A stretch of DNA of 64,000 bases. It comes from Gaiellales bacterium (GTDB lineage: Bacteria > Actinomycetota > Thermoleophilia > Gaiellales > SKUG01). Positions 1-64,000 of the stretch are shown here, piece after piece (position 1 is the stretch's first letter; each line of letters begins with the position of its first letter). Made by a program: the position numbers and the translations under genes. Where the stretch lies: positions 7,313 through 71,312 of the forward strand of contig JBBQUY010000002.1 in the NCBI GenBank assembly GCA_038212015.1. Reading direction: 5' to 3'. The notes under the pieces were generated by a model. The model had not been told where the DNA came from. It saw only the letters and a program-made list of their open reading frames with translations, and searched no databases.

Positions 1-933
1 CGCGCGGGCGAGCGACTGCTGCGACAGCTGCATGCGTCGATGGCGACGATCGGCCCGTTCGGGGCACGCTCCAACCTCAAGGGCTTCATCCTGCCTGACG
101 ACCTCGAATCGGTGATCGCCGCTCGAGCCGTGGCGTTCCTGGAAGACCCGGCCGAAGCAGACGGCGTCAAGCTCGCGAAGCTCGGCGCCTCAGGCGACAC
201 CCGTGCCGCAGGCGAGCTGCTGCAGTCCTGGCGCGAGCCGATGGCCGCCCGCTCCGCGCGCGCGGGAGCCTGGAACGGCGAGGGCTGGATCACGTTCCTG
301 CCACACACGGCACGCGCGATGCTCGTCGCTGCCGGCAGCTATGACCCGCACGGATCGCATGAGCGCTACCTGCGCGATGCCGCCAAGCGCGTGAAATTCA
401 TCGCGGGCAACTCCGCCCACGAAGTGCAGCACTCCGTCACCGATCGCACCCCGTCGGCGACGTTCACGTGGATGGAGGAGGGTATCGCCAACGTCTTTGC
501 TCGCACGCCGGTGTTCCAGGCGAAGATCGCGCGCGCAGCCGGCATGTCGGCCCACTCCTATGCGGCGATGCTGGCCCACGCGCCGTCTTTCGAGACCGGC
601 TGGGCACCGTACGTTCGCCCCGGCGGCCCCGCAGCGTCCGAGGCCACCGACGACGCCCGCGAACGCACCTACAACCGTTCGCAGGTCGTGCTGCGCGACC
701 TCGCACGCATGGCAGGCGCCGACTTCCGCTCCAGCGCCGGAAAGGCGCGCGCCTTCGACCTGTTCCAGGGCCGCACGCTGCGCTTCGTCCCCGGTCGCCT
801 CGCCGACGCGATCATCGAACACAACGGGCTCGATGCATCCGTGCGCGAACGCCTGCGCGACCGCATCAAGGTGGCGGTCGACCTTCCCGGCGGCGCACGC
901 ACGATCGCCGCCGAATTCGGGATCGTCGACTGA
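1..933 (+). CDS. Hypothetical protein, 5'-truncated at the window edge (the reading frame is open from nt 1). Contains AHEVQH (HExxH) and GSYDPHGSHE segments that resemble the zincin-like DUF4157 motif.
   Basis: The frame stays open from position 1 through ATG 40 to the stop at 933. GC3 is high. The HExxH motif was found by eye. No homolog search was possible. Confidence 0.5.
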   Translation, partial: RAGERLLRQLHASMATIGPFGARSNLKGFILPDDLESVIAARAVAFLEDPAEADGVKLAKLGASGDTRAAGELLQSWREPMAARSARAGAWNGEGWITFLPHTARAMLVAAGSYDPHGSHERYLRDAAKRVKFIAGNSAHEVQHSVTDRTPSATFTWMEEGIANVFARTPVFQAKIARAAGMSAHSYAAMLAHAPSFETGWAPYVRPGGPAASEATDDARERTYNRSQVVLRDLARMAGADFRSSAGKARAFDLFQGRTLRFVPGRLADAIIEHNGLDASVRERLRDRIKVAVDLPGGARTIAAEFGIVD

Positions 934-953
934 GGCAGTCAGTGCGTCGCGCG

Positions 954-1583
954 TCAGTCGCGCACGTAGCCGCGCTCGCGCTCCCAGACGGGAACCCCGG
1001 AGCGCACCGAGGTCTCGCCCTTCGACCACGCGCCGGCAGTATTGATGAGGCTCGCCGCCGCCTGCAGCGCGTCGACAAGCGCCGCGGGTGCGGTTGAGGA
1101 GTCGAACGACCAGACGTCGGGCGCATCGATCGGTGAATCCAGTCGTGACACGCGAATCTCGCCGACCCGTAGGCGGCCGACATCGGTCGGCGCACGCGCG
1201 GCCGCGCGATCGAGCTGCAGGGCATCGATACCCGCGTACGCCTGTGCGATGGCTCGGGTCGTCTCGACACCGTGCAGCTGGTCGGGAACCAGCCACTTCG
1301 TGACGCGACTCGCCACGGGTGCGAACGACGCATACTGGATGCGCGTCGCCTCGATGCTCATCGGCGCGCCCTGCATCGCCAGGTCGTTCAGTTCCAGCCC
1401 GAACTCCTGGATCGACCCGCCCGTGCCGGGCGCAGTGAAGCGAACCATGACGCCGAGGGGATGTTCGACCGTGAGCTGCACGACAACCTCCGAGAATGAT
1501 GGTTCTCGGAGCGTACCGGTAGCTCCGGCGGTGCGTCGCACCTCCAGAACGTTCAGCGACGGACTGCCGGTCGATGACCGCAT
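954..1583 (-). CDS. Hypothetical protein (209 aa)
   Basis: A 630-nt ORF with high-GC3 codon usage, convergent with the upstream gene and divergent from vapB. No recognizable catalytic motif. The LRVGEIRVS segment is faintly MOSC-like but there is no conserved Cys. Confidence 0.4.
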   Translation of the reverse strand: MRSSTGSPSLNVLEVRRTAGATGTLREPSFSEVVVQLTVEHPLGVMVRFTAPGTGGSIQEFGLELNDLAMQGAPMSIEATRIQYASFAPVASRVTKWLVPDQLHGVETTRAIAQAYAGIDALQLDRAAARAPTDVGRLRVGEIRVSRLDSPIDAPDVWSFDSSTAPAALVDALQAAASLINTAGAWSKGETSVRSGVPVWERERGYVRD

Positions 1584-1635
1584 CGTTGAACGATACCTTC
1601 ATCGATGCTACGATTGGGGTCGGAGGTGGCTTTCG

Positions 1636-1863
1636 ATGGCGTCGGTGATCCTGTCAAGCAAGTATCAGGTGGTCGTGCCCAAGGAGATACGCGAGCGCCA
1701 TGGCTACAAGCCGGGTGATCGGCTCGCATGGTTCGACGGGCCGTTCGGATCGAAGCTCATCAAGCCGTTGACGCTCCAGGAGATGGGCGGGATCCTCGCG
1801 GACGGACGAGCGCGAGAGCCGTTCGTGCGAGAGAAGGACTTTGACGGCGGCGAGTTCACATGA
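1636..1863 (+). CDS. vapB: AbrB/MazE/SpoVT-family antitoxin (VapB-like)
   Basis: ATG 1636 is preceded by GGAGGTGG. The N-terminus SSKYQVVVPKEIRE is the swapped-hairpin AbrB motif. The stop overlaps the next ATG (ATGA at 1860-1863). Confidence 0.7.
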   Translation: MASVILSSKYQVVVPKEIRERHGYKPGDRLAWFDGPFGSKLIKPLTLQEMGGILADGRAREPFVREKDFDGGEFT

Positions 1864-2246
1864 TCGCGCTCGACACGTCGGTGTGGGTCGAGCTGTGGGA
1901 GCGTCCGGGGAGCTACGACGAGGTGGCGGCGGCGATTCGGGACAACGGTGGCGATCCCGAACGCGTCGTCGTGCCGACGACCGTCATCTTCGAGACGTAT
2001 CGGTGGATGATCCGCAATGGTGAACCAGAGGACCAGATGGATCTGCTCGCCGGTTCCATGAACGAGCACGAGGTCGTCGATCTCGATTCCCGGCTTGCGC
2101 GGACTGCCGCATTCACGTCGGTCACGACCGGTTTGGCGGCGGCGGATGCGACGATCCTAGCGACGGCCCGATCGCGCCGCGCGCGCCTGCTGACATACGA
2201 CGGCGACTTCGCCGGCATCCCGGACGTCACGGTGCTCACTCGCTGA
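1860..2246 (+). CDS. vapC: PIN-domain ribonuclease toxin VapC
   Basis: 128 aa. The N-terminal IALDTSV carries the acidic residues, and DGDF sits near the C-terminus. It has a 4-nt overlap with vapB. Confidence 0.75.
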   Translation: MIALDTSVWVELWERPGSYDEVAAAIRDNGGDPERVVVPTTVIFETYRWMIRNGEPEDQMDLLAGSMNEHEVVDLDSRLARTAAFTSVTTGLAAADATILATARSRRARLLTYDGDFAGIPDVTVLTR

Positions 2247-3374
<1,128 letters not shown>

Positions 3375-3377
3375 GGC

Positions 3378-4589
3378 ATGTCGGTCTCCTCGATGTTCGA
3401 CCTGCCCTCCGTCGCCGGGGAGCAGGTTGCCGGCAAGCGCGTGCTCGTCCGGGTCGACTTCAACGTTCCGATGGACGATGACGGAACGATCACGGACGAC
3501 ACGCGCATCGTCGCGGCACTGCCGACGATCGACCACCTGATGCGCCAGGACGCGACCGTCGTGATCCTGTCGCACATGGGTCGTCCGAAGGGCGAGTACG
3601 TCGAGAAGCTGTCGCTGCGGCCGATCGCGGACCGTCTCGGGCAGATGCTCGAGCGACCGGTGACGTTCGTGACCGACTGCGTCGGCGACGTTGCCATGGA
3701 TGCCGTGCGCGATGCCCAGCCGGGCGACGTGCTGCTGCTCGAGAATACGCGCTTCCACGCCGAGGACACGAAGAACGATCCCGAGTTCGCGCGCCAGCTC
3801 GCGCGGCTCGGTGACGTGTTCGTCAACGACGCGTTCGGTACCGTGCACCGGGCCAACGCGTCCACCGCGGGCGTGGCGGCATACATTCCGGCAGTCACCG
3901 GCTTCCTGCTCGAGCGAGAGCTGCAGCAGCTGAGCCACCTGGTCGATGCACCCAACCGTCCGTTCGCGTGCATCGTGGGTGGGCTCAAGGTGAGCGACAA
4001 GATCGGCGTGCTCGAGAGCCTCGTGACGATCGCCGACGCGATCCTCATCGGCGGCGCGATGGCCAACACGTTCCTCAAGGCGAAGGGCGCGCAGACGGGC
4101 TCCTCGTTCGTCGAAGACGGCGAGGGCGTGGAGCTCGCACAGCGCATCATCGAGCTCGCCGAGGAAGAAGACTGCTCGCTGCTGCTGCCGATCGACCTCG
4201 TCGTCGCACCTGCGATGGAAGCGGGTCAGGAGACACAGGTCGTGGCGTCGGAGAAGGTGCCCGACGGACTGATGGCGCTCGACATCGGACCGCGCACGCG
4301 CATGCTCTACGAAGCACGGATCGCCGACGCGCACACGATCTTCTGGAACGGGCCGATGGGAGTGTTCGAGATCGAGGACTTCGCCGACGGCACCCGCGCG
4401 ATCGCGGACGCGGTCGCGGAGAACCCCGGCATGACCGTGATCGGCGGCGGCGACTCCGTGGCAGCCGCCAACAAGTTCGGCGTGGCCGATCGCATCGCAC
4501 ACATCTCCACCGGCGGCGGCGCGTCACTCGCGCTGCTCGAGGGCGAGACCCTGCCGGGCATCGAGGCAATCCGCGACGCGCCCCAATAG
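3378..4589 (+). CDS. pgk: Phosphoglycerate kinase
   Basis: 403 aa. N-terminal RVDFNVP and C-terminal IGGGDS hinge motifs. Immediately follows gap. Confidence 0.95.
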   Translation: MSVSSMFDLPSVAGEQVAGKRVLVRVDFNVPMDDDGTITDDTRIVAALPTIDHLMRQDATVVILSHMGRPKGEYVEKLSLRPIADRLGQMLERPVTFVTDCVGDVAMDAVRDAQPGDVLLLENTRFHAEDTKNDPEFARQLARLGDVFVNDAFGTVHRANASTAGVAAYIPAVTGFLLERELQQLSHLVDAPNRPFACIVGGLKVSDKIGVLESLVTIADAILIGGAMANTFLKAKGAQTGSSFVEDGEGVELAQRIIELAEEEDCSLLLPIDLVVAPAMEAGQETQVVASEKVPDGLMALDIGPRTRMLYEARIADAHTIFWNGPMGVFEIEDFADGTRAIADAVAENPGMTVIGGGDSVAAANKFGVADRIAHISTGGGASLALLEGETLPGIEAIRDAPQ

Positions 4590-4601
4590 GAAGGACCCAC
4601 C

Positions 4602-5420
4602 ATGTCAGGCACCGCGAGCGAACTGCGACCGATCGTCGTCGCAGCGAACTGGAAGATGCACAAGCTGCGGTCGGAGGCGCTCGAGTACCTCGAGGACCTC
4701 GGCACGTGGATGGACGAGCACCCGCAGGGGCTCGGCACGCGCGTGGAGGTCGTCGTCGCGCCGCCGTTCACGAGCCTCGAGCTCGCGGTGGAGCACCGCC
4801 CGCCGCACGCACGCGTGTACGCACAGAACATGCACCAGTCCGACCAGGGCGCGTTCACCGGTGAAGTGAGCCCGGCGATGCTGCGCGACCTGGGCGTGGA
4901 CGGCGTGCTGCTCGGCCACAGCGAGCGACGCCAGTACTTCAACGAGCACGACGGCGCGCTGAGCGAGAAGGTCGTCGCCGCCGCCGAGTTCGGTCTGCGC
5001 GCGATGCTCTGCGTCGGCGAGACCCTCGACGAGCGTCAGGGCGGACGCGCCGAGGACGTCGTGCAGGAACAGCTCGAGACCGCGCTGAGCGACCTCGACG
5101 TCATCAAGGCCACTAGCAGCGGCCTGTCCGTTGCATACGAGCCCGTCTGGGCGATCGGCACCGGCGAGACCGCCACCGCCGAGATCGCGCAGGGCATGCA
5201 TGCCGCGATCCGCGACGTGCTCAGCTCGGTCTTCACGGCGGAGATCGCGGAGCGCATCCCGGTGCTCTACGGCGGTTCGGTCAAGCCCGCGAACGCTGCA
5301 GAACTGCTTGGACAGCCCGACATCGACGGCGCGCTCGTCGGCGGCGCGGCGCTCGAGGTCGAGAGCTTCAGCGGCATCATCTCGGCCGGGCTCGACCTGG
5401 TCGCGGGCGCAGGCGTCTGA
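4602..5420 (+). CDS. tpiA: Triosephosphate isomerase
   Basis: Motifs AANWKMHK, AYEPVWAIGTG and YGGSVK. 272 aa. Confidence 0.95.
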   Translation: MSGTASELRPIVVAANWKMHKLRSEALEYLEDLGTWMDEHPQGLGTRVEVVVAPPFTSLELAVEHRPPHARVYAQNMHQSDQGAFTGEVSPAMLRDLGVDGVLLGHSERRQYFNEHDGALSEKVVAAAEFGLRAMLCVGETLDERQGGRAEDVVQEQLETALSDLDVIKATSSGLSVAYEPVWAIGTGETATAEIAQGMHAAIRDVLSSVFTAEIAERIPVLYGGSVKPANAAELLGQPDIDGALVGGAALEVESFSGIISAGLDLVAGAGV

Positions 5421-5421
5421 C

Positions 5422-7014
5422 ATGTCGACGCCCGTCGATCGCCCCGTCGCACTCGTTATCCTCGACGGGTGGGGCCTCGCGCCCGACGGACCCGGCAACG
5501 CGGTGTCACTCGCTGACACCCCGACGTTCGACGCACTGTCAGCCGCCAACCCCGGCGCGACGCTCGTCGCGAGCGGCATCGACGTGGGCCTGCCCGACGG
5601 CCAGATCGGCAATTCCGAGGTCGGTCACCTCAACCTGGGTGCTGGCCGCGTCGTCTATCAGGACCTGACGCGCATCGACCTGGCGATCAAGGACGGCTCC
5701 TTCTACGACACGGTCGCACTGCTGGATGCCTGCAAGCAGGCAAGTGCGGGGCGCGGCGTGCTGCACGTGGTCGGGCTCGCGTCGTTCGGCGGCGTGCACT
5801 CGCACCTGGAGCACCTCGTCGCGATCGCTCGCATGGCTGCCCGGCAGAACGTCCGCGAGATCCGCGTGCACGCGATCACCGACGGGCGCGACGTCGCACC
5901 CGACGCCTCGATCCGCGACATGGAGTGGTTCGAACGCCAGCTCGGCGACATCGAAGCAACCGAGGACGGCTGTCGTGCCCGCATCGTGAGCGTCATCGGA
6001 CGATACTGGGCGATGGACCGCGACCACCGCTGGGACCGCACCGAACGAGCCTGGGACCTGCTCGTCAACCGCCAGGGCCGACGCGCGATCTCCGCACGCG
6101 ACGCAGTGCGCATCTCGCACGAAGCCGGCATCACCGACGAGTTCATCGAGCCGTTCGTGATCGCCCTCGACGACCCGGGCGAAGGCATCGACCCCGGCGA
6201 CGTCGTCGTGTTCGCCAACTTCCGACCCGATCGCATGCGACAGCTCGTGCCGGCCCTCGTCGCGCACGAGTTCGACGGCTTCAACCGCGGCCGCACCTAC
6301 CGGCCCGTCCATCATGCGGCCTGCATGTGTGAGTACGACCCGCTGCTGCACCTGCCGGTGGCGTTCCCGCCGAACACGCTCGTCGACACGCTCGCCGACA
6401 CGCTCGCGCTGCACGGCATCGGGCAGCTGCACGCCGCCGAGACCGAGAAGTACGCACACGTCACCTACTTCTTCAACGGCGGCGTCGAGACGATCCACGC
6501 CGGAGAGGTACGATCGCTCGCCGATTCGCCACGCGACGTGCCGACGTACGACCACAAGCCGGAGATGGCCGCCGCCGAGGTCGCACGCCTGTTCGAGGAC
6601 GGGTTCACAGACCCGACGGTCGGCTTCGCCGTGGTCAATTTCGCCAACCCCGACATGGTCGGACATACCGGCGTGATCGACGCTGCCGTTCGCGCATGCG
6701 AAGCCGCCGACACCGCACTTGCCCGCGTCGTGGCCGCTGTCCACGCGCGGGGCGGCACGGTGCTCGTCACCGCCGACCACGGCAACGCCGAGCAGATGCT
6801 CACCGAAGACGGCAAGCCGCACACCGCGCACACCACCAACCACGTTCCCTTCATCGTCGTTGCCGCTGGCGGACCAGGATCGCTCGACCTCACCTCCGTG
6901 CGTGACGGTCGCCTGGCCGACGTGGCGCCGACCGTGCTCGACCTGCTGGGCCTGCCGCAACCACCCGCGATGACCGGTCACAGCCTGCTCGAGCGCGCGG
7001 TCGTGCCGCACTGA
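5422..7014 (+). CDS. gpmI: 2,3-bisphosphoglycerate-independent phosphoglycerate mutase
   Basis: Real start is ATG 5422 (MSTPVDRPVALVILDGWG), 1 nt after the tpiA stop. The 5' part of the longer ORF in the track is out-of-frame overlap with tpiA. 530 aa. Motifs LDGWG and TADHGN. Confidence 0.9.
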   Translation: MSTPVDRPVALVILDGWGLAPDGPGNAVSLADTPTFDALSAANPGATLVASGIDVGLPDGQIGNSEVGHLNLGAGRVVYQDLTRIDLAIKDGSFYDTVALLDACKQASAGRGVLHVVGLASFGGVHSHLEHLVAIARMAARQNVREIRVHAITDGRDVAPDASIRDMEWFERQLGDIEATEDGCRARIVSVIGRYWAMDRDHRWDRTERAWDLLVNRQGRRAISARDAVRISHEAGITDEFIEPFVIALDDPGEGIDPGDVVVFANFRPDRMRQLVPALVAHEFDGFNRGRTYRPVHHAACMCEYDPLLHLPVAFPPNTLVDTLADTLALHGIGQLHAAETEKYAHVTYFFNGGVETIHAGEVRSLADSPRDVPTYDHKPEMAAAEVARLFEDGFTDPTVGFAVVNFANPDMVGHTGVIDAAVRACEAADTALARVVAAVHARGGTVLVTADHGNAEQMLTEDGKPHTAHTTNHVPFIVVAAGGPGSLDLTSVRDGRLADVAPTVLDLLGLPQPPAMTGHSLLERAVVPH

Positions 7015-7041
7015 GCCGGACGTTCCGGTTTGGACATCGTG

Positions 7042-7071
7042 CGGATCGCGGCGCAACGAATCAGCGATCCG
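7042..7071 (+). terminator. Stem-loop after gpmI (8-bp stem cggatcgc/gcgatccg, 14-nt loop)
   Basis: Inverted repeat read directly from the sequence 28 nt after the gpmI stop. There is no U-tract, which is common in high-GC genomes. Confidence 0.35.
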
Positions 7072-7108
7072 TGACCGAAAGACAGGTACGGCGCCACTGC
7101 AGGGGGTA

Positions 7109-8011
7109 GTGGCTGCGACGATTCGGGGGAATCGAGCGCTCGTGGGGATCCTGGCGACCATCGGAGAGCTGCGCACCAAGCCATTGGGACACCTCATCGG
7201 TGTCGCCGACTCGGTGCTGCGCCCCGAATCGCTGCTCGACGACCTGGGTCGCATCGGCGACTCCGCGCGCCCGGTCGTGATCCAGGGTGGTCTGTCCACC
7301 GATGCGTACATGTACGAGCCGCTCGCGGACCTGCTCCGTGCGCGCGGATTCCAGGACGTGTCCGCGACCGCACTCGACTTCCACGGATTCGGTTCGTTCC
7401 AGAAGGACGCGAAGAATCTGGCCGAGCTCGTGAGGGCGGCCTCGGAACGATCGAAGGCTGCCGGGGGCGACGGCCTCGTCACCGTCATCGCCCACTCCAA
7501 GGGCGGCCTCACCGCGCGCTGGTACCTGCAGAAGCTCGGCGGCGTCGAACACGTCGACCAGCTGATCACGCTCGGCACGCCGCACAACGGCTCGGCGCCC
7601 TATGGCACGCAGCTCACCGCGCTGGGCGGACTCCTGCCAGGCATGACGGCGATCAAGCAGCTGAGCGCATCGAGCCGCGAGGTGCGCTGGCTCAACCGCG
7701 ACCTGCACGGTTTCATGGAGCGGGCTCGCGCGATGCGACCGGAGTTCCGGATGGTGTCTCTGGCCGGCGACATCGACCTGCCGATGCTGCGGGGCACCGA
7801 CGGGCTCGTCTCCAACGGGGCGGCACGGCTCGATCCGACGGTCGCAGGTGTCTCGAATCTCGTGTTTCGTGGGCATGGTGCGCACCACGGCGCGATCGCC
7901 GGTCAGTACGGCGTCCATGAATCGACGCTTCGAAGCGCGACGATCCTGGCCTCGGGCGGACCGCTTGACCAGGCCGCATCCGGCGCGGCGCTCCTGTCCG
8001 GCGGCGTGTAG
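7109..8011 (+). CDS. Alpha/beta-hydrolase, lipase/esterase-like (AHSKGG nucleophile elbow)
   Basis: GTG start. The GxSxG-type motif IAHSKGG follows a beta strand PVVIQGG. 300 aa. The exact start is uncertain. Confidence 0.6.
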   Translation: MAATIRGNRALVGILATIGELRTKPLGHLIGVADSVLRPESLLDDLGRIGDSARPVVIQGGLSTDAYMYEPLADLLRARGFQDVSATALDFHGFGSFQKDAKNLAELVRAASERSKAAGGDGLVTVIAHSKGGLTARWYLQKLGGVEHVDQLITLGTPHNGSAPYGTQLTALGGLLPGMTAIKQLSASSREVRWLNRDLHGFMERARAMRPEFRMVSLAGDIDLPMLRGTDGLVSNGAARLDPTVAGVSNLVFRGHGAHHGAIAGQYGVHESTLRSATILASGGPLDQAASGAALLSGGV

Positions 8012-8029
8012 CTCGCCGACCTGTGCCGA

Positions 8030-8332
8030 TTACGCCGCAGGTGGTCCTGCGAGCAGCAGGTACAGCACGCCCAGGCACGCAGCCATCATGAGCAGCGTGA
8101 TGATCGCGCGGTGGATCTTCGGCGGGTGCGGCGTCACGCGGCGCGTCTCCCACAGCTCCACGCGTCGCTGGAATCGCGCCGACTTCTGCAGCTCGCGGCG
8201 CTCCGACTTCGTGAGGTCGGGCGCGGTGAGCATCTCGAGCAGCTCGGCGTGGGACGGTGGCGTCGGGGCGGTGGGGCTGGCCATGCGTGCATTCTCGCAG
8301 ACGACGGGGATGGCACGCGCCAGGCGCGCCAC
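8030..8332 (-). CDS. Small membrane protein, hypothetical (C-terminal TM segment)
   Basis: A 100-codon ORF (GTG start). An alternative ATG at 8284 gives 84 aa. Hydrophobic C-terminus IITLLMMAACLGVLYLLLAG. High GC3. Confidence 0.3.
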   Translation of the reverse strand: MARLARAIPVVCENARMASPTAPTPPSHAELLEMLTAPDLTKSERRELQKSARFQRRVELWETRRVTPHPPKIHRAIITLLMMAACLGVLYLLLAGPPAA

Positions 8333-8364
8333 CCCCGAGTCCGCTCAGTCGGGTCGGATCGGCA

Positions 8365-9534
8365 TCAGCCGATCGACGGGAAGCTCGTCACCTGCGTCGA
8401 ATCGTTGCCGGCGAGGTCCTCCGTCTGAAACGTGATCGTCGCCGCGATCCGACCTGATGCCGCTGCGGCCGTCCTGCCGGTTGCGGTCAGCGGGATGCGC
8501 GCGACCTTCGTACCGGCGCCGGCGAGCTCGACGGTCACCGATCCGAGCACCGTGCGCCCCAGGCGCAGCGTGACGTCGGAGGTGCAGTCCTCCGCGCAGC
8601 TGAGCGTGAAGTTGAGGCCGCGGTCGAGCCAGATGCTGCGGTAGACGGTGTAATTGCCGATCGCGACCTTCGGCGAAGTCTGGTCAGACGACACGTCGCC
8701 GGTCGCGGCCATCGCCGTGATCGCATCCACGCCGATGCGCGGATGGGTCGCCGCCGCCGTCGTCGCGCCCGTCGAGAGGTTCACGCTCCACAGTCGCACT
8801 CCATCCTGTCCGGTGGCAGCGAACGCAGCCCAGCCACGATCGCCGGAGCCGATGTCGAAGTGCGCCGCAGCACCCGCGTCCACACCGAGCGCTCCGACGG
8901 TCACGAGCGTTCCGTTGTTCGGCGGGTCCTGGCGAACGACGACGTTGCGGCCGCTGTCGATGTCGAGCAGCGTGGTGGTGGCGGGCGCCGGATCACCGAA
9001 CACGCTCGACGTATAGGCGGCAGCGCCGACGGCGGGATTCGCGCCGGCTCCTGCGTCCGTACCCAGGTATGCGAGGGGCCCGTCGGTCGCGACGAGCGCG
9101 CCGGTGTCCGGGTGCAGCCGCAGATTCTGGTCAGCGTCGGAAACGACGCGGATCCGGTCGGCCGTCGGATCGAAGTCGAACCCGAACTGCGTGCCGGTCA
9201 GCGTGACTGGTGAACCGATCTGCTTCGTCGAACCCGTTGCGGGATTGATCACGAGCAGGCGACCCGCGCTCGTGAGCGCGTACAGCTGGCCGGTGGCAGG
9301 GCGCTGGTCAAGGCCGACGATCGATTCGCCGCTGGCCATGCCGAGCAGGCTTTCACGCTCGAGCATGCGGCCAGGGGCCTGCGCGGTGAACGAGACGATC
9401 TGGTTCGCGGGGGTCGTCGCGTAGAAGAGTTCTGCAGCACCTGCGGTCGAGGGCGCAGCGAGTGCGGCTGCCGCGAGCGCGAGGACGGCGAGGGAGCGGC
9501 GTCGTTTCGGATTCGTCGTGTGTCGATCGGTCAT
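8365..9534 (-). CDS. Secreted DUF4394-like protein with signal peptide
   Basis: The real start is ATG 9534 (MTDRHTTNPKRRRSLAVLALAAAALAAPSTAGA signal peptide). The longer ORF in the track upstream is a frame artefact. Repeated YALTSAGRLLVINPATG and FGFDFDP segments match my recollection of DUF4394. Confidence 0.6.
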   Translation of the reverse strand: MTDRHTTNPKRRRSLAVLALAAAALAAPSTAGAAELFYATTPANQIVSFTAQAPGRMLERESLLGMASGESIVGLDQRPATGQLYALTSAGRLLVINPATGSTKQIGSPVTLTGTQFGFDFDPTADRIRVVSDADQNLRLHPDTGALVATDGPLAYLGTDAGAGANPAVGAAAYTSSVFGDPAPATTTLLDIDSGRNVVVRQDPPNNGTLVTVGALGVDAGAAAHFDIGSGDRGWAAFAATGQDGVRLWSVNLSTGATTAAATHPRIGVDAITAMAATGDVSSDQTSPKVAIGNYTVYRSIWLDRGLNFTLSCAEDCTSDVTLRLGRTVLGSVTVELAGAGTKVARIPLTATGRTAAAASGRIAATITFQTEDLAGNDSTQVTSFPSIG

Positions 9535-9715
9535 GGAGCGTTCCTTTCGGTCGGGTTCGAGGCCGCCAGGGAGGGCGAGCCCGCGAACGTACGCACGGAA
9601 GCTACGGGGGGTCGCCCGCTCATGCGCTGCAGTTACAGAATCCTGTGCGGTGGTGCGTACATCAAACGATCGGATCCCCCTAGGCGCCCAGCGAAGCGTG
9701 GCGTACGGTGGACAC

Positions 9716-10756
9716 GTGGAGTGCCGATCCACAGCCGCCACCGCCGTCCTGTCAGGTGGATCCACCGCGATCCCACCGGCCACGTCGAGCCCGATGACGC
9801 CGTCGACCACGACGTCGCTCGAGCCTGCGCTCGCACAGGCGCTCAGCGCGATATCCGAGGCGATCACCGCACTCACGCGCGTGCTGGGCGGCTCGCGGCA
9901 GCCGGTGGCGGGTGCCACGCTCACCTCGTCGCCCGCACCCGCGTCCGCGTCAGCGATGGCATCAGCACCGCTTGCTGCTGGCGCGAATGGCGGCGTGACC
10001 GCCGCCGCGCCCGCGTCCGGGGCTGCATCGACGCCCGCACCTGCGCCTGCGGGCGGTCGCAGCACCGCGCGAGTCGCGACCTTCAACGTGCTCGGCGCAT
10101 CGCACACCGATGCGGGCGGCAACAAGCCGGGCTGGGCAACGGGCGTCCAGCGGGTGCCGGAGATGATTCAGGAGCTGCGGTCGGGGGGCGTCGAGATCGC
10201 CGGTCTCCAGGAGTTCCAGCCGTCGCAGCAGCAGGCATTCAAGGCCGCGAAGACCGGGTACGAGCTCCATGGCGAGCGCGACAACGTGATCGCCTGGAGG
10301 TCCGACCGCTACCGCAAGGTCGGCGCCACGTCGCTCACGATTCCCTACTTCGAGGGCAGCCCACGCAAGATGCCCGCGGTCCAGCTCGAGGACCGGGCCA
10401 CGGGCAAGCGCGTGTGGGTGCTCAACGTCCACAACCCGGCCGATACCAAGGCCCATCCACGCAACGTCGCCAACCGGCGCGAGGCGGAGCGTCGCGAGCG
10501 AGCGTTCGTCGAGCAGCTCAAGCAGTCCGGCGTGCCCGTGCTCGTCGTCGGTGATTTCAACGACAACCGGGAGTCGATCGACGCGATGACTGCAGGTGGG
10601 CTCACGAGCGTCGCGCGTCCCAGGCAGAACGCGAGCGGCATCGACTGGGTGTTCGGCTCGCAGGGCGTAAACTTCGCCAACACCACGCGCGACTTCGGCC
10701 CGCGTCAGGACCGCACGAGCGACCACCCGATCGTCACCACCACCGCGACGTTCTGA
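9716..10756 (+). CDS. Endonuclease/exonuclease/phosphatase (EEP) family protein, probably secreted
   Basis: C-terminal domain with GLQEF, VLVVGDFN and SDHPIV motifs typical of the EEP fold. The start is uncertain: GTG 9716, or the conservative ATG 9794. It ends in TGATCA, which also contains the convergent gene's stop. Confidence 0.6.
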   Translation: MECRSTAATAVLSGGSTAIPPATSSPMTPSTTTSLEPALAQALSAISEAITALTRVLGGSRQPVAGATLTSSPAPASASAMASAPLAAGANGGVTAAAPASGAASTPAPAPAGGRSTARVATFNVLGASHTDAGGNKPGWATGVQRVPEMIQELRSGGVEIAGLQEFQPSQQQAFKAAKTGYELHGERDNVIAWRSDRYRKVGATSLTIPYFEGSPRKMPAVQLEDRATGKRVWVLNVHNPADTKAHPRNVANRREAERRERAFVEQLKQSGVPVLVVGDFNDNRESIDAMTAGGLTSVARPRQNASGIDWVFGSQGVNFANTTRDFGPRQDRTSDHPIVTTTATF

Positions 10757-11506
10757 TCACCAGCCGATGACGAGCCGCTCTCCGGTCTCGTCCGGCAATC
10801 CTGCAGCCTTGATGTCCGCGCGTGCTCGTTCGATGTCGTAGGCGGTGCGGTGAAACGACAGCGTGCCGCGTTCGAGGGTCGCCCACGCGGCGCGCGGATC
10901 GCGATCGCGCGGCTGGCCGACCGAACCAGGATTGAACACGCGCCGCGTGCCCCGAGACAGCACGAGGCTCGATCCGGCCGGCATCAACCCGCCCGTGGCG
11001 GCATCCGCGCCCGGCGGCAGCTCCCACAGCAGCGGCATGTGCGTGTGCCCGACAGCGCCGAGCTCGCGCTGCTGCAGCTGCAGGTGCGTCGTCGCGCTCT
11101 CGATCGTGCGCACGTACTCCCACACTGGATCACGATCGGAGCCGTGGTGCAGCTCGACGTGGTCGAGCAGCCGACTCGGCTCGAGCGTACGCAGGTACGC
11201 GATGCGCTCCTCGCCGATCGTGGCGAGCGCGTGTCGGATGCCGGCGCCCGGCCCGCCCTGCCACAGGCCCGGCTCGACCGATTCGGCCGATCGCGGATCG
11301 CCCGCCACCGCCAGGTCATGGTTGCCGGCGAGCACGACCTCGCAGCGCGCACGCACCAGGTCGAGGCACTCACCGGGATTCGCGGCATAGCCGACGGTGT
11401 CGCCCAGACACCAGATGCGCGCGCCAGGGGCGAGCGCGTCGATGTCGGCCAGCACTGTTTCGAGTGCCGGCAGGTTGCCATGTACGTCGCTGATGAGCGC
11501 GATCAC
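10757..11506 (-). CDS. Metallophosphoesterase, YfcE/MJ0936-like
   Basis: Motifs ISDVHGN, GDTVGYA, AGNHD and GHTH. 249 aa. Confidence 0.75.
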   Translation of the reverse strand: MIALISDVHGNLPALETVLADIDALAPGARIWCLGDTVGYAANPGECLDLVRARCEVVLAGNHDLAVAGDPRSAESVEPGLWQGGPGAGIRHALATIGEERIAYLRTLEPSRLLDHVELHHGSDRDPVWEYVRTIESATTHLQLQQRELGAVGHTHMPLLWELPPGADAATGGLMPAGSSLVLSRGTRRVFNPGSVGQPRDRDPRAAWATLERGTLSFHRTAYDIERARADIKAAGLPDETGERLVIGW

Positions 11507-11555
11507 GGCCTCATCCTCGCGCGCGCGTCGGACCCGTGGTGCGACCCCGTCCGTC

Positions 11556-11858
11556 TCAGGACTGCTCGGGGGTCTCCGGGAGGTTCTTGATGCCCTCGCG
11601 CGTCACCCACTTGGACCAGTTGTCCTCGAGTGCGTCGATGAGCTCGCGCACGAAGCGCGGGCTCATGTTCACGCGGCTGACGACGACACCCGGAACCTCG
11701 TCCGCCTCGATCTCGTGGTCCACGCGCGCGAACGTGATCGTGAACTCGTAGTCGGAGTGGCTCACGTTCGCGAAGTTCGCGTAATGCCCCGCCATGATCT
11801 CCGGCGAGGTGTGAATGTTCAGGTGGCGTTCTCGGGGGGCTTCTTCCATGTCGGGCAC
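11556..11858 (-). CDS. DUF3467-like small protein
   Basis: 100 aa. The YANFANVSHSDYEFTITF segment resembles DUF3467. GGGAGGG lies upstream of GTG 11858. Confidence 0.4.
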   Translation of the reverse strand: MPDMEEAPRERHLNIHTSPEIMAGHYANFANVSHSDYEFTITFARVDHEIEADEVPGVVVSRVNMSPRFVRELIDALEDNWSKWVTREGIKNLPETPEQS

Positions 11859-11904
11859 ACTACCCTCCCGGGAGAATCATGCACATGCCGGTTAGGCTCC
11901 AGCC

Positions 11905-12387
11905 GTGGAAGTCCACCTCGTCCGTGCCGACCTCGTCGTGGTCGGGTCCCTCAGCGCCGACCTCGCCAGGGTCGCGGCGGACTACGAGCGCCGCCTCACG
12001 CGCTACGTGAAGCTGCACGTGCACGAACTCAAGGGCGAACCCACCGCGCGCGGCGAGGCCGTCGTGCTGCGGGCCGAAGGGGAGCGCTTCGGCGACACGC
12101 TCGCGAAGATCGAGCGCCAGGCAGGAGAGCAGTCGACGATCGTCGCGCTCGACTCCCGGGGTGACCAGCCCACGACCGAGCAGCTCGCCGCGCGCTGGCT
12201 CGGCGCGCGCCACCTGATCCTCTGCATCGGCGGCACCATGGGGCTGCCTCCCGAGGTGCTGGATCGCACGCGCGATCGCGTGTCGTTCGGCCGCATCACG
12301 CTGCCGCACCAGCTCGCCCGCGTCGTCGCGACCGAGCAGCTGTATCGCTCGTTCCGCATCGCGCGCGGCGAGCCGTACCATTTCTAG
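11905..12387 (+). CDS. rlmH: 23S rRNA (pseudouridine1915-N3)-methyltransferase
   Basis: C-terminal motifs GGTMGLPPEV, ITLPHQLARVV, EQLYRSFRI and GEPYH are diagnostic of the SPOUT RlmH family. GTG start. Confidence 0.8.
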   Translation: MEVHLVRADLVVVGSLSADLARVAADYERRLTRYVKLHVHELKGEPTARGEAVVLRAEGERFGDTLAKIERQAGEQSTIVALDSRGDQPTTEQLAARWLGARHLILCIGGTMGLPPEVLDRTRDRVSFGRITLPHQLARVVATEQLYRSFRIARGEPYHF

Positions 12388-12566
12388 GAACGAGCGCCGA
12401 TCGAGCTCGCTCGAATCGGCCGAGTGGAGACGAAGTGGCGCGAGCAGAGCGAGCAACCATTTCTGAGGGCGCCACCGATCGCCTGCGAAGCTCGCACGCG
12501 CGAACCCGCCGCCGAACGTGCGAGAACGCGCCGCTTACCTGCCGGCGTGGCGGGAACCCTTCGAAC

Positions 12567-13592
12567 ATGGTGCTCGACACCCGCCATCTGCTGCCCTCCC
12601 ACGCACCGCCGGATGCGCTGCACCACGGTGCTCGCATCGACTCCTGCTGCGTTGCGCTGCTCGACACGATCGGCGGTACGCCGCTCGTGGACGTGTCGCT
12701 GCTGCTCGACCAGCGACGCACCAAGCCCGGCGTCCGCCTCTTCGCCAAGCTCGAAGGCTTCAACCCGACCGGCAGCGTCAAGGACCGGATCGCGCTGTGG
12801 ATGGTCAACGACGCGCTGGAACGCGGCGCGCTGGAACCCGGTCGTACGATCCTCGAGCCGACAAGCGGCAACACCGGCATCTCGCTCGCGTTCGTCGGGC
12901 GTCTGCTCGGCCACCGCGTTCGTGCCGTGCTGCCCGACAACGCCACACCCGAGCGCGTCCAGGTGCTGCGCACCTACGGGGCGGAGGTCATCTTCAGCGA
13001 CGGGGACCTCGGCAGCAACGGTGCGGTCCAGCTCGCCAAACAGCTTGCTGCAGAAGACCCGAGCCTGTTCATGCCGATGCAGTACGAGAACCCCGCGAAC
13101 CCACGCGCCCACTACGAGACGACCGCCGTCGAGCTGCTCGAGCAGGTCGAGCATCGCCGCATCCACGCATTCGTGGCCGGGCTCGGCACCGGCGGCACGC
13201 TCATGGGCGTCGGCAGACGGCTGCTCGAGCGCGACCGTCGCACGCAGATCGTCGCAGCCGAGCCCAAGCCGGGTGACGCGATCATGGGCCTGCGAAGCCT
13301 GGAAGCCGGCTACGTGCCGCCGATCCTCGACACCTCCATGCTCACTCGACGCATCTATGTCACGAACCGCCACTCGGTGCTCGGCACGCGCTCGCTCGCA
13401 GGCATCGGTGTGTTCACCGGGATCTCTGCGGGTGCCGCCGCACAGGTCGCGCGTCTCATCGCAACCGAATCGCCGCGCGACAGCTGCGTCGTGTTCCTGT
13501 GTGCGGATTCGGGATGGAAGTACCTGAGCGCCGACCTGTTCGGCCGCGACCTCGACGATCTCGAAGAACGCATGGATGCCGGCCACTGGTGA
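12567..13592 (+). CDS. Cysteine synthase family PLP enzyme (CysK/CysM-like)
   Basis: Start ATG 12567 (MVLDTRHLL). Motifs NPTGSVKDR (PLP lysine), TSGNTG and GxGTGGT. 341 aa. The upstream part of the longer track ORF is not coding. Confidence 0.8.
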   Translation: MVLDTRHLLPSHAPPDALHHGARIDSCCVALLDTIGGTPLVDVSLLLDQRRTKPGVRLFAKLEGFNPTGSVKDRIALWMVNDALERGALEPGRTILEPTSGNTGISLAFVGRLLGHRVRAVLPDNATPERVQVLRTYGAEVIFSDGDLGSNGAVQLAKQLAAEDPSLFMPMQYENPANPRAHYETTAVELLEQVEHRRIHAFVAGLGTGGTLMGVGRRLLERDRRTQIVAAEPKPGDAIMGLRSLEAGYVPPILDTSMLTRRIYVTNRHSVLGTRSLAGIGVFTGISAGAAAQVARLIATESPRDSCVVFLCADSGWKYLSADLFGRDLDDLEERMDAGHW

Positions 13593-13748
13593 CGGCGTGC
13601 CGAGGCGCATCCCGGTCCGCGAATCGGGGGACGTCGGGCGACTTCGTCCACGATCGCGACTTCGATGGGCCGGATGATGGACGCAGTGGTGGTGGCGGGC
13701 GAAACGGCATCCCGCAGGCGGGCTGCGAGCGCACGATAGGCTGCATGC

Positions 13749-15422
13749 ATGTCGCCAACCACTCAGAACTCTGCGCTCCGAGGCCTGCATGAGGCATTGC
13801 AGGCGATCGTCGACGACCTTGCCCGTGCGGGCGAGGCGGCGGGCACGCCCCGCGTCGAGCTCGAGCGTCCGCGCGACGAGGCACACGGCGACTTCGCGAC
13901 CAACGCCGCGCTGATGCTGGCGCCGGTCGTGCGCCGCAATCCGCGCGAGGTCGCGCAGGACATCGCCGATCGCGCCGGCGCGCTGCCGGGCGTGACGAGC
14001 GTCGACGTTGCCGGCCCCGGGTTCATCAACCTGACGATGGCCGACGAGTGGTTCCTCGAGACGGTCGAGACCGCGCTCGACGCCGGCGACCAGTTCGGCA
14101 CCGGCGTGCTCGCCGACCCCGTGCCGATCCTGCTCGAGTTCGTGAGCGCCAACCCGACCGGCCCGCTCGTCGCTGCCAGCGCACGCCATGCCGCATACGG
14201 CGACGCCCTTGCGCGCGTGCTGCGACATGCTGGCCACGAGGTCACCACCGAGTTCTACGTCAACGACGCCGGTCGCCAGGTCGACCTGTTCGGCGCGTCG
14301 ATCCTCGCCCGCGCCACGGGCGGCGAGGTGCCCGAGGACGGCTACCAGGGTGACTACGTCGTCGAGCTCGCGAACGAGCTGGGCGTGACCGCGGACGACG
14401 ATCCCGTCGAGCTCGGTCAGCGCGGAGTCGCGGCGATGATCGCCGGCATGCGCGAGTCCCTCAAGCAGCTCGGCGTGCACTTCGACTCGTTCTTCTCGGA
14501 AAAGTCGCTCCACGACTCAGGTGCCGTCGATGCCGGCATCGAGAAGGTCACTGCCGCCGGCTACACCGACGACGAGGACGGCGCGGTCATCCTGCGCACG
14601 ACGACCTGGGGCGACGATCGTGACCGCGCGATCCGCCGCGCCAACGGTGTGCCGACCTACTTCGCCGCCGACATCGCCTACCTCGAGGACAAGTTCGCGC
14701 GCGCCGGCGATCGAGGCCACCTGATCTACGTGCTCGGGGCCGACCATCATGGCTACATCGCCCGCCTGAAGGGCGCGTCGCAGGCGCTCGGCCACGAGGT
14801 CGACACGCCCGAGATCGTGATCATGCAGATGGTCACGCTCACCGAAGCGGGCGAGCAGAAGAAGATGAGCAAGCGGCGCGGCGACTTCGTCACCGCCGCC
14901 GAGCTCGTGGAGCGCATCGGCGCAGACGCCACCCGCTTCTGGATGCTCGAGCGCTCGCACGACCAGCAGCTCGAGATCGACCTGAATCGCGCCTCGGAGC
15001 AGGGCGACGAGAACCCCGTCTACTACGTGCAGATGATGCACGCCAGGCTGTGCTCGATCCGCCGCAACGTCGAAGCCGCCGGCCTCGCCGACGGCGACGC
15101 CTCCGCCGCCGACGAGCCGCTCCACGCGAGCGAGAAGCGACTCATCAAGCGCCTGAGCGAACTGCCGATCGTCGTGGCCGACGCCGCCGAGCGCCGCGTG
15201 CCGCATCGCGTGCACCACTACGCGCGCGAGCTCGCGAGCGACGTGTCGAAGTTCTACCGCGACTGTCGCGTGATGGGTGACGGCATCGATCCGGCGATCA
15301 CTGCGCGCCGACTGCGCACCGCTGATGCCGCCCGGTCGGTGCTCGCGCTGTCGCTGCAGCTCGTCGGTGTCTCCGCTCCCGAAGCGATGGAGCGCCGCGA
15401 GGTCGAGGCCGACGCGGAATGA
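13749..15422 (+). CDS. argS: Arginine--tRNA ligase
   Basis: 557 aa. Motifs EFVSANPTGPL, DHHGYIARL and QMMHARL (KMSKS-region equivalent). Confidence 0.9.
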   Translation: MSPTTQNSALRGLHEALQAIVDDLARAGEAAGTPRVELERPRDEAHGDFATNAALMLAPVVRRNPREVAQDIADRAGALPGVTSVDVAGPGFINLTMADEWFLETVETALDAGDQFGTGVLADPVPILLEFVSANPTGPLVAASARHAAYGDALARVLRHAGHEVTTEFYVNDAGRQVDLFGASILARATGGEVPEDGYQGDYVVELANELGVTADDDPVELGQRGVAAMIAGMRESLKQLGVHFDSFFSEKSLHDSGAVDAGIEKVTAAGYTDDEDGAVILRTTTWGDDRDRAIRRANGVPTYFAADIAYLEDKFARAGDRGHLIYVLGADHHGYIARLKGASQALGHEVDTPEIVIMQMVTLTEAGEQKKMSKRRGDFVTAAELVERIGADATRFWMLERSHDQQLEIDLNRASEQGDENPVYYVQMMHARLCSIRRNVEAAGLADGDASAADEPLHASEKRLIKRLSELPIVVADAAERRVPHRVHHYARELASDVSKFYRDCRVMGDGIDPAITARRLRTADAARSVLALSLQLVGVSAPEAMERREVEADAE

Positions 15423-16321
15423 GCGCGAACGTCGTCGTGGCCGATCACGGCGACCTCGCCGCGACCCGATCGGCCGCACCGACCCCCGGCCCCCAGGCCG
15501 CAGCAGCCCGCGCGGCAGTCGTCCGTGCACTCGAGCAGCGCGACGACGCGCTCGCGGCGTGGGAGGCCGGCTCGGCGGCGTTCGGCCGCGCCGATCTCGC
15601 CAGCGACCTCGACGTCGCCGTCATTTCCACGGGTGACGCGGGCACCGGCACGCGCATCCTCGATGCGATCGAGGAGCAGCTCGCCGACGTCACCGACCTC
15701 GACCTGTGGGACGTCGGCGAGTCGAAGTTCGGCGTGCAGCGCTTCTGGCAACCCGCTCGCCCCGGCGACGACGCCCCGATCTGCATGGTCGATGTGTCCG
15801 TGCTCGGCGTCGACGTCGACGCCGACAAGCTGCGCGAGCTGCTGACCGTCGAGCGACACGGCGGCGCGCTCTCGCTGCACGATCCCGACGGCGTGCTCGC
15901 GGACCTGCTCGCCACCAACGTCTTCGACGCAGACGCGCATCGCGCACGGATTGCCGCCGAACTCGACTCGATCCGCACGCGTCACGTGATGCTCGCCGGG
16001 TTCGGCCCCAAGGAGCTTGAGCGCGGGCGCACGCTCGACGCACACTGGGTCCTCAACGCGATGGTCGTCGGGCCGCTCGTGACGCTGCTCGGGATGGTGC
16101 ATCGCCCGCTCCGCTTCGACTTCGCGCTGCGCTACCTGCACGAGGAGCTGCCGACGGACGTCGTCGAGTGTCTGGAGCCGATCGTCGAACCCGGCCGGGA
16201 ACACCTGCGCGACGCGATCGTCGAGGGGATCGGCTGGATCGATGCGATCCTCGCCGACATCGATCCGGACGCGCTGCCGGTCGAGCGACACGCGGCGGAG
16301 ATGCGCGCCGCGTTCGGCTGA
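15419..16321 (+). CDS. Nucleotidyltransferase-fold protein (Pol-beta superfamily), function unknown
   Basis: ATGA overlap with the argS stop. G-x(n)-SDLDVAV matches the hG[GS]...DhD nucleotidyltransferase signature. 300 aa. Confidence 0.55.
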   Translation: MSANVVVADHGDLAATRSAAPTPGPQAAAARAAVVRALEQRDDALAAWEAGSAAFGRADLASDLDVAVISTGDAGTGTRILDAIEEQLADVTDLDLWDVGESKFGVQRFWQPARPGDDAPICMVDVSVLGVDVDADKLRELLTVERHGGALSLHDPDGVLADLLATNVFDADAHRARIAAELDSIRTRHVMLAGFGPKELERGRTLDAHWVLNAMVVGPLVTLLGMVHRPLRFDFALRYLHEELPTDVVECLEPIVEPGREHLRDAIVEGIGWIDAILADIDPDALPVERHAAEMRAAFG

Positions 16322-16328
16322 CGATCGT

Positions 16329-16739
16329 TCAGCCAGGCGCCGCCACGACGCTCAGCGTGCACCTGGATTCGAGCACGCGAGCGCCCGTCGAGTCGTGCAC
16401 TTCGATCCGCCACACGTGCCGATCGTCGTGCAGCACGAGCGGCGTCGCGAGTGCGCGCGTCACTCCGGCTGCAGGCTGTACGACGAACGAGGCGTCGAGT
16501 TCGGCGCCGAAGGCGCGCCGCCCGCTGCCCGCCGCGAGTCCGGCGGCCGTGGAGGCAACGGTCTCGGCGGCCACGAGCAGCAGGCCGCGGCACGCGACGG
16601 AGCCGTCCACCGGCATCCGCGCCTCGACCCGTTCGGCGGTGCAGGCCAGCAGTTCGATGCCGAGCACGCCGAGAGCGGTGTCGACGAGCGGTCGCGTGCC
16701 GGGTCGCGGATCTGCGGTGAGGGGAACGGCGTCGTGCAT
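16329..16739 (-). CDS. Hotdog-fold thioesterase (PaaI/YbgC-like)
   Basis: The real start is ATG 16739 (MHDAVPL...). 136 aa. The segment LGIELL...ARMPV...HDDRHVWRIEV matches the PaaI-type hotdog pattern. The longer ORF upstream is R-rich frame noise. Confidence 0.55.
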   Translation of the reverse strand: MHDAVPLTADPRPGTRPLVDTALGVLGIELLACTAERVEARMPVDGSVACRGLLLVAAETVASTAAGLAAGSGRRAFGAELDASFVVQPAAGVTRALATPLVLHDDRHVWRIEVHDSTGARVLESRCTLSVVAAPG

Positions 16740-16893
16740 CTCGGTGGATCCTGCCCGAAAATTGTCGATGCCCGCCACTGGGACAGGTGGCGGGCATCGG
16801 CTGGGGATGTGACGTGCGCCATGTGGGAGGGGCGGCGCACTGTCGATGGCGCGGTGGTGGACGGACGATCCGCCGACGCGCCGGGGTGTCCGA

Positions 16894-17100
16894 CTAGCGG
16901 ACGTTGCGGTCCTGCATGCGCTGGAACGCTGCGTTGCGGATGGCGTCGGCGAGGTCGACGACGTCCGGCTTCGGGAAAGGGAGGGGCTGCATCGTGCTGC
17001 CACCCTGGCGGGTGCGCGGCAGCGGCGCCTGCGTTCCGGTGCGCGGCCCGTCAAGGGGGCGGACCGGAAGCGGCTTCATGATGCCTGCTGCGGTGATCAT
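16894..17100 (-). CDS. Small hypothetical protein (68 aa)
   Basis: AGGAG lies 10 nt upstream of the ATG, with a promoter-like TTGACT/AATATT pair further upstream in an AT-rich island. No recognizable motif. Confidence 0.35.
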   Translation of the reverse strand: MITAAGIMKPLPVRPLDGPRTGTQAPLPRTRQGGSTMQPLPFPKPDVVDLADAIRNAAFQRMQDRNVR

Positions 17101-17150
17101 GTCGGTGGTACTCCTGGGGAGGGGGAGGGGTGGTGCGTCCTTGCAAATGG

Positions 17151-17180
17151 AATATTTCCACGCGAACGACCCAAAGTCAA
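17151..17180 (-). promoter_or_regulatory. Sigma70-like promoter: -35 TTGACT, 18-nt spacer, -10 AATATT, driving the 68-aa ORF
   Basis: Read on the minus strand inside an unusually AT-rich 80-bp patch. A C-rich 5'UTR (cccctccccctcccc) follows. Confidence 0.35.
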
Positions 17181-17279
17181 GAAATTCATCAAGGCTGTTC
17201 GCGATTATGCGGCAAGAACGGCCACGGGGGTGGTCCCAGGTCGGCCACGGGCCGGAATATCGTCACATCGCGCGCGTGC

Positions 17280-17846
17280 TCAGCAGGCTGGATACGCTGG
17301 GGTTGATGCCGGGGCGCCCATGTAGCACGCACTCGCGCCCGGCCCCGTCCACTGCGCGCCGGAGTTCTTGCGCGCGATCACGCGAACCCAGTAGCGCGGC
17401 TCGGCGAGATAGCAGACCGAGACCCACGCGGTCTGCGTCGATGCACCGGTCGGGTTGCTCGGCGCTCCGCAGTTGGCGTCGACCGAGATGCCGACGCGGC
17501 CGGCCGAGACGGACTCAGGCGTGGACTTCATGTACGGCTGGCCGGTGAGGTTGCGCGGTCCGCGCTGCGTGGCCGCCGTGTTGTTGCCCCACCAGCGCTG
17601 CGTCGGCGGCCCGGTGGTCGGGGGGTGTCGATTCGCAAAATCCGCGTGGTACTGCGAAACGGCCTGCATATAGGCGCTGCCGACGGTCTTGCCGTCCTGG
17701 AAATACGTCGCCTTCTTCGCGCCGCCGAACATCTGGATCACGATCGCGAAGAGGATGGCGACGACGACCATCGCGATCAACATCTCGACCACGGTGAAGC
17801 CGCGCTCGCGGGCGTGCGTGTAGGTGCGTGAGGCGATTCGAGGCAT
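17280..17846 (-). CDS. Type IV pilin / pseudopilin with prepilin cleavage-methylation motif
   Basis: Start ATG 17846. The leader MPRIASRTYTHARERG is followed by FTVVEMLIAMVVVAILFAI (the G|FTxxE class III signal). Four C-terminal Cys. 188 aa. The upstream part of the track ORF is not coding. Confidence 0.7.
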   Translation of the reverse strand: MPRIASRTYTHARERGFTVVEMLIAMVVVAILFAIVIQMFGGAKKATYFQDGKTVGSAYMQAVSQYHADFANRHPPTTGPPTQRWWGNNTAATQRGPRNLTGQPYMKSTPESVSAGRVGISVDANCGAPSNPTGASTQTAWVSVCYLAEPRYWVRVIARKNSGAQWTGPGASACYMGAPASTPAYPAC

Positions 17847-17946
17847 CGATGGGCGTCCCTCGTGGGCGTGCGGACATCGAAGCATCGGCCGTGGGAGGCG
17901 CGGCCTTGAGCCCGGCGGCGAAGCGATCCGGTGGTAGTCTCGCGCC

Positions 17947-18450
17947 ATGGATCCCTGTCCCTGCGGCTCCGGCCGTTCCGCAACCGAATGCTGTCAGCCC
18001 GTCATCCGCCGCGAGCGGACCGCCGCCACGGCGGAGGAGCTCATGCGATCGCGATACACCGCGTTCGTGCTGAGCGACGTCGACTGGATCATGGACAGCC
18101 ACCACTCCGAGACCGTCGACGAGATCGATCGCGACGAGGTTGAGAAGTGGGCGTCCGGGTCGGAGTGGATGGGCCTGCGCATCAAGTCGACCACCGATGG
18201 CGGCGCGGACGACAGTGAAGGCACGGTCTCGTTCCGTGCCCGCTACAAGGTGCAGGGCCAGCAGGTCGATCACGTCGAAAAGGCGCGCTTCGAGCGCGAG
18301 AACGGCGAATGGCGCTTCCACTCCGTCGTCGAGGAGAACGACCAGCCCGAGCTCGTGCCGGTCGGTCCGAAGTCCGAGGTCGGTCGCAACGACCCGTGCC
18401 CCTGCGGCTCCGGCAAGAAGTACAAGAAGTGCCACGGGGCGGCGGCTTGA
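17947..18450 (+). CDS. ychJ: YchJ-family protein (UPF0225, SEC-C motifs at both termini)
   Basis: N-terminal CPCGSG...CC and C-terminal [21 protein letters not shown] metal-binding motifs. 167 aa. Confidence 0.8.
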
Positions 18451-18463
18451 CGATCAGGCGGGT

Positions 18464-18736
18464 TCAGCCCTCGTCGCGCGGCATGTAGCCGCACGAGTCG
18501 CACTGTGTGCGTCCGTGATCGAGGGTGACGAGCTCGCCCGTCGCGCACATCGGGCACGCTGCGCCGAGCGCGTGTGACGCGACGTCGCCGTCCTCGCGTC
18601 CGAAGTGCTCGAACGAATGCCCGCACTCGTGGCAGAAGTCGTCGCCGTGCAGGTCCGGCTCGCCGCAGCCCGGGCAGTCCGGGCGCGTGACGGCCGCGGT
18701 CTTCGTTTCGGGCTCGTCGTCACCGATCGTCCACAT
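18464..18736 (-). CDS. Double zinc-ribbon small protein
   Basis: Start ATG 18736 with GGAGGTG upstream. Two CxxC...CxxC clusters. 90 aa. It sits 22 nt downstream of lysR on the same strand. Confidence 0.45.
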   Translation of the reverse strand: MWTIGDDEPETKTAAVTRPDCPGCGEPDLHGDDFCHECGHSFEHFGREDGDVASHALGAACPMCATGELVTLDHGRTQCDSCGYMPRDEG

Positions 18737-18758
18737 CTCGCACCTCCCGCCCGTTGCA

Positions 18759-19658
18759 TCACCAGTCGCGCGCTGCATGCGCGATGCGTCCGTGTACCCA
18801 CGCGAGCGACGAGCGACGCAACGATCCAGCCCGCCACGCCAGGTACAGGCGCGATCGCGTGGGAGCGGTTGGCTGGACGAGCCGAACGAGTTCGCCGCGC
18901 TGCATCGGCTCGGCAATGGTGTGCGACGGCAGCACGGTCATGCCGACGCCGCGCACCGCGAACTGCAGCGTGCTGCGGAGGCTGTTGGCCACGAGCATCG
19001 CGTGGATCTTCGGCGACGTGCGAAACACCGTCTGCCAGTAAATTCGCACGAGCGGCAACTCCTCGTCGTGCGCGGCGAGCGGTACGTCTGCAAGCGCGGC
19101 CGCGCCCTCGGGGCCCTCGGGGATCTCGCCGAGGCGCTCCAGCCACTCGGGCGAGCTGACCAGTTCGAGGTACTCGAAGCACAGCGGTTGGGTCTCGATA
19201 CCCTGGCGACGCGTGTCGACGGTCAGTACGGCGATGTCGAGCTCGCCGTCGACGAGCTTGTCGAGCACCGGGGCGTCGACCCCGAAGAACATGCGAACGC
19301 GAAGTCCGTCCTCCATCATCGGGGCGAGCTCGGGGAATACGCGCACGCCGAGAAATTCCTCGGGCCCACCGATGTGGACGGTGTCGCCGACCGCCGGCGC
19401 TGCCTCGCCGCTGCCGTCGAGTGCGCCCTCGAGCGCATCCACGTGGGGCGCGACGGCCTGCGCGAGTTCGCGACCGGCTGCCGTGGGCACGACGCCGCGC
19501 GCCTCGCGGCGAAAGAGTGGCTTGCCGACCTGTGCCTCGAGCGCGCGGATCTGCACGCTCACCGCGGGCTGGGTGAGGTGCAGTTCATGCGCCGCGCGCG
19601 TGAACGTGCCCGCGCGGTACACGGTGAGGAACGTCCTGAGCAGGTGGATGTCGGCCAT
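18759..19658 (-). CDS. LysR-family transcriptional regulator
   Basis: Start ATG 19658 (MADIHLLRTFLTVYRAGTFTRAAHELHLTQPAVSVQIRALE is the LysR HTH). 299 aa. Confidence 0.85.
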   Translation of the reverse strand: MADIHLLRTFLTVYRAGTFTRAAHELHLTQPAVSVQIRALEAQVGKPLFRREARGVVPTAAGRELAQAVAPHVDALEGALDGSGEAAPAVGDTVHIGGPEEFLGVRVFPELAPMMEDGLRVRMFFGVDAPVLDKLVDGELDIAVLTVDTRRQGIETQPLCFEYLELVSSPEWLERLGEIPEGPEGAAALADVPLAAHDEELPLVRIYWQTVFRTSPKIHAMLVANSLRSTLQFAVRGVGMTVLPSHTIAEPMQRGELVRLVQPTAPTRSRLYLAWRAGSLRRSSLAWVHGRIAHAARDW

Positions 19659-19695
19659 GGCGAGCGGGTGGTGGGCTGCGATCCCGCCGCGACCC

Positions 19696-19709
19696 ATAAC
19701 TCAGATTAT
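19696..19709. promoter_or_regulatory. Candidate LysR box ATAAC-TCAG-ATTAT in the divergent intergenic region
   Basis: Dyad consistent with the T-N11-A consensus, sited between lysR and the divergent gene. A second imperfect dyad TGATCCA-N5-GGATTCA lies at 19721-19739. Confidence 0.3.
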
Positions 19710-19815
19710 GCCACATGGCCTGATCCATTATTGGATTCATTGGCTGTGGATCAGTACGGTTCACCCAGCAAGGACGCTCGATCTTCTGGGCGCATCACGT
19801 GGAAAGGACGCCACG

Positions 19816-20283
19816 ATGCAGATCGCCACGAACATCACCGGAGTTGTGCCGACGGTCGCGGGAGCGACGGGAATGGCCTCGGCGCTGCAGACGCCGGATG
19901 CGAATCGCGTGTTGGGGAACGTGCGGATTCGGATCTTCGATCGTGACGATCACGTCACCTTCACCGCGCACCAGCAGCTGGTGGCCGGCGGGCGCGTGGG
20001 AGCGCGCGACGGCTACAGGACGCTGCGGGAGGCGATGATCGAGCTCGCGTTCGTCACGAGGGGCGATCGCAACCAGGCCGCTGCGGTGCTCGAGCGTGAC
20101 GGTCGTTTCTTCGGGCACGCGCTCAAGGGACGCGATCTCGAGCAGGGCGTGCGCGCACCACTGCGACGCACGCACCTCGAAACGGACGACCGCATGAAGG
20201 TCGTCGAATTCCGGGCACAGGAGCGCTTCGATCGGCTGCGCGCGATCGTGGACGGTGCGTACTCGCACCGGTTCAGAGGCTGA
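19816..20283 (+). CDS. Hypothetical protein, likely LysR target (155 aa)
   Basis: ATG 19816 with GGAAAGGA upstream. Divergent from lysR. No known motif recognized. Confidence 0.5.
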   Translation: MQIATNITGVVPTVAGATGMASALQTPDANRVLGNVRIRIFDRDDHVTFTAHQQLVAGGRVGARDGYRTLREAMIELAFVTRGDRNQAAAVLERDGRFFGHALKGRDLEQGVRAPLRRTHLETDDRMKVVEFRAQERFDRLRAIVDGAYSHRFRG

Positions 20284-20320
20284 ACCACCGGAAAGCTTGG
20301 CGTGCCGTGCGCGCCACGCG

Positions 20321-20355
20321 GGGGGCTCGTCGACCAGGGGAGGCGGCGAGCCCCC
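20321..20355 (+). terminator. Perfect 9-bp stem hairpin (gggggctcg/cgagccccc, 17-nt loop)
   Basis: Located 38 nt after the stop of the 19816-20283 gene. Further hairpins lie at 20427-20444 and 20457-20474. Confidence 0.35.
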
Positions 20356-20652
20356 GTGTAATTTCACGGTAGGTCCCGAGGAGCGGCGCGGTGTGCCGGC
20401 AGCGTGCTGCGCGGGCGGTGCGCGAGCCCGGGCCCTGGCCCGGGGCACGTGATCCCCACCATGTGGTGATGGTGTGACGCGGGCGGTGGCGCGAGCGGAA
20501 CCTGCGACTGCGCGTCGACCCCGGCCATACGGGTGTCCGACGCGGGCCACGGGTCTGCTGCACGCGAGGCGGATCGTGCCCCCGGCGGCCTACCATCATC
20601 CTGCGAGCGCCATGACGGGCGCTCCGAGTGTCGATCGAAAGGCGCAGCCGAG

Positions 20653-21216
20653 ATGAGCACGTACCAGTACGCAGCACCCGCCCCCGCACGAAGCGGCGGC
20701 ACAGACGTCGCCGCATGGGCGCTCGTCGCACTCGTCGTGGCCGTGATCTGCGCAGGCGCCGGCTGGGCAATCGCCCGCCAGGACACGCCGGGCACCGCCG
20801 ACATCGCCCGCAATGCCGAGCTCGCTGCTCGCGACGGCTTCACCCGCGGCGAGAGCTCCGGCTTCGGCGAGGGTGCACGCCTCGGCCGCCGACAGGTCGC
20901 GGTCCGCACCAAGGCCCAGATGGCTGCGGAGCGCCGCCAGGCCGCGCGCGAGGGATACGACACCGGCTTCATGGAAGGTCGCGCCAAGGCCGGCGACCCG
21001 AACGCGTACATGAGTTCCACGGCTGGCGCGGGCGTGTACCCGGCCGCCGGCTACGAGGACATCCTCTCCGCCGACCTGCTCGGCGGCGACGTTCCCGGCT
21101 TCAGCGACAGCGCCTACGACTCGCTCGGATTCGGTACCGGCACGTCGACGCCCTACCTTGGTTCGACGAGCCGCTCCACGAGCCTCGGCGACGAGTACGC
21201 GGGCTTCGGCTACTAG
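20653..21216 (+). CDS. Single-pass membrane protein, G-rich C-terminus (paralog of 49398-50000)
   Basis: Start ATG 20653 (MSTYQYAAP). TM segment AAWALVALVVAVICAGAGWAIA. The segment ...REGYDTGFMEGRAKAG aligns by eye with the 49398 protein. Confidence 0.5.
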   Translation: MSTYQYAAPAPARSGGTDVAAWALVALVVAVICAGAGWAIARQDTPGTADIARNAELAARDGFTRGESSGFGEGARLGRRQVAVRTKAQMAAERRQAAREGYDTGFMEGRAKAGDPNAYMSSTAGAGVYPAAGYEDILSADLLGGDVPGFSDSAYDSLGFGTGTSTPYLGSTSRSTSLGDEYAGFGY

Positions 21217-21228
21217 GCAGCAAGGCGC

Positions 21229-22203
21229 CTAGGCCGCGCCGCTGTCGTCTGACGGCAGCGCGGAGCGCATGCGGCGCATGATCTCTTCCTGCGTCTGCGG
21301 GTTCGAGAGCAGATAGCCGCCCACGAGGCGCTGGAACGCTGCGCGCGTGATCGACCAGGTCAGTGCCTTCTCCGACGCCTGCACGGTCGCGTTGCGGGGC
21401 ATGTCGAGCAGCAGCGCCGTCTCTCCGAAGAAATCCCCGGGTCCGAGCTCGGCGACGGTGTCACCGTCGCGAACGACCTGCACGGTTCCCTCGAGCAGGA
21501 TGTAGAAGCGATCGCCCGGATCGCCCTGCTGGATGATCGGCGCGCGCTCCGGATACCACCGGTGCTCGGCCTGCTGCAGCACGAATTCCAGATCGGAATC
21601 GGGCAGGCGCTTGAGCAGGTCGAGCTCCTTGATGCGCAGTCGACCACGCCCGGCGCCCGAGGGCTGCTGGCGTCGCTCCCGCTCGCGCAGCACGCGGAAC
21701 ACCAGCACGTGCTCGGCGATCGAGCGATGGAAGGTCAGCGCGTCGAACGCGTACGCGCGAAGCGGGATCGACCCATGCACGCGCACGGTGGCATTGCGCG
21801 CCTGGTTGGTGAGGAGTCCGAGCTCGCCGAAATACGACCCGAGCGACAGTCGTGCGACGACACGCTCAAGGCCGCCGCGATCGCGACGCAGCACGTCGGC
21901 ACTGCCGCTGCGGATCACGTAGAAGCGCTTGCTTCCATCCTCGGATCCGTCGCCCTGCGTGACGATCCTCGAACCGGGGGCGAACTCACAGCCCTCGGCA
22001 CTGCGGGCGATGTCCCACAACGTGGTGTCATCGATCTCGAAAAGGATCGGGACGCTGCGAAGAAAGGCGAAACACTTCGTGGCACGCTGCATCGCGTCGC
22101 CATCATCTGAAGTGTGCCCTGGCAGGGATGCACCGCCGAAACGACCACCGCCCACCGGGTCAGCATCGTCCCGGAACCCGTCCATCCTCTCGATCATCGG
22201 CAA
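21229..22203 (-). CDS. Protein with two cyclic nucleotide-binding (CAP effector-like) domains
   Basis: Two FGE(L/T)(G/A)LL...NATV signatures (YFGELGLLTNQARNATV and FFGETALLLDMPRNATV). Exact start uncertain. Confidence 0.7.
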   Translation of the reverse strand: MPMIERMDGFRDDADPVGGGRFGGASLPGHTSDDGDAMQRATKCFAFLRSVPILFEIDDTTLWDIARSAEGCEFAPGSRIVTQGDGSEDGSKRFYVIRSGSADVLRRDRGGLERVVARLSLGSYFGELGLLTNQARNATVRVHGSIPLRAYAFDALTFHRSIAEHVLVFRVLRERERRQQPSGAGRGRLRIKELDLLKRLPDSDLEFVLQQAEHRWYPERAPIIQQGDPGDRFYILLEGTVQVVRDGDTVAELGPGDFFGETALLLDMPRNATVQASEKALTWSITRAAFQRLVGGYLLSNPQTQEEIMRRMRSALPSDDSGAA

Positions 22204-22402
22204 TTCGGGCTGATTCCGGTGTAAGGATTCTGTTCAGGTATGCACCAATCCCGCACGCGAGTCTGCTGAAAACCGCACTCGCTGCCCCGTGATTCGGTCC
22301 GTTCTGCGAAGTATGCTGCTTCATAACGGACCGTGAATGCAGTCCGGAGGGGGCGTCGTCCTCGCGGAAGGCGCTACGACACATCAGAAAGCGGTACGCA
22401 AC

Positions 22403-22606
22403 ATGGCACGTGGCACGGTGAAGTGGTTCGACGGCGAGAAGGGGTATGGCTTCATCACCCCCGAAGACGGTACAAAGGACCTCTTCGTTCACTTCTCCAA
22501 CATCTCGGGTTCCGGCTTCCGGTCGCTCGAGGAAGGCCAGCAGGTGCAGTTCGAGGTCGGTGAGGGACGCAAGGGTCCCGAGGCCACGGATGTCTCGGCT
22601 GTCTGA
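22403..22606 (+). CDS. cspA: Cold-shock protein, CspA family
   Basis: [18 protein letters not shown] contains the RNP1 motif. 67 aa. Long AT-richer 5'UTR. Confidence 0.9.
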
Positions 22607-22662
22607 GCCTCGACGAAAGCAATCCGGATCGAGCCTCGTTGCTCGCTTCGACGGATTCATGC

Positions 22663-22692
22663 GAGGGGCGCGTCCTGCGGGATGCGCCCCTC
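22663..22692 (+). terminator. cspA terminator hairpin (gaggggcgc/gcgcccctc, 12-nt loop)
   Basis: 9-bp perfect stem 57 nt after the cspA stop and immediately before the tRNA. Confidence 0.45.
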
Positions 22693-22722
22693 GTGTCATC
22701 TCCAGTAAGATGGTCACCACCG

Positions 22723-22793
22723 GCGGGTATGGTGAAGTGGTATCACGAGAGCTTCCCAAGCTCTAATTGCGGGTTCGATTCCCGCTACCCGCT
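22723..22793 (+). tRNA. tRNA-Gly (anticodon CCC)
   Basis: Cloverleaf folded by hand. Acceptor stem GCGGGTA/TACCCGC. D-stem GTGA/TCAC. Anticodon stem AGAGC/GCTCT with loop TTCCCAA. 4-nt variable loop. T-arm GCGGG-TTCGATT-CCCGC. CCA is not encoded. Confidence 0.85.
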
Positions 22794-22908
22794 CCTCAGA
22801 CGCTGCGGCAGCACATGCGATCTGGTGGTTGCCTCCCTGGGGAGCTGGATCAGGGGGAACCCCCAGCCCGGTTCAAGGGATGAGTCGATGTGCCGATCAT
22901 GAAAACGC

Positions 22909-24189
22909 ATGCTCATGAGGACTACCTGGACACTTCGCGGGCGACGTGGCACCGCAATCCTGCTGGGGATGTTTGCAGCGGCCAGCGTCGCGGCCCAGCC
23001 CGGCACCGCAGCGACCTCATCCACCGTCGTCGGGGCCGAGGTGCTGAGCGCGACCTCGATCGACACCACCGCGTGCGCTACGGGAGAGCTGGGACGAACC
23101 GATCTCGGCATGGTGCCTCCAGGATCGATGGTCCTGACGTCACTCGACTGTGGGGTGGATTTCGGCTCCAGCAATGACACCAGCATGCTGCTGCTTCAGC
23201 AGCGTGACGGGGGTGGCGCCGCAATGCTCGGTGGTACGTCGTCGAACGTGGTTGGGTGGTGGAGCATGGAGGGCTCGGGGGCCGATCAGTCGACCAACGG
23301 CAATACGCTCGCCACTCGCAATGGCGCCGGGTACGGGGCGGGCCCAGGATCCTTCGGACAGGCACTGACGGTCTCCGAGGCGACCACGCAGCACGGCGAA
23401 GCCACATGGATCGCACCATACGATCTCTCGCCGCCGTTCACGGTCGAGGGCTGGTTCCGTACCGGCGCAGGGTTTCCCGGCAGCCAGAATTCGCCGACGA
23501 TGATCTCCAAGGGCGCTGGTTCAACGAATCGCAACTTCGCGGTCTACGTCAGCTCGGGAGGGATTCTTCGGGCTTCGTTGAGCGCCGGCGGCGTCTTCCA
23601 GGCGGTTGGAGGACAGCCAGTCGCAGACGGGCTCTGGCACCACTTCGCGATGGTGGTGCGTGGTACGGATCCGACCGCGACGCTCGCCGTTTACCTGGAT
23701 GGACAGCTGGACGCAGAGCTCGCGTTGACCGCGCCGGTCGATGCTTCACAGGTCGCGTCCATCCTCGTCGGCAGGGGGGGCGGACTGACCAATTTTCACG
23801 GCGAGCTGGACGAGGTCCGCATCTACGCCTCGGCGCTGCCCGCAGGTCAGGTCGCGACGCACGCAACAGGTACGGTGCCCGATTATGGGGGGCCGGTGTC
23901 GTGGGCCTCGGACGCAGCGTTCGGCGCATGCCTGCGATCGACGACAGGTGACGCCGCGGTGGACGGCACTACGTGGCCTGTCGATGGAAACGGTACGTGC
24001 GCCGACGGGGACGCCGATCCATGGCGAGCCATCGCCCCGACGACCGCCGCGGGCGCAAAGCTGGCGTTCACGCCCGTGTCGGGATCGGGTGGCGTACGGC
24101 TCCGCTTCCAGCTCAAGGCGGGAGCCGCACAGGCTCCGGGAGCATATATCGCCCCGCTGACCTTCAGCGTCATTGCGCCGAACACCTGA
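22909..24189 (+). CDS. Secreted LamG-like / concanavalin A-like lectin-glucanase fold protein
   Basis: Signal peptide MLMRTTWTLRGRRGTAILLGMFAAASVAA. The pattern GWFR...VYLDGQL...GELDEVRIY is typical of LamG-type jellyrolls. GC3 is lower than in neighbouring genes. Confidence 0.5.
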   Translation: MLMRTTWTLRGRRGTAILLGMFAAASVAAQPGTAATSSTVVGAEVLSATSIDTTACATGELGRTDLGMVPPGSMVLTSLDCGVDFGSSNDTSMLLLQQRDGGGAAMLGGTSSNVVGWWSMEGSGADQSTNGNTLATRNGAGYGAGPGSFGQALTVSEATTQHGEATWIAPYDLSPPFTVEGWFRTGAGFPGSQNSPTMISKGAGSTNRNFAVYVSSGGILRASLSAGGVFQAVGGQPVADGLWHHFAMVVRGTDPTATLAVYLDGQLDAELALTAPVDASQVASILVGRGGGLTNFHGELDEVRIYASALPAGQVATHATGTVPDYGGPVSWASDAAFGACLRSTTGDAAVDGTTWPVDGNGTCADGDADPWRAIAPTTAAGAKLAFTPVSGSGGVRLRFQLKAGAAQAPGAYIAPLTFSVIAPNT

Positions 24190-24216
24190 GCTTATGTGGA
24201 CCGGGTTGTCTCACGC

Positions 24217-25071
24217 TCAGGCCGCTGCGAGCGGATCATCACGTCGGCGCAGGTCGATCATGCCGTTCACGCCGATCGCCCGAAGCTTCGCGGTCATCGC
24301 GGCCACGTCCGGATCGCCGAGCAGTGGCAGGTTCCACGCATTGACCGCCGCGAAGGAGCGGCGCAGCAATTCGATGTCACCGCGATGCACGAGGCCCGCC
24401 ATGACGGCGACGCCCAGGCGGTCGCCACCGATCGCGCGAGCCGCACGGGCGGCCAGCAGATACCCGGGACCGAGCGGCAACGGCAGGTTGAGCGTGATCC
24501 ACGACGTCGGGAAGCGACCGCGCAGGGCGCGAATCGAGTCGACCGACAGGCCCTTCGAAAACGGCGTGGCCAGACCGACGTTGAACGTCACCGCGCCAGC
24601 GGGGATGCCGAGGCGTTCGAGCGTCTCGGAGACCTGGGCAAGCGCCGCGGGCTCCTTGATGTCAATGCGCAGGTGCTTGCCACCGCGCGCGCCCAGCAGT
24701 GCCCACTGCTCGAACGTCAGGTCGTGCGCGGCATCGTCGTCGTGCTGCATGACGGGGATGCCGTTGCGCACGCGCACGTCGCCTTCGACCGAGTTGTACG
24801 GGCCGGCAAGTGCGTAGCCGAGCTGCGCTCGAGTATTCGCGTAATGCGCATTTCGGATCGTCGATGGATGGTCGCCCGGCGTGAATCGCTGGTCGGCAGG
24901 CGCATTCGCGGCCAGCGTCGCAAGCGTCGCGAGTGCGGGCACGGGATTCGGCAGGGCGGGATGGCGAGGGGGGATCGGCGGCAGCTCCGGACCCGGAACG
25001 TCGAACGATCGTGCCGGCGGCGACGGCAGCGCGTGGGCGCTCACCCGCGTGACGTTCCCGAGTGGGACCAT
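24217..25071 (-). CDS. PLC-like phosphodiesterase fold protein (DUF2181/FAM151-like)
   Basis: AHYANT...L..AL......VEGDV matches the HAVNS...IEADV pattern I recall for DUF2181/GDPD-like proteins. Start uncertain (ATG 25071 chosen). Confidence 0.4.
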   Translation of the reverse strand: MVPLGNVTRVSAHALPSPPARSFDVPGPELPPIPPRHPALPNPVPALATLATLAANAPADQRFTPGDHPSTIRNAHYANTRAQLGYALAGPYNSVEGDVRVRNGIPVMQHDDDAAHDLTFEQWALLGARGGKHLRIDIKEPAALAQVSETLERLGIPAGAVTFNVGLATPFSKGLSVDSIRALRGRFPTSWITLNLPLPLGPGYLLAARAARAIGGDRLGVAVMAGLVHRGDIELLRRSFAAVNAWNLPLLGDPDVAAMTAKLRAIGVNGMIDLRRRDDPLAAA

Positions 25072-25217
25072 CAGATGGCGGGGTGTGGTCGCGGTGAGCT
25101 GCACGAGGCGAAGATCCCGCGACCGGGGAAGACGGAAACCCGGCAGCGGGAACGTCGGCCGCCGCGCAGGACCAGCCGGCCGCTGCCTGCGCACCGAACC
25201 GCGACTAGGATTGCGGC

Positions 25218-26384
25218 ATGCAGCCACGCCCGCTCGAGCTCTCCGCACGCATCGCGCTCCGCGCGACCGTGGTCGCTGCGTCGCTCGCGCTCGCGCTGGT
25301 TCCGCCGGGCGTCGTGTCCGCAGGCGAGGCGGTCCCTGATCCGCACCTGATAGCTGCTCGGGCCGCGTTGGCGGAGCTGTCGCTCGTCGACCGCGCTGCG
25401 CAGGTGCTCATGACCAGCGTGCCGGGATCCACGCTCACCAGCCGGGATCAGGCGCTGCTCCGGCAGCTGCGACCCGGCGGGATCATCCTCTTCGGCGACA
25501 ACTATCGATCACGCACGCAGCTGACCCGTCTCACGCGCGCGATGCAGGTCGCGGCGCGGGCGGGGGATGCTTCCCGCCACCGCGCGCTCGTGTCGATCGA
25601 CCAGGAGGGCGGCGTCGTGCGCCGCATGCGCGATGCGCCGCCCACGCGATCGCATCCCCAGCTCGGCGCGGCCGACGACGTGGACGCGACGCGCGAACAG
25701 GGACGACGCACCGGCGTCGCGCTGCGCGGCGTCGGCGTGCACATGAACCTCGCGCCGGTCGCTGACCTGGACCTGCGCCCGCGCCGCGTCATGCGCGAAC
25801 GCAGCTTCGGCACCTCGCCGGCGCTCGTCGCGCGGCACGTCACGGCATTCGTCGACGGACTGCAGGCCGGCGGAGCCGTCGGCTCGGTCAAGCACTACCC
25901 GGGCTTCGGCGGCGCGAGCGTCAACTCCGACGATGCGCTCGCCACGATCACGCGCACCCGCACGCAGCTCAACGCCGACCTGCGACCGTTTCGTGCCGCG
26001 ATCGACGCCGGCGTGGAATCGGTGATGATCTCCCACGGCGTGTACGTGCGCATCGATCGGCGCCGGCCCGCGTCCACGAGTCCTGCGATGTATCGCCTGC
26101 TCCGACAGGAGCTCGGCTACGACGGGCTCGTGATCACCGACTCGCTGCACGCCGCCGGGTTCGGCGCGGCGACCCATGGCGGCGTCGTGGACGGGTGCGA
26201 ACGCGTGCTCGCCGCCGGCGCCGACATCGCGCTGCTCACCGGATCGGTGCGAGAGGCGCTCGCCTGCCGTGCGCGGCTCGTCGACGCGGTGCGCTCCGGT
26301 CGTCTCCCGCGCGCGCGCTTGGACGAGGCAGCCACGCGTGTGCTGCGTCTCAAGTCGAGCCTCGGACTGCTCGGCAGCTCCTGA
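25218..26384 (+). CDS. Glycoside hydrolase family 3, beta-N-acetylhexosaminidase (NagZ-like), secreted
   Basis: Signal peptide. The GH3 N-terminal domain motifs KHYPGFG and GLVITD are present. 388 aa. Confidence 0.75.
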   Translation: MQPRPLELSARIALRATVVAASLALALVPPGVVSAGEAVPDPHLIAARAALAELSLVDRAAQVLMTSVPGSTLTSRDQALLRQLRPGGIILFGDNYRSRTQLTRLTRAMQVAARAGDASRHRALVSIDQEGGVVRRMRDAPPTRSHPQLGAADDVDATREQGRRTGVALRGVGVHMNLAPVADLDLRPRRVMRERSFGTSPALVARHVTAFVDGLQAGGAVGSVKHYPGFGGASVNSDDALATITRTRTQLNADLRPFRAAIDAGVESVMISHGVYVRIDRRRPASTSPAMYRLLRQELGYDGLVITDSLHAAGFGAATHGGVVDGCERVLAAGADIALLTGSVREALACRARLVDAVRSGRLPRARLDEAATRVLRLKSSLGLLGSS

Positions 26385-26469
26385 CGAGGCCCCAACGGTT
26401 TCCGAACCGCCGTTCGCAGGTAGCACCGGCACGGTGCGCAAACGGGCGCAGCGGGAAACGGAGGAACGG

Positions 26470-27624
26470 ATGGCGCTCCACATCGGCGTGCTCGGGGAGA
26501 CGCGGCCGGGCGAACATCGCGTGGCGCTCACCCCGGACGTGGTCGCACGACTCGTGAAGGCCGGTCACGACGTGGCGGTCCAGGCAGGCGCGGGAGCTGG
26601 CGCCGGCTGGAGCGACGACGCATTCCAGGAAGCGGGAGCGAGCGTCGCGGTCGACGCCGGCACGACGCTCGTCGGGCGCAACATGCTCGTCAAGGTCAAC
26701 CCGCCCAACGATGTCGAGCTGTCCCATCTCGAGCCCGATGCAGTGGTGATCGCGATGCTCGACCCGCTCAACGACCAGCCCGGTATCGAGGCGATCGCCA
26801 CCAAAGGCGTCACCGCGTTCGCGATGGAGCTCATCCCGCGCATCAGTCGTGCGCAGTCGATGGACGTGCTGTCGTCGATGGCGACGGTCGCGGGCTACCG
26901 CGCGGTGCTCATGGCGGCGCAGCGCCTGGACAAGTTCTTCCCGATGCTCATGACCGCGGCCGGCACGGTCGCGCCGGCGAAGGTCTTCGTGATCGGCGCG
27001 GGTGTCGCGGGCCTGCAGGCGATCGCCACCGCGCGCCGGCTGGGTGCGGTCGTCAGTGCCTACGACACGCGCGCGGTCGTGCGCGAGCAGGTCGAGAGCC
27101 TCGGCGCGAGCTTCCTCGACATCAGCGTGGGTGCAGATGCGGAAGCCGCCGGCGGCTACGCCCGCGAGCTGACGGATGCGGAGCAGCGAAAGCAGCGCGA
27201 GCTGATGGCAGATCACATCGTCGGCTGCGACGTGGTCATCACCACAGCCCTGGTGCCGGGCCGCCCCGCACCGGTGATCATCCCGACGACCACCGTCGAG
27301 CGTATGCGCCCAGGATCGGTGATCGTCGACCTGGCCAGCCAGAACGGCGGCAACTGCGAGGTCTCCGAACACGGCCGCGACGTGGAACACGCCGGCGTTC
27401 ACGTGCTCGGACCGGACAACCTGCCGGGCGGGATGCCGGTGCACGCGAGCCAGCTGTACGCGCGCAACGTGCAGAACCTGATCGAGCTGCTCGTCGAGGA
27501 CGGGGAGCTGTCGCTGGATCGTGACGACGAGGTCATCGTCGGTACGCTCGCCACGCGCGGCGGCGAGATCGTCAACCCGATGCTGCGCGAACGCTGGCAG
27601 CTCGACACGGAGGTGGCAACGTGA
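26470..27624 (+). CDS. pntAA: NAD(P) transhydrogenase subunit alpha part 1
   Basis: Start ATG 26470 with GGAGGA upstream. Alanine-dehydrogenase-like fold. Rossmann motif VIGAGVAGL. 384 aa. Confidence 0.9.
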   Translation: MALHIGVLGETRPGEHRVALTPDVVARLVKAGHDVAVQAGAGAGAGWSDDAFQEAGASVAVDAGTTLVGRNMLVKVNPPNDVELSHLEPDAVVIAMLDPLNDQPGIEAIATKGVTAFAMELIPRISRAQSMDVLSSMATVAGYRAVLMAAQRLDKFFPMLMTAAGTVAPAKVFVIGAGVAGLQAIATARRLGAVVSAYDTRAVVREQVESLGASFLDISVGADAEAAGGYARELTDAEQRKQRELMADHIVGCDVVITTALVPGRPAPVIIPTTTVERMRPGSVIVDLASQNGGNCEVSEHGRDVEHAGVHVLGPDNLPGGMPVHASQLYARNVQNLIELLVEDGELSLDRDDEVIVGTLATRGGEIVNPMLRERWQLDTEVAT

Positions 27625-27980
27625 GTGCGGAGCTCGTCGCCCAGATCACGGTCCTGGTGCTTGCCGCGTTCGTCGGCTTCGAGGTCATCTCGAAGGTTCC
27701 GACGATGCTGCATACGCCGCTGATGTCAGCCACGAACGCGATCCACGGCGTGGTGCTCGTCGGCGCGCTGCTGGTGCTCGCGCACGATCCGACTGACACG
27801 TACGTGCGCATCGTCGGATTCGTGGCGGTCGTGTTCGGCACGATGAACGTCGTCGGCGGCTTCGTCGTGACCGACCGCATGCTCGAGATGTTCAAGCCGC
27901 GGCCGCTCGAGATCAACACCGGCGGGCTCGGCGAGGACGCCGACTCCGACGTCGGCGACACCGACGGAGGTGCGGCATGA
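27621..27980 (+). CDS. pntAB: NAD(P) transhydrogenase subunit alpha part 2 (membrane)
   Basis: GTGA overlap with pntAA. 119 aa with three TM helices. Confidence 0.85.
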   Translation: MSAELVAQITVLVLAAFVGFEVISKVPTMLHTPLMSATNAIHGVVLVGALLVLAHDPTDTYVRIVGFVAVVFGTMNVVGGFVVTDRMLEMFKPRPLEINTGGLGEDADSDVGDTDGGAA

Positions 27981-29383
27981 ACCTGCATGATCCGCAGCTC
28001 ATCGACATGCTCTACCTGCTCGCCGCGGCGCTGTTCATCATCGGGCTGCGCCGGCTCGGATCGCCGCGTACCGCGCGGTCGGGCAACACGGTCGCGGGCG
28101 TGGGCATGGCGATCGGCCTCGGCGCGACGCTGCTCATCGACGGCTTCAGGTTCGACGGCGTCGGATTCGTGCTCATCGTCGTGGGCGTGCTGATCGGCAC
28201 CGTCGCGGGCGTGGTCTCCGCGCGCTCGGTGAAGATGACCGCGATGCCGCAGATGGTGGCGTTCTTCAATGGCCTCGGCGGCGGCTGCGTCGCCCTCATC
28301 TCGATGGCCGAGTACCAGACGTTCCTGGACGGCCATGGCGATCCGTCGACGACGACACTCGTCGGCATCGCGGTGGGATCGCTCATCGGTGCGATCAGCT
28401 TCACGGGCAGCGTGATCGCGTTCGCGAAGCTGCAGGAGCTGCTGAGTGGTCGTCCGATCACGTGGCCGCTGCAGCGCACCGGCAACGCGATCCTGCTCGC
28501 GATCTCGGCGGGCCTCGGTGCGTGGATCGTGGCGGGCGCCGAACGCGGTGAGGTGATGCTCGTGCTCGTGCTGGTGGCGGCGGTGCTCGGCGTGTGCGTC
28601 GTGCTGCCGATCGGCGGCGCGGACATGCCCGTCATCATCTCGCTGCTCAACTCGCTCACCGGCTTGGCGGCATGTGCGGCGGGATTCGCGCTCGGCAACA
28701 CGCTGCTGATCGTGGCCGGCATCATCGTCGGCGCATCCGGCTTCCTGCTCACCAAGATGATGGGCGAGGCGATGAACCGCACGATCGCGAGCGTGCTGTT
28801 CGGTGCGTTCGGCGGCGGCGGTGGCCAGGCTGGGGGCGCGCTCACGCAGGGCACCGTTCGAGCTGCCGGCGCCGAAGACGTCGCGATCATGCTCGCCTAC
28901 TCGCGCCGCGTGGTGATCGTGCCGGGATATGGGCTCGCGGTCGCGCAGGCGCAGCACACGGTGCGCGAGCTGTCGGATCTGCTCGAGTCCAAGGGCGTGC
29001 ACGTCACGTATGGCATCCATCCGGTCGCCGGGCGCATGCCGGGCCACATGAACGTGCTGCTCGCGGAGGCGAACGTGCCGTACGAGCAGCTCAAGGAGAT
29101 GGACGAGGTCAATCCCGAGTTCAAGCAGACCGACGTCGTGCTCGTGATCGGTGCCAACGACGTCGTGAACCCGAGCGCCAAGACCGAGCCCGGCAGCCCG
29201 CTGTTCGGCATGCCCGTGCTCAACGTCGAGGAAGCGAAGGCCGTCGTCGTCATGAAGCGCGGCATGAGCACCGGGTTCGCCGGCGTCGACAACCCGCTCT
29301 TCGTCGCGCCCAACACGCAGATGCTGTTCGGCGACGCGAAGGCGTCGCTGTCGGAGCTGGTGACGGCGGTCGGGGCGGTGTAG
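27977..29383 (+). CDS. pntB: NAD(P) transhydrogenase subunit beta
   Basis: ATGA overlap with pntAB. Multi-TM N-terminus and a C-terminal NADP(H) domain. 468 aa. Confidence 0.9.
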   Translation: MNLHDPQLIDMLYLLAAALFIIGLRRLGSPRTARSGNTVAGVGMAIGLGATLLIDGFRFDGVGFVLIVVGVLIGTVAGVVSARSVKMTAMPQMVAFFNGLGGGCVALISMAEYQTFLDGHGDPSTTTLVGIAVGSLIGAISFTGSVIAFAKLQELLSGRPITWPLQRTGNAILLAISAGLGAWIVAGAERGEVMLVLVLVAAVLGVCVVLPIGGADMPVIISLLNSLTGLAACAAGFALGNTLLIVAGIIVGASGFLLTKMMGEAMNRTIASVLFGAFGGGGGQAGGALTQGTVRAAGAEDVAIMLAYSRRVVIVPGYGLAVAQAQHTVRELSDLLESKGVHVTYGIHPVAGRMPGHMNVLLAEANVPYEQLKEMDEVNPEFKQTDVVLVIGANDVVNPSAKTEPGSPLFGMPVLNVEEAKAVVVMKRGMSTGFAGVDNPLFVAPNTQMLFGDAKASLSELVTAVGAV

Positions 29384-29403
29384 TGCCGCCGCAAGGGGAT
29401 GTC

Positions 29404-29910
29404 ATGTTCAAGGTCAATTGGTCCAATGCGCGTCATCGTGGCGAACCGGCGTTACTCTTTCGCCCCGTTCAGCACGTTCCCGCGAGGGTCTGGTACGACG
29501 TCATCGATGCGGTGTTCGCAACCCGACCTGATGAGCTGCTTGCCGAAGGCGAGGAAGATGACGACGCCCCGGCCGGGGGTGACGTATCGACCTCCAGTAC
29601 CCAAGCATTCTTCATCAGGTTGCGAGCGACCGAGAATCCAGACGATGTCGTTTCGCGGATCGAGTCGAGTCGGCCGGACGTTTCATTCGTATTCACCGAC
29701 GAACGCTGGGGGCCGGAGCCGGACAGCGGTTCGATCTCAGTGAAATGGAGCGTGAGCGATCCGCTGGAACTGGAACAGGAAGTACGGTTCTCCACCGATG
29801 TGGTGAGCGAGCCGAGCATCGACAAGAGCGAGGCCCATGAGATCCTCATGGTGGCCGGACGTCGGATGTGGGGTGACAGGCTGGTCAGGCGGCCGGGGTG
29901 GGTGGACTGA
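29404..29910 (+). CDS. Hypothetical protein with atypical (lower-GC, low-GC3) codon usage; likely horizontally acquired
   Basis: ATG 29404 with AAGGGGA upstream. 168 aa. Many A/T-ending codons in a genome that otherwise strongly prefers G/C-ending codons. Its last 13 nt lie inside the left direct repeat. Confidence 0.5.
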   Translation: MFKVNWSNARHRGEPALLFRPVQHVPARVWYDVIDAVFATRPDELLAEGEEDDDAPAGGDVSTSSTQAFFIRLRATENPDDVVSRIESSRPDVSFVFTDERWGPEPDSGSISVKWSVSDPLELEQEVRFSTDVVSEPSIDKSEAHEILMVAGRRMWGDRLVRRPGWVD

Positions 29911-30010
29911 CCGGCTGGCCCGTGCGGTCGAGTCCTTCGCGGAGTTCACAGATAATCTTCGGCGACGCGAAGGCGTCGCGGATCTTGTGCGCGGCGGCGC
30001 TGCGAGTCGC
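29885..30010 (-). pseudogene. Diverged 3' fragment of a DUF455-like gene (remnant homologous to the C-terminus of the 33049-34254 gene)
   Basis: The minus-strand translation ...KIICELREGLDRTGQPVSPPTPAA* parallels ...KMKELREGLDRTGQPVNPPTPAG* of the intact gene. In both copies the stop lies 11 nt before the 47-bp repeat. Confidence 0.35.
29898..29944. repeat. Left copy of a 47-bp imperfect direct repeat (44/47 identical to 33062-33108)
   Basis: gtgggtggactgaccggctggcccgtgcggtcgagtccttcgcggag versus gtgggtggattgaccggctggcccgtgcgatcgagtccctcgcggag. The repeat contains a palindromic hairpin (ggactgaccg...cggtcgagtcc). Confidence 0.6.
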
Positions 30011-30157
30011 ACGGGCGGCAACGGCAGCGACGACGTTGTGGAGTTCGACGCCGGGACTACCGTAGAAGCTGCTTCCTCTCGGAACCGCCAACAGGCCCAC
30101 GCCGGTCTACCGGCGCGAATGTCGCGCCGGGCGTTGACGGGAAGGAGGTGAGGGCCG

Positions 30158-30232
30158 ATGGATCCGTTTTCGCGGATCTGCGTTCTGCTCGTGCTCGTAG
30201 CATTCGTGCTGCTCGCGGCAGGTAGGGCGTAG
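30158..30232 (+). CDS. 24-codon hydrophobic peptide ORF (MDPFSRICVLLVLVAFVLLAAGRA)
   Basis: AAGGAGGTGA lies 7 nt upstream of the ATG. The ORF sits in a lower-GC intergenic stretch within the putative inserted module. It could be a small membrane peptide, a type I toxin or a leader peptide. Confidence 0.3.
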   Translation: MDPFSRICVLLVLVAFVLLAAGRA

Positions 30233-30405
30233 CTCTGAACCCAGACGGCCTCGAGGGAACTTGGCGGTGAACTCGAGGTCGTCGTATGACTACCGTACCC
30301 CATCGGTCAGACCCGGCAACGCCTTGAGCACGGCGGTCGGGGCCGTCTGAGCCAACGGGTGCCGACGTCGGTACGAAATGGCGCGCGGGGGTAGGAGCGG
30401 TCGGA

Positions 30406-30978
30406 ATGTCCGAAGCGCGTCTCCGTCATCTCATCCAGCCATTTCTGCTGCTGCTCGCGTGCTTCGTCGCGCAGGGCGCGTGGTGGTTGATGACCGTGCT
30501 CGCCGTCGCCGCAACGCTCGCGTTCATCGTCGACGATGCGGCCACGGAATCACGCAGTCTCGTCGACGTGCTGCTGGACGGCTCGTTCGACGTCGGCGGC
30601 GTGTCCGGATCGGTGCTGCAATGGGTGCTCGTGGTCACCGTCGTCGGGGGCCTGCTGCTGCTGGCGGGGACGTTCGTGGTTCCGATCCTGCTGCGGATCT
30701 TCGTACGGGTGATCTGTGGCGCGCGCATCAGCTACGCGTGGGCGCTCATCGCGAACCTCGCGAGCTGGATCCTGCTGATCGCACTGACGGCGCTGCTGTG
30801 GGCGATCCCGGGGACGCAGCCGCTGGCGATCTTCGTGACCTGGATCGGATCGAGCCTCGTCACCGCGATGCTGCTCTATCCGCACATGCGCGTCAGGCAG
30901 CGTGCCGACGTGATCGAGCCGGCCTCGGAGCCGCACCAGCTTTCCACCGACACCGACATCGAACGAAAGGCAACCTGA
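30406..30978 (+). CDS. Polytopic membrane protein (about 4 TM), flotillin-associated
   Basis: AGGAG RBS. 190 aa. The stop lies 1 nt before the flotillin GTG start, so the two are translationally coupled, like NfeD-flotillin pairs. Confidence 0.55.
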   Translation: MSEARLRHLIQPFLLLLACFVAQGAWWLMTVLAVAATLAFIVDDAATESRSLVDVLLDGSFDVGGVSGSVLQWVLVVTVVGGLLLLAGTFVVPILLRIFVRVICGARISYAWALIANLASWILLIALTALLWAIPGTQPLAIFVTWIGSSLVTAMLLYPHMRVRQRADVIEPASEPHQLSTDTDIERKAT

Positions 30979-30979
30979 C

Positions 30980-33022
30980 GTGGTCGTACTCACCTTCATC
31001 GCCGTGGCGATCCTCGCTGCGCTCCTGATCGGCATGGTGACCTGGCGCGCGCTGTATCGCGTTCCCGCAGCCGACGAGGCGCTCGTCATTACCGGAGCAG
31101 GAGCCCATCCGACCAAGGAATTCCGGGCCAAGCTCGAAGCGGAGCGAGCGGCAAAGGCGCAGCTTTCCGACTCGGAGGACCTGATCGCGATCGAAGCTGC
31201 GCGGATCGTGGATCCTGTCGAGCTGGACCCCGAGTTCAAGATCGTCGTCGGCAAGGGAGTCGTGCTGCGCCCCGGGCAGCGGATGGTGCGCATGAGCCTC
31301 GCGTCCGAGAGCGCCGCGATCTCGATCGCCAACGTGCCGACCGTGCAGGGCATGACGATCGGCGTCGATGCGGTCGTCATCTACAAGGTGGGTGACAACC
31401 CGTCGATGATCGCGCGCGCGGCGCGGCGATTCTCGAGCAACAAGGTCTGGACCGAGATGGTCAAGGACGTGCTCGAAGGACACCTTCGCGCGGTAGTCGG
31501 CACGATGTCACTCAAGGACATCTGGCAGAACCGCGAGCAGCTCGCAACGACCGTCTCGCAGGCATGCGGCCACGACCTCTCGCGGCTCGGTCTGCACATC
31601 GACAGCTTCGGCGTGAAGCACATCGACGATTCGTCCGGATACATCGACAACATCGGTGCGGAGGAGAAGGCGACCGCGGAACGTGACGCCAAGATCGCTC
31701 GTGCCAACGCGCTGCGCGAGTCGGCGCAGGCCGAGGCACAGGCGGCGGCGCTCACGTCCGAGGCGCAGGCGGAATCCGAGATTCGCCAGGCCGAGGTGCG
31801 AGCCAACGCCGAGCGTGCGGCTGCGACCGCTGCACAGGCCGGCCCGCTCGCCGAGGCCAAGGCCAGGCAGGCGGTCATCGAGGAGGAGACGCGCAACGCG
31901 GCGCTCGGCGCGCAGCTGAAGGAGCAGGAGCTGCAGGCAACCGTCTACAAGGAAGCCGACGCCCAGAAGTACCGCACCGTCAAGGAAGCGGAGGCTGCGC
32001 GGGAGAGCTCGATCGCGCGCGCCGAAGCCGAAGCTGCGTCGGTGCAGCGTGCGGCTGAAGCCGCAGCCAACGCCACGCGCCTGAGTGCGGAGGCCGAGGC
32101 GCAGGGCATGCGCATGCGCGCCGAGGCCGAACAGGCCCAGGGCGAGGCCCAGGCAGCAGCCGAGAAGGCGAAGGGCCTTGCCGCTGCCGAGGTCGTGCGG
32201 CAGACCGGTCTGTCGGAGGCGGAGGTCGTGCGCCAGCACGGTCTGGCCGAGGCCGACGCGGTCCAGGCCCAGGGTGACGCGCTCGCGTCCAACCAGGAGC
32301 CGATGATCCGCAAGGCGCTCGTCGACAGCCTGCCGATGGTCGTGGCGGCGAACTCCGAGGCCTACAGCCGGGTCGGTTCGCTGACGGTGCTCGACGGCAT
32401 GGACGGCATCGGCGACGGGCTCTCCAAGACGATGGCCGGTGCGATGGCGTTCATCCCGCAGGTGATGAGCGCCGTGCGCGGCGGCGGCGATGACGGAGGC
32501 GCCGACGGCGGCGGCTGGGGCGTGCTGCCTCCGTCACCGGCTCCCGGCGGCGGCGGCCCGGGGGCGGGCTCACCACGGGCTGGTGACTCGTCCGGTCCGG
32601 GCTCCGGAACTGCGCCGGTCACCGCGCCGACGGGGACGGTTCCGCCGCGAGGCGCGACCTCGGATGCGACGTCGACGACGCTGCGTGCGGACGTGCGCTC
32701 GGGCTTCGACGAGGCACTTGCGCGCACGCGCGAAGGAATCGACGATGCAACTGCGAGGTCACAGGCCCAGCGCGATCGCATCGCGGCGGCTCGTCGCGTG
32801 GAGGATCCCGCAGCGCTGGCGCGTCAGGCCGCGGCGACGGGCACGGCCGTGTTCGTAGACGCCGAAAAGCTGGCTGACGAGGCAGTGGATGCCGGTGGCG
32901 AGCTGTTCGACCGCGGCATCGATCTGGTCGACGGCGGACTCGATGCAACGGAAGCCGCGATCGACCGGGCCGAACGCATCGCCGATCGAGTCGGCAACCT
33001 GCGCGGACGATTCAGGAAGTGA
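30980..33022 (+). CDS. Flotillin-family SPFH/band-7 protein with a long Ala/Glu-rich coiled coil and a Gly/Pro-rich C-terminal extension
   Basis: N-terminal TM plus an SPFH domain (VVGKGVVLRPGQ..., VDAVVIYKV). Extended AEAEAQ heptad-like repeats. 680 aa. Confidence 0.8.
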   Translation: MVVLTFIAVAILAALLIGMVTWRALYRVPAADEALVITGAGAHPTKEFRAKLEAERAAKAQLSDSEDLIAIEAARIVDPVELDPEFKIVVGKGVVLRPGQRMVRMSLASESAAISIANVPTVQGMTIGVDAVVIYKVGDNPSMIARAARRFSSNKVWTEMVKDVLEGHLRAVVGTMSLKDIWQNREQLATTVSQACGHDLSRLGLHIDSFGVKHIDDSSGYIDNIGAEEKATAERDAKIARANALRESAQAEAQAAALTSEAQAESEIRQAEVRANAERAAATAAQAGPLAEAKARQAVIEEETRNAALGAQLKEQELQATVYKEADAQKYRTVKEAEAARESSIARAEAEAASVQRAAEAAANATRLSAEAEAQGMRMRAEAEQAQGEAQAAAEKAKGLAAAEVVRQTGLSEAEVVRQHGLAEADAVQAQGDALASNQEPMIRKALVDSLPMVVAANSEAYSRVGSLTVLDGMDGIGDGLSKTMAGAMAFIPQVMSAVRGGGDDGGADGGGWGVLPPSPAPGGGGPGAGSPRAGDSSGPGSGTAPVTAPTGTVPPRGATSDATSTTLRADVRSGFDEALARTREGIDDATARSQAQRDRIAAARRVEDPAALARQAAATGTAVFVDAEKLADEAVDAGGELFDRGIDLVDGGLDATEAAIDRAERIADRVGNLRGRFRK

Positions 33023-33048
33023 CGTCGTTCGTCGGGAGATGCAGGTGA

Positions 33049-34254
33049 TCAGCCCGCTGGTGTGGGTGGATTGACCGGCTGGCCCGTGCGATCGAGTCCC
33101 TCGCGGAGCTCCTTCATCTTCTCGCGGTAGGCAGCGGGATCGCCGCCGAGCAGGTGGGTGCCCCAGCGCACGCCGTTGTGCACGTGCGGCACCTCGTCGG
33201 CGAGCAGGTAGTCGAAGACCTTGGCGACGTTGTGGTGGCCGAGGTCGAGCAGTACCTGGCGGCGATGCGAGTGGCGCCACATGGCTTTCTGCTCGCTCGT
33301 GCCATTGAACAGCAGCAGCCGGCCGACGAGGTCGTAGGCGTAGATCGACTTGAAGTAGTCGAAGCCGATCTCGTAGTCACCCCACGTGCAGCCGAGCTCG
33401 GTCTTCATGAGCACTTCGTGCACGCGGGCGTGGCGCAGCTCGTCCCAGGTCTGGCGAGCCATGTCGACATGGAAGTCCCACGGCATCTCGGGATGCTCGT
33501 GCGAGTTGCGCGCCATCAGTTCGGCGGCGCACAGCTCCGCGTCCATGAGGCCGTGGAAGAAGTGGCGCATCTCCTCGGGCTCGGTCGGCACGTGGTTTTC
33601 GTCGCCGTTGACGTAGAGTTCCTCGCCCAGGAACGGGTCGCCGTCGAGCGTGACGTTCACGAACTCGTCGCGCGCGGGCTCGTCCAGGCGCGGCAGGATC
33701 TGCAGGTCGCGGGTCTCGCGCTTGCGGATCTCGAGCGCGCCGAGGTCCTCGGTGAACGGCTCCTCGGGCGTGATGCTCCAGAACTGGTTGGCGCGCGCGA
33801 CGTGCGCGAGCTGGCGCTTGAGCAGGTGCTCGAGCACGATCTGGGAGACCTCGTCGGTGATCGGATCGACCGCGTCCAGGTGGATCTCGAGCGCCGTGAT
33901 GAGTGCCGGCTTGAGCTGGCCGTAGATCACCTGCGCGAGCTCGGCAGGAGAGGACGCGGTCGCGAGCCGGTCGAGCTGCGCGGCGAGCTCGTCGCTCGGG
34001 GCACCTGGCCAGTCCTCGTTCGCGCGCAATTCGTAGATGCGGCGGCGGACCTTGGTCTGGCCGCGGGCGTCGTCGTGCAGATCCTCGCCGAGCACATACT
34101 TGGCGTGGAACGACGGCTCGAGCGGCAGCCAGCCGTTGCTCCAGTGGATGACCTCGCGCAGCACGTGGAAGTAGTTGCTGAAGCGGGTCGCGTTGTCGTC
34201 GACCGGCAGGCCGAGCTTGAGCGGATTGGGATCGTCGAACGGAATGATCGGCAT
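33049..34254 (-). CDS. Ferritin-like domain protein (DUF455-like)
   Basis: Start ATG 34254 (MPIIPFDDPNPLKLG) chosen. ExxH-type pairs (AELMARNSHEH, WDELRHARVHE) suggest a di-iron ferritin-like fold. Native high-GC3 codon usage. Confidence 0.5.
   Translation of the reverse strand: MPIIPFDDPNPLKLGLPVDDNATRFSNYFHVLREVIHWSNGWLPLEPSFHAKYVLGEDLHDDARGQTKVRRRIYELRANEDWPGAPSDELAAQLDRLATASSPAELAQVIYGQLKPALITALEIHLDAVDPITDEVSQIVLEHLLKRQLAHVARANQFWSITPEEPFTEDLGALEIRKRETRDLQILPRLDEPARDEFVNVTLDGDPFLGEELYVNGDENHVPTEPEEMRHFFHGLMDAELCAAELMARNSHEHPEMPWDFHVDMARQTWDELRHARVHEVLMKTELGCTWGDYEIGFDYFKSIYAYDLVGRLLLFNGTSEQKAMWRHSHRRQVLLDLGHHNVAKVFDYLLADEVPHVHNGVRWGTHLLGGDPAAYREKMKELREGLDRTGQPVNPPTPAG
33062..33108. repeat. 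Right copy of the 47-bp imperfect direct repeat
   Basis: See the left copy. It is preceded by a diverged remnant of the 29404-29910 gene's C-terminus (...PLVWVD* versus ...RPGWVD*). Confidence 0.6.
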
Positions 34255-34528
34255 GGAAGCGATTCTAGCGACGAACGGGTGCGGTCGACTTCGGTTTTTC
34301 CGCATACGGGAGCTGATCGTGGATCGTTGTGCCACCTGGTCCATGATCGCGCTCTGTTCGGTGCACATCGTGGACCGAGTGGCGGCTGCTGGCGCACTGC
34401 GTCCAGGATCACGCCCAGAACGAGCACGATCGTGGGCGCAGTCCACCCGCGGAACCTGAAACGGGCTGGCCCGGCGCTTCGACATTCAGGTATGCGCGGC
34501 TGGGGACGCTGCGTGGGGGACCAGGGGG

Positions 34529-35662
34529 ATGTGCGACGTGCCGGGAACGGTGACGACGATGCCGACGATGCTGAATGCGGGTGTGCCCGTGGCTGCGAGC
34601 GCGCCTGCAGTCGATCCGTTCGCCATCGACACGCCCGACAACCTGTTCGCGCCGTCGGAGTGGACGCTCCCCACCGAGCCGACGCCCGTGGTGCCACGAT
34701 TTCCGATGTTCGCGCAGGACCCGCGAGCGGCCGAGGTGGTGCACGCCGGTGGTGAGTTCGTGCCGCGCGCGCCGATGACGTCGACCGAGCCGATGACGCC
34801 GAGCGCTCCACCTGCACTGGATGCGCCGTCGACGCCGGGCATCAACGAGGTCGGGCCGGAGGTCGGCACGCAGGACGGGCTCATTCCAGCGCCGGGGTCG
34901 AACGGCATCCAGGTCGGCGGACTGAACTTCAATCTGTACGGGGGGCTCATTGCGGCTGGCGGTCTCGCCGGTGGCGCGGTGGCACTGCATTCGATGAAGG
35001 CGGCTGGCGTGAACACCGCCGGCATCGGCAAGGTGCTCGGACCGGCGGTCGTGGCGGGCCTGGTCGGCGCGCGGCTGTACCACGTCGCGACGCAGTGGGA
35101 CTACTACAAGGACCACAAGTCCGAGATCCCCAAGATGTGGGAAGGCGGGATGGCGATCTACGGCGGGCTCATGGCGGGCACCGCCGTCGGCGCGGTCCTC
35201 GCGCGGCGCGCCGGTCTGCCGATCGCCCCGCTGCTGGACGCTGCTGCGATCGGCCTCCCGCTCGCGCAGGCCGTCGGTCGCTGGGGCAACTACGCCAACC
35301 AGGAACTCTTTGGCAAGCCGACCGACAAGCCGTGGGGCCTGCAGGTCGATCCGGAGCATCGCCCCGCGGAATACAAGGACCGCAACAGCTTCCACCCGAC
35401 GTTCCTGTACGAGTCGCTGTGGAACGCAGGACTTGCCGTCGGCACCTTCGCGCTCAGCAAGACATGGAAGGGCCGCCCGCCCGGCATGCTCTTCGCAACG
35501 TATCTCGGCGGGTACGCCGTCGGCCGCTTCATCGTCGAGGGCATCCGCACGGATCCGTCGAAGGAAGCCGGCGGACTGCGCACGAACCAGTGGACGTCGC
35601 TCGGCATGCTCGGCGCAGCCGGTGCTGGCGCGCTGCTGCTCGCGCGCCACGCGCGCGGCTGA
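34529..35662 (+). CDS. lgt: Prolipoprotein diacylglyceryl transferase with an N-terminal Pro/Thr/Ala-rich extension
   Basis: Core motifs GARLYHV, WEGGMAIYGG, GRWGNYANQELFGKPT..PWGL and FHPTFLYESLWN are present. The first TM begins at about residue 125. The in-frame start is ambiguous (ATG 34529, 34775 or 34793). Confidence 0.8.
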   Translation: MCDVPGTVTTMPTMLNAGVPVAASAPAVDPFAIDTPDNLFAPSEWTLPTEPTPVVPRFPMFAQDPRAAEVVHAGGEFVPRAPMTSTEPMTPSAPPALDAPSTPGINEVGPEVGTQDGLIPAPGSNGIQVGGLNFNLYGGLIAAGGLAGGAVALHSMKAAGVNTAGIGKVLGPAVVAGLVGARLYHVATQWDYYKDHKSEIPKMWEGGMAIYGGLMAGTAVGAVLARRAGLPIAPLLDAAAIGLPLAQAVGRWGNYANQELFGKPTDKPWGLQVDPEHRPAEYKDRNSFHPTFLYESLWNAGLAVGTFALSKTWKGRPPGMLFATYLGGYAVGRFIVEGIRTDPSKEAGGLRTNQWTSLGMLGAAGAGALLLARHARG

Positions 35663-35665
35663 CGG

Positions 35666-37099
35666 TCAGGCCCGCGCAACCGACACGCACGGGAGCAGGC
35701 CGCCGCCGGCTGACACGTTGATGACCGGCTCGGTGGAGATGCGGGTGATCATGCCGGCGTAACGCCCGCCGATCGCGAACGGGTTGATGTTGAAGTGGCG
35801 CTCGCGCACGACGAGGCGACCGTCCTCGATCGCCGGGAAGCGACCGGTCGGAACCTCGAGGTACTGCTGCACGATCCAGTCGCCGGTGCCGGCGTGCGCG
35901 AACACGATCGCGTCCCACTGGTGCTGCGGCGTGTTCAGGCCCAGGTGCACGTTGTGGCCGCCGTAGTCGGACGCCGGCTTGAGCACGAGTCGTTCCCGAT
36001 GGGCGCTCACGAACGACGGCAGGTCGCCGGCGGCGCCGTCCGGCAGTGACGAGCCGCCGGTGGCGAGGATGCGCGTCCACGGGATGCACTCGCGCACGAC
36101 GCGGCGCTCCTCGTCGTCGGCGAGCAGGTGCGCGAACTCCGGCGCGCCCACGAGCGCGAGCAGCTTCTTGTTGTTCGCCACGCGCGCGGGGAACGGATTG
36201 AGCATCGCCACCGCGCCCTCGCGTACCGCGGCGATGAGCGCCGATGCGCCTGGGCTCGCGTGGGGGTCGAGGATGTCCTCCACCAACGCACGGCGATACA
36301 CGACGTCGATCGGGCGATCGTGTGCGGAGAGGCGACCATCGATGCGCGCGAGATCATCCAGGCTCGCCCAGCTTGCCTCGAACCCGGCCGCTTCGAGCGC
36401 GTCGCAGATGATCCTGAACTCGGGAACGCTCGGACTGTTGGCGGTGTCGACGAGCACCGCGCGCGGTCGCTCACACTCGGCGGGGATGCCGAGCGCGCGA
36501 CCCGGGCCCTCGGGTCCGGTCGTCCACTCGCGCCAGCGCGCTTCCACGTCGCGTACCGTGTCGACGAGGTGGCCGGTGATGCGCTCGTACGTCACCGTCA
36601 TGCCGCTCTCGGGATCATGCAGCGAGTCGAAGTGCTCGTACAGGCCGTCGAACATGACGTCGGTGTAGCCGATCCCGGCCGGGCTCTCGGCGTTGAATTC
36701 CAAAAACAGCACCTCCCCGTCCGGCATCAGGAACGCATCCAGGCGACACAGCTGCAGCGGATCGTCGAGCGTCGGCTCGATGCGGATCAGGTCGGCTTCA
36801 GCCGGCGGCAGGTCAAGCGCACGGCGCAGCACAAGATCGGTCCGGTACGCGCTGCAGAAGCGATCGAGCACGCGCGTGAGGACCTCGACGACGTGGCGCA
36901 CGCGCGCCATCGTGGGCGCGTCGAGACAATGCGGTGCCATCACGAACGGGATCGGGTGCCCCGCGAACACGACATCGTGGTCGACCATCCACGCGAGTAT
37001 GCGATCGGCGAACTCCCCGAGCCCGGCACCGCTGAGATCTTCGAGTTTGCCGAAGTGCCGCTTCGCGAACGCGTCGAGCAGTTCGTCGTCGGACGTCAC
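35666..37099 (-). CDS. Glutathionylspermidine synthase family ATP-grasp protein (YgiC/YjfC-like)
   Basis: GTG 37099 overlaps the guaA stop (GTGA). Segments [49 protein letters not shown] and [15 protein letters not shown] align by eye with E. coli YgiC. Confidence 0.7.
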
Positions 37100-38709
37100 T
37101 CCCACTCGATCGTCCCGGGCGGCTTGGACGTGACATCGACCAGCACGCGATTGACGCCCGTGACCTCCCCGACGATCCGCGTGGAGATCTTCGCGAGCAC
37201 CTCGTCCGGGATGCGCGCCCAGTCGGCGGTCATCGCATCGTCGCTCGTGACGGCACGGATCACGATCGGGTGCGCATACGTTCGGGCATCGCCCTGCACG
37301 CCCACCGATCGCACGTCGGCGAGCAGCACCGTGAAGTACTGCCAGATCGCCTGGTCGAGGCCGGCGGCGGCGATCTCCGCGCGCAGGATCGAGTCGGCCG
37401 CGCGGACGATGCCGACGCGCTCGCGATCGACCGCACCGATGATGCGGATCCCGAGGCCCGGGCCGGGGAACGGCTGGCGCCAGACCATCGCATGCGGAAG
37501 TCCGAGCGCCTCGCCGACGCGGCGGGCCTCGTCCTTGAACAGCAGTCGCAGCGGCTCGACGAGCTCCAGTTCCATGTCGTCGGGCAGGCCACCCACGTTG
37601 TGATGGCTCTTGATGTTGGACGCCACGCCGGCCTCGCCGCCGCTTTCGATGACGTCCGAGTACAGCGTGCCCTGCACCAGGTACTGCACGGGCTCGCCAC
37701 CGTCGGTCGCGATGCGTGCGGCTTCCGCCTCGAACGTGCGGATGAACGTCTCGCCGATGATGCTGCGCTTCTCCTCGGGATCGTCGACACCCGCGAGCAG
37801 GCCCAGGAAGCGATCGGCGGCATCGACGTGCACGAGCGGGAGGTGGAAACGGTTCTCCATCGTGGCGACGACCTGTTCGGCCTCGCCTTCGCGCAGCAGG
37901 CCGTGGTCGACGAACACGCACGTCAGCCGGTCGCCGACCGCACGGTGCACGAGCATCGCCGCGACCGACGAATCCACGCCGCCCGACAGTGCGCACAGCA
38001 CGCGGCCGGTGTCGCCGACCTGTGCGCGGATGCGCTCGACGGCTTCCTCGATCACGTGCTCGGGATCCCAGCCGTCGGGCGCGTCGGCGATCTCGCGCAC
38101 GAAGCGCTCGAGCACCGCCTGCCCGCTCGGCGTGTGCACGACTTCGGGATGGAACTGCAGGCCGTACAGCTTGCGTTCGCGGTCTTCGAACGCCGCGATC
38201 GGCGTCTGGTCGGTGGTCGCGGTGACGACCGCGCCCGGAGGAGCGACCGTGACGGCATCACGGTGGCTCATCCAGACGGTCTCGACGTCGTCGAGCCCGT
38301 TGAGGAGCTCGCCGCCGTCGCCGCCACGTGCGAGCTGCGTGCCGCCGTATTCGGCGTTGCCGGTCTTCGCGACCTCGCCTCCCAGGTCGCGCGCCATCAG
38401 CTGCATGCCGTAGCAGATGCCGAGCGTGGGAACGCCGAGCTCGAACAGTGCGGGGTCGACGGTCGGCGCGCCGGGCTCGTACACGCTCGCGGGTCCGCCC
38501 GAGAGGATGATCGCGCTCGGCTTGAGCGCGCGCAGCTCGTCGGCGGTGATGGTGCCGCGGACGACCTCCGAGAACGTGCCCATGTCGCGGACGCGGCGTG
38601 CGATGAGCCGCGCGTACTGCCCGCCCAGGTCGAGCACCACCACTGGATGGTCGCGCAGTCCCGCGGCGGTGGTCTCCGGCATGTCAGGCACCGTGGTCGT
38701 CCCCTGCAT
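37096..38709 (-). CDS. guaA: GMP synthase (glutamine-hydrolyzing)
   Basis: GATase domain (GICYGMQ). PP-loop SGGVDSS. C-terminal ...GTIEWE identical in style to E. coli GuaA. Confidence 0.9.
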
Positions 38710-38712
38710 TCG

Positions 38713-39903
38713 CTACCCCATTCCTACGCGCTGTGCGCGCTGGTGATGCTTGCCTTCGGTCTGGATGGCCGGGGCGAGCACGATCTCCGCCTTCTGGAAC
38801 TCGCTGATCGTCTGGTAGCCGCACGTCGCCATCGAGGTGCGCAGCGCACCCATCAGGTTGAGCGTCCCGTCGTTCTCGTGCGCGGGGCCGATCACGATTT
38901 CCTCGAGCGTGCCCGCCTGCTCGACCTGCACCCGGGCACCCCGTGGCAGCGACGGGTGGAACGTCGCCATGCCCCAGTGGAAGCCCTTGCCGGGCGCCTC
39001 GTGCGCGCGTGCGAGTGGTGAACCGATCATCACGGCGTCGGCACCGCACGCGATTGCCTTGGAGATGTCGCCACCGGTTCGCATGCCGCCGTCGGCGATC
39101 ACCGCGACGCGTTCGCCGGTCTCGAGCAGGTGCTGCGCACGTGCGCCGGCGACGTCGGAGATCGCGGTCGCCTGCGGCACGCCCACGCCGAGCACGCCGC
39201 GCGTGGTGCACGCAGCTCCCGGGCCCACGCCGACGAGCACCGCGGCCGCTCCAGTTCGCATGAGGTGCAGCGCCGACTGGTACGACGCGCAGCCGCCGAC
39301 GATGACGGGCACGTCGATCTGCGGAATGAACGACTTGAGGTCGAGCGTGGTGCCATGCGTGGAGACGTGCTCGGCGCTGACGACGGTGCCCTGGATGACG
39401 AGCACGTCGAGTCCCGCGGCGAGCACCGCGTCCGCATACTTCTCGACGCGCTGCGGGGTGAGCGACGCGGCCGTGACGATGCCGGCGTCCTTCATCTCCC
39501 TGATGCGCGCGACCATCAGGTCGGCATCGATCGGAGCTGCGTACAGCTCCTGCATCCGAGCGGTGGCCTCGCCGGTGGGCAGGCCCGCGATCTCCGCGCA
39601 GCGGTCCTCGGCGTCCTCGTAGCGACTGAACAGCCCCTCGAGGTTGAGCACCGCGAGGCCGCCCAGCTTGCCGAGCGCGATGGCAGTTCGCGGCGACACG
39701 ACGCCGTCCATTGCACTCGCGAGCAGCGGCAGGTCGAGCTGGATCTCACCGAGGCGCCACGTGAGGTCGACGTCCTCGGGATCGCGGGTTCGACGCCCGG
39801 GCACGATCGCCACGTCGTCGAACCCATAGGCCTGTCGTGCCTTCTTGCCTCGACCGATCTCGACGTCCACGCATGCCTCCGGTGCTGCTTGGGACGATCG
39901 CAC
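38713..39903 (-). CDS. guaB3: IMP dehydrogenase family protein lacking CBS domains (GuaB3-like)
   Basis: TIM-barrel IMPDH signatures (GIGPGSICTTR-like GVGPGAACTTR). 396 aa with no CBS insert. Its stop is 3 nt before the guaA start. Confidence 0.8.
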   Translation of the reverse strand: MRSSQAAPEACVDVEIGRGKKARQAYGFDDVAIVPGRRTRDPEDVDLTWRLGEIQLDLPLLASAMDGVVSPRTAIALGKLGGLAVLNLEGLFSRYEDAEDRCAEIAGLPTGEATARMQELYAAPIDADLMVARIREMKDAGIVTAASLTPQRVEKYADAVLAAGLDVLVIQGTVVSAEHVSTHGTTLDLKSFIPQIDVPVIVGGCASYQSALHLMRTGAAAVLVGVGPGAACTTRGVLGVGVPQATAISDVAGARAQHLLETGERVAVIADGGMRTGGDISKAIACGADAVMIGSPLARAHEAPGKGFHWGMATFHPSLPRGARVQVEQAGTLEEIVIGPAHENDGTLNLMGALRTSMATCGYQTISEFQKAEIVLAPAIQTEGKHHQRAQRVGMG

Positions 39904-40053
39904 CTGCGGTCCTGCGGAGGGAATCCGGCTGCCGAAAGGGATCGCGTGGCCGCTCGTCCTTTCACCGGGACACTATCGCGCGGGGACGACGGCATGTGTG
40001 CCAGCTCCGGTGAGGGGTCGATCCGGCGGGGCGCATCGGCTATCGTGTGCTCG

Positions 40054-40392
40054 ATGAGTCCGCTGGTCACCACGATCGACGAAGGCCCGAACCCGACCGG
40101 GGCGACGCGTGCCGCCGGCCCGACCATCATCATCATCTTCAACGAGAAGAGCGGTCCGGCGCAGGTCGCGGAGATCATCTCCAACAAGCACTCGTTCATC
40201 GAGACGGAGATGTGGGAGACCGTCGACGAGCAGGATCGCCCGGCGTTTCTGCTCACGGTGGTCTGCGAGACCGCTACTGCCGAGCAGCTGCTCGACCTGG
40301 TCGGGTCGCGCCTGCCTGACTACATCCAGGCGCGCCGCTTCCCGCCGTCGCGCATGGAACTCGTGCGCCGCACCGGCACGCGCATCTCCTGA
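40054..40392 (+). CDS. Hypothetical protein (112 aa)
   Basis: ATG 40054. The earlier part of the long track ORF is antisense to guaB3. No motif recognized. Confidence 0.4.
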   Translation: MSPLVTTIDEGPNPTGATRAAGPTIIIIFNEKSGPAQVAEIISNKHSFIETEMWETVDEQDRPAFLLTVVCETATAEQLLDLVGSRLPDYIQARRFPPSRMELVRRTGTRIS

Positions 40393-40513
40393 CGCGGTAC
40401 CCACGCGTCGTGCTGTTCACGGGGATCGCCACGCGAGCCGACCGTGAGTGCAGCGAGGCCGTCATGGATGCACGTCTGGCTGCAGTCACGGTGCGCGACG
40501 GGCGAGGCGCGGC

Positions 40514-41383
40514 TCAGCGTTCCGCGAGCAGCTGCGCGACCACGTCGATCGCGAAGGCGACGGCCACCGGGCCGAGCAGCGTGAGCAGCAGCAGCTGCAG
40601 GCGTGTCATCCCGACCTCGTCGAGCAGCGCGTCGATGCGATCGGCGATCGAGCCGGCTCGGCGACGGATCCGTGTGAGGAGCCCTGACGGCACGGGCACC
40701 CACGACGACGGCAGTCCTGACTGCGGATCGTCGAGCGAGCCGGTGCCACCCTCGCCGCCCTGGCCCTCGTCGGTGCCGGCACCGGTGCCGTCGAGCGGGT
40801 CGACGATCGCACCGGTGGCGGGGTCGAGCGACAGGATCGGACCGATCGGCGGTGGCGGCGGCTGGCGCAGCAACAGCAGTGACGGATCGACGCGTGGTGC
40901 GTCGGGCGCGTCCGACTCGCCCGCACGCGACCCGGCAGCCGACTGATCGGCAGCGTCCGGTCGCAACGCGGCGAGGCGGCTGCTGATCGAGGCGAGCATC
41001 GTCGACAGCTGGCTCGACAGCAGCTGAAGCAGGGAATCGCCGCGCGCGGGAGGCGTGGCATCTCCAAGCATGCCCGCCAGCGCGGCAAGCGCGGGATCGG
41101 GCAGCACGGCAGGGCGAGTGGCCGCTCCCACCGCTCCACCGCCGGCCACGGGCGCTCGGCCACAGTCATGCGCGACCGCTCCAGGAACCGGCTTGGCGAA
41201 CGAATCACGACCGGCCTGCGGCGCGGCGCCTGGACGACTCTGACTGCCCGACTGACGCGTCGCTCCGTCGCCCGCGCGTGGAACGAGCGGGGGAACGTGG
41301 CTTGCGGAGGTCGCCGCGGCCAGACGTGCGGCTGCCGCCAACGACGTGGCGCAGCTGACACCGTTCGAACCATGCATCCCCAT
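40514..41383 (-). CDS. Pro/Ala-rich low-complexity protein with C-terminal TM anchor, hypothetical
   Basis: High GC3 in the minus frame. C-terminal LQLLLLTLLGPVAVAFAIDVVAQLLA. Start uncertain. Confidence 0.3.
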   Translation of the reverse strand: MGMHGSNGVSCATSLAAAARLAAATSASHVPPLVPRAGDGATRQSGSQSRPGAAPQAGRDSFAKPVPGAVAHDCGRAPVAGGGAVGAATRPAVLPDPALAALAGMLGDATPPARGDSLLQLLSSQLSTMLASISSRLAALRPDAADQSAAGSRAGESDAPDAPRVDPSLLLLRQPPPPPIGPILSLDPATGAIVDPLDGTGAGTDEGQGGEGGTGSLDDPQSGLPSSWVPVPSGLLTRIRRRAGSIADRIDALLDEVGMTRLQLLLLTLLGPVAVAFAIDVVAQLLAER

Positions 41384-41493
41384 GCGGCCCCTCCCCGTAC
41401 GCGCATGGCCCTCCGCCGCGCGCGCGTCCTTCAGGACCAGTGGATCCCGAGTCGGGCGACTCGGCAAGGGGGAACCGTCCGGGGAGTGGGCCG

Positions 41494-41787
41494 TCAGGTG
41501 GCCGTCGGCGCTGCAGGGGGCAGGTCGCCGCGCTCGCGGGCGATGGGGATGTGCAGGTAGAAGATCGCGTCGGCGAGCTCCGCGGCTGCCTCGTCTGCGA
41601 GCTGTTCGGTCGACTTCCAGTAGGTGGAGTCGCCGTACTCGTGGACCCCGACCGTGTCGAACGCGCGCTCGAACCCGAGTTCGACGAGTTCGGCGATGCG
41701 GCCACGCAGCACCTCGACGAGCCGCTGGGCGGCCTCGTCGGCGTGGAGTCGGTACAGCTCACGCTGCTGGTCGAGCGAAATGCGCAT
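41494..41787 (-). CDS. MazG/HisE-like all-alpha NTP pyrophosphohydrolase family protein (putative)
   Basis: 97 aa. The pattern EAAAELADAIFYLHIPIARERGDL resembles the EExxE/D metal-binding helix of MazG/HisE. Weak RBS. Confidence 0.4.
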   Translation of the reverse strand: MRISLDQQRELYRLHADEAAQRLVEVLRGRIAELVELGFERAFDTVGVHEYGDSTYWKSTEQLADEAAAELADAIFYLHIPIARERGDLPPAAPTAT

Positions 41788-41971
41788 TGCGGCGACGACC
41801 GTACCAGCGGCGTCGGAAACCCCCATGTCCGCGGCGCGGAGCAGGCCGCGTGCTGGCCGTCCGTTCCGAGATCGTCGCCTTTTCGGCGTACGTGCGTGGA
41901 ATCGGGGGCTTCTCGATCCGGCCGAGCAGTGGTACAACCGAGTCAGGACACCCACCACCGGGGGAACACCA

Positions 41972-42610
41972 ATGCGCGTTCGACGCTCGACATTCCTGAT
42001 TGCCACGCTGGTTGCCGCGACGATGTCGCTGGCATACGCAGGCGCCGCGCTGGCCGATGCCGGCAGCGGCGACACGAGCACCGCGGGCTCCGAAACGACC
42101 ACCGACACGAAGACTCCGGTCGACACGAGCACGAAGCCGCCCGCGGACACGAGCACCAAGGTGCCGGTCGACACGAGCACGAAGCCGCCCGTCACCACCT
42201 CGGCTCCCGTGACCGAAACTCCCGCACCCGTGACAGAGGCGCCCACGACGCCCGTCGTGACGTGTTCCGACACGTCGACGTGCACCCCGGACACGCCCCA
42301 GCAGCCCGAACTGCCGGTGGAGCCGACCTGTGCGGACCGGCCCGACGCGGCTGACTGCATTCCGAACACGCCGGCTGAGCGAACGCCGCAGGCGCCCGGT
42401 GGTGGCGATGCGCAGCTGCCGTTCACCGGTCCCGGCGATGTCGTGCTGGCGATCGTCCTGGCACTGCTTGCCGGATCCGGCGGCATCCTGTTCATGTTCG
42501 GTGCCGCGGGCCGCGAGCAGCTCGATACGCTCAACCGCCGCAGCATGGACTCGCCTTCCGGGTTCCACCTCGCGTATCGTGAGCTGCGCAAGGATCAGCT
42601 GGATCGCTGA
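41972..42610 (+). CDS. LPXTG-type surface protein with Thr/Pro-rich tandem repeats
   Basis: Signal peptide MRVRRSTFLIATLVAATMSLAYAGAALA. Three copies of a 24-nt unit (PVDTSTKP). C-terminal LPFTG plus a hydrophobic segment. Confidence 0.65.
   Translation: MRVRRSTFLIATLVAATMSLAYAGAALADAGSGDTSTAGSETTTDTKTPVDTSTKPPADTSTKVPVDTSTKPPVTTSAPVTETPAPVTEAPTTPVVTCSDTSTCTPDTPQQPELPVEPTCADRPDAADCIPNTPAERTPQAPGGGDAQLPFTGPGDVVLAIVLALLAGSGGILFMFGAAGREQLDTLNRRSMDSPSGFHLAYRELRKDQLDR
42122..42193 (+). repeat. Three tandem 24-nt repeats (gacacgagcacSaaggYgccSgYS), each encoding a DTST(K)(P/V)(P)x octapeptide (DTSTKPPA, DTSTKVPV, DTSTKPPV)
   Basis: Seen directly in the sequence, inside the LPXTG gene. Confidence 0.6.
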
Positions 42611-42651
42611 GCCATCCGGCTCGCGGTCGCCACGGCGGGAGCGAGCACGCG

Positions 42652-42903
42652 ATGACGGCAGCGGGACATGGTGAAGACGGCTCCGTGCCACCTCCGCCGG
42701 TGCGTTCGACGCGGCCTGAGCCGGACCTTCCGCGTGAGCTGGTGGCCGCGCTGACGGCCGCGCCCGACGCCCGTGAGCGCTTCGACCAGCTCGCACCGTC
42801 GCATCGTCGTGAATACGTACGATGGGTCGCAGAGGCGCGCCGAGAAGACACACGCGAGCGTCGCGCTGCACAGACGGTGATGCGGCTGCTCGAGCAGCGC
42901 TGA
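42652..42903 (+). CDS. YdeI/OmpD-associated family small protein
   Basis: LPRELVAALTAAPDARERFDQLAPSHRREYVRWVAEARREDTRERRAAQTV matches the YdeI_OmpD-associated pattern. Confidence 0.55.
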   Translation: MTAAGHGEDGSVPPPPVRSTRPEPDLPRELVAALTAAPDARERFDQLAPSHRREYVRWVAEARREDTRERRAAQTVMRLLEQR

Positions 42904-42922
42904 TCAAGTAGGATTCGGGGTC

Positions 42923-43804
42923 ATGCCGCCCCGCTCTCGCACCCTTGCCACAACGTCCCAGGACGTCGAGCAGCGACTGGTCGACCTCGCACATCCGCTC
43001 CTGGATTCAGTGCTCGTGCGGGTTCGACGCGGACGAAGAACGCGGCACGTCCGCCTCCACGTCGACGAGCAGGGTGCCGTCACTGCCTCGATTCCTGCAC
43101 GCTTCGCCGCAGCGCGTCTCGATCCGATCGTGCGCGAGCGTGCCGACTGGCTGCACGACGTGCTCACGCGCATGGAGCAGAAGTCGCGTGACACCCAGGT
43201 CGACCTGGATCGCGGCGATCCCGTGCGGTGGCTCGGTCGCTGGATCCCGACCACACTGGAGCGTGGCGGCCGTCGCCCGATCGTGCGGCTCGAGGATGAT
43301 CGGCTGATGCTTCGCGTCCCCGAAGGCGAGGACGCCTACGACGCGCTCGTGGCGTGGTATCGACGCGAGGCACGCGGGATCTTCGAGGAGCGCGTCGACG
43401 CGTGGTCCGAGCTGTTCGGGCTGACGCCCGGCAAGGTGAGCATCCGCGAGCAGCGCACCCGCTGGGGCTCCTGCACCCACAAGGGTGACCTGTCGTTCAA
43501 CTGGCGGCTCGTGCTCGCACCGGAATGGGTGCTCGACTCGATCGTCGTACACGAGCTGTGTCACATCGAAGAACTCAACCACTCCTCGCGATTCTGGGCG
43601 CTGCTCGACGAGCGGTTCCCCGAGCACGAGGCTGCGAGCGAATGGCTGCGCGACCATGGCGCGGCACTGCGCGTGACCCGCCCCGCCCCGCCCCGCTTTG
43701 CGCAGGACGTGACGTCGACTGGTGAGCCGTCACGGCCAGGTCGGCGTCGTCGCGGACTGGATCATCCCGTCGAGGATGGCCAGATCACGCTGTTCGGACC
43801 CTGA
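42923..43804 (+). CDS. YgjP-like M48-family metallohydrolase (DUF45)
   Basis: RWGSCTHKGDLSFNWRLVLAPEWVLDSIVVHELCHIEELNHSSRFW matches the DUF45 signature, including HExxH. Confidence 0.7.
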   Translation: MPPRSRTLATTSQDVEQRLVDLAHPLLDSVLVRVRRGRRTRHVRLHVDEQGAVTASIPARFAAARLDPIVRERADWLHDVLTRMEQKSRDTQVDLDRGDPVRWLGRWIPTTLERGGRRPIVRLEDDRLMLRVPEGEDAYDALVAWYRREARGIFEERVDAWSELFGLTPGKVSIREQRTRWGSCTHKGDLSFNWRLVLAPEWVLDSIVVHELCHIEELNHSSRFWALLDERFPEHEAASEWLRDHGAALRVTRPAPPRFAQDVTSTGEPSRPGRRRRGLDHPVEDGQITLFGP

Positions 43805-43819
43805 CCCGGCCTGACGTGC

Positions 43820-46351
43820 CTACCAGGTGAGCTGCTCGGCATCGCTCGCGCGAGCCGCGCGATGGGCATCCTCGAGCGAGGCGACCCACGCGTCGACCGG
43901 CGAGCTGGCGTAGACGCTCGGATCGGCGGGCCCGGGGTCGCGGTACTCCGCACGCAACGACGTTCGCCGCGCGATCTCCGCCTCGAAGTTGGCGAACACC
44001 TCGTCGAGACCACTGCGTACCGACGCCGGGACAGTGTCGCCGGCGATCTCGTCGACGGTCGCGATGCGCATGCGCAGCTCCTCGATCTGGTCGACGATGC
44101 GAATGCGCTCCCGATCGTAGGGGGGCATGTCGGCCAGCGAGTCGAGGTAGGAGCGAACGGACGCACCTCGACGAGCGGCGACGGCCAGTCGATCGGCGGC
44201 GGTCTCCGGAAGCGGTCCGTCCGCGAACATCGCCCAGGCCTGCAGGCCGGATGCGATGCTGCTCGCGCGATTCATCCCAGGGTTGGTGTTGTAGCCGGAC
44301 ACCGTCACGTTGAGCTGCCGGTCAAGGTTGAGCGACCCCGTCCGCTGGATCTCATCGCGAATGCGGATGACGTCGATGGCGACATCGTCCGGCATGCGCC
44401 ACGTCGGGCCCAGCGACTGATATTCGGTCATCGCTCGTTCCAGCAGCGCACGTTTTTCGTCGGGGTCCTTGACGTTGGAGATGTTGTGGAGCAGCTCATG
44501 CGTCAGCGTCGCGCGGCGGGCGGCGTCATCGATGTGTTCGGCGGATGTTGCGCCGGCGGCGGGAACCGTCAGTGCATCGAGCTCGCGGACGAGCCAGCGA
44601 GTTCGCGCTTCGGCGGCCTGGGCCGGACGGGCGCTCGGCGTGATGGCGCGCAGACCCCCGTCATCCCCGAACTGGCTGGCTCGGGCGGCGAGCTCGGTGC
44701 GGTAGTCACGGGTTGCGGCGAGCAGGTTTCCGAGCTCAAAGTCGCCCGGGCGACGTCCGGCAGCGGGATCGACACGGTCCAGGTGGCCGCGGAGGTTGGA
44801 GACCTGGGTCTCGAGGAGGCTGGCGGTCCTTTCGCCTACGAGGGCCGATGTGCCGAGCGCGCCGTCGGCCCGTGCCACCATGTCGGCTGTTGCCTCGCGA
44901 AGTCCGGGTTCGTCGAGGTATCGCTCGTCGGGAACCCAGCGGCTCTTGGTGATCTGCGAGTCCATCGCCGTTCCGATGAGCTCGACCTCGTCGAGCAGTT
45001 TCACGGCCTCCTGCATGTCCCGAGTCTGCGCCGCGTCCACCGGATGCGGCTTGATGCGTGGCAGATGCTCCACGAAGGCGGTCCGGGCTCGCGTACCGAC
45101 GTCGCCAGCGAGGAGGCCGCGCATCACGTCGAGATCGATTCGTTCGCCGGGGCGCGCGAGCACTTCCTGGATCTCCTCGCCGATCTCCGTGCCGGCGCGC
45201 AGCAGGTGCGGCTCGTTCGTGACGGTGGCGAGGTGGGCCTGCAGGCTTCGGATGTGGTCGAGCGTGCTGGTCATCAGCCTCGAGTCGCCTGATGCGAACC
45301 GGTCCCGCGAGGTGTTGGCGAGGCGAGCGCCGGCAGACACCCAGTCCCGAGCCAGGAACGCCGTGTCTCGCATGCTGTCGGGCGCGTCGGCGAGGAGCTG
45401 GTCGATCCGCGTCACGTCTTCCGATGCGCGGTCGAGTTTCTGTCGAGCCGCGATGAACGCGTCCCTGAACGGCTTGTCGTACGGATCAGCGGAACCCACC
45501 GCGACCTGGAGCGCCTCGTACGTCGCGGCGTGCTGCTCGAGGGCAGCGTCGGCGTGCGCGAGCACGGCCGCGTCATCGGCGAGTGACGCGAGACGCGGTG
45601 CGGTGGGCAGGGTGGCGCGGGCGGCATGTTCGGTGGCGATCGACCGGGCGCGGTTGGAGACGAGCATGCGCTCGGCCCATGAATCTGACGTCGGTGCCGT
45701 GGTCGGACCGAGGCCGCGCACGTGGTCGACCATCTCGCCCGCATCGCGGATGACCCGGTCGTACTCGGCCTTGGATGCGGTGCCCTGGCGCGCGGCCTGG
45801 AGGCGGGTCACGAGCGGATCGCCTGCTTCGTCGACCATGCCGGAGTCGCGGAGCTGCTCCATCGGTGCCGCCATCGCCCGCCGCACGGTCCCGAGGTGCT
45901 CCGAGCGCGTGCCCCGACTCATGCTGATGCCGAATGGACGGTCATCGATGATCGCCTTGGCCGATCGCAGCTGGTCGTTCGCGTCGAGCAGCAGGTGTCG
46001 TCGGATGACGTCGGCAGCGCCATCGACCGCGTCGAGCCCGCCCTGGGAGACGACATGGTCGACCCCGCCGAGCTCGTGGACCGCGCGCGTGACCGCGCTC
46101 AGATGGCCGAGCTGCGAGCGCGCGGTGGCGAGCTGCGGAAGGTTCAGGTCATAGGGAAGGTAGAAGCTGCGCAGTTCGCCGCCGAATCCCGATGGCATCG
46201 CGGCAGCCAGCTGCGTGGTGGCGTCGCTGACGGCCCCGGTGATCAGCCGTGTGTCGGTCGGGTTGGCGCCACCGGTTCCGGACGCCAGAATTCGATCCAC
46301 CACGCGCACTGCGTCGTCGATGCGTGACGCTGCTCCAAGCAGGTCGGTCAT
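43820..46351 (-). CDS. Large alpha-helical hypothetical protein (843 aa) with an HELLH motif
   Basis: Uninterrupted high-GC3 ORF. LTHELLHNIS with E 18 residues downstream suggests a zincin-like site. No signal peptide or TM. Confidence 0.6.
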   Translation of the reverse strand: MTDLLGAASRIDDAVRVVDRILASGTGGANPTDTRLITGAVSDATTQLAAAMPSGFGGELRSFYLPYDLNLPQLATARSQLGHLSAVTRAVHELGGVDHVVSQGGLDAVDGAADVIRRHLLLDANDQLRSAKAIIDDRPFGISMSRGTRSEHLGTVRRAMAAPMEQLRDSGMVDEAGDPLVTRLQAARQGTASKAEYDRVIRDAGEMVDHVRGLGPTTAPTSDSWAERMLVSNRARSIATEHAARATLPTAPRLASLADDAAVLAHADAALEQHAATYEALQVAVGSADPYDKPFRDAFIAARQKLDRASEDVTRIDQLLADAPDSMRDTAFLARDWVSAGARLANTSRDRFASGDSRLMTSTLDHIRSLQAHLATVTNEPHLLRAGTEIGEEIQEVLARPGERIDLDVMRGLLAGDVGTRARTAFVEHLPRIKPHPVDAAQTRDMQEAVKLLDEVELIGTAMDSQITKSRWVPDERYLDEPGLREATADMVARADGALGTSALVGERTASLLETQVSNLRGHLDRVDPAAGRRPGDFELGNLLAATRDYRTELAARASQFGDDGGLRAITPSARPAQAAEARTRWLVRELDALTVPAAGATSAEHIDDAARRATLTHELLHNISNVKDPDEKRALLERAMTEYQSLGPTWRMPDDVAIDVIRIRDEIQRTGSLNLDRQLNVTVSGYNTNPGMNRASSIASGLQAWAMFADGPLPETAADRLAVAARRGASVRSYLDSLADMPPYDRERIRIVDQIEELRMRIATVDEIAGDTVPASVRSGLDEVFANFEAEIARRTSLRAEYRDPGPADPSVYASSPVDAWVASLEDAHRAARASDAEQLTW

Positions 46352-46445
46352 GCCGGTGTTCCCCCAACGGATCGCTCGCGCGCGCCAATCCCCCGAACGG
46401 CACGCGCTCCCTCGTCAGACCATCGACTGCCGCCGGTCCGGCGTT

Positions 46446-47114
46446 TCAGCGGCCGTGGCGCACGACGAGCACGTGCGCTTCGCCGTCGGTGTGGGGCGTG
46501 GCCACGGCGCCGAGCTCGTCGAACTCACGGACGAGATCGTCAAGCGGGCGCGAGATCGGCGTCGTTCCGTTGCGGGAGTACACGATCAGCAACCGTCCCT
46601 TGCGGCCGAGCACGCGCAGCAGCTCTTCCGGATCGAGCAGCCCGTCGAGCGCCGTGACGAGGTCGAACGCACCGTCCTCGAACGGCAGCACGTGCACCGA
46701 TGCCACCTGGAACGTCGCATTCGGCACGAGCTCGCCGGCCAGCTCGACCATGCGCGGGGAGATGTCGGCGCCGATCACCTTCACGTCCGGCCAGCGCGCC
46801 AGCACGAACGACGCGGCAAGGCCGGTGCCGCAGGCGATGTCGAGCACTCGACGCGGTCGGAACCCACGCGGCAGGTGGTCGAGCCCTTCGTCGAATCCCG
46901 CGCGATACGTGGGATCGTTGCGGATGCGCTCCCAGTCGGGCGAGAGCGAATCGAAGAGCATGCGAAAGCCGCGTTCAGCGACGGGGCGCACCACCGGGAT
47001 CGTCGAGGCACGCATCAGCACGTTCACGCCCGCGCGTCGCGTGCTCGCGAGCGCGCTCGTGCGTGCGCGCGCGAGCGGAGCGGGAAGTCCGGGCAGCGGC
47101 AGTCGCGGGACCAT
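46446..47114 (-). CDS. Class I SAM-dependent methyltransferase
   Basis: Motif I VLDIACGTG, plus DLVTAL. 222 aa. Confidence 0.75.
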   Translation of the reverse strand: MVPRLPLPGLPAPLARARTSALASTRRAGVNVLMRASTIPVVRPVAERGFRMLFDSLSPDWERIRNDPTYRAGFDEGLDHLPRGFRPRRVLDIACGTGLAASFVLARWPDVKVIGADISPRMVELAGELVPNATFQVASVHVLPFEDGAFDLVTALDGLLDPEELLRVLGRKGRLLIVYSRNGTTPISRPLDDLVREFDELGAVATPHTDGEAHVLVVRHGR

Positions 47115-47117
47115 CGG

Positions 47118-47606
47118 TCAGGCGAGCCCGAGTTCCGTGCGGAGCCAGTCGAGGTGCTTGGCGGGCCGGATCTTGCGGGCGATCGCCTGCACGGTGCCGT
47201 CGGCGTCGATGATCACGGTGCTGCGCTCCATGCCCATGTACTTCTTGCCGTAGAGCGACTTCTCGACCCAGAAGCCGAAGGCGTTCGCGAGCTCCAGTTC
47301 GTCGTCCACGAGCAGGTGGAACGGCAGGTCGTACCTGGCGCGGAATTTCTGGTGCCGTGCAGCGTCATCCTTGCTCACGCCGTAGACGACGAGGTCGTCG
47401 ACCGCCTCGAACTCGCCCCAGGAATCCCGGATCGCGCAGGCCTGCGTCGTGCAGCCGGGCGTGTCGTCCTTGGGATAGAAGTACAGCACCACCCGTGATC
47501 CGCGCAGGCCGCGCAGCGCGACCTCGGTTCCCTGGTCATCGGTGAGCGTCAGGTCCGGCGCGGGCTGGCCGACGTCGATGGGAGCAGCAGCTGAGGTCTC
47601 GGTCAT
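47118..47606 (-). CDS. bcp: Thiol peroxidase Bcp (peroxiredoxin)
   Basis: The FYPKDDTPGCT peroxidatic Cys motif. 162 aa. Confidence 0.85.
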   Translation of the reverse strand: MTETSAAAPIDVGQPAPDLTLTDDQGTEVALRGLRGSRVVLYFYPKDDTPGCTTQACAIRDSWGEFEAVDDLVVYGVSKDDAARHQKFRARYDLPFHLLVDDELELANAFGFWVEKSLYGKKYMGMERSTVIIDADGTVQAIARKIRPAKHLDWLRTELGLA

Positions 47607-47616
47607 GGTCGCGAGA

Positions 47617-48141
47617 TTATCGAGCGGCGACGATGACCGCGCGTGCGGCGTCGACTACCGGCAGCAACGCAGGGTTGGCGAACAAGTCGCCGATGCTCGT
47701 TCGAACGGGCACGATCCAGCTGCCATCGCGATCCTGGTACGGGCGAAGGTTGCCGACGTCGTCGGGGCGTTCGGCGTAGCGCAGGTGAAGCGTCGCGTAG
47801 CTGCCGGGGGCAGAGTCGCCGCCGCGGACCTTCGCGAGGTCAAGCGACGTGAGGCTCGCCTGCAGCGCGGCGACGGCGCTGCTGATCGCCGGTGAGGCAG
47901 ACGCCGATCGGGTCGTGTGCCAGTCGTCCGGATGACTCGGTTCGGGAACGGGGCCATCCCAGAGCGGGTCGAACACGTCAACCGTGGCAGCCACACGAGC
48001 GTCAGGCGCGGTGAAGCCCACGTCGAGGCGCTCGGAGCGGCGCATGCCGGTCGACGGTCGCGCCCAGTCGAGGGCGGTGGAGACGTTGACGGTCACGCCC
48101 GTCGGGGCTGCAACGCGGGGCGCGGCGGGGGAAAGCTGCAC
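47617..48141 (-). CDS. Hypothetical protein (174 aa)
   Basis: High-GC3 ORF directly upstream of bcp on the same strand. Confidence 0.45.
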   Translation of the reverse strand: MQLSPAAPRVAAPTGVTVNVSTALDWARPSTGMRRSERLDVGFTAPDARVAATVDVFDPLWDGPVPEPSHPDDWHTTRSASASPAISSAVAALQASLTSLDLAKVRGGDSAPGSYATLHLRYAERPDDVGNLRPYQDRDGSWIVPVRTSIGDLFANPALLPVVDAARAVIVAAR

Positions 48142-48177
48142 GAATGTTCCTTCGGGGGAGGGGCGTAGGCGGGGATG

Positions 48178-49137
48178 CTACGCGGGTGCCGAGACGGGAT
48201 CGTACTCTCGCTCGGGCGCGTGGTGCGACGGTTTCCGGGGAGGGCTGGCCTCGTGCGGCAGCACGGCGTCCGCGGCGATGCGCACGGCGACGAGCCAGAT
48301 GAGCGCCGCGTTCGCGACGTGGGCGAGCACGACCCCCCACGGCAGGCCGGTCCGGTACTGGATCTCGCCGAGCGCAACCTGTCCGACGACGAGCACGAGC
48401 AGCAGTCCGAGGTCGCGGAACGCGACGCCGCGCTGCTGTCGCAGCCACGTCAGCGCGAGCACCAGCACCAGGAATATGTAGGCGCCGCGGGCGTGGAGCG
48501 TGAGGGCAAGGTCGAAGATCCCGAATCGGTCGACGTCCTGGCCGGTGCCGGAGGCACCCGAATGCGGTCCGGATGCGGTCGTCAGCACGCCGGCGACGAT
48601 CACCGCGAGCAGCGAAGCGAGCATCACGGCCGCGGCGCCGGTGCGCAGAGCCACGTGGCGCGCGGGACGGGCGGGAGCTGCGCTGCCTGCCGCGTGAACG
48701 GCGAATGCGGCGGTCGCAAGCAGTCCGATGCTGACGAGGAAATGGACGGCGACGATCTGCGGCGGCAGTTCCAGGATCACGGTCAATGCACCGACGCCCG
48801 CCTGCACCAGCACGCCAAGGACCGTGAGGCTGGTTGCCAGTCGCAGATCGCGGCGAACTGGGCCCGCCAGTCGCCAGCAGGTCCAGAGAGCGATGAGCGC
48901 GGTGAGCAGCGTCGGCGCGGCGGTCATCCGGTTGAGGAACTCCACCATCGGGTGGAACGACAGCTCGGGCGTGGCGCTGCTCGTCGTGCAGGTCGGCCAG
49001 TTGGGACAGCCGAGTCCGGACCCGGTGAGGCGCACAGTGGCGCCCGTCACGACGATGAACCACTGAAAGAACAGCGCCACGACCGTCGCGCGGCGGGCGG
49101 TCTCACGGGTATACGGGCCGAGCAGAAAGTGTCGCAT
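48178..49137 (-). CDS. ctaA: Heme A synthase (COX15/CtaA family)
   Basis: Start ATG 49137. VRLTGSGLGCPNWPTC motif. Multi-TM with conserved His. The longer TTG-initiated track ORF is probably an over-extension. Confidence 0.75.
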   Translation of the reverse strand: MRHFLLGPYTRETARRATVVALFFQWFIVVTGATVRLTGSGLGCPNWPTCTTSSATPELSFHPMVEFLNRMTAAPTLLTALIALWTCWRLAGPVRRDLRLATSLTVLGVLVQAGVGALTVILELPPQIVAVHFLVSIGLLATAAFAVHAAGSAAPARPARHVALRTGAAAVMLASLLAVIVAGVLTTASGPHSGASGTGQDVDRFGIFDLALTLHARGAYIFLVLVLALTWLRQQRGVAFRDLGLLLVLVVGQVALGEIQYRTGLPWGVVLAHVANAALIWLVAVRIAADAVLPHEASPPRKPSHHAPEREYDPVSAPA

Positions 49138-49397
49138 CGCGCCTGAAGCGTAGTGGACATGGCCGCGTCGTGCGCCGGGGACGGACCGGGTCGAGTCACG
49201 GTGGAATGCGGGTTTTCGAGCGAGAAGGCCACGAAAGCGGCCACCCCGGGGGCCATCGAAGGCCAACGCACCATGGTTTTCGAGCCGACGACGGGGGCCC
49301 GAGGCGATGAAAAGGGTGCCGAAGCAAAAGTCGGCGGTGCGGTACCCCGTCCGGGGCCCGGATCGGCTGACTGCCTTTCACGAGGAGAAGGATCGAC

Positions 49398-50000
49398 GTG
49401 AACTCCCCCTACACCAAGCATCTCGACGCGGTCGACCACACGACCCACTCGACCGCACTGACGGTCCCCACGTATGCAGCAGCACCGATGCATGCACCGC
49501 AGCCCCCGATGGTCATCCAGTCCGGTGGCGACAGCGGTGGCAGCAAGGCAGGAATCGCACTCATTGCGATCGTGCTGGCTATCGTCGGAACCGCAGCAGG
49601 ATTTGCGATCGGCAAGGGCTCCGGCCCGAGCTGGAACGAGCTCCGCCGATTCGAGGCACTCTCGGGTCGTGAAGGTGAGATCCGCGGTCGTGACGCTGGC
49701 TGGAGCCAGGGTCGCAAGCAGGGTCGCACCGAGATGGAGTTCCTCGCACAGTACGAGAAGCTCCGAACGCAGGCCACCGCCTTCAGCCAGGGCTACCGCC
49801 AGGGTCGCGGCATCGGTCAGCAGATGGGTCGCGATCAGTACCAGTACCGCTACCAGAACCGCGGCTACGGCTACGGTCGAGGCTACGGTCGAGGCTACGG
49901 CCGCGGCTACGGCTACGGCGGACGGGTCGGCGGTGCCATCGGCAACGCCCAGGCTCTCGCCAACGCCACGGGCAGCCCGGTCGACGTCATCATCGGCTAG
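49398..50000 (+). CDS. Single-pass membrane protein with RGYG-repeat C-terminus (paralog of 20653-21216)
   Basis: GTG start with GAGGAGAAGGA upstream. TM segment IALIAIVLAIVGTAAGFAIG. C-terminal (GYGR)n. Confidence 0.55.
   Translation: MNSPYTKHLDAVDHTTHSTALTVPTYAAAPMHAPQPPMVIQSGGDSGGSKAGIALIAIVLAIVGTAAGFAIGKGSGPSWNELRRFEALSGREGEIRGRDAGWSQGRKQGRTEMEFLAQYEKLRTQATAFSQGYRQGRGIGQQMGRDQYQYRYQNRGYGYGRGYGRGYGRGYGYGGRVGGAIGNAQALANATGSPVDVIIG
49862..49919 (+). repeat. Tandem 12-nt repeats (ggctacggtcga) encoding GYGR units
   Basis: Seen directly in the sequence. Confidence 0.6.
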
Positions 50001-50213
50001 CACGCCACGCCCAGATCCAACGCCTTCGGCACCGCGCGCGCCCTCGGACTTCGGTCCGGGGGCGCACGTGTCTTCGGAGGCGTTCCACGCACGTTCATGT
50101 CAGGGGCGTGTCACGAACGTGAACGGGCGACGGTGCGCCGGGTTCCGAAGCAACCGGAGTCTGCGTGCACGGGCGACGCGGCGCCCGCGCCAAGAGGGGT
50201 AGGATCACTGGCG

Positions 50214-50647
50214 ATGAACCGCAAGTTCCGACTGATCGCAGCGCTGGGCATGGCCGTGATGCTCGCCACCTTCATGGCATACGTCGCCATCAAGGGCGGC
50301 GACGTGCAGGAGCCGCTGCTGCAGGCGCACGAGCTCGTCACCAAGCGTGAGCTCGCGCAGTCACAGACCGTGCAGGTCGACGGCATCGCCGCCGGACCGA
50401 TCACGGGTGAGCAGGGCGAGCGCTTCCGCTTCTACGTCACCGATCGCGACGGCGACAACCGCACGCTCGTCGACTACAAGGGCGCGGTGCCGGATGCGTT
50501 CCGCGTGGGACGCAACGTGATCGTCACGGGCAAGCTCGTGCAGGATCCCAAGTCCGGCGACCAGATCTTCAAGGCGGAGCCGGGTTCGCTCGTCACGAAG
50601 TGTCCGTCGAAGTTCGAATCCGAGGGCGGCACGAGCCGGTCGGACTC

Positions 50648-50651
<4 letters not shown>
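50214..50651 (+). CDS. ccmE: Cytochrome c-type biogenesis heme chaperone CcmE, variant with C-P-S-K-F in place of H-x3-Y
   Basis: N-terminal TM and OB-fold core (NVIVTGKLV). The C-terminal ...VTKCPSKFESEGG sits where canonical CcmE has LAKHDENY. Confidence 0.8.
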
Positions 50652-52795
<2,144 letters not shown>

Positions 52796-53876
52796 CGGGA
52801 CGGCCGCGACCGTGCCTGGTGGCACGACGCCCGCGGTGGTGCCCGTACCCGCCGACCAGTCGGCGGAGAACGTCGTGTACCTCGGGGAAGAGCATGGCAT
52901 CGCCGCCGATCACGGCGCGATCGCACCGAACCCCCGTGCCGGCGACTACGACAGCGCGGCGCAGCAGCTTGCCGATACGCCGCAGGCGCAGCCGCCCAAC
53001 GACACGTCATCACAGGATCCACCGCTCCCGCCACCCACGCCGATCCGGCCACCCGAGACGGAGCCCGTCTACAACGAGATCGAGGCGCTGCGCCAGCGCG
53101 CCGCCGAACTCGAGGCGGCCCTGCCGGCGTTCGGCTCGCACGGCCCGATCCCGCAGCAGCACGAGCTCGTCCCGCCTCCGCGCGTCGACGACAACCCGTT
53201 CGGCGATTTCTTCGGCGACGGCGCATCCGCCTGGCTCGAGGACGACGAGGAAGACGACGGGCCCGAGATCACGCAGCCGCGCTTCGTCGGCACGATGCTG
53301 GCGGCAGGCGCCGTGATGATGCTGCTCGCCGCATGGGCAGTGTGGGGGGTCGCGATCTGGCGCGGCGCGGGTGGCGCCGAGGCAGGTGGGTTCCTGCTGC
53401 TGTCGATGCTGTTGTGGATCCGGTACCTGTCGATGCCGCGCGAGCAGCAGCACGCGTGGATGCTCAAGCGACACATGCGCGTGAGGTCGTTCGTCGAACG
53501 GCGCGTCTCACCGATTCGCACCCGCACGGAAGGACACGTCGTGATGCGGTCCGAGCGCGGCCGGTACCGCGCCATGCGCGACGAGCGAACGCGCCGCATC
53601 AACTCGCTCGGCGAAGGTGCCTACCGCATGTTCCGGCAGGGCACGCTGCAGCCGGATCTGCATGCCGGAGCGCAGCGAGTCCTGGCGATGGAACGCCAGA
53701 TGCTCGTCCAGGACCAGCGCATTCACGGGCTCATGCAGGAACGCCTCGCAGGACAGCGTGCGGGTGAAGATGCGGGAGGCCACGTGGGGCACGATCCGGC
53801 CTCCGGCGTGCCCGGGGGCGGCCACCCAGCCCCCTGACCTCCGCGGAAAACCCCCGCATGCTGCTGTACTTGCGGC

Positions 53877-55076
53877 ATGAACCGCCCCTCCCGACGCAGC
53901 GGCCTTCTGGTCGCCCTGTCCATGCTCATCGCACTCCCCACCGCCGTCGCGAACGCGGGCCTGCTCGAGTCCCGGCTCGCAGACACGCGCGAGGACGCCA
54001 AGGAGACCCGCGCAGAGCTGTCGATCGTCGACAAGCGCCAGCAGGTCGTCGTGCGTCAGGTCTCGCGCCTCAACCGACGGCTCGCCGAGCTCGAAGTGCC
54101 GCTGCGACGCCTCGAAGCCGAAGTCAACGGCCTCGAAGACCAGATCGCCAAGCGCGAGGATCGGATCGTCGAGCTGCGTGCCGAGCGCGAGCGGCAGAAA
54201 AAGGAGATCGAGCGGCTCAACCGGGAGCTCGGCGCGGCTCGTGACCTGCTCGCCACGCGCGTGGTGACGGCATACAAGAACGGCGATACGGGCGTGATCG
54301 AGCAGCTTGCCGCCGCCGACAGCCTCGAGGAGCTGTTCCGCCGCCAGGAGGCACTTGCGCAGATCGTCGGGCTCGACGATCGCGTGATCGGCCGCATCAC
54401 GAGCGCGGAGCGAAAGGTACGCGTCAAGCGCGCCCGCAACTTCGAGCTGCGTCGCGAGATCCGCGAGGACATCCTCGCGCTCGACGCGAACCGTGACAGC
54501 GTCGACGCCAAGCGGGCCCAGGCCAAGGCCGCGCGTGACGAGGTCGCAACGGTGCGAGCCGAGCGCGACAAGATGCTCGACGCGCTGTCGGCGCGCGAAC
54601 AGAACCTCGGTGCCCACCTCGACGACCTCGAAGAGGACGCGAAGGTGCTGCAGGACGTCATCAAGAACGGCACCTCCACCTACAGCGGCGCGATCGGTGG
54701 TCTCAGCTCCTCCGGCCTGATCTGGCCGGTGAGCGGTCCCGTCGTGAGCCCGTTCGGTCCGCGCTGGGGGCGCATGCACGAAGGCATCGACATCGCCATC
54801 GGTGCCGGCAATCCGATCAGTGCATCAGCCGCAGGCGTCGTGACGCACGCCGGGTGGATGGGCGGCTACGGCAACATGGTCATCGTCCAGCATGCCGGCG
54901 GTCTCGCGACCGGCTACGCACACCAGTCGCAGATCTCGGTGACGAATGGCCAGCTCGTCGGTCAGGGCCAGCTCATCGGCTTCATCGGCTGCACCGGCCA
55001 CTGCTACGGCGACCACCTCCACTACGAGGTGTACATGCACGGCACGCCGCAGAACCCGATGTCGTACCTGAGCTGA
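53877..55076 (+). CDS. M23-family peptidoglycan metalloendopeptidase with N-terminal coiled coil (EnvC-like)
   Basis: Signal peptide. Long coiled coil. HEGIDIA and GHCYGDHLHYEV (HxxxD / HxH) M23 motifs. Confidence 0.8.
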   Translation: MNRPSRRSGLLVALSMLIALPTAVANAGLLESRLADTREDAKETRAELSIVDKRQQVVVRQVSRLNRRLAELEVPLRRLEAEVNGLEDQIAKREDRIVELRAERERQKKEIERLNRELGAARDLLATRVVTAYKNGDTGVIEQLAAADSLEELFRRQEALAQIVGLDDRVIGRITSAERKVRVKRARNFELRREIREDILALDANRDSVDAKRAQAKAARDEVATVRAERDKMLDALSAREQNLGAHLDDLEEDAKVLQDVIKNGTSTYSGAIGGLSSSGLIWPVSGPVVSPFGPRWGRMHEGIDIAIGAGNPISASAAGVVTHAGWMGGYGNMVIVQHAGGLATGYAHQSQISVTNGQLVGQGQLIGFIGCTGHCYGDHLHYEVYMHGTPQNPMSYLS

Positions 55077-55102
55077 GTGAGCGCCACCGGTGGCGCATGA
55101 CG

Positions 55103-55146
55103 CCAACGCAACGTTTGGTGCTCATGCGGTCACAAACGCTGCGTTG
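55103..55146. terminator. Bidirectional terminator hairpin: 15-bp stem with 1 mismatch (ccaacgcaacgtttg/caaacgctgcgttgg) and a 15-nt loop
   Basis: Lies between the convergent M23 peptidase and copCD genes. A 16-nt perfect palindrome GCGCCACCGGTGGCGC sits at 55081-55096. Confidence 0.5.
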
Positions 55147-55153
55147 GTGAACG

Positions 55154-56434
55154 TCAGTTCGGCTGCGGCGTGGCGATGAGCCACACCGTCAACGCGACGA
55201 CCACCACGACAAGGAACATCTCGCGCAGCACGTACTGACGCAGCATGCGCGGTGCGTCCTCGGGGCGACGCGCGACCTGCGGCACGAATGCCGACATGTT
55301 GTTCCACGCGAGCGGCATCGTGCCCAGATACAGCGCCAGCTTGGCGAGGATGAGTCGGCCGTAGGTGGAGTCGATCAGCTCGCCGAACGAGGTGCCGAGC
55401 TCCGCATACGTGGCATATGCGCCGGTCAGCAGGATCGCCATGACGCTGGCGAATGCGACCTTGCTGAAGCGATCGATGGCGTCGATGTAGGTCGTCGCGA
55501 ACGGCGCCAGGTAGGCGAGCTGGAGGAGGCCGCCGATCCAGATCGCGGCGGCGGTGACGTGCACCATGTCGAGTGGCATGCGCAGCCATGTGGGCTCGGT
55601 CGTCACCGCGTGCCCGGTGATCGACAGGCTCGCCGCCAGTCCCACGAACACCGCGCCGAGCGCGTATCGAGCAGCAGTCGGAAGCGACGTGCTCGAGCGA
55701 AGCAGCAGTGCGGGTCCGAGCGCCACGAACGCGAGCAGCGCCCGCAGCTCGAGTGATCGCCCGAACGGCGTGTCGGCTGTCGCCTGCAGCGCGTCGATCT
55801 GCAGCGCGTCGCCGATGCTGCTCCCCTGCAGGATCGCCGTGTTGAGCACGAAACCGGCACCGTATGCCACGAGCAGCGTGATGAGCGACACCACGAGCAG
55901 GCGTGGTCGCCAGCCGGGTGCGATCAGGCACGCGAACAGGCCCCCGCCGGCAGCAAGCAGCAACGCGATGATCTCCACGAAGCGTACGGTCGAGAATGCG
56001 ACCTGCAGCGTCCGGTCGACCGTTCCCGCGTCGCTGGCTGCCGCCGCGCCGCCGCCCTCGGTCTCTTCGCCGATCGAGAACGAGAACGAGCCGTTGATGA
56101 CGTGCCCGTCCTCGCTCGAGACGCGATACCCCACGCCGTACGTTCCGGGTTCGGAGCCGTCGAACGCCTGCGTGATGCGATTGCCCTTCGTCGGCGCAGG
56201 CGCGCCGGTCGCCACGTTCAACTCGCCTGGTCCGAACACCTGGATCGATCCCGGTCCGGCGACGACCGTGCCGCTGAACTCGAGCGTCACGCCGTTCGGC
56301 GCGACCTCGACCACGCTGTCGGCGGCGGGTTCGGAGGAGGCCAGGCTCGCGTGGGCGCCGGCCGCCTGCGGAAGCGCGACGAGCAGCACGAGCGCGATCA
56401 GGAGCCACGCGAGGATCTGTCGGACGGGACGCAT
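55154..56434 (-). CDS. Copper resistance CopC/CopD fusion protein
   Basis: Signal peptide, then HASLASSEP (the CopC Cu-binding His-1 motif) in the N-terminal CopC domain. The C-terminal half is CopD-like with 8 TM. Confidence 0.75.
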   Translation of the reverse strand: MRPVRQILAWLLIALVLLVALPQAAGAHASLASSEPAADSVVEVAPNGVTLEFSGTVVAGPGSIQVFGPGELNVATGAPAPTKGNRITQAFDGSEPGTYGVGYRVSSEDGHVINGSFSFSIGEETEGGGAAAASDAGTVDRTLQVAFSTVRFVEIIALLLAAGGGLFACLIAPGWRPRLLVVSLITLLVAYGAGFVLNTAILQGSSIGDALQIDALQATADTPFGRSLELRALLAFVALGPALLLRSSTSLPTAARYALGAVFVGLAASLSITGHAVTTEPTWLRMPLDMVHVTAAAIWIGGLLQLAYLAPFATTYIDAIDRFSKVAFASVMAILLTGAYATYAELGTSFGELIDSTYGRLILAKLALYLGTMPLAWNNMSAFVPQVARRPEDAPRMLRQYVLREMFLVVVVVALTVWLIATPQPN

Positions 56435-56552
56435 TCGAGGTGGGGCGTACCCGCGGATGCGGCATCACGCACGCACGCCGAATCCGGGCAGGGCTGCTGC
56501 CCCTTGTCGGATCCGGGAATTCGTCGCATCCTTGAAGCAGGTGACGACCCCC

Positions 56553-57071
56553 ATGCACCAGTACCCGACCCTGCACTCGAACCCGAACGCCCCGGCGCAG
56601 CCGACGATGGCGGACGTCTGGGGCGAGTTCCCCAGCGGCCACGGCCACCTCGTCGATGCGGTCCAGCAACGCATCGAGCTGCACGCGCCGCTCGTGCCCG
56701 TGCACCTTCCGGATGTCGCGAGTCGCGAGCCGCGCATGCGCCCGCTTCCGTACGCCGACCCGATCGCATGGTCGCTGCTCAAGCACGCGATCCAGCTTGC
56801 GTTCGTCGTCAGCGTCGTCATCTTCGCGCGCTACGGCGACCAGGCACCGCTCATGGCGCTTGGCTACGTTGGCACCGGCCTGCTGCTCATGGGCACGCTC
56901 GTGATCGCCGATCGCCTGCGCTACGCCGACCGCGATCCATCGTTCGCGATCATCGAGTTCCTCGCTCCCGAACCGGCTCCGGTCCCCGTTCGTGAGCTGC
57001 CGCGGGCCCCGCTTGCGCCGCTCGTCGAGCAGATGCAGGTCGTGATGCCGGAGACCGTCGCGGTCACCTAG
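56553..57071 (+). CDS. Hypothetical membrane protein (2 TM)
   Basis: ATG 56553. The rest of the long track ORF is antisense to copCD. 172 aa. Confidence 0.4.
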   Translation: MHQYPTLHSNPNAPAQPTMADVWGEFPSGHGHLVDAVQQRIELHAPLVPVHLPDVASREPRMRPLPYADPIAWSLLKHAIQLAFVVSVVIFARYGDQAPLMALGYVGTGLLLMGTLVIADRLRYADRDPSFAIIEFLAPEPAPVPVRELPRAPLAPLVEQMQVVMPETVAVT

Positions 57072-57084
57072 CAGCCGGCCAGCG

Positions 57085-57648
57085 TCACACCGGCAGCAGC
57101 AGCTCTCGCGTGGTGGCGTCGAGCTCGAGCTCGTGCAGGTCCGGCAGGTTGCGGAAGCGCTGGCGGTAATCGAATCCGTAGCCCACGTAGAACTTGTCCG
57201 GCACAGTGAAGCCGCGGAATCGAACCGCGTCGTCGACGAGGCGGCGATGTGGGCGGTCGAGCAGCGTGCATACCTCGATCGACGCCGGTTCGTGCGTCTC
57301 GAGCCACTTGTTGAGAAAGCGCAGAGTCAGGCCCGTGTCGATGACGTCCTCGACGAGCAGCACGTCGCGCCCCTGCACCGGGATCTGCAGGTCCTTGAGG
57401 ATCTGCGCCTGCACGCCGGTGGTGCCGTCGCCGTAGGCGCTCAGCGCCAGGAAGTCCATCTCGTGCGGGATCGTCATGTGCCGCACGAGATCAGCGGCGA
57501 ACACGGTGGCGCCCTTGAGCACCGTCACGAGGACCGGGATCGAGTCGGCGTAGTACTCGCTGACCTCGCGCCCGAGCGTCTGCACGCGCGCATCGAGCTG
57601 GTCGCGCGTGTAGAGGGTCGCACCAAGGCGTGGGGCATCGCTCGACAT
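57085..57648 (-). CDS. hpt: Hypoxanthine phosphoribosyltransferase
   Basis: PRPP-binding motif VLLVEDVIDTGLTL. 187 aa. Confidence 0.9.
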   Translation of the reverse strand: MSSDAPRLGATLYTRDQLDARVQTLGREVSEYYADSIPVLVTVLKGATVFAADLVRHMTIPHEMDFLALSAYGDGTTGVQAQILKDLQIPVQGRDVLLVEDVIDTGLTLRFLNKWLETHEPASIEVCTLLDRPHRRLVDDAVRFRGFTVPDKFYVGYGFDYRQRFRNLPDLHELELDATTRELLLPV

Positions 57649-57675
57649 GTCGCCAGCCTATCGTAGGGTGCGCCC

Positions 57676-58329
57676 ATGGCGAACTTCGTGCTCATCCATG
57701 GTGGTGGCTCCCGGGGTGCCACCTTCGGCCTGCTCGCATCCGAGCTCCGCGCCCGCGGTCATGACGTCCTCGCGCCGGACCTGCCGATCGACGATCCAGC
57801 GGGCGACCTGACCGCCTGCGCTCGTTCAGTCGTCGACGCAATCGGCGATCACGCCGACGTGGTGGTGGTCGGTCACTCGTTCGGCGGGCTCGTCGCGCCA
57901 CTGGTCGCCGCATGGATCGACGCAGATCTGCTCGTGCTCCTGTCGGCGATGGTGCCCGCGCCTGGCGAGACCGGAGGCGAATGGTGGGAGTTGTCCGGCT
58001 GGGCCGAGGCAACGCGAGGCACCGACATGTCCGACGATCGTGCGACCTACCTGCAGGACGTACCGGATGAACTCGCGGCCGCGGAACTCGCGCTCGGCCG
58101 GGACCACACCGCAGCGTCCATGCAGGAACCGTGGCCACTCGACGCATGGCCCGACACGCCGACGCGTGTGCTCGCCTTTGCCGACGATCGCTTCCTGCCG
58201 CTCGAACTGCAGCAGCGACTCGCGCGCGAACGCGCGGGAGTGGAAGCCGATACCATCGCGGGCAGCCACGGCGCCTACCTCTCACGACCGATTGAGCTCG
58301 CGGACCGGCTCGTGAGCTACCTCGCCTGA
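57676..58329 (+). CDS. Alpha/beta hydrolase
   Basis: VLIHGGG...VVVGHSFGG nucleophile elbow. 217 aa. Confidence 0.7.
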   Translation: MANFVLIHGGGSRGATFGLLASELRARGHDVLAPDLPIDDPAGDLTACARSVVDAIGDHADVVVVGHSFGGLVAPLVAAWIDADLLVLLSAMVPAPGETGGEWWELSGWAEATRGTDMSDDRATYLQDVPDELAAAELALGRDHTAASMQEPWPLDAWPDTPTRVLAFADDRFLPLELQQRLARERAGVEADTIAGSHGAYLSRPIELADRLVSYLA

Positions 58330-58331
58330 CG

Positions 58332-58775
58332 TCAGCCTGCGAGCAGTCGATCGACCGGCGCGGTGCTCGCGGCTCGTGATCGAAGCTTCTGCCCGAGCGC
58401 CTCGATGTCGCGTCGGTAGAAGAGCCGCACGTTGACGTCAGGGTAGCGCTGGCGCAGCTTGCGGACCTTGCGGTTCTTCTTGGTGACGAGTTCCTGCCGC
58501 ATCGTGGTGACCTCCAGGAAGAGGTTCAGCTCGGGCAGGTAGAAGTCGGGTCGGAACGCCTCGGAGACGCGGCCGTCGCCGTCCGTCTCCAGGACGAATG
58601 TGACGGGCTCGTATTCCCACGCGATGCCGTAGAAGTCGAGCAGCTCGGCGCACTCGCGCTCGCTGTCGTTGACGAAGCGCGGTTCCTGGTGGCCACGGAA
58701 GCTGCGCCAGAGACGGCATGCTGCTCCGTCTTCCACGGAATCGGTCTCGGAAGGCCTGTCCTGCACGGCGGTCAT
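58332..58775 (-). CDS. Hypothetical protein, possibly PD-(D/E)xK nuclease fold (YraN-like architecture)
   Basis: Start ATG 58775. RPDFYLPELNLFLEVTT resembles the D...(E)V(K/T) core of YraN-type nucleases. 147 aa. Confidence 0.35.
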   Translation of the reverse strand: MTAVQDRPSETDSVEDGAACRLWRSFRGHQEPRFVNDSERECAELLDFYGIAWEYEPVTFVLETDGDGRVSEAFRPDFYLPELNLFLEVTTMRQELVTKKNRKVRKLRQRYPDVNVRLFYRRDIEALGQKLRSRAASTAPVDRLLAG

Positions 58776-59081
58776 GGGGAGGTTTCCGTCCATCGTCGAG
58801 GTGGCGAGTCGCCTGTTCCTCAATACGACGAAGGTAGTCGTTCCCCTGCTCGTGGACGACGTATTCCAAGCAGGTCGTTGCAGGTTGTGCAGCAGCGCGG
58901 GGTGCACGTCGTCGGTTCGTGGGGGACGAACGGACGCACGAGCGGGGAGCATCGTGACGGTCATGTGGGAGTGCCCTGCGGTCGGGGAGGTTGCGGGGAG
59001 GTGGAATCGTACGAGCGCCGTCGGACTCGGCGTGCGCCGGCCGGCTGCTTCTCCGGTCGCCCGCGTGGGTAGGTGCCCGAC

Positions 59082-59990
59082 ATGAGGACCTCCGACCGAC
59101 GCCGCGTGATCGCCCATCTGTCCGACCTGCACTGCGGGCACCCGCATTTCGTCCCCGAGATGCTGGAAACGGCGATCGAGGAAGTGAACGAGCTCGCACC
59201 GGACATCGTGGTCGTCAGCGGCGACCTCACGGGCTTCGGGTTCCTGCCCGACTACGAGATGGCGCGCATGTACGTCGACAAGATCGAGTGCGAGCACGTC
59301 GTCACGATTCCCGGCAACCACGACGCGCGCAACGTCGGCTACCTCCACTTCGAGGACCTGTTCGGACCGCGCAATCGCGTCCTGCACGTCGATGGCGTGA
59401 GCGTGGTGGCCGTCGACAGCTCCGAGCCCGACCTCAACGAGGGCTGCGTGGGACGCGGACGCTATGGCTGGATTCGCAAGCAGTTCGCCCATCCGGCGGA
59501 CCTGCGCGTGTTCGTGCTGCACCACCACCTCGTGCCGATCCCACGTACCGGGCGCGAGCGCAGCATGGTGACCGACAGCGGGGACGTCCTCGAGCTGCTC
59601 ACCGAGTGCGGCGTCGACATCGTGCTGAGCGGCCACAAGCACGTGCCGTATGCATGGCAGCTGGAGGAGATGTTCGTCGTCAACGCCGGGACGGTCTCCA
59701 CGACACGCCTGCGCGGGCGCGTGAAGCCGAGCTACAACATCATCGAGATCACGCCCTCGCTCGTGACGATCGACCAGAAGATCCCCGGCGCCGGTCGCGA
59801 GCGCGTGATCAGCTTCGACCCGTCGAGCCGCGAGTACCGCAAGTACGTCAGCGAGGCGAGCGGCTGGGCGCCGCCCGTCGAGAACGTCGTGGTCGTCGAC
59901 CACTCCGGAGCGGGCTTCGGATCCGGCACCAACCAGGGCGTGTCGGATGCGGTACGCGGCGTCGAGTCGGGCGACGACACCGAATCGTGA
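59082..59990 (+). CDS. Metallophosphoesterase, class III cNMP phosphodiesterase-like (CpdA/Icc-like)
   Basis: Motifs DLHCG, GDLTGFG, GNHDA, HHHL and GHKH in canonical order. 303 aa. Confidence 0.65.
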   Translation: MRTSDRRRVIAHLSDLHCGHPHFVPEMLETAIEEVNELAPDIVVVSGDLTGFGFLPDYEMARMYVDKIECEHVVTIPGNHDARNVGYLHFEDLFGPRNRVLHVDGVSVVAVDSSEPDLNEGCVGRGRYGWIRKQFAHPADLRVFVLHHHLVPIPRTGRERSMVTDSGDVLELLTECGVDIVLSGHKHVPYAWQLEEMFVVNAGTVSTTRLRGRVKPSYNIIEITPSLVTIDQKIPGAGRERVISFDPSSREYRKYVSEASGWAPPVENVVVVDHSGAGFGSGTNQGVSDAVRGVESGDDTES

Positions 59991-60000
59991 TCCGTCGCGC

Positions 60001-60035
60001 GTGACGTAACCCGTCACATATGCCGATTACGTCAC
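60001..60035. promoter_or_regulatory. Inverted repeat GTGACGTAA-N17-TTACGTCAC upstream of the 60195 gene
   Basis: Perfect 9-bp arms seen directly in the sequence. Candidate operator. Confidence 0.3.
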
Positions 60036-60194
60036 GAGCGATCGGATTTCCGGCCACGCGCTGGCCCCGCCCCGGCGCAACCGCACCGGCCCCGTCCCCG
60101 ACGAACCGGTAGGGACTGCTGCGCTCGTTCGGGACGACGTGCGCGCGGCAACGACGCCGCCTGACGTGCGGCACGCGAACACGGGGACGACACC

Positions 60195-61874
60195 ATGGAC
60201 GTTGGATCGATTGCGCGCACCGCGCTCGGCTCGGGCTCTTCCGCTCGGGCGGCATTCTGGATTCCCGGACTGACGATCGGCGCGGTCGCAGCCGCAGCCA
60301 CCGTCGGACCCTCGCTGTTTCCGCACGATCCCAAGTTCCAGGCCGCCGCCATTGGCGGTGCCGGGCTCGCCGGGTTCGCGGTCGGCGCCGGCATCGAAGG
60401 CATCGCCCGCGGCGCCGGCAGGATCTCCCCGGGAGCTCGCATGGGTGCGCTCGGCGTGCTCGCTGGAGCGGGCCTCGTCGCCTGGGGCGCCACCCGCCTG
60501 CTCGGTGACAAGGACTCCAACATCCAGGGCCTCGGCACTGCCGGCGTCGTGACTGCCGCAGCCGCCGGCGCGTCGATCGCCGCGACCATCATCGCCCGCA
60601 AGATGCCCGCACACGGCACGCTCGCGCAGCTCGCGCTCCCCGTCATCGCGGGCGGCGGCGTGCTCGGCATGGCGATCCACGACCGCATGCGCACTGACAA
60701 GGACTACCTGCTCCCGGACGTCGACCTGCCGAAGGTCGACCAGAACGAGCAGCTCGCCACTCGCGAGCTCACGAAGTTCACCGCCGCCGAGGCGATGCCG
60801 GGCGTCGACCCGTCGACCGTGCAGCTCGACAAGCTCCCACCCAACGGCCTGCGCTTCATGCTCGAGCGCCCCACCGCCGCCGAGATCTCCGCGACGATGG
60901 GCGAGCCCGCCAAGGCCGAGCCGCTGCGCCTGTACGTCGGCCTCGACGAGGCACCGGCCGAGCTCGCGCTCCCGGAGAACGAGCCGAAGCTCGTCGACTG
61001 GATGACCGACCGCGCGATGGAGCGCATGGAGGCGTCGGGCGCGTTCGATCGCAGCCGCATCCTCGTGGCGGCCACCACCAGCACCGGCTTCATCAACCCG
61101 CTCGCGCCGGTCTCCAACGAGATGATGACGCTCGGCGACGTGGCGACGGTCGGCATGCAGGCCGGCCACAAGAAGGCGATGTTCGAGATGGACAACCTCG
61201 ATCGCGCCACCGCGATGCACGAGCTGCTGCTCGCCAAGATCCAGGATCGCATCGAGGACATCCCCGAGGGCGAGCGCCCGATCGTCGACGTCTACGGCGA
61301 GAGCTTCGGCGCCTGGACGAGCCAGGACGCATTCAAGGGCAAGGGTGTCGACGCCATGGCCGCCGCCGGCATCTCGCACGCGATGTACACCGGCTCGCCC
61401 AAGGACAGCACCTTCCGCACCGAGGTGCAGGACGACCCGCGCGCGCTCCACCTTCGCAGCGCCGTCGCCGCGCAGGAGCTCGGCGGGCCGGAGAAGACCG
61501 ATCCGAGCGTGACGTTCCTCACGCACGACGCGGACCCGGTCGCGAACTTCGACGTCGCCGACCTGTGGCGCCGCCCCGACTGGCTGCCCACCGACGGCGA
61601 GCGCGGCGAGAAGATCTCGCCCCACCAGAAGTGGTGGCCCGGCGTGACCGGCCTGCAGCTCGGCATCGACCAGTGGCGCGCCCAGTTCTTCACCCCCGGC
61701 GTGCTCGAGGCCGTCGGCCACGACTATCGCCCCGAGGTCGGCTACGTGATGCGCACCGCCTACGACCACGAAGGCGTCAGCGACGAGCAGATGGCCCGCA
61801 TCCGCGAGTACGGCCGTCAGGCGGAGGTCCGCTGGACCGAAGCCAAGGGTGACCTGCTGCCGCCGGCGGAGTAG
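60195..61874 (+). CDS. Membrane-anchored alpha/beta-hydrolase family protein (Abhydrolase_9-like)
   Basis: N-terminal Gly/Ala-rich TM region. YGESFGAW nucleophile elbow. 559 aa. Confidence 0.6.
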   Translation: MDVGSIARTALGSGSSARAAFWIPGLTIGAVAAAATVGPSLFPHDPKFQAAAIGGAGLAGFAVGAGIEGIARGAGRISPGARMGALGVLAGAGLVAWGATRLLGDKDSNIQGLGTAGVVTAAAAGASIAATIIARKMPAHGTLAQLALPVIAGGGVLGMAIHDRMRTDKDYLLPDVDLPKVDQNEQLATRELTKFTAAEAMPGVDPSTVQLDKLPPNGLRFMLERPTAAEISATMGEPAKAEPLRLYVGLDEAPAELALPENEPKLVDWMTDRAMERMEASGAFDRSRILVAATTSTGFINPLAPVSNEMMTLGDVATVGMQAGHKKAMFEMDNLDRATAMHELLLAKIQDRIEDIPEGERPIVDVYGESFGAWTSQDAFKGKGVDAMAAAGISHAMYTGSPKDSTFRTEVQDDPRALHLRSAVAAQELGGPEKTDPSVTFLTHDADPVANFDVADLWRRPDWLPTDGERGEKISPHQKWWPGVTGLQLGIDQWRAQFFTPGVLEAVGHDYRPEVGYVMRTAYDHEGVSDEQMARIREYGRQAEVRWTEAKGDLLPPAE

Positions 61875-62045
61875 CACGCACCGCGCGCCGAGTGTTGCTC
61901 AGCGGCATGCGGCGCGGTCGTTCATCAACACTCGCGGGCGCCTCGAGTCACGGGTGTTGATGAACGTCACTTGATCGTGCCGTCCACCAACACTCGGCCA
62001 AGGGGCCGCCCCGCACAAGGCATCACGACACCACGCTCCACGCGC

Positions 62046-62459
62046 TCAGCGCACCTGCGCGTACAGGTACGCCATCGACACCGTGAAGACGAACGCACTG
62101 CCGCTGACGATGAACACCGTGGCGATCTTGTGGCGCAGCGCCCAGTCGACCTGGCGCTGGAACCGCACCTCGGCCCAGTCGAGCAGCCTCGCCAGCAGGC
62201 GCGACTCACCCGCCAGCACGAGCAGCGCAGCCAGGATGATGACGCTGCCGCCCGGCCCCGGGATGAAGATGTTGACGATCCCGAAGACGAGCAGCCCGAG
62301 CCCCACCACGAGCCGCCACAGTCGCAGCGGGTGGAGGCGGTGCATGTGCGACCGCTCCGCGTACCTGGTGATGAATCGCGCGCCGCGAATCGCGTCGTCG
62401 TCGGCGACGCCCTCGGTGCGCGCCGCAGTCTCCTCGAGTGGCGTGATCATGCCGTGCAT
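62046..62459 (-). CDS. PGPGW-domain membrane protein
   Basis: IFIPGPGG motif flanked by TM helices. Start ATG 62459 or 62450. Confidence 0.55.
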   Translation of the reverse strand: MHGMITPLEETAARTEGVADDDAIRGARFITRYAERSHMHRLHPLRLWRLVVGLGLLVFGIVNIFIPGPGGSVIILAALLVLAGESRLLARLLDWAEVRFQRQVDWALRHKIATVFIVSGSAFVFTVSMAYLYAQVR

Positions 62460-62478
62460 CGTATACGTCGCCGTCGCG

Positions 62479-63429
62479 TCAGTCCTCGTGCCGCGCGTGC
62501 ACGTGATCGGCGAGGTAGACGAGCGCGGTGACCAGGACGAAGCCGACGAGCGCGAACGCAGCGACCTGCACGATCTCGCTCGTGCCACCCGACGGCGCGA
62601 GGATCGTCCGCTCGTCGCCTTCCTGCCACGGCCACAGTGCGCGGATCGAGCCGACCATCAGGCCGACCAGCAGCGCCATCGTCGTTCCGTGGTGGTGCTC
62701 GAGCAGCCACCCCAGCACGCGCGAGAACAGCGCCAGCCCCGTCAGCGCACCGAGCGCGAAGACCGCCACGTAGGCCAGCTCACGCTCGTGCACGGCATCG
62801 AGCGTCACCTGGTACATGCCGAACACCAGCAGCAGGTACGACCCGCTCACGCCCGGCAGGATCATCGCGCAGATCGCGACGGCCGCCGCAAGGAACACCA
62901 CCACCATCGCGGGATCGTCGATCGAGCCCGGCGGCAGTCCGCTCAGCACGAACGCGACGATCGCCCCGACGACGGCGAGCCACCACGAGCGTCCAGAACG
63001 ATCCTCGATCATCCGCCACGGGATCGGCAGCGACGCCACGATCATCCCGAGAAACAGGGCGGAGGTCCGCTCGGGATGATCCTCCAGCAGCTGCGGAACG
63101 ATCCCGGCGCCCGCGACGATCGCCGTCCCCATTCCGGCAAGCACCGGAAGCAGCAGGAGCCACTCGACCTTTCGCACGCCCTCGCGACCACGCCCGCGCA
63201 CGACAGCCACGGGCAATCCGGTGAACGCGCGCACCGTCGCCACCAGCCGCTCGTAGATGCCGGTCACCAGCGCCATCGTTCCGCCGCTGACCCCGGGTAC
63301 CAGGTCGGCGCTGCCCATGATGATGCCGCGCACGTAGTTGCCGAGCGGGTGGGTGTATGCGCGCGCCGCGGCGTCCGGAGCGTCGGCGAGCGTGGCGGGC
63401 AGCTCGTGAGCGGTCTCGTCCGTCTTCAT
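62479..63429 (-). CDS. DUF368-family polytopic membrane protein
   Basis: Start ATG 63429. LVPGVSGGTMALV and ILPGVSGSYLLLV duplicated motifs typical of DUF368. Confidence 0.7.
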   Translation of the reverse strand: MKTDETAHELPATLADAPDAAARAYTHPLGNYVRGIIMGSADLVPGVSGGTMALVTGIYERLVATVRAFTGLPVAVVRGRGREGVRKVEWLLLLPVLAGMGTAIVAGAGIVPQLLEDHPERTSALFLGMIVASLPIPWRMIEDRSGRSWWLAVVGAIVAFVLSGLPPGSIDDPAMVVVFLAAAVAICAMILPGVSGSYLLLVFGMYQVTLDAVHERELAYVAVFALGALTGLALFSRVLGWLLEHHHGTTMALLVGLMVGSIRALWPWQEGDERTILAPSGGTSEIVQVAAFALVGFVLVTALVYLADHVHARHED

Positions 63430-63512
63430 CGCGCGAGCGTACACGACGACCCGGGCGGCGAGGTGCACGCCAGCGAGAGGACGCCGGTCGCACCCGCGGG
63501 TAGGCTCCTCAC

Positions 63513-64000
63513 ATGGCGACGACCACGACCCAGCCCCTCATTGCCTGCCGCTCGGCAGTGGCACGCGTCGCGCACAGCGACCCCCGCGGCTGGATCTACG
63601 TGGCATTCAGCCCGCGACTCGTCAACCTCGGAACCGGCCCCGCCTACGACGTGCGGCTCGACCTGCATCCGGTCTCGCGCACCGAGCTGGCGAGCGTCGG
63701 CTGCCGGATCTGGTCGGGCGAGCCACGGATCATCGAACCCCAGCAGCAGACGGGCGACGCCACGATCATCGCGCTCGAACGCGAGCTGTCCGACGGGCTC
63801 CACGTGCAGCAGCTCGGCGGGGGCGACCTGCCGCCCACCTCGTTCGCGATCGCGATCCCTGCCGAAGCGCTCGACGACCTGCCCGCCGGCTGGCTGCCGA
63901 TCTTCGAAACCGCCACCACCAGTCACGACCCGGATCGCCCTGGTCACTGGGAGTGCGGCATCCCGAGCGACCTGGTCTACGGCATCTGCACCTACCGTTT
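63513..64000 (+). CDS. Hypothetical protein, 3'-truncated at the window edge
   Basis: ATG 63513. The frame is open to the end of the window. High GC3. Confidence 0.4.
   Translation, partial: MATTTTQPLIACRSAVARVAHSDPRGWIYVAFSPRLVNLGTGPAYDVRLDLHPVSRTELASVGCRIWSGEPRIIEPQQQTGDATIIALERELSDGLHVQQLGGGDLPPTSFAIAIPAEALDDLPAGWLPIFETATTSHDPDRPGHWECGIPSDLVYGICTYR

What the first reader, a model, noticed from the sequence alone, without database searches (positions are those of the whole stretch)
29404..33108. 3.7-kb module bracketed by imperfect 47-bp direct repeats derived from a convergent gene junction, consistent with Campbell-type integration
The sequence gtgggtggaYtgaccggctggcccgtgcgRtcgagtccYtcgcggag occurs at 29898-29944 and 33062-33108 with 44/47 identity. 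Each copy spans the stop codons and hairpin of a convergent junction between gene X (29404-29910, ending ...GWVD*) and a DUF455-like gene Y (33049-34254, ending ...PPTPAG*). The left copy has intact X plus a diverged remnant of Y (...PPTPAA*). The right copy has intact Y plus a diverged remnant of X's C-terminus (...VWVD*). Between the two copies lie a lower-GC stretch, a 24-codon peptide ORF, and a membrane-protein/flotillin operon. Gene X has clearly atypical codon usage (low GC3). The X-to-remnant relationship rests on only about 16 weakly similar residues and is tentative; the Y remnant is better supported. This is the footprint a circular element carrying a homologous copy of the X-Y junction would leave after single-crossover integration. 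It points to a mobile flotillin cassette, a kind of cargo not usually thought of as mobile.
Basis: partly seen in the sequence, partly recalled or inferred. Interest (0 to 1): 0.7.

Follow-up and report, generated by a model that had tools for sequence, protein, structure and literature searches.

The report
Insertion scar carrying flotillin gene pair
About 3.7 kb carrying an orphan gene and a membrane-protein/flotillin gene pair sits between two convergent genes that are only 12 bases apart in the closest relative, and it left short duplicated copies of both genes' ends; it is a real insertion scar at a variable spot in the genome, but an ordinary kind of event with no sign of a self-mobile element.

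Summary
The 47-nt repeat is real (44/47). It extends to 63 nt of gene Y's 3' end (55/63) and is far above chance. The closest relative (L004) is collinear for more than 20 kb but has pntB and Y convergent with a 12-nt spacer, so window 29384-33048 is an insertion. X is part of that insertion and is not Y's ancestral neighbour.

The last 66 nt of pntB recur at 29949-29997 plus 30330-30350, split by a 332-nt insert, and they start 1 nt after the left Y copy.

The locus is therefore two tandem junction units: [pntB-3' - X - Y-3'] followed by [pntB-3' - membrane/flotillin pair - Y-3']. This fits a single duplicative exchange between two alleles of one junction. Possible routes are single-crossover integration of a circle, unequal exchange, or homology-facilitated illegitimate recombination.

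No recombinase, att core, or plasmid or phage match was found. The copies differ by about 12%, so the event is old. The flotillin pair lies next to glpD, hpt or Y in relatives, and the GH3/Y junction carries different cargo in each close relative.

Verdict: observation confirmed, interpretation partly supported, modest interest.

The parts
27977..29383 (+). pntB (NAD(P) transhydrogenase beta subunit), intact. In the closest relative it is the ancestral convergent neighbour of Y.
   Evidence: Pfam PNTB E 9.8e-180. In L004 the pntB stop lies 12 nt from the Y stop.
29318..29383 (+). J-left #1: the last 66 nt of functional pntB (QMLFGDAKASLSELVTAVGAV*). It contains a stem GCGACGC-GAAG-GCGTCGC.
   Evidence: Reference copy for the second repeat pair. 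8/66 differences from L004. Stem shown.
29404..29910 (+). Gene X, 168 aa, function unknown. First cargo block. Its last 8 codons and stop codon are encoded by the Y-derived copy.
   Evidence: GC3 0.72 with coding-like periodicity. Only a self-hit in the word-indexed search. One full-length homologue, P0133, at 50% identity in the exhaustive search. Absent from L004 and from all 80 Y loci. No Pfam, PHROG, PADLOC or NCBIfam hit.
29885..29947 (-). J-right #1: orphaned copy of the last 63 nt of Y (20 codons plus stop).
   Evidence: 55/63 identical to 33049-33111; score 86 vs null maximum 27. Translation ELREGLDRTGQPVSPPTPAA*.
29947..29949 (.). Novel head-to-tail joint: end of the Y-3' copy | A | start of the pntB-3' copy. 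No microhomology.
   Evidence: Sequences shown side by side. Homology boundaries.
29949..29997 (+). J-left #2a: orphaned copy of pntB 3' positions 1-52 of 66 (31 nt at 28/31 including an exact 22-mer, then a gapped extension).
   Evidence: 0.02 copies expected by chance; score 48 vs null maximum 26.
29998..30329 (.). E: a 332-nt secondary insert splitting the orphaned pntB 3' end, flanked by a 7-nt overlap (GCGGCGG / ACGGCGG). No relatives found.
   Evidence: The two pntB remnant halves overlap by 7 nt of pntB sequence. No similarity in the window or loci. No Rfam hit.
30158..30232 (+). 24-codon ORF inside E (MDPFSRICVLLVLVAFVLLAAGRA*), hydrophobic, preceded by GGAAGGAGG. Candidate small membrane peptide, unverified.
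   Evidence: Sequence read. No family hit.
30330..30350 (+). J-left #2b: orphaned copy of the last 6 codons and stop of pntB (TAVGAV*, with a TGA stop as in L004).
   Evidence: The degenerate codon pattern occurs only at 29363 and 30330, with 0 expected. 17/21 identical to the functional copy, and every difference is synonymous or stop-to-stop.
30364..30405 (+). Conserved leader of the membrane/flotillin unit (GACGTCGGTACGAAAT...GGTAGGAGCGGTCGGA). Homology with other contigs starts here.
   Evidence: In the glpD-linked copies the motif CGGTAGGAAAC overlaps or abuts the glpD stop.
30406..30978 (+). 190-aa multi-pass membrane protein, always paired with the flotillin. No Pfam family.
   Evidence: Eleven homologues, all immediately upstream of a flotillin wherever context was seen. 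No Pfam hit.
30980..33022 (+). 680-aa flotillin (SPFH/Band 7 domain, Flot region, and a long Ala/Glu-rich and Gly/Pro-rich C-terminal part). Second cargo block.
   Evidence: Pfam Band_7 E 2.7e-22; Flot 5.6e-5, below the curated cut-off. NCBIfam FloT model 6.6e-58, below the equivalog cut-off. Homologues at 69-91% identity.
33023..33048 (.). 26-nt spacer between the flotillin stop and the Y stop. It begins CGTCG, like the 12-nt L004 spacer CGTCGGACGAGC.
   Evidence: The flanking GACGTCG repeat is only weakly above chance.
33049..34254 (-). Gene Y (DUF455-like, 401 aa), intact.
   Evidence: Pfam DUF455 E 1.7e-14. 90% aa identity to L004..

Best explanation
This is an old, recombinase-independent insertion scar at a variable junction of a Thermoleophilia chromosome. 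Originally pntB and Y were convergent with 12 nt between their stop codons, as in the closest relative L004 today. The present locus consists of two tandem 'junction units'. Unit 1 is pntB-3' end, gene X, then a 63-nt Y-3' end fragment. Unit 2 is a 66-nt pntB-3' end fragment (later split by a 332-nt insert), the membrane/flotillin pair, then the Y-3' end. The two units abut head-to-tail at 29947|A|29949. The most economical origin is that two alleles of this one junction existed, one carrying X and one carrying the flotillin pair, and a single duplicative exchange merged them. That exchange could have been single-crossover (Campbell-type) integration of a circularised junction segment through the roughly 63-66 nt of shared gene-end homology. 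Topologically equivalent alternatives are unequal exchange and homology-facilitated illegitimate recombination of a linear fragment anchored in pntB or in Y. The exchange kept both pntB and Y intact and left one orphaned 3' end of each. Shown: the empty site, the two repeat pairs, the head-to-tail joint, the split remnant, and the different contexts of the flotillin pair. Inferred: the existence of an X-only allele, the order of events, and the type of exchange. Functionally, the cargo is an accessory membrane-scaffold operon plus a gene of unknown function, placed co-directionally downstream of the pnt operon and probably read through from it.
For: Empty site: L004 is collinear with window 20.5-43.6 kb, lacks 29380-33048, and has pntB-TGA, 12 nt, then the Y stop. 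Two independent, highly significant repeat pairs: Y 3' end 55/63, pntB 3' end 28/31 plus extension, and a TAVGAV* tail. The orphaned Y end and the orphaned pntB end are separated by a single base, which is the b|a joint expected of a circle closure or duplication join point. The orphaned pntB end lies directly upstream of the flotillin unit, and the orphaned Y end directly downstream of X, so each cargo is bracketed pntB-3'...Y-3'. A flotillin-Y junction also exists in another lineage, L085, with 1 nt between the stops. X is a real gene with a 50%-identical homologue elsewhere. The GH3/Y junction holds different cargo in each close relative: nothing in L001 and L002, GGDEF-HD plus AhpC-like genes in L003, pnt in L004. 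There are 30 neighbour clusters among 74 loci. No recombinase gene was found. The same scar logic, with an intact anchor gene and orphaned 3' ends left by one-sided homologous plus illegitimate exchange, is described for T6SS and rhs loci (PMC5361080).
Against: No genome with an X-only allele (pntB-X-Y) was found, and the context of the one X homologue could not be retrieved. The joint shows no microhomology, only one extra A; illegitimate joins often show microhomology. Identity to L004 shows no step along pntB or Y that would mark donor-derived DNA. The divergences are nearly star-like (D1a-D1b 8, D1b-L004 8, D1a-L004 10 of 63), so an old in-genome duplication cannot be told apart from import from a diverged relative. 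The side upstream of the flotillin unit in L085 is unknown. The routes (circle, unequal exchange, one-sided homologous plus illegitimate exchange) cannot be distinguished from the end product.
Confidence: 0.5

Rival explanations
1. Duplication first. The bare pntB/Y junction (66 + 12 + 63 = 141 bp) was tandemly duplicated by an illegitimate event. X and the flotillin pair were later inserted independently into the 12-nt spacer of copy 1 and copy 2.
For: It gives the same head-to-tail joint and the same bracketing. The spacer region is evidently insertion-prone, because different cargo sits at the Y 3' junction in L003, L004 and the window. The flotillin unit also sits just after a stop codon at the hpt junction in L087. 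GACGTCG flanks the flotillin unit and occurs once in the L004 empty site.
Against: It needs two separate insertions into the same 12-nt target in adjacent copies, plus the duplication. No relative shows the intermediate. The GACGTCG repeat is barely above chance (7 found vs 3.6 expected), and its left copy belongs to the unit's conserved leader.
Confidence: 0.2
2. X-Y is the resident convergent junction. A circular, mobile flotillin cassette carrying a homologous X-Y junction integrated by one crossover within the repeat.
For: The direct repeats bracket the flotillin block. The flotillin pair occurs in several contexts with a shared left end. The X homologue P0133 has a similar ...GW tail, so X may natively overlap a Y-like gene end. 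Route (a) of the best explanation is this geometry, with a resident pntB-X-Y allele.
Against: L004 shows pntB-Y as the ancestral junction of this lineage, without X. The model ignores the pntB-3' remnant inside the 'cassette', which shows that the incoming DNA came from a pntB-flotillin-Y chromosome and not from an autonomous element. There is no recombinase, no episomal copy, and no plasmid or phage match. The flotillin GC3 is host-like.
Confidence: 0.15
3. Templated repair patch. X and the flotillin block arrived as one or two foreign fragments. The 97-nt Y-end plus pntB-end patch between them is filler copied from nearby templates by template switching during break repair.
For: Two short patches copied from sequences 0.6 kb upstream and 3.1 kb downstream sit back-to-back with a 1-nt filler. 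Actinobacteria commonly have end-joining repair (own knowledge).
Against: It does not explain the third remnant (pntB tail 30330-30350), which together with 29949-29997 reconstitutes one complete pntB 3' end lying exactly upstream of the flotillin unit. The copies differ by about 12%, so they need not have been copied in situ.
Confidence: 0.07
4. Site-specific integrative element. The repeats are attL and attR of an element that targets the 3' end of Y (or of pntB) and restores the gene end.
For: Direct repeats lie at a gene 3' end with the gene kept intact, and an exact 22-mer with dyad symmetry lies in the pntB repeat.
Against: No integrase or excisionase lies within about 10 kb on either side. 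The repeats are not identical (44/47; 28/31). No other of 77 Y loci shows a duplicated Y end. No phage or plasmid relatives were found.
Confidence: 0.04
5. Metagenome misassembly. Two strain alleles of the junction were concatenated by the assembler.
For: The window comes from a MAG lineage in which all relatives are MAGs or metagenome contigs, and the structure looks like two alleles in tandem.
Against: The joint has no shared k-mer between the Y-end and pntB-end sequences that could mislead a graph assembler. The repeat copies differ by about 12%, well beyond strain variation. The orphaned pntB end carries its own 332-nt insert.
Confidence: 0.04

Closest known systems
Orphaned 3'-end arrays made by 'C-terminal displacement' / homology-facilitated illegitimate recombination (rhs loci, T6SS effector-immunity arrays; PMC5361080 and the work it cites: de Vries & Wackernagel 2002, Prudhomme et al. 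2002, Jackson et al. 2009)
   Same: An intact conserved anchor gene is followed by new cargo, and the old cargo is pushed downstream still preceded by a short orphaned copy of the anchor gene's 3' end. No recombinase is involved, and the locus is a recurrent site of allele turnover.
   Different: Here both convergent flanking genes leave an orphaned 3' end and the two orphans are fused head-to-tail. The cargo is not toxin/immunity genes. No microhomology is seen at the joint. The process is inferred, not demonstrated, and competence is unknown in this lineage.
Campbell-type single-crossover integration of a circular DNA (for example suicide-plasmid integration or merodiploid formation)
   Same: The product has the homologous segment duplicated as direct repeats around the incoming DNA, and the target gene remains intact. 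The orphan-orphan joint corresponds to the closure point of the circle.
   Different: No replicon or episome was identified. The homology is only about 63-66 nt. The 'circle' would itself have been a piece of a related chromosome (pntB-3' ... cargo ... Y-3').
Tandem-duplication join points formed by illegitimate recombination
   Same: There is a novel b|a joint between sequences that are normally in a...b order, with no or minimal homology at the joint.
   Different: The two units carry different cargo (X vs the flotillin pair), so this is not a simple duplication of one segment.
Genomic islands integrated in gene 3' ends by tyrosine integrases (attL/attR)
   Same: Direct repeats derived from a gene's 3' end flank accessory DNA, an empty site exists in a relative, and the gene is kept intact.
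   Different: There is no integrase, no identical core, no recurrence at other Y loci, and host-like composition of the main cargo.
Bacterial flotillin (FloT/YqiK-type SPFH2) operons with a small membrane partner, reported as laterally transferred together (PMC2636767; PMC13086221)
   Same: A two-gene membrane-partner plus flotillin unit moves as a unit and has a patchy, context-variable distribution.
   Different: The partner here has no detectable NfeD/YuaF similarity by Pfam. The flotillin is unusually long (about 650-680 aa), with a Gly/Pro-rich and coiled C-terminal extension.

Membership tests
Integrase-mediated integrative element (attL/attR at a gene 3' end) | Direct repeats flanking the insert, derived from the target gene end | tested here: met
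   Y 3' end 55/63 at 29885-29947 and 33049-33111.
Integrase-mediated integrative element (attL/attR at a gene 3' end) | Integrase/recombinase gene inside or next to the element | tested here: not met
   Pfam on all sizeable ORFs from 20 to 42 kb found none. PHROG and PADLOC also found none.
Integrase-mediated integrative element (attL/attR at a gene 3' end) | Identical core sequence in both att sites and recurrent use of the same target | tested here: not met
   The copies differ at 3/47 (8/63) positions. No duplicated Y end in 77 other Y loci.
Integrase-mediated integrative element (attL/attR at a gene 3' end) | Empty site in a related genome | tested here: met
   L004: pntB stop, 12 nt, Y stop.
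Homology-facilitated illegitimate recombination / C-terminal displacement scar | Intact anchor gene plus an orphaned copy of its 3' end downstream of the newer cargo | tested here: met
   Orphaned pntB 3' end at 29949-29997 plus 30330-30350, and orphaned Y 3' end at 29885-29947.
Homology-facilitated illegitimate recombination / C-terminal displacement scar | Short (3-10 nt) microhomology at the illegitimate joint | tested here: not met
   The joint GAGTTC|A|CAGATA has no shared bases with the parental flanks.
Homology-facilitated illegitimate recombination / C-terminal displacement scar | Alternative alleles of the same locus present in related genomes | tested here: inconclusive
   The empty allele (L004) and a flotillin-Y junction (L085) were found. 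An X-only allele was not found, and the context of P0133 could not be retrieved.
Simple tandem duplication | Head-to-tail b|a join point | tested here: met
   The Y-3' copy ends at 29947 and the pntB-3' copy starts at 29949.
Simple tandem duplication | The two units have the same content | tested here: not met
   Unit 1 carries X and unit 2 carries E plus the flotillin pair. X shows no similarity to the rest of the insert.
Transposon / IS / MITE | Transposase and/or terminal inverted repeats with a target-site duplication | tested here: not met
   No transposase. No terminal inverted repeats at the ends of X, E or the flotillin unit. Only E has a 7-nt flanking duplication.
Integron gene cassette | attC recombination site at the cassette 3' end and an integron integrase nearby | tested here: not met
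   In L085 the flotillin stop is 1 nt from the Y stop, leaving no room for an attC. No integrase was found. No dedicated attC model was run.
Bacterial flotillin (SPFH/Band 7, FloT/YqiK type) | SPFH/Band 7 domain above the curated threshold | tested here: met
   PF01145, 80.1 bits vs cut-off 23.6.
Bacterial flotillin (SPFH/Band 7, FloT/YqiK type) | Equivalog-level match to FloT; NfeD-type partner in the operon | tested here: not met
   NF058507, 196.9 bits vs cut-off 700. The Flot domain scores 23.7 vs 27. The partner protein has no Pfam hit.

The most novel reading that the evidence does not exclude
The membrane-protein/flotillin pair is a discrete, recombinase-less mobile cassette with a fixed left end (GAC-G-Y-CGGTACGAAAT, cut from the last bases of glpD). 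It moves as a small circle and inserts immediately after stop codons at tight convergent gene junctions (pntB/Y, hpt), duplicating the ends of both flanking genes as it does so. This would be a cargo-only mobility mode not tied to any known recombinase family.
Probability: 0.1. Interest if true: 0.6.

Novelty: new member of a known kind. Interest (0 to 1): 0.3.

Why it matters
It gives a clear, base-resolved example of how accessory genes accumulate between two convergent core genes without any mobile-element machinery. Both flanking genes stayed intact because the exchange duplicated their last ~65 nt, and the orphaned ends record the order of events. It also shows that gene X acquired its last 8 codons and stop from the antisense strand of another gene's tail. 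The membrane/flotillin pair travels as a unit among Thermoleophilia. For annotation, the 71-codon minus-strand ORF at 29885-30100 is a pseudogene fragment and not a gene. None of this changes current understanding of gene transfer. Its value is as a worked example and as a caution against inferring a mobile element from direct repeats alone.

Tried and rejected
1. Exact-sequence look-ups of X and Y found no contig.
2. Structure prediction of X gave pLDDT 36, so no fold search was run.
3. Rfam on 29300-30500 found nothing.
4. The promoter/terminator scan of 29200-33300 was at chance level.
5. PHROG, PADLOC and NCBIfam gave nothing for X, the 24-aa peptide or the membrane protein.
6. Plasmid and phage DNA searches of the whole insert, and a protein search of X against plasmids, found no match.
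7. Two metagenome scans with the flotillin (a single sequence, then a family alignment) found nothing useful.
8. A sliding identity profile against L004, run to find a donor-derived segment in pntB or Y, showed no step.
9. X and E were tested as decayed copies of other DNA in the window or in 93 loci, with no result.
10. tblastx of the scar region gave only compositional noise.
11. The search for an L085-lineage contig covering the upstream side of the flotillin unit failed, because no membrane-protein homologue matched.
12. The idea of a 7-9 nt target duplication (GACGTCG) around the flotillin unit was considered and downgraded. It is 7 found vs 3.6 expected in the window, and the left copy is part of the unit's conserved leader.
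13. The idea that L081 shares the window's neighbourhood through its Menorin-like gene is unresolved, at only 35% identity.
14. A three-unit array reading (with E as a third cargo) was rejected. The two pntB remnant pieces are complementary halves with a 7-nt overlap, so they form one interrupted copy.
Full report
**Observation**

- The reported repeat is real. GTGGGTGGAYTGACCGGCTGGCCCGTGCGRTCGAGTCCYTCGCGGAG occurs only at 29898-29944 and 33062-33108, with 0 copies expected in composition-preserving shuffles.
- It extends without gaps to 66 nt at 86% identity.
- The part homologous to gene Y is 63 nt (29885-29947 vs 33049-33111, 55/63). Its local-alignment score is 86 against a null maximum of 27.
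- On the minus strand, Y ends ELREGLDRTGQPVNPPTPAG* and the left copy reads ELREGLDRTGQPVSPPTPAA*. Upstream of these 20 codons the two sequences are unrelated.
pntB lies upstream and lgt downstream.
- X has GC 0.61 and GC3 0.72, against GC3 0.86-0.92 for the flanking genes. The membrane and flotillin genes have GC3 0.87 and 0.83, close to host values.
- The 'X remnant' in the right copy is only the antisense reading of Y's tail, inside an ORF that overlaps the flotillin gene.

- The 3' end of pntB (29318-29348, QMLFGDAKAS) recurs at 29949-29979. It is 28/31 identical, includes an exact 22-mer, and 0.02 copies are expected by chance. It starts one base after the left Y copy ends.
- A shuffle-controlled alignment scan extends this copy to 29997.
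- The scan also finds the last six codons and stop of pntB at 30330-30350 (ACGGCGGTCGGGGCCGTCTGA, TAVGAV*). That degenerate codon pattern occurs only twice in the window, with 0 expected. All four differences from the functional copy are synonymous or stop-to-stop, and the stop is TGA as in the relative L004.
- The two pieces cover pntB 3' positions 1-52 and 46-66. They are therefore one orphaned 66-nt pntB end, interrupted by a 332-nt insert (E, 29998-30329) that is flanked by a 7-nt overlap.
- E carries the 24-codon hydrophobic ORF (30158-30232) behind GGAAGGAGG. It has no relatives in anything I could search.

**Comparative evidence**

- A scan with Y returned 80 loci, all from Thermoleophilia or Solirubrobacterales MAGs.
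- The closest, L004 (Y 90%, guaA 96%, pntB 89% aa identity), is collinear with window 20.5-43.6 kb except at this site. It lacks 29380-33048 and reads pntB-TGA, CGTCGGACGAGC, then the Y stop.
- So 3.67 kb (X, the two orphaned ends, E, and the membrane/flotillin pair) is inserted relative to a pntB-Y junction. X is part of the insert.
- The junction downstream of Y is variable among close relatives. GH3 and Y are about 5 nt apart in L001 and about 60 nt apart in L002. L003 carries about 1.9 kb with GGDEF-HD and AhpC-like genes. L004 carries the pnt operon.
- Across 74 loci, Y's downstream neighbour falls into 30 clusters.
- No other Y locus has a duplicated Y end.

**The cargo**

- X found only itself in the word-indexed search. 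The exhaustive search found one full-length homologue, P0133 (167 aa, 50% identity), from a 1.4-kb Logan contig. X is therefore a real gene of unknown function.
- X's last 8 codons and stop are encoded by the orphaned Y end. P0133's tail (...ERPREGWQ*) resembles X's (...RRPGWVD*) only loosely.
- The membrane/flotillin pair is a conserved two-gene unit. Nucleotide homology to other contigs starts at about 30362-30369, 40 nt before the membrane gene, and ends at the flotillin stop.
- The unit follows glpD in three lineages (L086, L088, L091-93). There the leader motif CGGTAGGAAAC overlaps or abuts the glpD stop.
- In L087 the unit follows hpt. That hpt fragment is 97% identical to the hpt at window 57085-57648, where the window has a convergent gene 13 nt away instead.
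- In L081 the unit follows a Menorin-like gene.
- In L085 it has the same flotillin-Y junction as the window, with 1 nt between the stops, at about 84% nt identity.
- The non-glpD copies share the left end GAC(C)G(T/C)CGGTACGAAAT.
- No integrase or transposase lies between 20 and 42 kb. The insert has no plasmid or phage match.

**Architecture and mechanism**

- Reading left to right: pntB with its own 3' end; X; orphaned Y end; one base; orphaned pntB end (split by E); 13 nt; the flotillin unit; 26 nt; Y.
- Each cargo is thus bracketed by a pntB end on the left and a Y end on the right, and the two units abut head-to-tail. That b|a joint is what a circle closure or a duplication join point looks like.
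- Because the units carry different cargo, the simplest reading is that an X-bearing allele and a flotillin-bearing allele of the same junction were merged by one duplicative exchange.
- The possible routes are:
  - integration of a circularised [pntB-3' ... cargo ... Y-3'] segment by a crossover in the roughly 65-nt gene-end homology;
  - unequal exchange between the two alleles;
  - one-sided homologous plus illegitimate recombination of a linear fragment.
- All three give the identical product, so I cannot separate them.
- The last route is the mechanism proposed for orphaned 3' ends at T6SS and rhs loci (PMC5361080).

**Age and direction**

- The functional and orphaned copies differ by 8/63 (Y end), 3/31 and 4/21 (pntB end). 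That is about the same as the functional copies differ from L004 (8/63, 8/66).
- The flotillin-Y junction is shared with L085. The event is therefore old.
- Identity to L004 shows no step along pntB or Y, so I cannot say which side was imported.

**Rivals**

- Duplication of the bare 141-bp junction followed by two insertions is possible but needs more coincidences.
- A templated repair patch does not explain the third remnant at 30330-30350.
- A site-specific element lacks an integrase, an identical core and any recurrence at other Y loci.
- Misassembly is unlikely, because the joint has no shared k-mer and the copies differ by about 12%.

**Novelty**

- Lateral transfer of SPFH/flotillin operons together with their membrane partners has been argued before (PMC2636767, PMC13086221).
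- Orphaned-end scars are also known.
- The unusual detail here is that both convergent genes left an orphaned end and the two are fused.
- I rate this a new member of a known kind, with modest interest.

Noticed in passing
window 57085-57648 (-) and L087:1-346: The window's hpt gene is followed 13 nt later by a convergent gene. In the close relative L087 (Hpt fragment 97% identical) the membrane/flotillin unit follows hpt directly. A single inversion with breakpoints at the unit's left end and at the hpt stop could also relate the two arrangements.
   Followed up: partly
window 29998-30329, ORF 30158-30232: A 332-nt insert with no detectable relatives carries a 24-codon, strongly hydrophobic ORF (MDPFSRICVLLVLVAFVLLAAGRA*) behind a strong Shine-Dalgarno sequence (GGAAGGAGG). 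It could be a small membrane peptide or a type I toxin-like gene. It is flanked by a 7-nt duplication of pntB sequence.
   Followed up: partly
window 22693-24227 (ORF 22909-24189): A 426-aa secreted Laminin_G_3/concanavalin-like protein lies in a block that does not align with L004. L004 has about 2 kb of different DNA there and no homologue by tblastn. This is a second variable spot in an otherwise collinear region.
   Followed up: partly
L003:7240-9200; L001:4797-4802; L002:11185-11252: The GH3/Y junction holds different cargo in each close relative: nothing in L001 and L002, and a GGDEF-HD-GYP protein plus an AhpC/TSA-like protein in L003. The whole pnt operon is itself absent from L001-L003.
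   Followed up: yes
window 29327-29348 and 29958-29979: An exact 22-mer, TTCGGCGACGCGAAGGCGTCGC, contains a perfect 7-bp stem with a GAAG loop inside the pntB coding sequence. It is conserved in L004 apart from one base and is the most stable local structure in the scar.
   Followed up: partly
window 24217-25248 (-) and L081:8452-9294 (-): Menorin-family genes lie upstream of the flotillin unit in L081 (directly) and in the window (5 kb away). They are only 35% identical, so a shared ancestral neighbourhood is possible but unproven.
   Followed up: partly
window 29885-30100 (-) and 29737-30303 (-): Minus-strand ORFs of 71 and 188 codons cover the scar. The 71-codon one is in frame with the orphaned Y tail and would be miscalled as a gene. 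Only its last 20 codons are Y-derived.
   Followed up: yes
window 30980-33022: The flotillin and its closest relatives are unusually long (about 650-680 aa, against about 450-500 aa for most hits). They have a Gly/Pro-rich linker and an extra C-terminal helical region that is conserved only within this small family.
   Followed up: no
window 34529-35662 (+): The lgt ORF as listed has an N-terminal extension of about 125 aa that is rich in Pro, Ala and Thr, ahead of the LGT domain (Pfam match starts at residue 127). Either the true start is later or this is a lineage-specific extension.
   Followed up: no

Follow-up and report, generated by a model that had tools for sequence, protein, structure and literature searches.

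The 64-kb stretch of DNA analysed here (the window throughout) carries on its forward strand, at 50214..50651, a gene for a 145-aa heme chaperone, ccmE, which is assigned to the Cys-type (System I*) by its Pfam family, its homologues and AF2/Foldseek comparison. The translation starts MNRKFRLIAALGMAVMLATFMAYVAIKGG and its C-terminal end reads ...LVTKCPSKFESEGGTSRSDS / ...GSLVTKCPSKFESEGGTSRSDS. A preliminary description of the sequence had already called this reading frame CcmE, and the identification is borne out: residues 37-136 score 51.6 bits as the CcmE domain (PF03100), for which the gathering cut-off is 24.6, the same domain is present in all 97 of the 97 database homologues, the modelled fold is of OB type and structural searches return CcmE. 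Every NCBIfam CcmE equivalog model scores far under threshold, the best reaching 40 bits against 152 with all cut-offs at or above 126, so that the window protein is best described as a divergent CcmE; the codon-position GC of the frame is gene-like. The AF2 model, built from 22 relatives (mean pLDDT 81), comprises a helix at residues 3-28, the strands of an OB-type barrel and, from residue 134 on, a tail modelled at low confidence. The helix falls on hydrophobic sequence (FRLIAALGMAVMLATFMAYVAI) and is the predicted N-terminal membrane anchor (approximately residues 3-28; 50220..50297, forward strand). When the model is compared with the PDB by Foldseek, the first match is 8CE8_E, the E. coli CcmE of the CcmABCDE complex, and further CcmE structures, namely 1LM0, 1J6Q (Shewanella), 1SR3 (E. 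coli) and 2KCT (D. vulgaris), are interspersed with other OB-fold proteins. The architecture that characterises CcmE, an N-terminal anchor, an OB barrel and a flexible tail with the heme-binding residue, is recovered by model and structural matches alike. The ccmE gene is genuine and conserved in relatives, and its host is an uncultured member of the Thermoleophilia.

Immediately downstream, with its ATG overlapping the ccmE stop codon (ATGA), lies ccmF (50648..52795, forward strand), encoding the 715-aa heme lyase/reductase subunit (PF01578, 121 bits; PF16327, 172 bits). Its alignment with CcmF of T. thermophilus (6ZMQ; E = 4e-85) extends over 614 residues; the protein contains the WWD motif WGGYWAWD at 51413-51436 and conserves His193, His281, His323 and His526 in alignment with 6ZMQ; a CcmF partner with a WWD domain and four His ligands, as System I* has, is therefore present. 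The spacing of the first three of these histidines is exactly that of E. coli H173, H261 and H303. The window CcmF reaches the cut-off of no NCBIfam CcmF or NrfE model, and the arrangement of ccmE directly followed by ccmF holds across Thermoleophilia.

On the other side of ccmE its divergent neighbour is ctaA (heme A synthase, COX15-CtaA; 48178..49266, reverse strand; PF02628, 73 bits); a gene for a Bcp-type peroxiredoxin also lies upstream of ccmE and on the opposite strand. Between ctaA and ccmE stands a forward-strand gene for a 200-aa protein (49398..50000) with no family match, which has a membrane helix and a C-terminal Gly/Tyr/Arg repeat (GYGYGRGYGRGYGRGYGYGG); the metagenomic contig L001 has a gene of about the same length at this place. 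The 3' end of ccmF is overlapped by a frame for a 376-aa zinc-ribbon and transmembrane protein (52707..53837, forward strand) that matches no Pfam or NCBIfam family at cut-off, and that leads from an N-terminal zinc ribbon (CxxC...CxxC) through a Pro-rich linker and two predicted membrane helices to a C-terminus that is basic and helical. It is kept at that position only in the window clade (60% identity in L001, ~31-35% in a second metagenomic contig, L002) and may be a clade-specific CcmF accessory factor, its membership of the system being uncertain. An M23 peptidase gene and copCD follow downstream, and the order ctaA - x - ccmE - ccmF - x - M23 - copCD recurs in L001 and L002.

Across Gaiellales, Thermoleophilaceae and Solirubrobacterales, the gene right after ccmF encodes a small membrane-anchored helical protein (L030 12304..12723; L083 17518..17799, reverse strand; about 34 more loci) that weakly resembles the N-terminal domain of CcmI (TIGR03142, 22.1 bits against a cut-off of 29.3) and bears no relation to the zinc-ribbon protein that the window clade has in its place. 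Elsewhere in the window, an 843-aa reading frame (43820..46351, reverse strand), which matches no Pfam family but has the codon bias of a gene, lies between YgjP-like and methyltransferase genes; as these flanking genes adjoin one another in L001 and L002, the frame looks like a lineage-specific insertion. The remaining genes of the window are of the housekeeping kind: gap-pgk-tpi-gpmI, argS, pntAB, lgt, guaA, an IMPDH-family gene and one tRNA-Gly.

The CPSKF motif and its register

The heme-binding motif of the window protein, LVTKCPSKF, spans residues 126-134 (50589..50615, forward strand; mean column conservation 0.99 in the window clade), with Cys130 encoded by TGT (50601-50603) and Phe134, at the usual Tyr position, by TTC (50613-50615). 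Set against the HxxxY of canonical System I, neither ligand position agrees, Cys130 standing at the His position and Phe134 at the Tyr position. Set against System I*, the Cys for His in a CPSK context does agree, LVTKCPSK being invariant or nearly so, and the Tyr of CxxxY is replaced by Phe. Both replacements had been proposed in the preliminary description, the first as a feature of the known CxxxY class, and both stand on alignment to CPSKY relatives and to 2KCT. The nine residues LVTKCPSK+F/Y run without a gap through 22 diverse relatives (41-88% identity), in which L126, T128, K129, C130, P131 and S132 are invariant, and more distant relatives place LVTKCPSKY or LVTKCPSRY in the very columns of the window LVTKCPSKF; the family alignment that had been called for thus contains no register shift, and Phe does occupy the Tyr position. 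Searched against the PDB, a profile of the 22-sequence alignment matched 2KCT, the CcmE of D. vulgaris, best among the solved structures (E = 4.5e-14), pairing ...sLvtkCPskf with ...TLMTKCP and so placing Cys130 on the known heme-binding Cys of that protein. Downstream of the motif, neither the window protein nor 176 of 181 relatives has any His, Tyr, Met or Cys, and a shifted ligand is therefore excluded. Amongst 93 members of the window clade (45-97% identity) the motif columns are ~99% conserved, compared with an OB-domain mean of 73%, from which it follows that the motif is under purifying selection.

The motif gives way to a short tail, ESEGGTSRSDS (residues 135-145; 50616..50648, forward strand), which is predicted to be disordered (pLDDT <50 across residues 134-145) and is nevertheless conserved within the window clade, its columns averaging 0.76 where those of the OB domain average 0.73, and Glu135 standing at 83%. 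In other F-type clades the Phe is followed by T, Q, K, S or A and the tails are quite different, as in CPSKFTKDE, CPSKFQAKP and CPSKFKKKR. The unusual conservation of the tail in the window clade could reflect a compensating function.

System I*, with Cys for His in CcmE, has been an established class since 2006 (Allen 2006, Stevens 2011). For the Cys-type CcmEs of D. desulfuricans and M. acetivorans, reviews report both heme binding at the Cys and maturation of cytochromes c (PMC9084895; PMC3601427). In CcmE experiments His and Cys proved non-interchangeable (PMC9084895). Lack of CcmH and CcmG, an original trait of System I*, was later seen not to be universal, about a third of System I* bacteria having CcmH (PMC3601427). 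Stevens et al. 2011 recorded CPSKY in 25 of 36 System I* genomes and a Tyr-to-Phe change in 4 of the 36 (PMC3601427); since those four cases were counted inside System I*, Tyr is usual in the class but does not define it. Shevket et al. 2018 found Phe at the Tyr134 position in ~3% of all CcmEs and described Tyr134 as 'not essential' (PMC6204919). The CPSKF motif, published in 2011 and again in 2018, is therefore not new, and the novelty implied for CxxxF at the outset falls away. The literature searched contains no study of F-type CcmE (CPSKF, Y134F) or of Ccm in Thermoleophilia.

With the CPSKY CcmEs of System I* (Desulfovibrio, 2KCT; M. acetivorans, C120) the window protein shares its Pfam family, OB fold, N-terminal anchor and flexible tail, the Cys in a ...TKCPSK context and an adjacent ccmF. 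It differs from them in the Phe four residues after the Cys, where they have Tyr; in its host, which belongs to a monoderm-lineage actinobacterial class, Thermoleophilia; in an apparent separation of ccmE-ccmF from ccmABCD; and, for the window clade as a whole, in the conserved acidic, Gly-rich tail and the zinc-ribbon membrane protein after ccmF. The canonical E. coli CcmE (VLAKHDENY; 1SR3, 8CE8 chain E) has the same fold, topology and Y-x-G-x-x-P-D-x-F-R-x-G core, and its CcmF has the same four His and WWD motif, whereas in the window protein His130 has become Cys, Tyr134 has become Phe and scores to the NCBIfam equivalogs lie far under cut-off.

Tyrosine and phenylalanine among relatives

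On the sequences surveyed, the Phe variant is common in Thermoleophilia. CPSKF occurs in 88 of the 97 first database homologues and is universal down to ~40% identity, while the nine with Tyr at the motif position are all among the most distant matches. A scan of GTDB at one genome per species gave 534 confirmed relatives, of which the best 80 were examined; these come nearly all from Thermoleophilia or Actinomycetota MAGs, and the earlier remark that System I is uncommon in actinobacteria proves inapplicable to Thermoleophilia. By CcmE identity the closest GTDB genomes are L003 at 80% (JBDHZF01) and L004 at 66% (JAOPYW01). Together with L001 and L002, the best 80 GTDB loci contain 51 copies of CPSKY, mostly from Gaiellales, and 32 of CPSKF, from Thermoleophilaceae, Solirubrobacterales, Conexibacteraceae and the window lineage. 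Run in full over 1.84 billion representatives, HMMER produced 4092 matches; the best 150 clusters (50% identity) have ~74 Tyr, ~58 Phe and 1 Met at the Tyr position, and the full-length clusters among them are all Cys-type but one. [quoted passage not shown]

When 181 related CcmEs are compared, 123 read CPSKF and 58 CPSKY, with nothing else at that position. In a neighbour-joining tree of these sequences (n = 181) the Y and F states fall into three blocks and at least five Y/F changes are required. P0096 (Y) and P0086/88/93 (F) have near-identical backgrounds that differ only at the Y/F residue, and Y or F is likewise all that separates L074 from its close relatives L076/L079. These counts bear directly on the suspicion, raised with the motif itself, that TTC could be a TAC, one transversion away, that was misread in sequencing or assembly, or that frame or register had been mistaken. 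Phe recurs in 123 of the 181 sequences, which are independent and derive from many samples and assemblies, the register is fixed by the gapless alignment, and the codon-position GC of the frame is that of a gene; the chance that the Phe is an artefact can be treated as negligible. On the homologue, alignment and tail data we reject a sequencing error, a shift of register and any His or Tyr concealed in the tail.

The Thermoleophilia CPSKY CcmEs, such as those of Gaiellales MAGs (e.g. L030), are ~40% identical to the window protein and share its LVTKCPSK context, and their loci likewise have ccmF directly downstream and an M23 peptidase gene further on. They differ in keeping the Tyr, in having the small CcmI-N-like gene where the window clade has the zinc-ribbon gene, and in the WWD motif of their CcmF, which in Gaiellales (L030 10382..12388 and other loci) is WGGYYAWD, with Tyr for the second member of the Trp pair, not WGGYWAWD. 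The WGGYYAWD form follows taxonomic order, not the Y/F state of CcmE. A strict link between Y/F state and WWD variant was considered and rejected, as the Y-type loci L033, L057 and L074 have the W-type motif of the F-type loci (WGG[YF]W[AG]WD).

The remainder of the Ccm pathway

As the preliminary description had allowed for, ccmABCD, ccmH and ccmG do not adjoin ccmE: tblastn with Thermoleophilia queries from L083 located no ccmA, ccmB, ccmC, ccmD or ccmH in the 64-kb window, and no ccmG lies within it. The one WWD motif of the window is that inside CcmF. No genuine CXXCH protein, nor any in-gene CXXCH, occurs within the 64 kb; the sole CXXCH string, near 8827 on the minus strand, falls in the region of a 586-aa DUF4394 protein (8365..10125, reverse strand; 235 bits), and no cytochrome is assigned to it. 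A CcmH-like gene is absent from the window and from L001-L004, and CcmH (PF03918) is found near ccmE in L083, L065, L078, L073, L035, L074 and L019. Searches by tblastn with E. coli CcmB, CcmC and CcmH sequences gave one CcmC and a few CcmH matches in related loci.

More complete arrangements are found in related Thermoleophilia MAGs. In one of these (L017 and L083, on the same contig) the genes run ccmA - ccmB - ccmC - CcmD-family gene - hemA - second ccmE and onward through a multi-CXXCH cytochrome - ccmH (PF03918) - cytochrome c - CcmI-N-like gene - ccmF - ccmE; in a second (L084), ccmABCD is embedded among heme-biosynthesis genes. The CcmD-family model TIGR04391 (cut-off 24) scores 31.8 bits in L083, above the cut-off, and 21.6 bits in L084, below it. 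As these MAGs combine a CPSKF ccmE with ccmABCD, and one of them with ccmH too, F-type CcmE coexists with a complete Ccm set in Thermoleophilia. The two ccmE copies on the L017 contig (10001..10393 and 17495..17896) are both CPSKF; one lies by ccmF, the other by hemA, ccmABCD, ccmH and multi-CXXCH cytochromes. The CcmC of L017 (19636..20385, reverse strand) reads WGKWWVWS, with Ser for the usual Asp of the WWD motif.

Proposed heme handling by an F-type CcmE

Current models of System I give Tyr134 a specific job. In those built on E. coli, the heme ligand P-His2 is exchanged for Tyr134 as holo-CcmE leaves CcmC, and Tyr134 is in turn displaced by P-His2 of CcmF on delivery (PMC9616876; PMC10663686). 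Thermoleophilia present a large conserved group of CcmEs that lack the phenol oxygen and stand beside Tyr-bearing sisters. We think it probable, with good confidence, that the window gene encodes a functional, membrane-anchored Cys-type System I* CcmE in which Phe134 is tolerated and fixed in the lineage, an aromatic ring being needed at that position and a phenolate ligand dispensable. Heme would be handed over by CcmC within a CcmABCD complex encoded elsewhere in the genome and would be attached covalently to Cys130, where the flexible tail begins. CcmE would then carry it to the adjacent and, by the overlap of their reading frames, presumably translationally coupled CcmF, where the periplasmic His193 and His323 together with the WWD domain may take the heme, the b-heme of CcmF (predicted ligands His281 and His526) would reduce it, and transfer to CXXCH apocytochromes would follow. 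The aromatic ring of Phe134 may pack against the porphyrin, and heme in transit would probably have water, or no protein ligand, on the Phe134 face. In the 181 sequences position 134 holds only Tyr or Phe, and these interchange among close relatives that have one type of CcmF in common, which is most simply read as selection for an aromatic ring. The repeated interchange within one family with the same kind of CcmF likewise favours a tolerated aromatic substitution over the different transfer chemistry that had been suggested from the motif at the outset; a different iron ligation in F-type CcmE is possible. Against this reading count the inability of Phe to make the E. coli switch from P-His2 to Tyr134, the unusual conservation of the tail in the window clade, and a 64-kb window without ccmABCD, ccmH, ccmG or a genuine CXXCH protein.

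On a rival reading the missing iron ligand would be supplied by a tail carboxylate (Glu135, Glu137) or by one of the motif lysines (Lys129, Lys133), and heme ligation and release would then truly differ from those of Tyr-type CcmE. The E. coli models require the ligand switch to Tyr134 for release (PMC9616876), the tail of the window clade is conserved like a folded domain (0.76 against 0.73) though predicted to be disordered, and Met, a real heme ligand, takes this position in the CPSKM cluster P0319. Such compensated ligation is nevertheless unlikely, as the differing tails of the other F-type clades leave no common substitute ligand, Y-type relatives conserve Lys129 and Lys133 just as well, 176 of the 181 tails offer no His, Tyr, Met or Cys, and some close relatives (P0096 against P0086/88/93, L074 against L076/L079) are told apart only by Y or F. 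There is a slimmer chance that ccmE-ccmF is a specialised pair or a relic, whether a dedicated lyase of the NrfE kind, a heme module linked to ctaA and copper, or a remnant persisting beside System II. The conserved neighbourhood from ctaA through ccmE-ccmF and M23 to copCD could be understood in that way, as could a CcmF that scores under every NCBIfam CcmF/NrfE cut-off and a 64-kb window with no ccmABCD, ccmH or cytochrome c gene. Strong purifying selection on the motif and on the CcmF histidines, however, rules out a relic; related Thermoleophilia MAGs possess ccmABCD and have ccmE adjoining multi-heme cytochromes and ccmH; and the adjacency of ccmE and ccmF is kept across the class. We know of no heme A pathway that uses CcmE, which counts against a module linked to ctaA.

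A working chaperone with a tolerated Phe has consequences beyond this locus. We suggest tentatively, at a little under even confidence, that Cys-type chaperones work independently of a protein ligand through ring stacking, or else through a clade-specific ligation by tail carboxylates, Tyr and Phe having been swapped in both directions at least five times. If F-type holo-CcmE does carry its heme with no protein axial ligand, the His-to-Tyr switch would not be a general requirement of System I. The sequence observation itself having been published in 2011 and 2018, the value of the present data lies in their scope and testability: the F/Y pairs of Thermoleophilia, set in near-identical backgrounds, amount to a natural experiment and a ready-made test of the Tyr-ligand model. 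The same survey shows a Ccm-type pathway, and not System II alone, to be in wide use in a deep class of actinobacteria. Homologues of the CcmC type found in L017/L083 are abundant, with 8000 matches, the top ones at 65-90% identity.
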